Shown: piece after piece, positions 1 through 64,000 of the stretch
How positions within the stretch are numbered: the first letter of the stretch is position 1
How the letters are laid out: every line of letters starts with the position of its first letter
DNA from: an uncultured Clostridia bacterium
GTDB taxonomy: Bacteria; Bacillota; Clostridia; TANB77; CAG-508
DNA: 64,000 bases
Direction of reading: 5' to 3'
Assembly (NCBI GenBank): GCA_948678575.1
Contig: CAPPGO010000004.1
Span: 44,895-108,894 of the forward strand
The notes under the pieces: generated by a model
Databases searched by the model: none
The model's input: the letters and a program-made list of their open reading frames with translations, nothing else
What the model was told of the DNA's origin: nothing
Translations under genes and position numbers: made by a program

Positions 1-1138
1 TGCATTTTCCAAATTATAATTGCTTTTAAGCATTTTAACTTTAAATTCTACCAACGAAATAGCATTTTTTGCAAGTAAATTAAACCTTTCACTACCATAT
101 TTTATAACATATTCATCTGGGTCTTTTGCGCCCTCCATTTGTATAACTCTTGCATCACAACCCTGAGTACCTAATATTTCTAATCCTCTCATAATAGCTT
201 CTTGTCCAGCTCCATCAGAATCATAGCTCATTAAAACTTGCTCACTATATTTTCTAAGCAATCTTCCTTGTTCCTCTGTAAGTGCTGTTCCAAGTGAAGC
301 AACTACATTTTGAATTCCCCTTTGATAAAGAGAAATTGCATCCATATAGCCTTCAACTAATATAATTTGTTTAGAATTTGTTTGCTTTGCTAGATTTAAT
401 GCAAATAAATGTTGTTTTTTTGAATATACTAAATTTTCATTTGAATTTATATATTTAGCAGATTTTTCATTATTATCCAATCTTCTGCCACCAAATGCAA
501 CAACTTTGCCATTAACAGACATTATTGGAAACATAAGTCTCTTTCTAAATCTATCTATAAATTCTCCTCTATCATTTTTGTTGACCAAGCCAGTTGCTAA
601 AATTTCATTATCTTTAAATCCTTGGGATTTCAAATGTTTATATAATTCGTTATATTCACCTGAATATCCTATTTTAAAAGCTTTTAAAGTATTATTATCT
701 AATTTTCTTTCTTTTACATAATTTTGTGCTATTTTAGCTAATGGCTGATATAATCTTTCATGAAAAAATAAAGTAGTTTCAAGATTTACTTTATACATTC
801 TATCTTTTAAATATTGTTTTTCATTAAAGCCTTCATCTTGTTCAATTGGTAAAGTAACATGTCCTCTTTCTGCAAGAAATTCAATTGTCTCTTTAAATGA
901 CAATTTTTCTATCTCACTAATAAAAGTAAAAACATCTCCTCCTTTATGGCATCCAAAACAATGGAAATATTGTCTATCCGGAGAAACAGAAAAAGAAGGG
1001 GATTTTTCTCTATGAAATGGACAAATACCAAAGTAGTTTCTACCACTTCTTTTTAATGTTACATACTGAGATATAACATCAACTATGTCATTTGCGGCTC
1101 TAATCTCTTCTTTCAATTCATTGCTATATTGAACCATT
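1..1138 (-). CDS. dnaG: DNA primase DnaG, N-terminal ~380 aa (3' part of gene lies beyond the window start)
   Basis: Minus-strand translation from ATG at 1138 gives MVQYSNELKEEIRAANDIVDVISQYVTLKRSGRNYFGICPFHREKSPSFSVSPDRQYFHCFGCHKGGDVF (CHC2 zinc finger), later an EGYMD TOPRIM-like segment; frame stays open to position 1, so it is absent from the ORF track. Confidence 0.85.
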
Positions 1139-1354
1139 ATTTTATACCTTTCATATTATAATATTCGACAGATACTCTTTAAATCCTTCTTAATTTTACC
1201 AGAAAAGTAAACATAAGATATGTAACTAAAAACATCATATAATATTACCAAAAATAATAATTATATAACCAACACAATTGCTATTTTCATAATAAAACTT
1301 AAAAGATTATATACCCTTTTGATATATAATCTTTTAATTATATTATTATAAACA

Positions 1355-1921
1355 TTAAGTTTGAGGAATAAATTTTTTCATTACATTAGCTGGTGTGTCA
1401 GTAGTTACTTCTGATACTGCATCAACTGAATGCAATGCATAAGAAGTATTAATTTTATTTTCAACTAATTCTTCAATTTCTTCTTTACCTTTGCTCTCTG
1501 CTAAAACTAATTCACTTACCAAAATTTGTTTTGCATTTAATAACATCTTTTTCTCTGTTGTAGATAATCCTTTATCCTTTTGTTTGAAACTTAAATTTCT
1601 AACGATGTCTGCAACTTCATATATATCTCCTGATTTCATTTTTTCAACATTGTCTCTGTATCTTTTATTCCATTTAACAGACATTTCTGTACTTTCTTGT
1701 TCTAATATGTTAATTACTTTTCCGGCAGTTTCACTGTCTATTATATTTCGAACACCAATTTCTTCCGCTTTTGCAGTAGGTACCATAACTTTAACTTCAC
1801 CAGGCATTTTAATTATGTAATATGATTGTCTTTCATTACAAACTGTTTTTTCTTCAATCGCTTCAATAATACCAGCTCCATGCATTGGGTACACTATTTT
1901 GTCACCTACACTAAACATCAT
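1355..1921 (-). CDS. cdnL: CarD/CdnL-family RNA-polymerase-binding transcription factor
   Basis: 188 aa; N-terminus FSVGDKIVYPMHGAGIIEAIEEK...YYIIKMPGEVKVMVP matches the CarD_CdnL_TRCF domain. Confidence 0.75.
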   Translation of the reverse strand: MMFSVGDKIVYPMHGAGIIEAIEEKTVCNERQSYYIIKMPGEVKVMVPTAKAEEIGVRNIIDSETAGKVINILEQESTEMSVKWNKRYRDNVEKMKSGDIYEVADIVRNLSFKQKDKGLSTTEKKMLLNAKQILVSELVLAESKGKEEIEELVENKINTSYALHSVDAVSEVTTDTPANVMKKFIPQT

Positions 1922-2070
1922 TTAATTTGTCACTCCTTCCAAGTAAATTGTTTTTACTACATTACAATTATACTACAAAAATTGGTAAAAGTCAAAGACT
2001 TTTGTAATAGAATAGTAATTTTTTTGTAAAAAATATTACATTTTATTTCATATCTCTTTCTAGCTCTTTT

Positions 2071-2940
2071 TTACTTGATTTTTCTTAGTTTAGCTATATA
2101 AAACCCTTCAAAAAAATTATTTGGAGCAACTACTAATGTGCCTTTCAATTTAGAAGGTAATAATGGCAATTCTTTTTCATATTCCAATTCAATTGGAATA
2201 ATTTCACAGCTCCCGCTATTTACAAATTTTCTTACTATCTTCTCATTTTCTTCTTCTAAAACAGAACAAGTTGAATATACCATTTCAGAATTTTTCTTTA
2301 ATATTTTTAAAGCTTTATTTAGTAAACTTTCTTGTATTTTTGCACATTTTTCTATAAGTTCTTCTTTAAAATTTTCTGTTCCACTTCCACTACATGGCGC
2401 ATCTAATAAAATTTTATCAAATCTAAAAAAATCATCTATTTTTCTTGAATCTTTTTGCATAACAAAGCAAGAAGTAGCTCCTTGTTTTGCAATATTATAT
2501 TTTAACCTTTCAGCTCTAATACTGTTCATCTCACATGCTGTAATATTACTTAAATTCTTAGTAATGGCAGCAATTTGAGTAGTTTTTGAACCTGGTGCTG
2601 CTGCCATATCTAAAATATCTATTCCAGTTTCAGGATTTAATATTAATGGTGGCAACATTGAAGATAAACTTTGCAAATAAATTTCTCCGTTTTTATAAAT
2701 ATCTAATTCTTGCAAATCACTTTCAACAGCTTCTTCTAATATGTAAGCATCTTCATACCAATTAACTTTTTGAAACTTTATATTATTTTCTTTTAATACT
2801 TTTTCTACTCTTTCATTGTTACTTTTTATTGTATTAGTTCTAAAAGTTACTTTTCTTTTAATAGTTTGACCTTGCATAATTTTTTCTGCAAGGTCTTCCC
2901 CATATTGATTTTTCAATTTTTCTAAAAAAACAGTGTTCAT
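2071..2940 (-). CDS. RsmB/NOL1/NOP2/Sun-family RNA cytosine-C5 methyltransferase
   Basis: 289 aa; SAM-binding DMAAAPGSKT and catalytic-Cys motif DAPCSGSGT. Confidence 0.75.
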   Translation of the reverse strand: MNTVFLEKLKNQYGEDLAEKIMQGQTIKRKVTFRTNTIKSNNERVEKVLKENNIKFQKVNWYEDAYILEEAVESDLQELDIYKNGEIYLQSLSSMLPPLILNPETGIDILDMAAAPGSKTTQIAAITKNLSNITACEMNSIRAERLKYNIAKQGATSCFVMQKDSRKIDDFFRFDKILLDAPCSGSGTENFKEELIEKCAKIQESLLNKALKILKKNSEMVYSTCSVLEEENEKIVRKFVNSGSCEIIPIELEYEKELPLLPSKLKGTLVVAPNNFFEGFYIAKLRKIK

Positions 2941-3408
2941 CTATTTTACCAATTCCTCAACTTCGCTTTTACTCATAAGTCCAACTCTAATATTTTTTAC
3001 TTCTCCATTTTCTATAACTATTAATGTTGGTATTGATGCAACACCATATTTAACAGCTAATTCTTCATTTTCATCTATGTTAATTTTAACAACTTTTATA
3101 TCACTATTATCCCTTGCCACTTCTTCAACTATCGGTGATAGCATTTTGCAAGGTCCACACCAATCAGCATAAAAATCTATTAGAACTTTTTTATCACTTT
3201 TTAAAACCTCTCCTTCAAAATTTTCATTTGACACACTCATAACTTCCATATCACTACTTACCTCACTTTCTAAATTTTGATTTGTTATATTATTTACGTC
3301 TACTTGCGTAGAATTATTTTGATCATTTAACATCGTATTTATAAACAATAACAAAGCAATAAAAATTATTATTAAAAATACTGTAAATAATTTATTTTTC
3401 ATAAACAC
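2941..3408 (-). CDS. membrane-anchored thioredoxin-family protein (WCGPC active site)
   Basis: 155 aa; N-terminal hydrophobic segment then DFYADWCGPCKMLSPIVEEV thioredoxin fold motif. Confidence 0.75.
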   Translation of the reverse strand: MFMKNKLFTVFLIIIFIALLLFINTMLNDQNNSTQVDVNNITNQNLESEVSSDMEVMSVSNENFEGEVLKSDKKVLIDFYADWCGPCKMLSPIVEEVARDNSDIKVVKINIDENEELAVKYGVASIPTLIVIENGEVKNIRVGLMSKSEVEELVK

Positions 3409-3414
3409 TCCTAT

Positions 3415-4035
3415 TTAAAACATTATATAAATTCCCATAAAAATTAAAACAATTCCAGAAATTTTCTTAATTATCCCATAATTCTTTTTTATAAAATTAA
3501 AAATATTCTTTAATTTTTCCATCAAAATTACTGAAATAATAAATGGAATACCTAATCCTATTGAATAAAACAACATTAATATTATTCCTTTAATGATATT
3601 TTGTCCTTTTGCAACAATCAATAAAGCTGAACTTAAAAAAGTGCCTATACATGGAGTCCAACTAATTGAAAATAATATTCCAAATAGCATTGCTTTCATA
3701 AAATTTAAGTTATTCAAATTCATTTTTATTCCTTGTGAACGATTTAAAAATTTTAAGTTAAGCAATTCCATGTAATTTAAACCTAACACAATTATTATTA
3801 TCCCAAAAACAATTTTAATATATTTTAGATATTGGTTTATCAACATTCCAAAAGTGCTTGCAAATATTGAAAGCATAACAAACACAAATGTAAATCCAAG
3901 CACAAAACCTACTGCGTTTTTGTAGCTACTATCCTCTTCTCCTATAAAATATGAAATATAAATAGGTAACATTGGTAATAAGCATGGCGAAATAAAACTT
4001 GCAAATCCTTCTAAAAAAGTAAAAACATATTCCAA
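3415..4035 (-). CDS. ccdA: cytochrome c-type biogenesis / thiol-disulfide transporter CcdA (DsbD transmembrane-domain family)
   Basis: 206 aa polytopic membrane protein with FISPCLLPMLP and WTPCIG cysteine motifs typical of CcdA; adjacent to the thioredoxin gene. Confidence 0.75.
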   Translation of the reverse strand: MEYVFTFLEGFASFISPCLLPMLPIYISYFIGEEDSSYKNAVGFVLGFTFVFVMLSIFASTFGMLINQYLKYIKIVFGIIIIVLGLNYMELLNLKFLNRSQGIKMNLNNLNFMKAMLFGILFSISWTPCIGTFLSSALLIVAKGQNIIKGIILMLFYSIGLGIPFIISVILMEKLKNIFNFIKKNYGIIKKISGIVLIFMGIYIMF

Positions 4036-4037
4036 TT

Positions 4038-4841
4038 TTAAATATCTTTCCTTTCTTCTACTATTCTATTTAAAACTTCTGCAATTCCAGCCTCATTATT
4101 AGTTGTTCTTAAAACTTCCTTTGATAATGATTTTATATCATCAAAAGCATTTCCCATTGCAACACCATAAACTGCATTCATCATCGAAATATCATTATAA
4201 TCATCTCCAAAAGCCATGGCTTCTTCTGGTTTAATTTTTAAATATTTACATAAACCAAGTATTGCATTTCCTTTTGATGCAGATTTATTTATAATATTGA
4301 TAACATGAACCTCTCCTGGTAAATTCTCTGCTATAAATCTATTTTCTACTTTTAAACTTTCATCTAAATTTTCTATAATTTCATCTATATCTTTTGCATT
4401 ATTTGAACCTATGCTTATTTGAAGAATATCATTTTCTTTAAAGAATTTTTTATAATCTTCTTCCATCGGTACTTCATCTAATATTTTATAATCCATTATG
4501 TTTATATATCTTGCATATTTAGTATCTATCCTTACAAATAAATTATTCTTCAAAACATGTTCAAATAATTCTAAGCAAATTGATTCTTCTATTGGACATT
4601 TGAATAATTGTTCATCTTCTTTTGTATCATATATTTCAGCACCATTATCAGCAATTATGTATCTTCCTGCACCAGATATTTTTTGATAATATCTTATTGC
4701 ACTTTGTGGTCTGCCAGAACAAATGCACACTTCAATTCCATTATCCAATGCTCTTTTTATTGCTATCTTATTTTCTTCTAACACATCTTTTTTACTTGTA
4801 AGTAGTGTTCCATCTAAATCAAAAAATACTATTTTAAACAT
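4038..4841 (-). CDS. Cof-type HAD-IIB family hydrolase
   Basis: 267 aa; N-terminal FFDLDGTLL HAD motif I, C-terminal GDDYNDISM motif. Confidence 0.75.
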   Translation of the reverse strand: MFKIVFFDLDGTLLTSKKDVLEENKIAIKRALDNGIEVCICSGRPQSAIRYYQKISGAGRYIIADNGAEIYDTKEDEQLFKCPIEESICLELFEHVLKNNLFVRIDTKYARYINIMDYKILDEVPMEEDYKKFFKENDILQISIGSNNAKDIDEIIENLDESLKVENRFIAENLPGEVHVINIINKSASKGNAILGLCKYLKIKPEEAMAFGDDYNDISMMNAVYGVAMGNAFDDIKSLSKEVLRTTNNEAGIAEVLNRIVEERKDI

Positions 4842-4999
4842 TACTTTCTCTCCTTTTCTAGTAACTATTTTATCATATTATTTTAACTTTTCAATCTATA
4901 TTTATATAAACAAAGAAAAGGTTGGTAGTTTAGTCAATAACGTAATATAACATTTTGCTATAATATAAATGGAACATTGTTTGTTTCACAATAACTTTT

Positions 5000-5959
5000 G
5001 TTATAGTTCCATATTAAGTTTTGATATGATATAATTGGCAAATAGATGTTAAGTATGTGCCAAAAGTTATAGTTCCATATTAAGTTTTGATATGATATAA
5101 TTCTTTCTGTGTCACATCAATTATAAACCAAGTTATAGTTCCATATTAAGTTTTGATATGATATAATCATTTTGCTTGTACATATTTCATTCTATTAGTT
5201 ATAGTTCCATATTAAGTTTTGATATGATATAATTTCTATATCTTCAACATGCTCTTCTAAATAGTTATAGTTCCATATTAAGTTTTGATATGATATAATT
5301 ATAAATCAATATTCTTAACAAAGCCATGAGTTATAGTTCCATATTAAGTTTTGATATGATATAATTGATATAACAGTAAAAACAAAAGACATCAGGTTAT
5401 AGTTCCATATTAAGTTTTGATATGATATAATAAATTAAAGCAGCATTCATGTCTTTTGTAAGTTATAGTTCCATATTAAGTTTTGATATGATATAATTTT
5501 CATATATGCAGCATTTTCAATCAATGGGTTATAGTTCCATATTAAGTTTTGATATGATATAATATAGAAAAATATTGTGATGAGATATGTAGTGTTATAG
5601 TTCCATATTAAGTTTTGATATGATATAATATAGCTTATATGATTAATTTAGATACTTTGGTTATAGTTCCATATTAAGTTTTGATATGATATAATCAATA
5701 TTTATATATAATAATTATAAATACAGTTATAGTTCCATATTAAGTTTTGATATGATATAATCTCAGCTACTGCTAATGTTACACCTAACTGGTTATAGTT
5801 CCATATTAAGTTTTGATATGATATAATAAACATTGTTGCCGAATTATTGCATAATGAGTTATAGTTCCATATTAAGTTTTGATATGATATAATATTACCA
5901 ACATCTAAATCAGATAAAGAGTTGTTATAGTTCCATATTAAGTTTTGATATGATATAAT
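5000..5959 (+). CRISPR. CRISPR array: 15 direct repeats of 36 bp (GTTATAGTTCCATATTAAGTTTTGATATGATATAAT) separated by 14 spacers of exactly 30 bp (period 66)
   Basis: Repeats start at 5000, 5066, 5132 ... 5924, all identical by eye; each repeat ends in TGATATAAT (extended -10). Strand given as the predicted crRNA transcription direction, which is convergent with the cas operon. Confidence 0.97.
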
Positions 5960-6011
5960 ATGAAATTCTATAAGTACCTATTTGAGTGATATACAGCAAA
6001 TTAAATCAGAT

Positions 6012-6050
6012 AAAAAAAGAAAATTACAAAAAAATAATTTTCTTTTTTTA
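6012..6050. terminator. bidirectional rho-independent terminator between the CRISPR array and cas2
   Basis: Perfect 10-bp stem AAGAAAATTA / TAATTTTCTT (6017-6026 / 6035-6044) with 8-nt loop, flanked by an A-run on the left and a T-run on the right. Confidence 0.5.
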
Positions 6051-6055
6051 TGTTT

Positions 6056-6376
6056 TTAAAACAAACTCAACTGATTCACTCGAACTTTTCGTTCATTTTT
6101 TGTTGGCTCACCAACCAAAAATTTCATTTCTTCATATTGTTTTTCTGTAACAGTTAAACATCTAATAGAACCTTTGCTAGGCAGTTCTGAAACTAATCTT
6201 TTCATATGCTTGTTAGTCATATCCGTCCCATTACATAATCTAGAATACACTGAAAATTGCAACATATCATAACCATCATTTAATAAAAATCTTCTAAACT
6301 GAGCATAAATTTTTCTATCCTTTTTCTTTACAACTGGCAAATCAAAAAATACTATAATTCTCATAAATTTACTCAT
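6056..6376 (-). CDS. cas2: CRISPR-associated endoribonuclease Cas2
   Basis: 106 aa; [10 protein letters not shown]...[22 protein letters not shown] typical Cas2; overlaps cas1 by 8 nt. Confidence 0.9.
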
Positions 6377-7271
6377 AACTATGCACCTTTATAGGCAACA
6401 CTTCTGGTAATTCTAATTTTTTATAATCATTTTGCGTAATAGCCGTTGTATAAGATGCAATCATTATATTAATTGCATTATTAACAGATTGCACCTTTCC
6501 TTGAATTTTTACATCTAAATTTAAAAGATTTACCAATTCTGCCCTTATATACTTATCAAATTTTAAATCATTAGTTATATTAGTTTTTACCCATAAGTCT
6601 ACAATGGGTCTAAATGGTTCCATAAAATCATCTACTAAATTATAATTATTTAATTCACTTTTATGATGAATGCCTATTGCTGGAATATACCCATATGATA
6701 CTACACTTCTTGCTATAGCACCTCTAATTATAGAATATCCATAGTTCAAACATATATTATATATATCATCATAACTTCTAGCAAATCTATTAGCAAACAA
6801 TGATTGAAAATACTCTTTTGCCGCTATTGCTTCTCTATTTTGTGTATCTCCTGAATTTACCTTTTTTGACATTTCTTCCAGATGTGTACCCATAAAATCC
6901 TTTTTACACATTTTTAAAACTTCAGCTTGATTTAATATTTTTCTCATAATTACTAATTGCCAACATCTCTTTTTAAAACTTTCAGTTTGATTCAATTGTG
7001 ATTTTATAATTTTTAATTCTCTACTATGAATAGCAAAAGGTATAAATATTCCGTTTGGCAAATGTTTATCATCGCAACTATACATTATAACTTTGTTATC
7101 TGCCATTAGACTCATAACCTTTGACGATATTGATATTTGAGGTGTTTCTAAAACAATTGAAGATATATCTTCAATTGGAATTGTACATTCCTCATCTTGT
7201 GTAATTTTTAGTTGTCTGTTTTTTACAGACAATTTTGTCGGTCGTGTAATTACTACACTTCTCCAACTCAT
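6369..7271 (-). CDS. cas1: CRISPR-associated endonuclease Cas1 (type II)
   Basis: 300 aa; position immediately downstream of cas9 and length/sequence pattern of type II Cas1. Confidence 0.92.
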
Positions 7272-7273
7272 TA

Positions 7274-10200
7274 TTATTCTTTAACTCCTTTCCTTTTCTC
7301 TTTATTTATTTTACTTATATTTCCTAATACACTTACTTCATATTTTTCCAATAATTCTAAATTTTTTACACCAACGCCTTCTATTTTTTTATCTCCACTT
7401 ACTGACAATAAATTAATAGCAGCAGTTCCTCTATGTGTTGAAACATAATAAGCAAAAAATTCTTTTTCATTTTTCTTCTTAATTTTTACTAAATCATTTG
7501 GATATAAACTAAACTTAAAATCATATTCATCTGTCATTTCTATCCAATCTGTTTCATTTTTATATGCTAATATTGCATTATTAGGTAGTTTCTTCTTTAC
7601 GAAATCTGATACATATATTGGCACTAAATAATATTTATTATTCTTTGAAAAAACATCTACTCTAACCATATTAGCATTTTCAGCAATAGCGTCATTTTTT
7701 AATTTCACACCAGTACTTCCAGCTACTGGAACTTTTATACTTCTTACAATTGGACTATTTCCATTCTTGCTATACTTTCTATATTCCTCCTTAAATGCTT
7801 TATTTGCATTAAAATTATGTTCTTTTAATTTTTGGTAAATATCATCATATAATTTTTTATCACTAAAATACAATTCTCTATATGCTTCATTATTTATTAT
7901 CGATTCTATCTCACTTTTAGTGATTGATTTTAAATCTTTTTTTACTAATGTAAATCCCTTGTCTATATTTTTACTAGAACGCATTGTTTCTTTATGTGCC
8001 TTTCCTGTAATCTTTCTCTCTGGCATTCTAGATACAAATATAGGCTTTATTATCGATATATCTACATCATCATAATTTATAAATTCACCATGTTTCAGTG
8101 CATATAACTCTCCATTATTATCATAATCTTCCATTCTTGCTTGAACTTCTTGTCTAAAATTAGTCCAAGGTTCCTTTAATACATTATTTTTATTATATTT
8201 ATCCTCTTTACTATATAAACTTTTATACTTACTATACTCTGCAACTTTCTTGATATTGGCAGTTGTTGCACAGGCTATAACCACAGCATCTTGTGCATGA
8301 TGTTTATCAGAAGCATTTCTGTCTTTACTTAATCCCCAAAAATGCCTTAATGCAGCAGTTGTTGGCCCATTTATATTAAATACCTTTTGCTTTTTGTTAA
8401 TATCAGCAAATTTTAAATTATTAGAAATATAACTATTCATAAATCTAGCAATATATCTTGTATCATTAATATTTCTATCTATCCATTTTTTGGACTTTTC
8501 TTCTGAAAAATTCTTTATAAGTAAATTTTCTCTCTTCTTAGGATTATATTTATATGTTGATAAAACAAATTCTTCAAATCTATGCCAATTTTTTTGATTA
8601 TCACCCATATACTCAAATGGTGTTTTCTCACACTTATTCTGGTTTTCTTTAGACAAGACCAAAACTTTATTATTATAACTGTCATCAAAAGAACGCGAAA
8701 ATGGAATAATATGATCAACCTCGACATATTTATCTTCAAATAATCTATTGGCTTCAATTGGTAAACCTGAATATGCACATTTGTGGCCTTGTTCTCTCCA
8801 TAATTTTACTTTAACAATATCAAAAGGTTTGGGCTCAATTTCAAAATTTTCTCTTATATATTCTTTATCAGTCTCATTGTTCTTTTCATTTTCTTTTTGC
8901 TTCTTATTTATTTTGTCTCGTTCATCAAATGACTTTGCTAATTCTCTTGCTGTCTCTATATGTATTTCTGTTGGTGGACCATATCTATCTATTATGGCAT
9001 TTACTACTTTTCTTGTTTGAGATACTGCTCTTAATACTACTGGGTTTAAAATTACATCATCTAATTCTGAAACAGGAGGTAGTTTTTCTTTAAAATTTTG
9101 TTTATTTTCTTTGTATCCCACATTAGAACAAGCTTCTGTATATCCATATCCATTTTCTAACTCTGGAATTAATTTACTCATAGCCTTATATGATAAATGT
9201 CCAAATTTAGTAAAATTAATTGATAAAACAGCATTGATAATATCTTTATCTATATTTCTATCAGACAAATATTTGATTATTCCTTCATCATCTTTATTTC
9301 TCACTAAAGAATCAGCAATTATATTTTGCAATTCTGGATTTTCAATTATAAGATTAAATTTATCACTACAATTATTTTTCTTACACGCAATTCTTATCTT
9401 ATGCCACCCTTCTAATTTTACAAATTTAGTTTTTTCTACATCTTTTACTAATTCTTTTTCTGATAATTCTTTATTCTTAATATAATAATTTAGTTGTCTA
9501 AATCTATCTTCATCTGAAAGTTCTAATACTTTTCTGATCTGGTTATATTTCACTTCTGCTTGATTATACGCCATTTCTACTATTGCTTTTCTTTGTTCAT
9601 CTGTAATCTTAAAGTCTTCTCTATTCGTTATAACACTTATATTATTTATATTTTGCAACAACATAAATCTTTCAAAAGTATAACTATTTTTAGGAGCCCT
9701 TTGTTCTTCTTTTTCCAAAGTGCATTTACCTATCATTTTATTTAATATTTCTTCTGTCATAAACAGTTTTTGATATGTTATAATATCTATATATTTTTCT
9801 TCAAACTCTTTACTTGCAAATATACTTCCAAATTCTCTCTGTTTTTCAAATAGTATTCTAACTTCATCTATCAACATACTTCTTAAAACAGTATTTTCAT
9901 ATTGTCCACCTTTATTTCTCTTATTATTAACAAATTTTTCATCTTTAAAAAACATCTCTCCTACAGTTCTATAAGCATTTTCTTCCAATAATTTTTTATT
10001 TCTATTAGTTCCTGTAATTAATTTTCCACCTTCACTATCTTCACTTTCTGTTTTTCTATTAGACTTATATCCTCTTCTTTTAGCTATATTAGTAAGTACC
10101 CTTGCCCACTCTTTTCTATCTAATAGTTCATCTAATCCATCAGCTCTTAATTCATATACGTCTATTGAATTTTCGGTCATTACATATAAATTTTCTAACT

Positions 10201-10447
10201 CTTTATCAGATACTAAATTATACTCTAAAAAAAGTTCTTTTACTTTCTGCATTCTGGTAGCTCTTCTTCTAATTCTTCTCCTTGTTCCTCTTGCTTCTCG
10301 TCTTGCTAAATTTAAAGATTTTCCATCAGCCTCTTCTGCCTTTTTAAAAACTCTAACACCCAAATCTTCTATCCTACTTTTTTCTTCATTTATTACTGAC
10401 CATCCTACTGATGCGATACCTATATCTAACCCAATTGTATATTTCAT
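7274..10447 (-). CDS. cas9: Cas9, compact type II-C-like (1057 aa)
   Basis: RuvC-I IGLDIGIASVGWSV; Arg-rich bridge helix LARREARGTRRRIRRRATRMQK; HNH EVDHIIPFSRSFDDSYNNKVLV; RuvC-III HHAQDAVVIA; no csn2 or cas4 in the locus. Confidence 0.95.
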   Translation of the reverse strand: MKYTIGLDIGIASVGWSVINEEKSRIEDLGVRVFKKAEEADGKSLNLARREARGTRRRIRRRATRMQKVKELFLEYNLVSDKELENLYVMTENSIDVYELRADGLDELLDRKEWARVLTNIAKRRGYKSNRKTESEDSEGGKLITGTNRNKKLLEENAYRTVGEMFFKDEKFVNNKRNKGGQYENTVLRSMLIDEVRILFEKQREFGSIFASKEFEEKYIDIITYQKLFMTEEILNKMIGKCTLEKEEQRAPKNSYTFERFMLLQNINNISVITNREDFKITDEQRKAIVEMAYNQAEVKYNQIRKVLELSDEDRFRQLNYYIKNKELSEKELVKDVEKTKFVKLEGWHKIRIACKKNNCSDKFNLIIENPELQNIIADSLVRNKDDEGIIKYLSDRNIDKDIINAVLSINFTKFGHLSYKAMSKLIPELENGYGYTEACSNVGYKENKQNFKEKLPPVSELDDVILNPVVLRAVSQTRKVVNAIIDRYGPPTEIHIETARELAKSFDERDKINKKQKENEKNNETDKEYIRENFEIEPKPFDIVKVKLWREQGHKCAYSGLPIEANRLFEDKYVEVDHIIPFSRSFDDSYNNKVLVLSKENQNKCEKTPFEYMGDNQKNWHRFEEFVLSTYKYNPKKRENLLIKNFSEEKSKKWIDRNINDTRYIARFMNSYISNNLKFADINKKQKVFNINGPTTAALRHFWGLSKDRNASDKHHAQDAVVIACATTANIKKVAEYSKYKSLYSKEDKYNKNNVLKEPWTNFRQEVQARMEDYDNNGELYALKHGEFINYDDVDISIIKPIFVSRMPERKITGKAHKETMRSSKNIDKGFTLVKKDLKSITKSEIESIINNEAYRELYFSDKKLYDDIYQKLKEHNFNANKAFKEEYRKYSKNGNSPIVRSIKVPVAGSTGVKLKNDAIAENANMVRVDVFSKNNKYYLVPIYVSDFVKKKLPNNAILAYKNETDWIEMTDEYDFKFSLYPNDLVKIKKKNEKEFFAYYVSTHRGTAAINLLSVSGDKKIEGVGVKNLELLEKYEVSVLGNISKINKEKRKGVKE

Positions 10448-10477
10448 ACATTCCTCCTTAATTAAGTTAACATAAAT

Positions 10478-10506
10478 ATTGTATCATTGTATTATATTTT
10501 TGTCAA
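10478..10506 (-). promoter_or_regulatory. predicted sigma-A promoter of the cas9-cas1-cas2 operon
   Basis: Minus-strand TTGACA - 17 nt - TACAAT, followed by AAGGAGG RBS and the cas9 ATG. Confidence 0.4.
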
Positions 10507-10515
10507 AATTTTATA

Positions 10516-10612
10516 AATAAAAAGAAGATACCCCATACTTTAAAGTATGGGGATTACTTCGCACTCGTACGTTTATTATAGTAACATACTAAGTTTTGAT
10601 ATGATATAATAC
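10516..10612 (-). ncRNA. predicted tracrRNA (anti-repeat + terminator hairpin)
   Basis: Plus strand 10580-10610 AGTAACATACTAAGTTTTGATATGATATAAT matches 28/31 positions of the repeat (21-nt identical 3' block). The minus-strand RNA is therefore complementary to crRNA repeats and ends in hairpin CCCCATACTTT/AAAGTATGGGG plus U-tract (UAUCUUCUUUUUAUUU). Confidence 0.65.
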
Positions 10613-10616
10613 AATT

Positions 10617-20020: not shown

Positions 20021-23000
20021 TTAATATTTTTTACGCATTTTGCTTAATGTATCATTCATACTATTAGAAAAAGCATTTGGATTATAATCTGTTCCAGTTT
20101 TGCTACTATATGATTGCTTGCTTGTAAGTGGATATACCATATCTCCAAGTAATTTTAATTTTGATAAAAATTGTTTTGAATATCCATTTAAAGAAACTTC
20201 ACAATCAACAATTCCACCAAGATATCTTGCATAAGCATTTGCATCAAAAGGAATTGAAATTGCTTTTACAGTATCTTTATTAAATAATTCTGTCATAAAT
20301 GACATTGCTGGATCGTTATAGTAAGCTAAACCACCTATAATATCTTTATCTCCAACTTTTTTATGAATTTTCATTTCTTTATTTATAACAACTCTTATCT
20401 TTTCTGGTTCTAATACACCTCTTGTTTTTAGTTCTCTTAAAAATGCTGTAAGTGGTTGTATTGTAAGTATATCCATTGATTGAACTAAATACATTTCTTG
20501 GCAACTTGCAAAATATGATATATCTGTATCATAATCGCAGTCAATTAATATTAAAGAGTGATTTTGTACTAATGTTGATAAAATTGGCTCAGCATTAGAA
20601 AAATCTTTTCCAGAAAATGGAACATCTGTATATACTGTTAAATTTTTATCTACTTTAACACCTTCTGCATATCCATTTTGCAATTTTTCTATTGAATTAT
20701 ATGCTATTGTTCTTAATTCTTCTTCATTTTTTGTAAAAATGAAATATGAATTTTTATTTTTTGTCATATCTAATATTGCAGTATTTATTCCAAGTGATGA
20801 GAATAATGCTGCTAAATTATTTACTAAGAAAGAATTTCCGTTTTTGCTAGTTCCTATAAAAGTAACTATTTTCTTATCCTTAGTAATTAAACTATTTAAG
20901 CTAGACATTGAATAATCTACTTTTGGTTTAATACTTTCTAATGAACTATTATCCATTGAACTTGCCATTGGTCTTTGAGGAATCATTGTATCTTCTTCAT
21001 CTTCAAATCCCATGCCAGGAAGTAGAGTTTCTTCTTCATATTCTTGTGAATCTCCTAAACCTGGTAATAATCCATCATCTTCATCTACTTCTTCGTACTC
21101 AGCTACATCATCTGTACCTGGAAGTAAATCATCTAATGAATCTTCACTTTCTAAGTCATCTAATCCTGGTAAAGCAACTTCATCTGTATAATCTTCTTCT
21201 CCAAGTTCATCATAACCAGATGTTAATGTATCATTAATAGTTTCATCAGTTTCTACTTCTTCATACTCAGTCATATCATCCACACCAGGAAGTAAATCAT
21301 CTGAATATGTGTCGTCTACAACATTTTCTGTTACAGTTTCATCTTCAAAACCTGGTAATACATCTGTTGTATCATCCACTTCTTCATATCCAGCATCTTC
21401 AATATCATCTAAATCATCTAAACCTGGTAATGATACTTCTTCTGTTTCTTCTGTTTCTTCTACATCTTCAAATCCAGAAAGCAAATCATCTGAATATGTG
21501 TCATCTACAACATCTTCTGTTACAGTTTCATCTTCAAAACCTGGTAATACATCTGTTGTATCATCTACTTCTTCATATCCAGCATCTTCAACATCATCTA
21601 AATCATCTAATCCTGGTAATGATACTTCCTCTGTTTCTTCATCTTCAAATCCAGGAAGTAAATCATCTGAATATGTGTCATCTTCAATATCTTCTGTTAC
21701 AGCTTCATCTTCAAAGCCTGGTAATACATCTGCTGTATCATCTATTTCTTCAAATTCAGGCAATACATTCGCCATATCTTGATTTGTATCTTCAAAATCA
21801 CCTAAATCATCTAATCCAGGTAAAGTAATCTCTTCTTCCTCTGGAATTTCTTCTTCTACGATTTTTTTAGGTCTTCCTCTTTTCCCTTTTGGCTTTACTT
21901 CTACACCACCAACTGGCGTTTTTCTTGGTCTTCCTCTTCCACGTTTTGGTTCTTCTATTATATTATTCTCTTCTTCAAAGCCTGGTAATACTGTTTCTTC
22001 TATAACTGGTTGAACAGTTTGTGGTTTTACAATTGTATCTTGTATATCTTCAAATCCAGGTAATATATTCTCATCTATAATTTCTTGTTGAGGTATTTGT
22101 GGTTTAGATACTACTTGCTCTTTTGGTTCTGGTCTCATTGTTGTTGCTTTTTGAAGCTGTGGTCTAGCAACAGGGGTTGCATTAGTTCTAATTTGTGCTG
22201 TTTGTACACGTTGTGCTTGTTGAACTGGTCTTGCTTGCACAGATTGCTCATTTTTTTCAATTTGTGCTTTTACAACAGGTCTTTGAACATCTGCCTTTGG
22301 AGATGGTTCAGCTTTTTTCATAGCTGGAGTTGCTATATTTTTAGCGTTTCTTACTGCTGATGGAATAACAATAGGTTTAGTAATGTTGCCTGCATGTCCA
22401 ATAGTTCTTTGACTTATTTCATTTTTTGCAATACCCTCTATTCCAGCAGAATTTGCAATTCCTTTAACACTAGGAATTTTTCCTGTGACAGCCATTAATT
22501 CTTGATATCTTTGACATTCTGATTCAAGAATTGCTTTTACATTAATTGGTAAACAATTTACAATAATTCTTAATTGTTCATCTGTATATTGTGCAGCTAT
22601 ATTGTTAAAACTTTCTGAATATTTTACTGTATTTCTTCCTAATTTTTTAAAATGTGCTAATATATTTTGAATTTCAACTTCACTAACTTCATTTTCATTT
22701 TCTGCTTTATAATTAACATCTTCTGAATCTATTCTATAATAAATTTTTGCTTCTTTTTTACTACGAGGTCTGTTAATTAATTTGCAAACTTCATCCATAC
22801 TTCTATCATTCCCTAGAAGTGCATTATAAACCCCTATACCAAATAATTTTACAAGAATAGAATTTCCTTTTACTCTTCTATCTGTACAAATTAAAATTAT
22901 AGAGGCTTCTTTACCTTGATTATCATCATGTGCTTCGTCGCTAATACTATCAAGTTTCTCAAAGATAAATTTATCTATTGTGTCATAATTATTGTTTGAA

Positions 23001-23182
23001 AACGGCTCTAAATCTTCGCTTATGACAATTCTATCATAAGTTTTATCTTTTTGTATCTCTTTTAATATTGCGTTGAAGTAATAAACATTCTTATAAGATA
23101 AAATTTCCTTATATTCTTTCTGATATCTTTTAATTATAGCCTCAGAAATACTTTCACTACTTACTGCAAATAAAACTTTCAT
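20021..23182 (-). CDS. large modular protein (1053 aa): receiver-like N-domain, AT-hook motifs, long acidic LPGFED tandem-repeat region, C-terminal ParA/MinD-like (degenerate Walker A) domain
   Basis: N-term MKVLFAVSSESISEAII; AT-hooks PKRGRGRPRKTP and KGKRGRPKK; about 3 repeats of a ~60-aa unit containing VLPGFEDE/SLPGLDDLDD; C-term KIVTFIGTSKNGNSFLVNNLAALFSSLG. Confidence 0.65.
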   Translation of the reverse strand: MKVLFAVSSESISEAIIKRYQKEYKEILSYKNVYYFNAILKEIQKDKTYDRIVISEDLEPFSNNNYDTIDKFIFEKLDSISDEAHDDNQGKEASIILICTDRRVKGNSILVKLFGIGVYNALLGNDRSMDEVCKLINRPRSKKEAKIYYRIDSEDVNYKAENENEVSEVEIQNILAHFKKLGRNTVKYSESFNNIAAQYTDEQLRIIVNCLPINVKAILESECQRYQELMAVTGKIPSVKGIANSAGIEGIAKNEISQRTIGHAGNITKPIVIPSAVRNAKNIATPAMKKAEPSPKADVQRPVVKAQIEKNEQSVQARPVQQAQRVQTAQIRTNATPVARPQLQKATTMRPEPKEQVVSKPQIPQQEIIDENILPGFEDIQDTIVKPQTVQPVIEETVLPGFEEENNIIEEPKRGRGRPRKTPVGGVEVKPKGKRGRPKKIVEEEIPEEEEITLPGLDDLGDFEDTNQDMANVLPEFEEIDDTADVLPGFEDEAVTEDIEDDTYSDDLLPGFEDEETEEVSLPGLDDLDDVEDAGYEEVDDTTDVLPGFEDETVTEDVVDDTYSDDLLSGFEDVEETEETEEVSLPGLDDLDDIEDAGYEEVDDTTDVLPGFEDETVTENVVDDTYSDDLLPGVDDMTEYEEVETDETINDTLTSGYDELGEEDYTDEVALPGLDDLESEDSLDDLLPGTDDVAEYEEVDEDDGLLPGLGDSQEYEEETLLPGMGFEDEEDTMIPQRPMASSMDNSSLESIKPKVDYSMSSLNSLITKDKKIVTFIGTSKNGNSFLVNNLAALFSSLGINTAILDMTKNKNSYFIFTKNEEELRTIAYNSIEKLQNGYAEGVKVDKNLTVYTDVPFSGKDFSNAEPILSTLVQNHSLILIDCDYDTDISYFASCQEMYLVQSMDILTIQPLTAFLRELKTRGVLEPEKIRVVINKEMKIHKKVGDKDIIGGLAYYNDPAMSFMTELFNKDTVKAISIPFDANAYARYLGGIVDCEVSLNGYSKQFLSKLKLLGDMVYPLTSKQSYSSKTGTDYNPNAFSNSMNDTLSKMRKKY
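21280..21800. repeat. intragenic tandem DNA repeat, about 3 copies of ~180-189 bp
   Basis: AATCATCTGAATATGTGTC recurs at 21295, 21484 and 21661; encodes the acidic LPGFED repeats. Confidence 0.7.
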
Positions 23183-23190
23183 TTGTTATT

Positions 23191-23595
23191 TTACCCCCTC
23201 CAGAAATTTACAACTATTGCAAATATTAATGGTAATACTTGACAAATCAATAGTATAGTTACAAAAGTAACAATTAATGCAAATCCTTTATCTCTTGTGT
23301 CTAATTTTCTTATACCAATAACATATTGATATATTGAACCTATTGCGATACCTATAAAACAACAAGGTATACTATAAATTCTTAATGCATTTAACACATA
23401 TGCAGCAACTCCATAAGGTGTTGAACCATATTTTTCAATATAATCCTGTACCTTAGATTTTGAATTTTCTTTCATATTTACGATTTCTGCTGCTTGATCT
23501 GAATTTAAAACTTCCTCTCCTGTTGCCGCATAAACTGTACTCATTCCTATAATCATTAGTAAGATTATTGTTAAAACTACTACCTTTTTTAGCAT
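23191..23595 (-). CDS. small membrane protein with signal peptide
   Basis: 134 aa; N-terminal signal/TM, two further TM segments. Confidence 0.45.
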   Translation of the reverse strand: MLKKVVVLTIILLMIIGMSTVYAATGEEVLNSDQAAEIVNMKENSKSKVQDYIEKYGSTPYGVAAYVLNALRIYSIPCCFIGIAIGSIYQYVIGIRKLDTRDKGFALIVTFVTILLICQVLPLIFAIVVNFWRG

Positions 23596-23726
23596 ATTTA
23601 TAAAAAACCTCCTTTGGGTTATATATTCTATATAAATCTACATATATTATATAATACAATATTATTAAAAAAATATCAACCTAAATTGTCAAATTTGTGA
23701 AGTTTTTTTCCTTATTTCCGTAACCT

Positions 23727-24935
23727 TTATAGGCTATTATATAAATGTTGCATCCATTTATATACAGAGCTAGCCCAGTTCTTATCACTAGCATATTTTA
23801 TATTAATACTTGACAATGTATTTCCATTGTAAAATTTACCATTTGCAACATTTCCAGAATATATTGCTGTTCCATTTGGATTTAAGTAATATTTCTTAAA
23901 AACACGAGCTAATAAATCTATTCCTTCTGCATAAGTATTAAAACTATATGCACCTCCTGATGGATTACTATCCACAGCACCATAGCCAAATAAATTTTTC
24001 TTATTTAAAGAAATTGCTGATGTTCCAAAACCACTCTCATGTATTCCAACACTAGCTAGAAAAACTCCGTTTATATTATATTGTTTTTCTGCATAATAAA
24101 AATATTCTGCATTACTTTCGAAAACACCATTTTTGTCTAATGGTTGTCCCCCTAATACTTTTTTAAACTGTTCTAATGTTAATCCACTTGGAATGTTTAA
24201 ATCCATATTAAAATCTAAACCATTTACAAGTGTAGCTTTTGATTTTTCTTCACTATTAGACGCAACTATTGGTTTATTTGGATTTATATTAGTAATACAA
24301 TCACTTGCTATATAACCATTGTGTTCTTTTGAAATTATGTATAACCAATCATTATCTATTTTTTCAATTTTTACTTCCGTTCCTTTTTTTAAAGTAGCTA
24401 GTTTTTCGCTATTAGAATTTGGTTCAAGCCTTACGGCTAAAAGATTTGAAGTAACATATACTTTATCTCCAACCTTAGCTTTATAATTATTTACACCTGC
24501 ACCAGTACCAACTTCTACCACTTTATTTATAGATGCTTTAATCAAGTTTTCTGCCACTAATTCTTCTGAAATTAATTCACCATTTTCATATTTTTTTATT
24601 ATAATAGCATTTTGTTTTCCATCTCTACCTTCTTGCAAAACTTGTATTGTTCCTTTTGGAATAGATGGATTATTTCTATATTCCGTAGTATATTCTAAAT
24701 CTATCTCATCAAGAACCATTTCTTCTTCAATTTTTCTATTAGTATTTTCTTTTAAAATTTCTTCTATATTTATTGGATTTTTATTGGAAACCAATTCATA
24801 ATTTTCAACGCTTGCATAAGCTTCATGTGCTTCTGAAAGTAAAATTTTCCTTGAAAATAAAGCAGTAATTCCAATAATCAAAATACTGCAACCTATAAGG
24901 ATTGTTGAATTAGAAAAATTTATCTTTCTTTCCAC
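23727..24935 (-). CDS. cell-wall hydrolase: G5 domain + SH3-like + mannosyl-glycoprotein endo-beta-N-acetylglucosaminidase domain
   Basis: 402 aa; N-terminal TM; PKGTIQVLQEGRDGK (G5); C-terminal VFLASVGIHESGFGTS ... NLFGYGA glucosaminidase motifs. Confidence 0.65.
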   Translation of the reverse strand: MERKINFSNSTILIGCSILIIGITALFSRKILLSEAHEAYASVENYELVSNKNPINIEEILKENTNRKIEEEMVLDEIDLEYTTEYRNNPSIPKGTIQVLQEGRDGKQNAIIIKKYENGELISEELVAENLIKASINKVVEVGTGAGVNNYKAKVGDKVYVTSNLLAVRLEPNSNSEKLATLKKGTEVKIEKIDNDWLYIISKEHNGYIASDCITNINPNKPIVASNSEEKSKATLVNGLDFNMDLNIPSGLTLEQFKKVLGGQPLDKNGVFESNAEYFYYAEKQYNINGVFLASVGIHESGFGTSAISLNKKNLFGYGAVDSNPSGGAYSFNTYAEGIDLLARVFKKYYLNPNGTAIYSGNVANGKFYNGNTLSSINIKYASDKNWASSVYKWMQHLYNSL

Positions 24936-25048
24936 CTTTAAGCCTCCAAATTAATTGTAATATTAAAGAAATGTTTTGTCAATTTCATTTTTTGGTAATA
25001 CTATTGATAATTTTTACGAGTTATAATATAGTATATTCGAGGTGTAAA

Positions 25049-25849
25049 ATGAAGAAAAAAATTGTATTAGTAATAATAATTATTATCTTATTAATCTTAG
25101 ATATTTTCTTGTTTTTTAATTTCATATATAGACATTATAAAAACAAACATTTCTTAGAAAAATATGATATTAGTTTAGCTAACAATATAAATAACAATGA
25201 ATTTAAAATAAATAAAATACTATTGTATTCCAGCGCTTCTGGAATTAATAAAAACAACAATTTTCAAAAAAGCAACTGGCTTTTAGATATTTATGAATAC
25301 ACAGACATTGCTATTTTCTTTGAAAAACCAAAAACATTATCAACAAGTAATACAATTAAAGAATTAAATATATCAAATATAAAATATAATGTAGCATCTG
25401 ATAAATATGAACCAGCACTTTATTATTTAGATGGAAATAATTTTGGTGTAAATACTATTACTGAAAATTTTAAAATAGATAATATATTAGAATATACAGT
25501 TTTAAATTTTGACAATAAAGATAATTCTATTATGTATAATACTCCTGTCTTTTTCTCTGATTTATCAAATCCTATTACATTAAAATTTTCAAATACTTTA
25601 CTAAAAAATTATTCTATTGAAAACACAGAAAAATTAGTTTTTGATGGAAGTTTATTAACAAAAACGCCACTAGTTCTGGAAAACTTAGAAGCTTCAATAT
25701 CATTTGATGTTGAAATTACTAATTTTTTAAATGAAAAATATGTATCTAATATAAATATAAAAATTCCAATTGAAAATTCAAATGAAACCATATTCAATGG
25801 AAAAATATTAGAAACTAAAAAAGTAAATTTGAAATTTTTAAAACAATAA
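25049..25849 (+). CDS. hypothetical membrane-anchored protein
   Basis: GAGGTG RBS before ATG 25049 (MKKKIVLVII...), single N-terminal TM, N/K-rich. Confidence 0.5.
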   Translation: MKKKIVLVIIIIILLILDIFLFFNFIYRHYKNKHFLEKYDISLANNINNNEFKINKILLYSSASGINKNNNFQKSNWLLDIYEYTDIAIFFEKPKTLSTSNTIKELNISNIKYNVASDKYEPALYYLDGNNFGVNTITENFKIDNILEYTVLNFDNKDNSIMYNTPVFFSDLSNPITLKFSNTLLKNYSIENTEKLVFDGSLLTKTPLVLENLEASISFDVEITNFLNEKYVSNINIKIPIENSNETIFNGKILETKKVNLKFLKQ

Positions 25850-25891
25850 AGACGAAACCATACAGTTTCGTCTTTTATTAGTATCAAATTT

Positions 25892-26506
25892 TTATTTTTG
25901 CTTTACAAATATCCCTTTTAATTTTGAGAATATACTAGATAAAAATCCAACTTTTTGAGCAATTGCAACTTCTTTTTTCTCTAATTCATCAATTTGATTT
26001 TTTTCATTATTTAAATAACTAGCTAATTTATCTTCTTGCACATCTGTAAAATCATGTACATCTGGGTTTTCATCAGCAGTTACATCATATTTAGTAATAT
26101 TTTTTGGTTTTGAATAATCTTCTTGTAAATCTTTTTCATCATTTACAACTTTTGCAGAATTCATATCAAACATATTATCTATGTTATATTTTTCTCTCAT
26201 TTGGTCATCTAATTTTTGTTGATTTTCAACCATTTTTTTATAAAGTTCTTTTCTTCTCTCTTCATCTTCACACCAATATTTCAAATGTAGTAAAGCTATT
26301 AATTCAAGAGTATATTTCTTCAAATTTTGATTTTGTAATGGTACACGAGGATCAACATATACTTCATGTTCTGGATCCTTAATTGTTGCAAAAAATTGCA
26401 ATAATTTTGTTGGCACTTTTTCTACATATTTTTCATTCATATGATGTATTATATAATCTACCTCGGCGTATGCAATAATATCATCCCTAGTAATTACAAC
26501 ACCCAT
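25892..26506 (-). CDS. hypothetical protein
   Basis: 204 aa ORF, no recognisable motif. Confidence 0.45.
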   Translation of the reverse strand: MGVVITRDDIIAYAEVDYIIHHMNEKYVEKVPTKLLQFFATIKDPEHEVYVDPRVPLQNQNLKKYTLELIALLHLKYWCEDEERRKELYKKMVENQQKLDDQMREKYNIDNMFDMNSAKVVNDEKDLQEDYSKPKNITKYDVTADENPDVHDFTDVQEDKLASYLNNEKNQIDELEKKEVAIAQKVGFLSSIFSKLKGIFVKQK

Positions 26507-26538
26507 TCGTAATCCTCCAATTTCTTTTGTATTTTATC

Positions 26539-26972
26539 TTATTTCTCAAAATCTTTGTCCATCTCTTGACCGACCTCTGTTTTGCCGTTTTCTACTATAT
26601 CACTAACAATCTGCTCTGCCGTTCTAGAATCCTTTTCGATAGCCTTTTGTTGAGACACTGCTTTTTGACCAGCTTCTGCAACAGCATTATAATTTGTTGC
26701 CTCAGCATTTTCCAATGAAGCATTATATAAGTCTTCATTAGTAGCAACTGTTGTTTCTGCTGTATATTTAGCATATACTACAACTTGGCTTGTAACTACT
26801 GCTAATTTTTCTTGTCCTACCCATCCAGCAAATGTATATTTTACTCCTGCTACCGGCTCTTTTGTAGGTGTTTTTCCTGGGAAAGTAGCACTTTCTCCAT
26901 ACTCAACTTTTATATTAGCCAATACAGTTTTTTTATCATCATCTAAAAAAATTACATCGAATTCTTCCATAT
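26539..26972 (-). CDS. hypothetical protein
   Basis: AAAGGTGAG RBS then MEEFDVIFLDDDKK; 144 aa. Confidence 0.45.
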
Positions 26973-27131
26973 TCTCACCTTTTCTTTCGTACTTATAAAT
27001 ACACAATATTATTATATTCTTAACAAATTTTAATTGCAAGTTTTTTTAAAATTATTTTCTACATATTATTTTAGAAAAAAATAAAAGAAATAGTTTTACT
27101 ATTTCTTTTATTTAATATGAATTTATAATTC

Positions 27132-27410
27132 TTATTTTTTGTTAACTAAATCTTTTAATGCTTTACCAGCTTTGAAAACTGGAGCTTTTGATGCAGGTAT
27201 TTTAATTTCTTCCTTAGTTTGTGGGTTTCTTCCTTTTCTAGCAGCTCTTTTTCTTACTTCGAAAGATCCAAATCCAACTAATTGAACTTTTTCACCTTTT
27301 TGTAATGCATCTGTAACAACACTAACAAATGCGTTAACTGTTTCTTCTGCACTTTTTTTTGTTTCTCCTGTTTTTGCAGCGATTGCTGCGATTAATTCAG
27401 CTTTGTTCAT
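27132..27410 (-). CDS. hup: DNA-binding protein HU
   Basis: 92 aa; [11 protein letters not shown] ... [28 protein letters not shown]. Confidence 0.9.
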
Positions 27411-27593
27411 TTTATTACCTCCTAAAAGTTTTAAGTATGTAGTATTTTTACATCTACAATAAGATTATTCGCCAAAGCATGCGAAAATCCTTCTTTTTTT
27501 TGAAAAAATTTAAAAAAACCCTTAAAATTCAATACTTTTATATTTTTCATATTTAAAAAGTGCCTATTTTTAAGCACTTTCACGTTTCATATT

Positions 27594-29216
27594 TTACGCA
27601 TAAATTTTAAATTTATGCAAAATTTCATATATTTTTTCACCTTTTGGAAGTGATAATATGTCTTCTTTTGACAAAATTTTTAAAATTATAACCATAAATG
27701 TATATACAATTACAGCTATGACTATTCCGATTATTGTCGAAATTCTACTATATATTCCTATATTTAAACATACTATATAAGAAATATAAGACACAACAGC
27801 CATAATTAATGTTGCAAAAGCAGGTTTTATCATCATTTTAAATATACTAAATTCAAGTTTTACTGTATTTTTCAATACATTATACACAATAGTAAATGAA
27901 ACAACATGGCACAATACAGAACCTATTGCAGCTCCATTTTCATAAATTCCTTCAATCGGTATAAGTAAAATATTAGTAAGTAATTTAACTATTACTCCAC
28001 AACCTAATGCTATTGCTGGTACTTTAACTTTACCTAATCCTTGTAATGCACCATTTATTGTTTGAGCAAGAACTGTAAATATTATAGTAAATGATGAAAT
28101 TGCAAGCAATGTTCCTCCTGCACTAGCTTTTGGGAATAACAATTCCAATATTTGATTTGCATACATAAACATTCCTATTGTACATGGAAGTCCAATTAAA
28201 ATGGTTACTAAAATAGAAAAGGATAGTCTATTATTTATAGTTTTTACATCACCTTTTACTCTTGCAGAAGATATTGCTGGTACTAATGCTGTTGCAAAAG
28301 CAATATTAAATGCAAGTGGCATTGAAGTTAATATATCAATTTTTGAACTTAAAATTCCATATCTAGCCTTAGCTACTTTTTCTCCTAATAATGGTTTTAA
28401 TATTCTAACTACTGTTGCAGAATCAATGTTTTTATTTATAGAAGATAAAAGTGAACTAATAGACATTGGAATAGAAACTGCTAAAATCTTTTTTACTACT
28501 GACTTTATGCTTTCTTTTTCTCCAACATAAGTAGAATTTGCAAGTTCTGTTCTGTTTTGTTTTCTATTTCTTTGACAAAGTGCAAATATATATGTAAAAC
28601 TTAAAAATGTTGCAAAAGTTGTAGCTAAATTTGCTCCTGCTGCCATTAAAGTTGTATTTGTAGTTGTAAGCATTGCAACTATCTCAACGAACACAATGGT
28701 AAGAGTAGTTTTAAATATTTGTTCAAAAGTTTGTGATTTTGCTGTATCTGAAATCTTTTGAATTCCATTAAAATATCCTCTTATTACCGAAGATATAGAA
28801 ACAAAGAAAATTGCTGGTGATAATGCAACTAGTGTATATTCACATTCTGGAATTGCAAGCCAATATGTTGCAATTGTTCTAGCTCCTAAGAACAAAATTA
28901 AAGTTCCTGTAAAACCTATTACTGCAAATGTTGCAAATGAAATTTTAAAAACTCTATCTGCACCTTTCTTATCACCTTTTGCTAATCTTTCGGCAATTAC
29001 TTTTGAAATTGCATTTGGCACTCCTATTGATGATAAAGTAAGTAACAAAGCATATATTTGATATCCACCCATATATATAGCATTTCCGCTATCTCCAAAA
29101 CCTTCTCGATTTGTTAGATACATACTATATACTAAACCTAATATCTTTATAATTATTTGCGAAAACATTAATGCAAGTACACCTTGAACAAAACTTTCCT
29201 TCTTAGTTTTTTTCAC
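27594..29216 (-). CDS. MurJ/SpoVB-family polysaccharide/lipid II flippase (stage V sporulation protein B-like)
   Basis: 540 aa, ~14 TM segments, MOP-superfamily pattern. Confidence 0.65.
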   Translation of the reverse strand: MKKTKKESFVQGVLALMFSQIIIKILGLVYSMYLTNREGFGDSGNAIYMGGYQIYALLLTLSSIGVPNAISKVIAERLAKGDKKGADRVFKISFATFAVIGFTGTLILFLGARTIATYWLAIPECEYTLVALSPAIFFVSISSVIRGYFNGIQKISDTAKSQTFEQIFKTTLTIVFVEIVAMLTTTNTTLMAAGANLATTFATFLSFTYIFALCQRNRKQNRTELANSTYVGEKESIKSVVKKILAVSIPMSISSLLSSINKNIDSATVVRILKPLLGEKVAKARYGILSSKIDILTSMPLAFNIAFATALVPAISSARVKGDVKTINNRLSFSILVTILIGLPCTIGMFMYANQILELLFPKASAGGTLLAISSFTIIFTVLAQTINGALQGLGKVKVPAIALGCGVIVKLLTNILLIPIEGIYENGAAIGSVLCHVVSFTIVYNVLKNTVKLEFSIFKMMIKPAFATLIMAVVSYISYIVCLNIGIYSRISTIIGIVIAVIVYTFMVIILKILSKEDILSLPKGEKIYEILHKFKIYA

Positions 29217-29365
29217 AACTATTATCCTTTCTTATTAAAGTTTTTTAGTATTCTTATTATATTTGTTTTTTTTATTTCTTTCAAGCCTTTTTAATAATAT
29301 TCCATTTCACAAAATTTATGATAAATCCAATTTATGAATATATTAAAAAGCAGAATCATATTTAT

Positions 29366-31798
29366 CTATGATTCTGTCTTTACAAAAATTTCATTATTCT
29401 CAGCAGAAATTATCAATTTCTTACTATCTTTGGATAATCCATCTAATATACTTTCTGCCAATTTATCTTCAATATAATTTTGTATGGTGCGTTTTAATGG
29501 TCTTGCTCCAAAATTCTCATCTATACCATGATCAAGTATAAAATCTTTTGCAGATTGTTTCACATCTAATGAAACATTTTGTCTCAACATTTTTTCTTTC
29601 ACACCATCTAACATTATATCAATAATATTTTCAATATTATTTCTAGTTAATTTATGAAAAACAATAATTTCGTCAATTCTATTTATAAATTCAGGTTTTA
29701 ACATTTGTTTTACTTCTTGCATAACATCTTTTTTTATATTTTCATATTCTTCATTACTATTAGAAACTCCAAATCCCATTGTTTTTTTATCTGTTATATT
29801 TCTAGCACCAATATTCGAAGTCATAATGATAACAGTATTTTTAAAATTTACTACTCTTCCTTGGCTATCTGTTAATCGACCATCATCTAAAATCTGTAAA
29901 AGCAAATTCATAACATCTGGATGTGCCTTTTCAATTTCATCAAATAAAATTACTGAATACAATTTTTTGCGTACTTGTTCAGTAAGCCCACCAGCTTCCT
30001 CATATCCAACATATCCTGGTGGTGAACCTATCAATTTTGAAACTGAATGTTGTTCCATAAACTCAGACATATCAACTCTTATCATAGAACTTTCACTGCC
30101 AAAAAGACTTTCTGCCAAAGCTTTTGTAAGTTCTGTTTTTCCCACTCCAGTTGGACCTAAAAACAAAAATGAACCTATTGGTCTATTGGGATCTTTCAAA
30201 CCTACTCTACTTCTTCGTATAGCTCTTGCAACAGCAGATACTGCCTCATCTTGTCCAATCACTCTTTTATGCAATTCGTTTTCTAAATTTTTAAGTTTTT
30301 CAGTTTCACTTTCACTAATTTTTGATAATGGAATACCTGTCCAATTCGATACAATAATAGCTACATCTTCTTTTTCAATATTTATAACTTTATTAGTTCT
30401 AGCATCTCTCCATTTTTCACTTTCTATTTCTAGTTTTTTAGATAGTTCTTTTTCTTTATCTCTAAGTTTAGCAGCTTTTTCAAAATCTTGTACATTTATT
30501 GCATCTTCTTTTTCTCTTATTGTTTTTTCAAATTTATCTTCAAGTTTTTTTATATTATCTGGTTCTACATATGTTTTCAATCTCGATTTTACAGAAGCCT
30601 CATCTATCAAATCTATTGCTTTATCTGGCAAATATCTATCATTTATGTATTTGCTCGAAAGTTCAACTGCTGCTTTAATTGCATCGTCTGTTATTTTTAC
30701 ATTATGATGAGCTTCATATTTATCTCTAATTCCTTTTAATATTTTCTCTGCTTCTTCTATTGATGGTTCTTGAATTTGAACTGGTTGAAATCTTCTTTCT
30801 AATGCACTATCTCTTTCTATATATTTTCTATATTCTTTCGAAGTAGTAGCACCTACCAATTGAATTTCTCTTCTAGCAAGCATTGGTTTTAAAATATTAG
30901 CAGCATCAATTGCACCATCAGCAGCACCAGCACCAACAATTGTATGAATTTCATCTATAAATAATATAATATCTTTTGCCTTTTTTACTTCCCCTAATGC
31001 TTTTTTTATTCTCTCTTCAAAATCACCTCTATATTTAGCACCTGCCACCATACTACTAACATCTAATGTAACTACTCTTTTATTTTTTAAATTTTCTGGA
31101 ACATTGCCTGAAACTATTTTTTGTGCTAAGCCTTCAATAACTGCTGTCTTTCCAACACCTGGTTCTCCTAGTAAACATGGATTATTTTTCGTTCTTCTAG
31201 ATAAAATTTCTATAACTCTTTCTGTTTCCTCATTTCTTCCTATTACTGGATCTAGTTTTCCTTCCATAGCTTGAATACTTAAATCCGTTCCAAATTGATT
31301 TAAAGTTTGAGTATTATTATAACTTCCTTTTGTAGTTTTCAAATTGCCATTACTAATACTTTCATAATCATTTAAAACTCTAACTATTTCATTATATACA
31401 TCTTCAATTCGTATTCCCAAATCTAGCATTATTCTAACTGCAATGCTATCTCCTTCTTTCATAATTCCTATTAATATATGCTCTGTTCCTATGTAATCAG
31501 AGCCTAATTTTTTTGCTTCCATAAAAGCATTTTCAAGTATTTTCTTTGTTCTTGGAGTAAAACCTAATACTGCATTTTTAGAAATTTCTGTGCTTCCTAT
31601 TAAAGCTTCAATTTTTTCTAATACATCTTCTGGAATTACATTTTGATTTTCTAAAACTTTACTAGCAACGCCTGTACCTTCTGCAATAAGTCCATACAAA
31701 AGATGTTCTGTTCCAATATAACTGTGACCCATATCTTCTGCCAAATCATTTGCAATTTTAAGTACATTTTCACTGCTTTTTGTAAACTTATATGTCAT
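29366..31798 (-). CDS. clpC: ATP-dependent Clp protease ATP-binding subunit ClpC
   Basis: 810 aa; Clp_N repeats, two AAA+ modules (GEPGVGKTA, GPTGVGKTE), UVR-like linker. Confidence 0.9.
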   Translation of the reverse strand: MTYKFTKSSENVLKIANDLAEDMGHSYIGTEHLLYGLIAEGTGVASKVLENQNVIPEDVLEKIEALIGSTEISKNAVLGFTPRTKKILENAFMEAKKLGSDYIGTEHILIGIMKEGDSIAVRIMLDLGIRIEDVYNEIVRVLNDYESISNGNLKTTKGSYNNTQTLNQFGTDLSIQAMEGKLDPVIGRNEETERVIEILSRRTKNNPCLLGEPGVGKTAVIEGLAQKIVSGNVPENLKNKRVVTLDVSSMVAGAKYRGDFEERIKKALGEVKKAKDIILFIDEIHTIVGAGAADGAIDAANILKPMLARREIQLVGATTSKEYRKYIERDSALERRFQPVQIQEPSIEEAEKILKGIRDKYEAHHNVKITDDAIKAAVELSSKYINDRYLPDKAIDLIDEASVKSRLKTYVEPDNIKKLEDKFEKTIREKEDAINVQDFEKAAKLRDKEKELSKKLEIESEKWRDARTNKVINIEKEDVAIIVSNWTGIPLSKISESETEKLKNLENELHKRVIGQDEAVSAVARAIRRSRVGLKDPNRPIGSFLFLGPTGVGKTELTKALAESLFGSESSMIRVDMSEFMEQHSVSKLIGSPPGYVGYEEAGGLTEQVRKKLYSVILFDEIEKAHPDVMNLLLQILDDGRLTDSQGRVVNFKNTVIIMTSNIGARNITDKKTMGFGVSNSNEEYENIKKDVMQEVKQMLKPEFINRIDEIIVFHKLTRNNIENIIDIMLDGVKEKMLRQNVSLDVKQSAKDFILDHGIDENFGARPLKRTIQNYIEDKLAESILDGLSKDSKKLIISAENNEIFVKTES

Positions 31799-31876
31799 AA
31801 TTTTATCTCCTTAATATTATTTTCATTTAAGTTTACCCAAAATTTGGAAAAAATATTCATATAAAAACGAGTAGCT

Positions 31877-32341
31877 TTAACTTACTACTCGTTTCATTGA
31901 TTTATAATTTTTTAAAAATACTCTTCCTCTTTTTACAATATCCATATACATAATAAGAGTATATTCTGTTTTTCCTAAAATATAATTAACTTGTGCTTTC
32001 AATTCTCCTTTTTTGTAATCAAGTATTTCTACACTATCTGGAATTTCATTTCTAAATTCATCTAGTTTATAATCATTTTTAGCCTTTTCTTGAATTCTAT
32101 GTGTGTATCTATTTGATTCTTGATTATCTAATAACATATCAGATATTTTTTCTATCTCAACTTTAAGAAAATCTATATCTTTTTCTGGATAATCATTTTT
32201 AAAATTATTTAAGTTTTCTTTATCTAGTACACTTCTATCTTCGTATTTTATTTTATATCTTCCCATATCCGTTTGATACAAAATAAAAGCTAATGCTGTT
32301 AATATACTTGTTAATATAACTATAAAAATAAGCAATTGCAT
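31877..32341 (-). CDS. hypothetical membrane-anchored protein
   Basis: 154 aa, N-terminal TM; terminator hairpin AACGAGTAG/CTACTCGTT downstream. Confidence 0.45.
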   Translation of the reverse strand: MQLLIFIVILTSILTALAFILYQTDMGRYKIKYEDRSVLDKENLNNFKNDYPEKDIDFLKVEIEKISDMLLDNQESNRYTHRIQEKAKNDYKLDEFRNEIPDSVEILDYKKGELKAQVNYILGKTEYTLIMYMDIVKRGRVFLKNYKSMKRVVS

Positions 32342-32412
32342 ACATTTCCTCTTTTGATTTATATTTTACTTAAAATATTTTATCAAATAGAATTTTTATT
32401 TACAATACTTTT

Positions 32413-33777
32413 TTAAATTTTTGGCAATCTAATCGTAAAAATTGTTCCTTTTGGAATATTGTGACTTGCTTTTATATTTCCATTATGAGCTTTAACTATT
32501 GTATCTGCTATTGAAAGACCTAAGCCACTTCCACCAGTTTCTCTATTGCGAGCTGCATCTTCTCTATAAAATCTGTTAAAAATTTCTTTTAATCCTTTAT
32601 CACTTATTCCTATACCAGTATCTCGCACTTCTATATTACACTTTCCATCTTTTATAAAGCTTGCAATTTCAATTGTGTCTCCACTTTCTGTATATTTTAG
32701 TGCATTGTCTAACAAAATAATTAAAAGTTGTTGAATTTTATTTACATCAATTTCTAAGTCTTTTTCATATTTTAAATCAAATTTTATTTCTTTTTCTGAC
32801 AAACTTGCTATTTCAATATAAGGTTTCGCCGTGTTTTCAATAAGTTCATCAACATTGACAATTTCTTTATCTAATACAAGTTTATTTGATGAAGCAAGAA
32901 GCATAAGATCTTTTGTAAGTTTCGTAAGTCGTTTAGTTTCATTTAAAGTTAAAGCAATATCTTCTGTTTTATCTATTATCTTGCTATTTGGTTCTGTAAG
33001 TAAAAGTTCTTGCTTAGCTTGTATTATCGTAAGTGGAGTTCTAAGCTCATGAGATGCATTTTGAACAAATTCACTTTGTTTTTCAAAAGCAATTGCAATT
33101 GGTACTAGTGTTTTTCTAGATAATATATAACTTGCCAAAATTGAAAGTAATATTCCTACAACTACACTATTTATTATAAGATTTTCAAAATTATCTACTA
33201 ATATCTTTTCGCTATCTGCATTAAGTAAAATTTGTATATATCTAATATTTTTAACATTTTGACTATCTAATTTTACATTTATAGCTCTATAATGAATCTC
33301 TGTTGATAAATCTAAATCATATACTCTGTCTAAATTAGCTTCATCAAAAGAAATAAGCATATCATTTTCTTCGTAGTATAAACTTAAATCTTCTTTATTT
33401 AAAACGTGCCCATCATTATCTCTTATTATAACTGTATATTTAGGATTATTAACTTTTCTTGATAAATTATAATCCCTTATCTCTCTAACCTCTTCTTCAA
33501 ATAATTCAAAATTTGAATACTTATCTTTTAAGAAATAATCAGATATACTTTTCATTTTCTTTTCATCTTCAATAAAAATTTTAGCTGTATTTATTAGTTC
33601 CTGATCAATAGAACTATATGTAATGTATTTAAAAGTAAAGGCTATAATCATTCCAAATACAGAAAAAATTAATGCAAAAGCTACTAAATTATAAAACATA
33701 TGAATTAATAACTGTTTTCTTAAAGTATCTTGCTCCTTCATTTTTTCACTCCTAGTCTGACCAAATATATCCAACAC
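32413..33777 (-). CDS. sensor histidine kinase
   Basis: 454 aa; two TM segments, H-box NASHELRTPLT, HATPase region GGSGLGLSI. Confidence 0.8.
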   Translation of the reverse strand: MLDIFGQTRSEKMKEQDTLRKQLLIHMFYNLVAFALIFSVFGMIIAFTFKYITYSSIDQELINTAKIFIEDEKKMKSISDYFLKDKYSNFELFEEEVREIRDYNLSRKVNNPKYTVIIRDNDGHVLNKEDLSLYYEENDMLISFDEANLDRVYDLDLSTEIHYRAINVKLDSQNVKNIRYIQILLNADSEKILVDNFENLIINSVVVGILLSILASYILSRKTLVPIAIAFEKQSEFVQNASHELRTPLTIIQAKQELLLTEPNSKIIDKTEDIALTLNETKRLTKLTKDLMLLASSNKLVLDKEIVNVDELIENTAKPYIEIASLSEKEIKFDLKYEKDLEIDVNKIQQLLIILLDNALKYTESGDTIEIASFIKDGKCNIEVRDTGIGISDKGLKEIFNRFYREDAARNRETGGSGLGLSIADTIVKAHNGNIKASHNIPKGTIFTIRLPKI

Positions 33778-34420
33778 CTCTAATAGTTTTTAAATATTTA
33801 TCATATCCACTTTTTTTAAGTTCTTTACGAATTCCACTAGCATACACTTCAATAACATTTGTAGTTGTTTCAGAATCAAAGCCCCAAATTTTATCAAAAA
33901 TTTGATCTTTGGTAATTATTGTATTCTTTGAATTTATCAAATAATTAAGCATGTCAAATTGCTTTCCTTGAAGCATAACTTCTTCATCATTTATTTTAAT
34001 TGTTCTACTGCTTAAATCTATTATCATATCTTTGTATTGTAAAATATTTTCAGTATAATTTCCTATTGTTCTTCGTATAATTGCTTCTACCCTTGCTATT
34101 AATTCTTCTCTATTAAAAGGTTTAACTAAATAATCATCTGCTCCACTTTTTAATCCTTGAACCTTGTCTGCCACATCTCCTTTGGCTGTTAAAATTAAAA
34201 CTGGCGTATATATTTTAGATTTTCTAAGTTCACTTAGAACTTCATATCCATTCATAATTGGCATCATTAAATCTAAAATTATTGCATCATAAATTCCTTG
34301 CTTAGCATACATTAATCCTTCTTCACCATCATATGCTTTGTCTATATCATAATTATAAGACAAGCATTGCTCAATTGTTCTTGCTAATATTTTATCATCT
34401 TCAACTATTAAAATTTTCAT
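33752..34420 (-). CDS. OmpR-family response regulator
   Basis: 222 aa; MKILIVEDD receiver, winged-helix C-terminus. Confidence 0.85.
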   Translation of the reverse strand: MKILIVEDDKILARTIEQCLSYNYDIDKAYDGEEGLMYAKQGIYDAIILDLMMPIMNGYEVLSELRKSKIYTPVLILTAKGDVADKVQGLKSGADDYLVKPFNREELIARVEAIIRRTIGNYTENILQYKDMIIDLSSRTIKINDEEVMLQGKQFDMLNYLINSKNTIITKDQIFDKIWGFDSETTTNVIEVYASGIRKELKKSGYDKYLKTIRGVGYIWSD

Positions 34421-34468
34421 AAGCCTCTCCTTACAATGATATTTTATAGCATATAACTTAAAAATATC

Positions 34469-35824
34469 TTAAATATGTAATATAGCAACTGCAATTTGGA
34501 AGAATAACAATACAGAACAAGTATCTACTATTGTTGTAATAAGTGGTGCTGCCATAATTGCAGGATCTAATTTCAATTTTTTAGCAAGCATTGGTAAAGT
34601 ACAACCTAATGCCTTAGCAAGTGCTACTACACATATAATTGTTATTCCTACTACAAGTGCAAGTTTTGAGTCTTGATATTGTAAAGTAATTCTAATTCCA
34701 TTTGCTATTGCTAAAATAATACCAACAATAATTGAAACTCTAAACTCTTTCCATAAAGCTTTAAAATAATCTTTTGATTTTATTTCATCCATTGCTAAAC
34801 CACGAATAATAAGTGTTGAGCTTTGTGAACCACAATTTCCACCTGTTCCCATAAGCATTGGTATAAAAGCTACAAGAACTGGAACAGCTGAAAAAGCTTC
34901 TTCATAATGAGTTATTATTGAACCTGTTACCATTGATGAAAGCATAAGTACCAAAAGCCATAAAATTCTATTTTTAGCATGTTTAAAAACACTAGTTTTG
35001 AAATATGAATCTTCATTAGGTGTCATAGCAGCCATGATTTCAAAGTCTTCTGATGTCTCTTCTTGCATAACATCAATAGCATCATCAATAGTTACAATAC
35101 CAACTAATCTTTCTTCTTTGTCTACTACTGGTAAAGCATACATATTATATTTGTCAAAAACTTTTGCAACTTCTTCTTGATCTTCCAATGTTGAAACTGT
35201 AATAACATTTGTATCCATTATATCTTTTAATTTAGCATCACGGTCTGCAACTAAAAGTTCTTTTATATCAATTACACCTTTAATTTTTCTATCTATGCTT
35301 AATACATAACAATTATATACAGTCTCTTTTTGTAGTCCTATCTTTTTAATTTTAGCAAAAGCCTCTTCAACAGACATATTTTCTTTTAAATCTATAAACT
35401 CTGTTGTCATTATGCTTCCAGCACTTTCTTCTGGATAGTTTAAAAGTTCATTTACAATCTTTCTGTCTGAATTATCAATATTTTTTAAAATTCTTTTTAC
35501 AACATTTGATGGCATTTCTTCAATTAAGTCTACTGTATCATCCATAAAAAGTTCGTCTATAACATTTTTTAATTCTTTATCTGTAAAAGCATTTATAATT
35601 TTTTCTTGAACATCTGAGTCTAATTCAGTAAAAACTTCTGCTGCTTGCTCTTTCGCAAGTAATCTGTATATAAGTAAAATGTGTTCTTCTTCTAATTCTT
35701 CAAACATACTCGGGAAATCAGCACTATTTACATTTTCTAAATATTTTCTTAAATCATTAAATTTTTTTTCTTCAATAAAATTTAATATTTTTTCAGTTTC
35801 TAATTCTAATTTTTCTTCTTTCAT
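34469..35824 (-). CDS. mgtE: magnesium transporter MgtE
   Basis: 451 aa; MgtE_N, tandem CBS, TM domain with GTGGNCGSQSSTL. Confidence 0.9.
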   Translation of the reverse strand: MKEEKLELETEKILNFIEEKKFNDLRKYLENVNSADFPSMFEELEEEHILLIYRLLAKEQAAEVFTELDSDVQEKIINAFTDKELKNVIDELFMDDTVDLIEEMPSNVVKRILKNIDNSDRKIVNELLNYPEESAGSIMTTEFIDLKENMSVEEAFAKIKKIGLQKETVYNCYVLSIDRKIKGVIDIKELLVADRDAKLKDIMDTNVITVSTLEDQEEVAKVFDKYNMYALPVVDKEERLVGIVTIDDAIDVMQEETSEDFEIMAAMTPNEDSYFKTSVFKHAKNRILWLLVLMLSSMVTGSIITHYEEAFSAVPVLVAFIPMLMGTGGNCGSQSSTLIIRGLAMDEIKSKDYFKALWKEFRVSIIVGIILAIANGIRITLQYQDSKLALVVGITIICVVALAKALGCTLPMLAKKLKLDPAIMAAPLITTIVDTCSVLLFFQIAVAILHI

Positions 35825-35850
35825 ATCTGATTTCCTCCTTTTTATTTTCT

Positions 35851-35902
35851 TAAAAAAAATTCCGCTCTACAATTTTATTTTTTATTCGTTGTAGTAGCGG
35901 AA
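35851..35902 (-). terminator. intrinsic terminator inside the mgtE 5' leader (attenuator-like)
   Basis: Minus-strand RNA UUCCGCUACUACAA-N16-UUGUAGAGCGGAA followed by U8, ending ~26 nt before the mgtE ATG. Confidence 0.5.
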
Positions 35903-35940
35903 TCTTCCACTATTATAGCAAAATATTTATAACCTAATAT

Positions 35941-35969
35941 ATTATACTATGTTACAGCAAAAAAGTCAA
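35941..35969 (-). promoter_or_regulatory. predicted sigma-A promoter of mgtE (TTGACT-17-TATAAT)
   Basis: Reverse complements AGTCAA 35964-35969 and ATTATA 35941-35946. Confidence 0.45.
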
Positions 35970-36047
35970 TCTTTAATGATTTCTTACTGTTTTTATTCAA
36001 TTTTCATTTTATATTCAAAGTAATCTTTCTTTTTCTCTTATTTTCTC

Positions 36048-36968
36048 CTATTTAGTGCATCTTTCTATTATTTCTATTTTATTTTCTTTGTTAGTATCTA
36101 TTCTTGCCTTTATTCCAATAGGAATTATCATTTTTTTATCTGTATGTCCAAAGTTATTTGATTTTATTATAGGAAAATTATAATTTTCACCTAGTACTTC
36201 TAGCACAATCTTTTCTAATGAAATATTATCTTCATGTTCATAAAAACCAACCCATAATCCTTTTATTTTATCAAATACTCCATTTTGTTTCATATAGTGT
36301 AGATTTCCACTACAAATTGCTGGCTCTGATTCAAATCCTAATTCTTCTATAAATAAAATTTTATTTTCAAAATTTAAAGTATATTTTCCAGATGCCATCC
36401 TAGAAATTAAACTTAAATTTCCACCGATTAGTTCTCCTTCTGCCATTCCTTCTTTAATAATATAAGATTTATCATCAATATCAAATAAATCTAAGTTATC
36501 TTCCATAAATCTTTTTATAAACCATTTATAAGCGTAATCTGTTTCCCAAGATGAAAGAGATTTGAATGTAGGTCCACTATATGTTACAAGACCTGTCTTT
36601 TCTGTAATCATATTAGTAATAGATGTAGAATCACTAAAACCACAAATAATTTTAGGATTTTCTTTTATTACGTCATAATCTAAGTAGTCAAAAAGTGAAT
36701 TTGAATTTCCTCCACCTTTTGCTATAAAAATCATTTTATATTCTGAATTTTTAAATCCATTATTTATATCATCTGCCTTTTCTACAACTGTTCCACCATA
36801 ACCTGTGGCATTTGAATATGAATTTTTAGAAAACTCTACTTTTAATCCGACATTTTCTAACATTTTTTTCGATTTTTCTATATATTCTTTATCCTTTTCT
36901 AGCAAGGAATTACTAGCTGAAACTACTAATACTTTATCTCCTTGTTTTAATTTATTTGGAATTAACAT
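36048..36968 (-). CDS. LD-carboxypeptidase (peptidase S66)
   Basis: 306 aa; LKQGDKVLVVSAS ... GFSDSTSI ... GELIGGNLSLI pattern. Confidence 0.75.
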   Translation of the reverse strand: MLIPNKLKQGDKVLVVSASNSLLEKDKEYIEKSKKMLENVGLKVEFSKNSYSNATGYGGTVVEKADDINNGFKNSEYKMIFIAKGGGNSNSLFDYLDYDVIKENPKIICGFSDSTSITNMITEKTGLVTYSGPTFKSLSSWETDYAYKWFIKRFMEDNLDLFDIDDKSYIIKEGMAEGELIGGNLSLISRMASGKYTLNFENKILFIEELGFESEPAICSGNLHYMKQNGVFDKIKGLWVGFYEHEDNISLEKIVLEVLGENYNFPIIKSNNFGHTDKKMIIPIGIKARIDTNKENKIEIIERCTK

Positions 36969-37005
36969 ATTATTGCTCCTTTTCTTTTGTTCTATTTTAT
37001 CATAA

Positions 37006-37968
37006 CTATTCTATGTCCTCAACGCCAGTTGCAATTATTGTTGTAACAATTTTATTTTTTAATTTTGGATCAATTATTGTTCCAAAAATAACTGTTGCGT
37101 TTTCATCTATATCATCTCCGATGCTTGTAAGTGCTGTATTTATATCAATAAGTGAAAGCTCACTCGCACCTGCAATATTAATAATAACACCTCTTGCACC
37201 ATTAATTTTTGTTTCAGAAAGTGCATTATCTACTGCACCTTTAACTGATTCTTTAATAGCATCTTCTCCATCTCTTTCACACATTCCCAAATGTGCCATT
37301 CCTGTATTACTCATAACTGTTTTTATATCATTAAAATCTACATTAACAAGACCAGTAGAATTTAATAAATTAGTAATTCCTACTACACCTTGTTTTAATG
37401 TACTATCAGCTAATTTGAATGCTTCAATAATTGTACTATTTTTTTCTACATTTTTAAGAAGTTTATCATTAGAAATAACAATAAGTGCATCGACATTTTT
37501 CTTCATTTCAGCTATACCTTTTTTAGCTTGATTCATCTTTCTAATACCCTCAAAAATAAAAGGTTTTGTAACAACACCTACTGTTAATATTCCCATTTTT
37601 TTAGCTATTTCTGCAACTACTGGTGCAGCACCAGTTCCAGTGCCTCCACCCATTCCAGCTGTAATAAATAGCATATCTGTATCGTATAATGCTTTTTCAA
37701 TATCATCCATATTTTCTCTGGCAGCCATTTCTCCAATTTCAACAATACCACCTGTACTTAAACCACCAGTAGTTTGTCTACCAATTTGAATAACTCTTCT
37801 TGCCTTTGATAATTTTAAAATTCTAGTTTCAGTATTGATTGCAATAAACTCAACATTTTCAACTTCATCTTCTATCATTCTATTGATTGCATTATTTCCT
37901 GCACCACCAACACCTATTACTTTCATTTTTATAATTTTTTGATTATTGTCAATTATACGTTTTTCCAC
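37006..37968 (-). CDS. FtsZ paralogue lacking the C-terminal linker/tail (320 aa)
   Basis: [15 protein letters not shown], tubulin signature [14 protein letters not shown]7 loop NVDFND; ends right after the globular domain, no DIPxFLR tail. Confidence 0.8.
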   Translation of the reverse strand: MEKRIIDNNQKIIKMKVIGVGGAGNNAINRMIEDEVENVEFIAINTETRILKLSKARRVIQIGRQTTGGLSTGGIVEIGEMAARENMDDIEKALYDTDMLFITAGMGGGTGTGAAPVVAEIAKKMGILTVGVVTKPFIFEGIRKMNQAKKGIAEMKKNVDALIVISNDKLLKNVEKNSTIIEAFKLADSTLKQGVVGITNLLNSTGLVNVDFNDIKTVMSNTGMAHLGMCERDGEDAIKESVKGAVDNALSETKINGARGVIINIAGASELSLIDINTALTSIGDDIDENATVIFGTIIDPKLKNKIVTTIIATGVEDIE

Positions 37969-38126
37969 TAATAATTACCTCTCTTCAAATTTTATAGCTT
38001 TGTTATTATATCATACTTTTTCCAATATGTCACGTAATTATTACAACTTTGTTACATTTTTATTACCTATATTATGTATTTGTATTTTTTGACATATTAT
38101 GCTATAATTTGCAAAGAGGTGTAATT

Positions 38127-38591
38127 ATGAAAATAGGTTTTTATGCAGGAAGCTTTGACCCTTTTACTAATGGTCATTTACATGTAGTAAAAAAGTCAAG
38201 TGAATTATTTGATAAAGTTATAATCGGTATTGGTATTAATTCTAATAAAAATCGTAGATTCAATTCTGAAATAATGAAAATAGCAATTGAAAAAGTATTA
38301 AAGCGAGAAAATCTAACTAATGTTTCTGTCATTACTTATTTTAACCTTTCTATCGATATTGCAAAAGAATTTAATGCAACTTTTTTAATTAGAGGAATTA
38401 GAAATGGTATGGACTACGATTATGAAGAAAATATAGCTTTAATAAATGAAGAATTAGCTGGAATTGACACGATTTATGTTCGCTCTGGAAAATATGGTGC
38501 AATTAGTTCTAGTATGATTGTTGAGTTTTTAAATTATGGTAAAGATGTATCTAATCTTATTCCACAAGAAATTTATGATGTTATAAAATAA
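38127..38591 (+). CDS. coaD: phosphopantetheine adenylyltransferase
   Basis: GAGGTG RBS; MKIGFYAGSFDPFTNGHLHVV. Confidence 0.9.
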   Translation: MKIGFYAGSFDPFTNGHLHVVKKSSELFDKVIIGIGINSNKNRRFNSEIMKIAIEKVLKRENLTNVSVITYFNLSIDIAKEFNATFLIRGIRNGMDYDYEENIALINEELAGIDTIYVRSGKYGAISSSMIVEFLNYGKDVSNLIPQEIYDVIK

Positions 38592-38594
38592 GAA

Positions 38595-38625
38595 AAGCAG
38601 GAAAATAACTTCCTGCTTTATTTAT
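38595..38625. terminator. bidirectional terminator between coaD and dut
   Basis: Stem AAGCAGG / CCTGCTT with 10-nt loop, T-rich tail. Confidence 0.5.
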
Positions 38626-39086
38626 TATTTACTAGTTGAACCAAATCCTCCAACTCTATCTCCTGTTGCTATATCATCATCTGTAATTAAGTATTTTTGG
38701 AAAATTGCTTGTCCAATAATATCTCCTTTTTTAATCTCTATATCTTCATCTTTTATATTGAAAAATGCAAACATTATTGCTCCATCATTATCTAGATTTC
38801 CATAATAATCTTTATCAACTACTCCAACACCATTTGCTAAAACTAAACCTTTTTTTCCTGGGTTTGAACTTCTATTATATAATAATAACATTTCGTCATC
38901 TTCCATGTATGCTTTTATACCTGTTTTTACAAGTGTTGGTTTTTGACCTCTACTAAAAGTTGGAATTACGCAGTCTTCTGCTGCTTCAACATCATATCCA
39001 GCAGAATATTTTGTTTTTCTTATCGGCATATTAATTCCTGCATTTTCAAATCCTTTTGCTATCTCAAATCCTCGTTTTTTATCCAT
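38625..39086 (-). CDS. dut: dUTP diphosphatase
   Basis: 153 aa; AGYDV ... RSSNPGKKGLVLANGVGVVDKDYYG motifs. Confidence 0.85.
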   Translation of the reverse strand: MDKKRGFEIAKGFENAGINMPIRKTKYSAGYDVEAAEDCVIPTFSRGQKPTLVKTGIKAYMEDDEMLLLYNRSSNPGKKGLVLANGVGVVDKDYYGNLDNDGAIMFAFFNIKDEDIEIKKGDIIGQAIFQKYLITDDDIATGDRVGGFGSTSK

Positions 39087-39171
39087 TTTATTTCTCCTTT
39101 TTATTGCTTTTTTCTTATTATATATTCTTAAAATACATTTTGCAAGTTATTTTTATATAATAATAATTATA

Positions 39172-40015
39172 CTATTGGTCTAAAATTTTTTTAATTTTTT
39201 CCATATTTTCTATACCTGCTTTATATCCAGAATTAAAGCAATATTCCGAATTCTCTATATCTAAAAGTCCTGTTCCATCTGTATCTATTGTTATTACTAA
39301 ATCACTATTTAATAAATTCATTTCTGATATCTTATTTCCCATCATATCAACTGTTTTCATTGCAATATCCATAACATTACTAAACTTATCAATTTTATCA
39401 CTATTAAATTTAACAGCTATTACTTTATCTGCACCCAATTTTTTAACTTCATCTACTGGTACATTGTCAAGTATTCCACCATCTAAAAAAATTTTATCTT
39501 GATATTCACATGGATCAAAAACAACTGAAAAACTAGAACTAGCCCTTATAGCTGTTCCTACTTCAATATTACTTATATACTTTTCTGTATCTTCTATTTT
39601 TTGTGAAGTAAATATATATTCCTTTTCATCTACAACATTAGTTGCTGTTATTATTACTGGAAAATCAATATCTTTTACATATTTTATTCCATTTTCATTA
39701 GCTATTTTATTATATAAATTCTCTATTGGTTTGCCACTTCTCAATCCATCCAATTTTAATTTTTTATTGAATAGCAAACTATTTAAAATTATAGAATTTG
39801 AATTTTTACCAATTAAATTATCAGACTCTTTTTCAAATAATTCATATATATCATTAGATTTGTATCCGAATACTCATTAAAAAAGCGATATGGCTACCAG
39901 AGCTAGTTCCGCCAACCATATCTACTTTTATATTATTCTCTTCCAATGATTTTAAAAAACCTGCATGAGCAATTCCTCTCATGCCTCCACCTGACAATGC
40001 TAATCCTAATTTCAT
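39172..40015 (-). pseudogene. patatin-like phospholipase, frame break at in-frame CGG (plus 39866-39868) between the GxSxG segment and the C-terminal part
   Basis: From ATG 40015: [26 protein letters not shown] ... [19 protein letters not shown]-stop; +1 frame continues [21 protein letters not shown] ... into ORF 39172-39777 (DGGILDNVP). Confidence 0.7.
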
Positions 40016-40066
40016 TTTCAAAACACCTCAAAAATATTATCAGCATTTGTAAAAATTTTATACCTA

Positions 40067-64000: not shown

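Follow-up and report, generated by a model that had tools for sequence, protein, structure and literature searches.

Introduction

When every repeat of a CRISPR array ends in a sequence that resembles a bacterial promoter, the array could make its guide RNAs one by one from the repeats themselves, or it could be read from a single promoter outside them, with the repeat ends owing their sequence to something else. This question is raised by a locus in a stretch of 64,000 nucleotides (the window) from an uncultured Clostridia bacterium. A first-pass annotation of this DNA had read the repeat ends as active promoters that transcribe the array towards cas2, and had named the type II-C systems of Neisseria and Campylobacter as its precedent.

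The repeat of Neisseria meningitidis ends in the extended −10 box TGCTACAAT, and Zhang et al. reportedly described processing-independent crRNAs in this type II-C system in 2013. Repeat promoters and primary crRNA 5′ ends of N. meningitidis are covered by a review (PMC5965381), and the arrays of both N. meningitidis and Campylobacter jejuni are read opposite to the cas genes (PMC3737331). The repeats of C. jejuni NCTC11168 (Dugar et al. 2013) end in the −10-like sequence GGTAAAAT, the primary 5′ ends map to spacer position 5, and RNase III and the tracrRNA make only the 3′ end of the crRNA (PMC3656092). For Clostridium cellulolyticum H10, Fedorova et al. (2020) likened the last nine repeat nucleotides to an extended −10 element and suggested promoter activity; by small-RNA sequencing in Escherichia coli, the crRNAs of this system run opposite to cas and carry 23–26 nt of spacer (PMC7038990). 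A 2025 survey of more than 650 systems presents repeat-embedded promoters as a general II-C feature (PMC12080349). The precedent in Neisseria and Campylobacter is thus borne out by the literature (PMC3656092, PMC3737331, PMC5965381).

Gene content of the locus

The three cas genes lie on the minus strand of the window. The product of cas9 (7274–10447), 1057 amino acids long, matches TIGR01865 over its full length (E = 7e-238) as well as the HNH_4, RuvC_III and Cas9_RuvC domains, and its residues D8 and H579 fall in invariant alignment columns. It is followed by cas1 (6369–7271), which belongs to the type II (NMENI) subfamily (TIGR03639, 2.3e-89), and by cas2 (6056–6376; TIGR01573, 2.8e-25). 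A candidate cas9 promoter composed of TTGACA, a 17-nt gap and TACAAT with a TG extension was found by consensus scan at 10478–10506 on the minus strand. Neither csn2, the mark of type II-A, nor cas4, the mark of II-B, is present in the locus, the adaptation module of which consists of cas1 and cas2 only, and the locus is therefore type II-C as judged by its gene content.

Past cas2, the array follows directly and then a gene for a HAD hydrolase (4038–4841, minus strand). On the upstream side, a 137-amino acid open reading frame (ORF) and then sigK are found beyond the tracrRNA described below, and the presence of sigK as a neighbor makes the host probably a spore-forming member of the Clostridia. 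The best genome matches to the Cas9 are uncultured gut Clostridia metagenome-assembled genomes, at no more than 69% Cas9 identity. The nearest solved structures by sequence are those of compact Cas9s of 1055–1095 amino acids, and the best-matching of these, of similar size (E ~1e-245), we take to be GeoCas9.

An extended −10 box at the end of every repeat

The array (5000–5959; crRNA sense on the plus strand) is made of 15 identical 36-nt repeats of the sequence GTTATAGTTCCATATTAAGTTTTGATATGATATAAT and 14 spacers, each exactly 30 nt long, which gives a period of 66 bp. The assertion that every repeat ends in a perfect extended −10 box holds without exception, as TGATATAAT forms the last 9 nt of 15/15 repeats. 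The first of these repeat-embedded boxes, which we identify as putative promoter elements by motif matches and conservation in relatives, is located at 5027–5035 on the plus strand; the remaining ones are spaced every 66 bp, and the final one occupies 5951–5959. Together with the preceding TA, the box reads TATGATATAAT and fits the Gram-positive TRTG-N-TATAAT form. The motif strand and the gene coordinates also agree with the geometry that had been described for the locus, with the boxes on the plus strand and cas9-cas1-cas2 on the minus strand. A usable −35 box is absent from the repeats according to a two-hexamer promoter scan, and it is for this reason that such a scan misses the repeat boxes.

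Given that the GC content of the window is 26.6%, we considered whether the extended −10 match could be a functionless chance product of a very AT-rich repeat. Hexamers similar to a −10 element are common at this base composition, and the 5′ end of the repeat itself contains TATAGT. There are 21 copies of TGATATAAT in the window, 15 of them at the repeat ends and one in a solo repeat copy at 10602–10610, compared to 4.3 expected in the shuffled window (0/100 shuffles reach 21). As the repeats arose by copying, the 15 array matches amount to a single independent event. The more permissive pattern TGNTATAAT is found 20 times outside the array, with 12.4 sites expected in 128 kb of strand. Its base rate there, about 1–1.5 per 10 kb of strand, translates into a probability of ~1e-4 to 1e-3 that a repeat terminates in such a match by chance, even at 26.6% GC, the per-position chance being ~1e-4.

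Conservation of the box in related loci

Arrays were gathered from 80 loci that encode Cas9 relatives with 34–69% identity and span Clostridia, Geobacillus, Saccharibacteria and other Patescibacteria, Synergistaceae and other groups. In nearly all 80 loci, the array is located after cas2 and its crRNA sense is opposite to that of cas9. The ending TGNTANNNT is found in 44 of the 47 distinct related repeats and TGNTATAAT in 37, and the pattern is kept in relatives that are much less AT-rich, such as Geobacillus with a repeat that ends in TGGTATAAT. Despite the low GC content of the window and the 20 matches outside its array, an origin of the box by chance is thus extremely improbable.

The conservation is distributed unevenly within the box. 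T31, A32 and T36, which correspond to promoter positions −12, −11 and −7, are invariant in the 47 distinct repeats, and T28 and G29 are conserved in 98% and 94% of them, respectively. Position 30, the N of the TGN motif, is free (0.37 bits, with the repeat middle averaging ~0.6 bits), and positions 33–35 vary in the manner of real promoters (TACAAT, TATGAT, TATACT). Further upstream, position 27 is a purine in 42/47 repeats and T26 is 77% conserved, which together produce the TRTG form typical of Gram-positive extended −10 promoters. At the level of sequence, this pattern of conservation is the one expected of a σ70 extended −10 element.

The repeat ends display a second regularity, which has to be weighed against the first. 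Positions 31–35 (TATAA) mirror positions 2–6 (TTATA) in 42–46 of the 47 repeats, and a few repeats have changed on both sides jointly. Owing to this terminal inverted symmetry, part of the TATAA conservation could be maintained for the Cas1-Cas2 integrase to recognize, or for an RNA helix, rather than for transcription. The nine bases of the box have a pairing partner in the tracrRNA 5′ end as well. Symmetry and pairing are the basis of an alternative reading in which the repeat boxes are silent and the repeat ends are conserved as a Cas1-Cas2 terminal inverted repeat and as the partner of the tracrRNA 5′ end. Position 1, however, is G in every repeat and position 36 is T throughout, where symmetry would demand C, and the TG at positions 28–29 has no mirror at the 5′ end, so that terminal symmetry alone does not explain these positions, which, with the free position 30, fit σ70 contacts. 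Furthermore, the solo anti-repeats, in which the sequence has to satisfy pairing only, drift at the −10 positions in several relatives (ATTGTA, ATTACA, ATCATA in L067, L034, L031), whereas the array repeats keep TATAAT. The signature of the 47 repeats, in which TG and T−12/A−11/T−7 are fixed and −13 is free, hence separates the promoter constraint from terminal symmetry.

The tracrRNA and the strand of the crRNAs

A repeat-copy search, promoter and terminator scans, folding and comparison with relatives together predict a tracrRNA of about 93 nt on the minus strand (10518–10610). Its putative promoter (10617–10645, minus strand), which has the same layout in relatives, consists of TTGACA, a 17-nt gap and TATAAT and agrees with the consensus at 12/12 positions. 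The anti-repeat, a solo copy of the repeat at 10610–10575, begins about 7 nt past the −10 box of this promoter, spans 36 nt and carries 3 mismatches to the repeat. It is connected by a short linker to a terminator formed by a G-C-rich hairpin (10552–10531) and a T run. The fold of the 98-nt tracrRNA region has a z-score of −4.6, and the predicted energy of the crRNA:tracrRNA duplex is −39.9 kcal/mol.

The same layout recurs in the 27 related loci in which the flank is present, 83–233 nt upstream of cas9 and on the cas9 strand. In a comparison of 23 loci, substitutions in the repeat middle are matched in the anti-repeat, with repeat positions 9–10 unpaired almost throughout; compensatory C-G to U-A changes are seen among relatives in the terminator stem. 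The Rfam search matched no family at the CRISPR locus, and we know of no curated Rfam model for tracrRNAs of this kind.

A tracrRNA encoded on the minus strand pairs only with RNA from the plus strand of the array. From this strand and from the polarity of the repeat, we infer plus-strand transcription of the array, towards and convergent with cas2 and opposite to the cas operon. The direction of transcription that the first-pass annotation had proposed is therefore supported by a minus-strand tracrRNA with a covarying anti-repeat.

The opposite arrangement would have the array read on the minus strand, from a leader on the cas2 side or by read-through from the cas genes, as in type II-A, which would make the plus-strand boxes irrelevant. 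It is the default layout of many CRISPR systems, and the leader of this array does adjoin cas2. Array RNA of this polarity, however, would have the same sense as the anti-repeat and would be unable to pair with the tracrRNA, the strand of which is fixed by a promoter, a scaffold and a terminator that are all conserved in relatives. The plus-sense repeat starts with GTTATAG, which is similar to the GTTGTAG or GTTTTAG with which the repeats of other Cas9 guides start. In addition, a hairpin separates cas2 from the array, and the consensus scan scored no minus-strand promoter in 5960–6055. The probability of minus-strand transcription thus verges on negligible, and the pre-crRNA initiated in a minus-strand leader, which had been named as the finding that would speak against repeat-embedded promoters, is contradicted by the sequence.

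A helix of 8 bp is predicted inside the tracrRNA, between 10594–10586 and 10571–10563 of the minus strand. In the alignment, 87.5% of its cells are paired, compared to at most 50% when the two segments are slid against each other, and 6 cells have changed on both sides; this covariation is modest and was reached by just 2/500 shuffles. The helix may represent a self-sequestering fold of the free tracrRNA or a remnant of the origin of the tracrRNA. A segment of it resembles repeat positions 11–20.

Spacer acquisition and the leader

An identical Cas1 is encoded on many metagenome contigs, three of which (L081, L082 and L083) were retrieved, and four same-species arrays were compared. With this Cas1 present in 474 blocks of the assembly collection, the species is a common one. 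The flanks of these contigs are identical to those in the window, and their spacer sets differ. The shared spacers are all cas2-distal: L082 has spacer 1 in common with the window and spacer 18 with L081, and L081 and L083 share spacer 19. In this small sample of four arrays, the cas2-proximal spacers are all unique. With sharing confined to the side away from cas2, the array appears to gain its spacers next to cas2, at what is its downstream end in the crRNA sense, and a conventional leader promoter could therefore not serve it. Acquisition at the last repeat has been described for II-C systems (PMC12080349).

Comparison with same-species contigs and relatives delineates a leader-like region that adjoins this cas2-proximal, newest repeat (5960–6009, plus strand). 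The relatives L001–L025 and L038 carry the motif AGGTG-N3-CTATAAC beside the newest repeat, and the corresponding sequence here is ATGAAATTCTATAAG (5960–5974), in which CTATAAG at 5968–5974 is the counterpart of the conserved CTATAAC. Being an inverted copy of the repeat start GTTATAG, CTATAAC may be the site at which Cas1-Cas2 is anchored to the leader.

The distal end of the array

The opposite end of the array carries a degenerate terminal repeat, which is the oldest one (4934–4969, plus strand). It was found by a repeat-family search and keeps the 66-bp register of the array. Of its 36 positions, 22 agree with the intact repeat, 8/18 in the 5′ half and 14/18 in the 3′ half; its Cas9/tracrRNA-binding half has decayed, and an in-register TATAAA is found at 4964–4969. 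This 5′-biased decay fits the report that mutations in the oldest repeat of II-C arrays fall mainly within the first 15 nt (PMC12080349). The 30 nt that separate the degenerate repeat from the first intact one form a ‘fossil spacer’ (4970–4999, plus strand), which emerged from the same-species comparison; the two same-species contigs that extend this far carry the identical sequence. Upstream of the array, the first called gene is encoded by the minus strand, and the array thus receives no read-through from a plus-strand gene.

A motif scan detects an extended −10 box, TGCTATAAT, in the degenerate repeat (4956–4964, plus strand). This candidate promoter could start either a transcript made up of the fossil spacer joined to the first intact repeat or a pre-crRNA of greater length. 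In the latter case, the alternative in which the repeat boxes are silent acquires a source of RNA: one long plus-strand pre-crRNA would start from the distal box, and the tracrRNA with RNase III, together with 5′ trimming, would convert it into crRNAs. The box is positioned 36 nt upstream of the first intact repeat, and the repeats contain no −35 box of their own. The full 36-nt repeat pairs with the tracrRNA, its two ends mirror each other over 5 nt and have in some cases changed jointly, and the leader adjoins the box-bearing end of the repeat, where integration is expected (PMC12080349). A sole distal promoter, however, would place the newest spacers farthest from the point of initiation, and it would set this locus apart from both experimentally tested II-C systems, in which the repeat boxes are active (PMC3656092, PMC5965381). 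It also leaves the unmirrored TG and T36 and the −10 drift of the solo anti-repeats to be accounted for. We therefore regard transcription from a single distal promoter as unlikely and favor initiation at the individual repeats.

Two further properties of the distal end were considered and rejected. A hairpin that sequesters the fossil spacer or the first repeat has been proposed for some II-C systems; the fold of 4966–5035 is similar to that of shuffled sequences (z = −1.6). The notion that distal repeats generally keep their 3′ promoter half applies to the window, L013 and L021, and is inconsistent over 27 loci, in which the array ends are crudely defined.

It is conceivable, at a very low probability, that the distal end yields one constant crRNA throughout the species, perhaps directed at a regulatory rather than an immune target, and, separately, that the 8-bp fold-back of the tracrRNA gates tracrRNA availability. 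If true, a fixed fossil-spacer crRNA or a tracrRNA fold-back would constitute a new regulatory layer on the II-C system.

Searches for protospacers of the whole array in GenBank phages returned chance-level matches only, and exact-word scans of IMG/VR with the newest, sample-shared or duplicated spacers gave either nothing or non-extending 21-nt chance matches in contigs with 43% GC. With no protospacers found, the PAM side gave no independent check of the orientation. The window contains no self-targets at five or fewer mismatches over 24 nt, bar chance matches of two AT-rich spacers. Two spacers of L081 and L083, GAGTTTATAAAAATATGTGAAAACGATTAT and GTTTATAAAAATATGTGAAAACGATTATGG, derive from one protospacer with an offset of 2 nt, and spacers 15 and 20 of L081 are two diverged versions of one target. 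Judging by their sequences, these spacers are independent acquisitions from a common mobile element.

The hairpin between the array and cas2

An inverted-repeat search, folding and comparison with relatives identify an A-run/hairpin/T-run element at 6010–6051, a candidate terminator for both strands. The stem comprises 17 bp (6010–6026 with 6035–6051), one of which is a G-C pair, and encloses an 8-nt loop; the z-scores are −2.4 for the plus strand and −3.1 for the minus strand. All close relatives have an A-run, a stem and a T-run at the same position, with stronger stems and quite different sequences. The conservation of position in the presence of differing stems supports the role of a bidirectional terminator that would keep array RNA out of cas2 and cas RNA out of the array. 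The element fails a consensus terminator scan, which requires at least 3 G-C pairs, and the copy in the window, being nearly all A-U, may terminate poorly. Of the shared hairpin terminator that the first-pass annotation had placed at 6012–6050, the hairpin itself is thus real, with slightly wider bounds and equivalents in relatives, but as a terminator this copy is weak.

Model of crRNA production

Combining these findings, we consider it likely that the repeat boxes are active promoters and that this II-C locus is built like those of N. meningitidis and C. jejuni. In this model, RNA polymerase would use the extended −10 element of each repeat (TATG-A-TATAAT) without a −35 element, which, for a box at the very end of the repeat, puts the predicted start about 7 nt into the following spacer. 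Each transcript would then consist of a guide of ~23–24 nt followed by the repeat, and would often run further; the guide of about 23 nt that had been anticipated follows from this start position. The full repeat (36 nt) would form a duplex with the anti-repeat of the tracrRNA, interrupted by a 2-nt internal loop at repeat positions 9–10, and RNase III would trim the 3′ side before the RNAs are loaded into Cas9, by analogy with other type II systems. New spacers would join at the cas2-proximal repeat, downstream in the crRNA sense, and the hairpin at 6010–6051 would stop both the array transcripts and those of the cas operon.

The motif, its strand, the tracrRNA, the polarity of spacer sharing and the hairpin enter this model from the sequence and its comparison with relatives. 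By analogy with the systems studied experimentally, we infer the firing of the boxes, the position of the start and the trimming by RNase III.

Comparison with known II-C systems

The locus resembles that of N. meningitidis in having cas9, cas1 and cas2 only, an array opposite to the cas operon, a 36-nt repeat that ends in an extended −10 element, 30-nt spacers and guides, here predicted, of ~24 nt, and the repeat pattern GTTnTAG...TGnTAnAAT is common to both. It differs in that the host is not a proteobacterium but a low-GC, probably spore-forming member of the Clostridia, and in that the predicted tracrRNA shares the strand of cas9 and immediately precedes it, with a strong promoter and a terminator of its own. 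C. jejuni likewise has a −10-like box at each repeat end, but its box is weaker, transcription starts at spacer position 5 and the arrays are very short, whereas the present repeats carry a perfect TGnTATAAT after TA (the TRTG form). C. cellulolyticum H10 shares with this locus a clostridial host, the same nine-nucleotide box, a tracrRNA upstream of the cas genes and an array opposite to cas; its Cas9 has 1021 amino acids compared to 1057 here, and its repeat is different. The Geobacillus II-C loci L031 and L042 encode Cas9s that are 40–41% identical to the present one, and they have the same layout and the repeat GTCATAGTTCCCCTGAGATTATCGCTGTGGTATAAT with its ending TGGTATAAT, but their hosts are thermophiles with a much higher GC content and the repeat middle is another one.

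The locus is therefore a new example of a design known since 2013, and nothing in it departs from the II-C design; the understanding of type II-C systems is unchanged by it. It adds a well-resolved locus from uncultured, very AT-rich gut Clostridia to the II-C systems with promoter-bearing repeats, and the predicted crRNA and tracrRNA of its compact, 1057-amino acid Cas9 could be tried for editing.

Additional features near the locus

The anti-repeat copy contains a perfect TGATATAAT on the plus strand (10602–10610), which is arranged back-to-back with the −10 element of the minus-strand tracrRNA promoter (10622–10617). With overlapping predicted starts (~10617 on the plus strand, ~10610 on the minus strand), these promoters would be in competition for polymerase. 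A transcript from the plus-strand box would read away from cas9 and antisense to the 137-amino acid ORF.

This ORF (10801–11214, minus strand) sits between sigK and the tracrRNA promoter and is also present in the same-species contigs. It has no NCBIfam match and no Pfam match above threshold, and it is flanked by a putative extended −10 promoter of its own (11286–11258) and a G-C-rich terminator (10812–10793). A tRNA gene at 15298–15369 (minus strand) is the sole Rfam match at the gathering threshold in the whole window.

The sigK ORF (11289–11870, minus strand) begins with a GTG that coincides with the mature N-terminus (VIYGNNNLFPEPLS...) and is closely preceded by stop codons, and it aligns to the SigK profile from position 39 onward. 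Since the profile match begins at this position, the ORF appears to be without the pro-sequence found in Bacillus pro-σK.

Follow-up and report, generated by a model that had tools for sequence, protein, structure and literature searches.

The window analysed here, a 64-kb stretch of DNA, encodes a 1053-aa modular protein that belongs to a large family without a name, present in hundreds of species of uncultured gut Clostridia. Its two ends are predicted to adopt an atypical receiver fold and a ParA/MinD fold, and the linker between them bears candidate AT-hooks and an acidic repeat array (Table 1). Its likeliest role is to position or tether something in the cell, not to work as an enzyme.

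Table 1. Features of the gene, its product, and its neighbourhood (positions in the window; aa numbering of the 1053-aa protein).
Feature	Position	Strand	Basis or remark
1053-aa modular protein, whole ORF with stop codon	20021..23182	(-)	ATG start
Atypical receiver (REC-like) domain, aa 1-140	22763..23182	(-)	AlphaFold, Foldseek, family tally
Conserved helical bundle after the receiver, aa 141-235	22478..22762	(-)	AlphaFold, invariant columns
Basic Pro/Gln/Lys-rich disordered segment, aa 236-440	21863..22477	(-)	net +12, pI 10.1
Candidate AT-hook 1, KRGRGRPRK, aa 413-421	21920..21946	(-)	read from the sequence
Candidate AT-hook 2, KGKRGRPKK, aa 432-440	21863..21889	(-)	read from the sequence
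Hyper-acidic disordered array, aa 441-735	20978..21862	(-)	42% D+E, net -124
189-bp (63-aa) tandem DNA repeat, 2.6 copies	21285..21759	(-)	Tandem Repeats Finder
Predicted ParA/MinD-fold domain, aa 745-1020	20123..20950	(-)	AlphaFold and Foldseek
P-loop variant GTSKNGNSF, aa 777-785	20828..20854	(-)	tally of 542 sequences
Flexible segment, then basic terminal helix (..FSNSMNDTLSKMRKKY), aa 1021-1053	20024..20122	(-)	candidate membrane-targeting helix
Promoter-like site TTGATA-17-TATTAT, ahead of the gene for the small membrane protein	23651..23679	(-)	probable operon start
Co-conserved partner gene, 134-aa membrane protein	23191..23595	(-)	upstream of the 1053-aa gene
Downstream gene, 381-aa protein, N-terminal TM helix and degenerate GGDEF	18860..20005	(-)	domain E = 9e-7
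ireB (18582-18836), ruvX (18162-18578), DUF1292 (17732-18052), terminator-like hairpin (17702-17732)	17702..18836	(-)	

A widespread family with two conserved ends

The product is uncharacterised, and the identical protein in NCBI is a hypothetical protein from a Clostridia MAG. The search scored over 6800 homologues, including 119 of full length that align end to end, so the modular ORF described in the first-pass annotation is a real gene and no chance reading frame. The family, whose architecture that annotation had proposed to follow in related genomes, extends to at least 565 species-level genomes; all are uncultured Clostridia MAGs, among them Ca. Scatovivens, Ca. Merdicola, and CAG:508 (order TANB77). 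In homologues that are only 45-60% identical overall, both end domains keep 70-97% identity to the query residue, which indicates strong purifying selection on both, and the linker between them varies from 158 to 819 aa.

Domain searches had been suggested as the way to dissociate the two ends from the receiver and ParA folds; sequence searches alone indeed match neither, whereas the structure models show both. The ends had no match in Pfam, NCBIfam, PADLOC, or PDB sequence searches, profile searches of the PDB were empty, and the NCBIfam search returned nothing relevant, including no CpaE or TadZ family model. The best Pfam match of the whole protein was CbiA (E = 0.12), which at 12.8 bits falls short of its cutoff of 25.4. 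The AlphaFold models of the ends have a pLDDT of about 81, and the kinship of both domains to known folds is visible at the fold level only.

An atypical receiver and a helical bundle at the N-terminus

The AlphaFold model of aa 1-140 has the CheY-like (beta-alpha)5 fold of receivers, in the order beta1 (2-6), alpha1, beta2 (29-32), alpha2, beta3 (51-55), alpha3, beta4 (94-98), alpha4, beta5 (120-122), and alpha5. Foldseek matched the N-terminal region to NarL, DesR, ComE, and the CpaE N-domains 4n0p and 4myr with target-normalised TM-scores of 0.64-0.75 (0.63-0.71 for the two CpaE N-domains), which bears out the receiver-like domain recognised in the first pass. Identity to the query across homologues is 72-97% per 20-aa window in this domain, and Pfam Response_reg (PF00072) does not match the protein even at E <= 10. 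Glu56 occupies the phospho-acceptor position, where Glu is found in 330 of 336 family members; beta1 is followed by VSSES, which has no acidic pair, and beta5 by YNALLG, which has no Lys. With these positions set by the model strands and the Pro-minus-4 rule rather than by structural superposition, the residues indicate that the domain is probably non-phosphorylatable. The bundle that follows is modelled with helices at 142-149, 168-181, 185-196, 201-210, 213-222, and 224-231; many of its columns are invariant, and it is net acidic with no conserved basic helix.

A predicted ParA/MinD fold with a variant P-loop

The AlphaFold model of the C-terminal domain (pLDDT 81.5, pTM 0.78) gave 280 Foldseek matches in the PDB at E <= 1e-3. 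These were led by ParA (3ea0), BB_S35 (5tvk), FlhG (4rz3), FleN (5j1j), and MinD (3q9l) at 12-17% identity, with E about 1e-7 for 3ea0, 4rz3, 5j1j, and 3q9l, and 4v02 was also matched. The top 50 matches all belong to the ParA, MinD, FlhG, NifH, or HypB class, and their target-normalised TM-scores reach 0.74. As modelled, the domain thus has the SIMIBI ParA/MinD/FlhG fold, in agreement with the ParA/MinD-like C-terminus first read from the letters. It was found in 425 clusters at 50% identity, and its folded part has a net charge of -2, i.e., it is not basic.

The Walker A had been called degenerate. GTSKNGNS is indeed non-canonical, but the tally shows an alternative motif that the family keeps strictly, G-[TAS]-x-K-x-G-[TVN]-[ST]-F, and not a decayed sequence: position 4 is K in 535 of 542 sequences (98.7%; K780 in the query) and position 8 is S/T in all 542, while position 7 varies among T, V, N, I, and S. 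Neither Lys nor Arg occurs at position 2 or position 7 in any of the 542, and K/R-G-G is absent from all of them. Against E. coli MinD, hhalign aligned only 19 columns (MinD residues 22-40, probability 0.2%); in this weak register N783 corresponds to MinD K16, T778 to K11, and K780 to G13, and Thr replaces the second switch-I Asp (MinD D40). A Walker-B-like LIDCD, a switch-I-like ILD, and VINK are among the invariant columns. A non-catalytic scaffold is a reasonable inference, and the near-invariant K780 could mean that the P-loop can still catalyse by some unfamiliar route.

In the model of the tail, pLDDT falls below 50 at domain residues 277-295, and a helix follows at 296-308. This helix has conserved F/L/M (Met in the query) at i, i+4, i+8, and i+11, then KKK[YF]. 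Members of a distant branch of the family terminate in RRG[IL]FG, to be compared with KKGFLKRLFGG in E. coli MinD. A hydrophobic-moment test did not separate the tail from background, and the genuine E. coli MinD membrane-targeting sequence also scored low in it.

A fast-evolving linker with candidate AT-hooks and acidic repeats

The basic segment that opens the linker holds two LPGFE motifs, both candidate AT-hooks, and a conserved PIVIPS motif (aa 270-275), similar versions of which are present in 45 of 77 family members. Two hooks are present, as first described; the second reads KRGRPKK and is not a copy of GRGRPRK. Both have the R-G-R-P core with basic residues on the flanks. Pfam AT_hook (PF02178) recognised two stretches below threshold (E = 1.5), as expected, because the model spans 13 residues. 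The AT-hook cores are kept in 56 of 68 related species, with two GRP cores in 47 of the 68, and one related species has poly-Lys tracts in their place.

The hyper-acidic array, initially estimated at ~400 aa, is 295 aa long. The protein has 14 strict LPG[FLMVT] motifs between aa 374 and aa 725, against 0.16 expected, with a maximum of 3, from 2000 composition-preserving shuffles, and the array carries 12 of them. Across the family, 1692 motif instances give the consensus [DE][DE][DE]-x-hydrophobic-L-P-G-[LMFI]-[DE][DE], with Leu or Met commoner than Phe after P-G. Inside the array lies the tandem DNA repeat, earlier read as three copies of ~180 bp and resolved by Tandem Repeats Finder as a period of 189 bp in 2.6 copies (90% matches, score 749). 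Copy number differs between relatives, a point that the first-pass annotation had proposed to check: the homologue P0122, identical at 973 of 990 aligned residues (98.3%), and the query are set apart at aa 558 by exactly one unit of 63 aa, and the repeat is a site of copy-number change.

Related species have 0-26 LPG motifs, and the distant branch, whose linker is instead charged and made of E/K/R/A/Q, has neither these nor AT-hooks. Whatever the family does at its core, it therefore cannot be DNA attachment. The LPGFED array is a lineage-specific expansion in a fast-evolving linker and not family-defining.

A conserved gene neighbourhood

The gene lies in a window of about 27% GC. We fetched 87 loci with flanks of 6-8 kb, 83-84 of which carry the large gene, and it is always flanked by the small membrane protein upstream and ireB-ruvX-DUF1292 downstream. 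A homologue of the 134-aa protein is encoded directly upstream in 76 of 76 loci with enough flank, in both family branches (31-38% identity and 30 invariant columns for the distant-branch homologue). This protein has a signal peptide or N-terminal TM helix and two C-terminal TM helices with the conserved loop RKLDxRDxG between them, and it has no match in Pfam, NCBIfam, or PADLOC. A GGAGG ribosome-binding site precedes its ATG, and its stop codon is 8 nt ahead of the ATG of the large gene. The promoter-like site is weak evidence of an operon start, because such matches are no commoner in this AT-rich region than in shuffled sequence.

The 381-aa protein has MGPKF in place of its GGDEF motif, no RxxD I-site was seen in it, and its TIGR00254 score of 30.0 is below the cutoff of 37.4. 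Its gene is found in 80 of 80 TANB77-type loci and absent from the 3 distant-branch loci. The two immediate neighbours are thus those named in the first-pass annotation, a degenerate-GGDEF membrane protein and a small membrane protein. IreB and RuvX follow the large gene in 83 of 83 loci; ireB-ruvX-DUF1292 and the hairpin are the probable distal end of its transcription unit, and the place beside ireB-ruvX may reflect inherited gene order, not a functional link. Pilus and flagellar genes are not adjacent, as first reported for the vicinity of the gene, and genes of a tad/cpa locus (tadA/cpaF, tadB/C, flp) are missing from the 64-kb window and from the 6-8-kb flanks of the 87 loci; minC/minE and parB/parS were found neither in the window nor in related loci.

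Peptidoglycan enzymes are encoded upstream (a G5-SH3 glucosaminidase here, a PBP5-type carboxypeptidase in the distant branch), and Spo0A is near the large gene in the distant branch. Both spoIIGA and sigE are present in the organism, and an FtsZ paralogue that lacks the D-L-D-I-P-A-F tail is encoded at 37006-37968. HU and a CarD/CdnL homologue are also in the genome, where small DNA-binding factors are otherwise ordinary.

A putative positioning scaffold and its alternatives

The apparently non-phosphorylatable receiver, the disordered, putatively DNA-hooking and acidic linker, and the MinD-like domain without the usual catalytic lysines together make a positioning or tethering role the likeliest. 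The account that we favour, with somewhat less than even confidence, is a clade-specific positioning or tethering scaffold, membrane- and nucleoid-associated, that follows the same logic as TadZ and MinD. In such a scaffold, the receiver-like domain and helical bundle would be a protein-protein interaction module, not a phosphorylation switch, and the two AT-hooks of the HMGA-resembling linker would attach the protein to the AT-rich chromosome. The acidic L-P-G-hydrophobic array would offer many docking sites for a partner or fold back on the basic hooks as a form of regulation, and gain or loss of the 63-aa unit would tune linker length and valency. The C-terminal domain may still bind a nucleotide or phosphate ligand and self-associate, presumably with no MinD-type hydrolysis cycle, as the signature and catalytic MinD lysines are missing, and the basic amphipathic tail helix would put the protein on the membrane beside the small membrane protein. 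The net effect would be a chromosome-membrane-partner link that organises a cell-envelope, division, or segregation process.

A bolder proposal, which we consider improbable, is that the protein and its small membrane partner form an unrecognised, self-contained cell-organisation system of the TANB77 lineage and relatives. One polypeptide would reach the chromosome through its AT-hooks and the membrane through its MinD-like domain and tail, linking both to a multivalent array of acidic docking sites, and the relocated P-loop lysine (G-x-x-K-x-G-T-S) would drive nucleotide-dependent switching. If true, this would be a new functional class of Walker A in the ParA/MinD superfamily.

The same lysine could make the protein an active ParA/MinD-type ATPase switch, with catalysis moved to position 4 (K780) and dynamic patterning (gradients or oscillation) on the membrane or nucleoid. 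The conservation of this residue beside a tolerant position 7, the retained Mg-coordinating S/T, Walker-B Asp, and switch-I Asp, and the very strong constraint on the domain all fit such a switch. We nonetheless regard it as unlikely: the two canonical lysine positions are without Lys or Arg in every member, Thr stands for the second switch-I Asp in the weak 19-column register, no ParB-, MinE-, or MinC-like stimulating partner is encoded nearby, and TadZ, the closest architectural analogue, reportedly has little or no ATPase activity (PMC13189830).

Sporulation genes, the upstream peptidoglycan enzymes, and the tail-less FtsZ paralogue are compatible with a sporulation- or division-specific morphogenetic protein, either a RacA-like chromosome anchor or a divisome regulator whose LPG motifs mimic the FtsZ C-terminal peptide; D-L-L-P-G-F does resemble the tail of FtsZ from the same genome, D-L-D-I-P-A-F. 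This likeness is short, however, and acidic residues replace the hydrophobic/basic L-R-K after Phe. Given also the family-wide preference for Leu or Met over Phe, the lack of LPG motifs in the distant branch, and neighbours that are housekeeping genes, we think such a role quite unlikely.

That the protein could be a true TadZ/CpaE-type factor, localising the Tad (type IVc) pilus machine of these bacteria while encoded apart from the pilus genes, is very doubtful. It has the same pairing of an atypical receiver with a ParA/MinD-like domain that is without the catalytic Lys, its structural matches include CpaE N-domains, and TANB77 genomes carry a conserved Tad pilus cluster (PMC11680825). Yet this cluster has TadZ-like and CpaE-like proteins of its own (listed as 928 and 929 in PMC11680825, Table 1), tad genes are absent from the window and the fetched loci, the P-loop does not fit K/RGGxGxS/T, the long linker parts the two domains, and no CpaE or TadZ family model matches. 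A response-regulator-like DNA-binding protein (NarL-type REC, helix-turn-helix, and AT-hooks), acting as a transcription factor, nucleoid-associated or global, whose MinD-like domain serves oligomerisation only, would account for the conserved hooks and for full-length NarL, DesR, RcsB, LiaR, and EvgA as the best N-region Foldseek matches (226-253 columns), with HU and CarD/CdnL as ordinary small DNA-binding factors alongside, but is just as doubtful: these alignments have an rmsd of 10-16 A and query-normalised TM-scores no better than REC-only matches, the bundle is acidic without a conserved basic recognition helix, no HTH or GerE family was detected, the distant branch lacks AT-hooks, and the absent acceptor Asp leaves no phospho-control.

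Comparison with known systems

The positioning scaffold that we favour is closest in architecture to TadZ/CpaE, which the first-pass annotation had invoked together with FlhG. Both have an N-terminal atypical, non-phosphorylatable receiver and a C-terminal ParA/MinD fold with a Walker A lacking the catalytic lysine, and in both the probable role is localisation through protein-protein contacts, not catalysis. The likeness stops at architecture. The Walker-A-like motif of TadZ, K/RGGxGxS/T, is also without the catalytic Lys (bioRxiv 10.64898/2026.07.08.737194), whereas the family P-loop is G-x-x-K-x-G-T-[ST], so that the signature Lys and Gly-Gly are lost too. A helical bundle and a disordered linker of 158-819 aa sit between the domains here, there is no detectable sequence similarity, and the gene lies outside any tad locus. 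Membership of TadZ/CpaE is ruled out by the motif, the locus, and the separate TadZ-like genes of TANB77. The AT-hooks and acidic repeats are, as first noted, foreign to TadZ and FlhG.

MinD and FlhG (FleN) share the predicted fold of the C-terminal domain, and its flexible C-terminal extension is modelled to end in a short basic helix, reminiscent of a membrane-targeting sequence. In contrast to these proteins, the family lacks the deviant Walker A KGGxxGK[ST], has about 750 extra N-terminal residues, and is encoded with no minC/minE or flagellar genes nearby; at 12-17% identity, the likeness is detectable through structure only.

HubP/FimV likewise has a long, highly acidic cytoplasmic region of Asp/Glu-rich repeats, and the acidic repeat modules of HubP bind the ParA-type ATPases ParA1, ParC, and FlhG (PMC8789113, PMC12918733). 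HubP, however, is a LysM-anchored transmembrane protein of Gammaproteobacteria with a TPR/FimV domain, whereas here the acidic array and the ParA/MinD-like domain are in one chain, and the repeats, with their L-P-G-hydrophobic core, are unrelated in sequence.

HMGA proteins pair AT-hooks with an acidic tail (PMC4482583), and they and the HMGA-like domain of Myxococcus xanthus CarD resemble the linker in having RGRP AT-hooks beside an acidic segment in an intrinsically disordered region (PMC4482583, PMC2919716). The linker has two hooks rather than three or four, a linear motif recurs along its acidic part, which is ten times longer, and it connects two folded domains instead of forming the terminal DNA-binding domain of a transcription factor.

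A modular protein with a repeat-rich linker

The ORF at 20021-23182 (-) is genuine, and the composition of its 1,053-aa product (the large protein), computed per segment, shifts abruptly along four stretches (see the table). The first-pass annotation had described the ORF and its features much as we find them, and some of its details change: both AT-hooks are present, with the second reading KRGRPKK and not GRGRPRK; the hyper-acidic array, put at ~400 aa, is strictly acidic over only 295 aa; and the tandem DNA repeat at 21285-21759 has a period of 189 bp, not 180 (Tandem Repeats Finder; 2.6 copies, 90% matches, score 749). The repeat unit corresponds to 63 amino acids of the protein. Strict LPG[FLMVT] motifs occur 14 times, against 0.16 expected from shuffles. 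A relative that is identical at 973 of 990 aligned residues (98.3%) differs by exactly one 63-aa unit, although short-read assembly may have collapsed the repeat.

The existence of more than 100 full-length homologues and of the identical protein on 24 contigs rules out an assembly artefact or misassembled fusion. A mobile-element or defence gene is likewise ruled out, by the preserved chromosomal gene order and the lack of a PADLOC match, and a secreted or surface protein by the lack of a signal peptide and by folds and composition that are cytoplasmic.

Segments of the large protein and other features of the window
Feature	Position	Strand	Description
Large protein, stretch 1	aa 1-235		ordinary composition
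Large protein, stretch 2	aa 236-440		basic, Pro/Gln/Lys-rich, net +12; contains both AT-hooks
AT-hook 1	aa 413-421		KRGRGRPRK
AT-hook 2	aa 432-440		KGKRGRPKK
Large protein, stretch 3	aa 441-735		acidic, Asp+Glu 42%, net charge -124
Large protein, stretch 4	aa 745-1053		ordinary composition resumes, basic tail at end
Type II CRISPR-Cas locus	5000-10447		complete
CRISPR array	5000-5966		~15 copies of 36-nt repeat GTTATAGTTCCATATTAAGTTTTGATATGATATAAT
Cas2	6056-6376		
Cas1	6369-7271		
Cas9	7274-10447		compact, 1,057 aa; HNH, RuvC, CjCas9-like PI domain
SMC_N/ABC-like ATPase	12435-13898	+	487 aa
GGDEF-like protein	18860-20005	-	
Second FtsZ paralogue	37006-37968	-	320 aa; Tubulin and FtsZ_C globular core only
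Intact ABC exporter paralogue	40067-41794		575 aa
Split ABC exporter	41805-43518	-	ABC_membrane 42658-43518, ABC_tran 41805-42698
Sporulation sigma cluster	48763-51266	-	
Sigma ORF	48763-49209	-	148 aa; sigma-70 regions 3-4 only
sigE-like factor	49642-50379	-	
SpoIIGA	50382-51266	-	
Canonical FtsZ	51411-52550		
Split murA-like gene	56879-58133	-	EPSP_synthase family
murA-like C-terminal ORF	56879-57736	-	285 aa, profile positions 132-413
murA-like N-terminal ORF	57783-58133	-	116 aa, profile positions 2-105
Papain-family cysteine protease	61204-63396	-	730 aa; C-terminal type I dockerin

A family in TANB77-type and related genomes

A search with the full protein gave 6,813 proteins at E <= 1e-3 among 8,000 candidates examined. 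The roughly 120 matches inspected are all annotated as "hypothetical", nearly all without a Pfam domain, and an NCBI entry from a Clostridia MAG, OSJ66_04830, matches the query exactly. Searching 1.84 billion representatives with a C-domain profile gave matches in 425 clusters (50% identity). At least 565 loci carry the large gene in GTDB contigs (one genome per species); the 80 of these that were listed are all from uncultured organisms (MAGs or metagenome bins) whose labels are Clostridia-type or unclassified, and among them are Clostridium sp. CAG:508 (locus L069), Ca. Scatovivens, and Ca. Merdicola. We assign the family to TANB77 because CAG:508 is among the carriers and CAG-508 is a major family of this uncultured order (PMC11680825), a gut lineage with reduced genomes that has lately been tied to immunotherapy response (PMC11680825). 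The large protein is characteristic of TANB77/CAG-508. Across 119 full-length homologues (45-60% identical overall), the end domains match the query residue at 70-97% in windows of 20 aa, and the gap-rich middle region at 3-30%; the conservation matches that of a core housekeeping protein. To our knowledge, next to nothing is known of TANB77 cell biology, and defining this family yields a testable, named candidate for cell organisation in these organisms.

Among 68 TANB77-type species, the large protein ranges from 710 to 1,363 aa, its linker from 158 to 819 aa, and the number of LPG motifs from 0 to 26. Two AT-hook cores are present in 47 of the 68 species and none in 12, and in one species poly-lysine tracts replace them. 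The minimal linker runs from PIVIPS through two AT-hooks to a single LPG motif or a few of them, set among acidic residues. The LPG consensus is [DE][DE][DE]-x-hydrophobic-L-P-G-[LMFI]-[DE][DE] (1,692 instances). A distant branch, with 34-45% identity in the end domains, has neither AT-hooks nor LPG motifs; its linker is charged and rich in E, K, R, A, and Q, and the proteins terminate in RRG[IL]FG. Given this branch and the variable LPG count among TANB77-type species, the hyper-acidic array is a recent expansion. The large gene is also a candidate marker, with a repeat region that appears to differ among strains.

Most distant-branch members inspected (P0355-P0381) also have a K/R-G-L-F-G-type motif ~20-40 residues past the N-terminal domain (e.g., KKGGLFGGFKK and RGLFGILKER). 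Judged from sequence, this motif and the C-terminal RRG[IL]FG are possible membrane-binding peptides, which would give each protein two candidates.

A ParA/MinD-type C-domain with an altered P-loop

To position their chromosomes, division sites, pili, and flagella, bacteria depend mainly on ParA/MinD-type proteins, and almost all examples known to us rely on both deviant-Walker-A lysines. Queried with the whole protein and with each end domain, Pfam gave nothing significant, its sole hits being AT_hook (E = 1.5) and CbiA (E = 0.12), and neither NCBIfam nor PADLOC gave a relevant match. Among PDB sequences, phmmer and profile hmmsearch likewise found nothing, whether started from the N-domain or C-domain or from alignments A1 and A4. 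By sequence searches alone, the ends would thus seem unrelated to receiver (REC) or ParA folds, but structure prediction recovers both and, as modelled, settles them: the receiver-like N-terminus and ParA/MinD-like C-terminus proposed in the first-pass annotation agree with the models and their Foldseek matches.

The C-domain model (C-terminal 309 aa, alignment of 70 sequences; pLDDT 81.5, pTM 0.78) has 280 Foldseek matches in the PDB at E <= 1e-3, with target-normalised TM-scores up to 0.74 and identities of 12-17%. The best are the Chlorobium ParA-family ATPase 3ea0, Borrelia BB_S35, FlhG 4rz3, FleN 5j1j, ParA2, and MinD 3q9l/1g3q/4v02. After a low-confidence linker the model ends in a helix (C-domain residues 296-308) that has a conserved F/M/L/M face and finishes in KKK[YF]; a hydrophobic-moment test of this tail was not discriminating.

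The Walker A motif had been called degenerate. Its catalytic residues are indeed altered, but the altered form is fixed: in a tally of 542 family sequences the P-loop reads G-[TAS]-x-K-x-G-[TVN]-[ST]-F, with Lys at position 4 in 535, Ser/Thr at position 8 in all 542, Thr/Val/Asn/Ile/Ser at position 7, and Lys never found at position 7 or position 2. An hhalign comparison of the C-domain profile with E. coli MinD aligned only residues 22-40 (19 columns, probability 0.2%), a weak match that guides the P-loop register only; in that register, within the variant GTSKNGNSF (aa 777-785), N783 would presumably be MinD K16, T778 the signature K11, and K780 G13. The family thus appears to have lost both deviant-Walker-A lysines and fixed a different one, a previously undescribed P-loop variant. 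The Walker-B-like LIDCD, the first switch-I Asp, and the VINK motif are invariant or almost so, and the site therefore looks used, but for something other than MinD-type hydrolysis. That the large protein is an active ATPase whose lysine has moved, a reading compatible with the fixed lysine, is unlikely; by motif it falls outside MinD/ParA. We favour nucleotide binding without hydrolysis as the predicted activity, and the family is a natural experiment on the capacities of a lysine-less ParA/MinD domain.

Conserved gene neighbourhood

In all 76 loci whose flank is long enough, a homologous membrane protein of 133-169 aa is encoded directly upstream of the large gene; it is common to both family branches. 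Besides a signal peptide or TM helix, it contains two more TM helices and a conserved loop RKLDxRDxG; in this window its stop lies 8 nt from the large-gene ATG. Downstream, all 83 loci have ireB and ruvX, followed in most by DUF1292. In 80 of 80 TANB77-type loci, ireB is separated from the large gene by the gene for a degenerate, membrane-anchored GGDEF protein (MGPKF), which the distant branch lacks. A promoter-like site before the small gene and a sole minus-strand terminator-like hairpin after DUF1292 weakly suggest that the genes between form one transcription unit. The genes upstream of the small gene encode peptidoglycan enzymes. As first stated, no pilus or flagellar genes are nearby; the 64-kb window as a whole holds none, nor any min or par genes. 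A sporulation or division factor, including a speculative mimicry of the FtsZ tail, is quite unlikely, even with the likeness of D-L-L-P-G-F to the tail D-L-D-I-P-A-F of FtsZ from the same genome.

The GGDEF-like protein is 56-94% conserved (loci L001-L084), and the gain of its gene coincides with the AT-hook/LPG-type linker. Its MGPKF motif rules out an active diguanylate cyclase.

Elsewhere in the window, the end of a dcw cluster (FtsQ, two DUF881 genes, FtsA, and FtsZ) lies upstream of the sporulation sigma cluster, in which the 148-aa ORF is possibly a sigG that has been truncated or frameshifted. The second FtsZ paralogue has no C-terminal linker and no conserved tail peptide. The murA-like gene looks split, which may mean a frameshift, a pseudogene, or faulty assembly, and the ABC exporter, seemingly split into overlapping ORFs, adjoins its intact paralogue. 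Plus-strand genes are very few, and the sole 2-kb bin with positive GC skew contains the SMC_N/ABC-like gene. The dockerin of the cysteine protease suggests a surface display that may be cellulosome-like or scaffoldin-bound.

An atypical receiver at the N-terminus

In the N-domain model (240 N-terminal aa, pLDDT 81.4), residues 1-137 adopt the (beta-alpha)5 fold of a receiver, and a bundle of five helices comes next. In Foldseek the N-domain matches NarL, DesR, ComE, PmrA, and two CpaE N-domains (4n0p and 4myr). The acceptor position is Glu in 330 of 336 sequences, and the acidic pair and conserved Lys are absent; by catalytic residues the protein is not a canonical receiver, and the N-domain is an atypical, TadZ-like one. 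Full-length NarL-family regulators span both N-terminal sub-domains, yet with an rmsd of 10-16 A, and the bundle is acidic without a conserved basic helix, so we avoid the label helix-turn-helix. A response-regulator-like factor that binds DNA, to which the NarL matches might point, is very unlikely.

Comparison with known systems

We propose that the large protein, with its atypical receiver, serves as a positioning scaffold of the ParA/MinD superfamily, a predicted function in which it would be membrane- and nucleoid-associated and work with the small membrane protein. The domain folds, motif counts, and conserved gene order are results of the analysis; the proposal itself draws on likenesses to several systems. 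The atypical receiver joined to a lysine-deficient ParA/MinD domain, for placement and not catalysis, comes closest to TadZ/CpaE (bioRxiv 10.64898/2026.07.08.737194, PMC13189830). The resemblance, raised in the first-pass annotation, holds for this two-domain logic but not for membership, because the motif K/RGGxGxS/T is absent, the large gene lies outside any tad locus, and TadZ-like and CpaE-like proteins are already encoded within the TANB77 tad clusters themselves (PMC11680825, Table 1). A trans-acting pilus localiser, which the shared logic would allow and which would have to act from outside a tad locus, is just as improbable as the DNA-binding regulator. For the positioning scaffold, the terminal helix resembles that of MinD/FlhG and may bind membrane. 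The linker is unusual, HMGA-like, and repeat-expanding: its AT-hooks with an acidic tail, otherwise a feature of eukaryotic chromatin proteins, resemble HMGA and CarD (PMC4482583, PMC2919716) and may bind DNA, and its acidic repeats, otherwise found in polar hub proteins, resemble those of HubP/FimV, which bind ParA-type ATPases (PMC8789113, PMC12918733), and may likewise dock partners.
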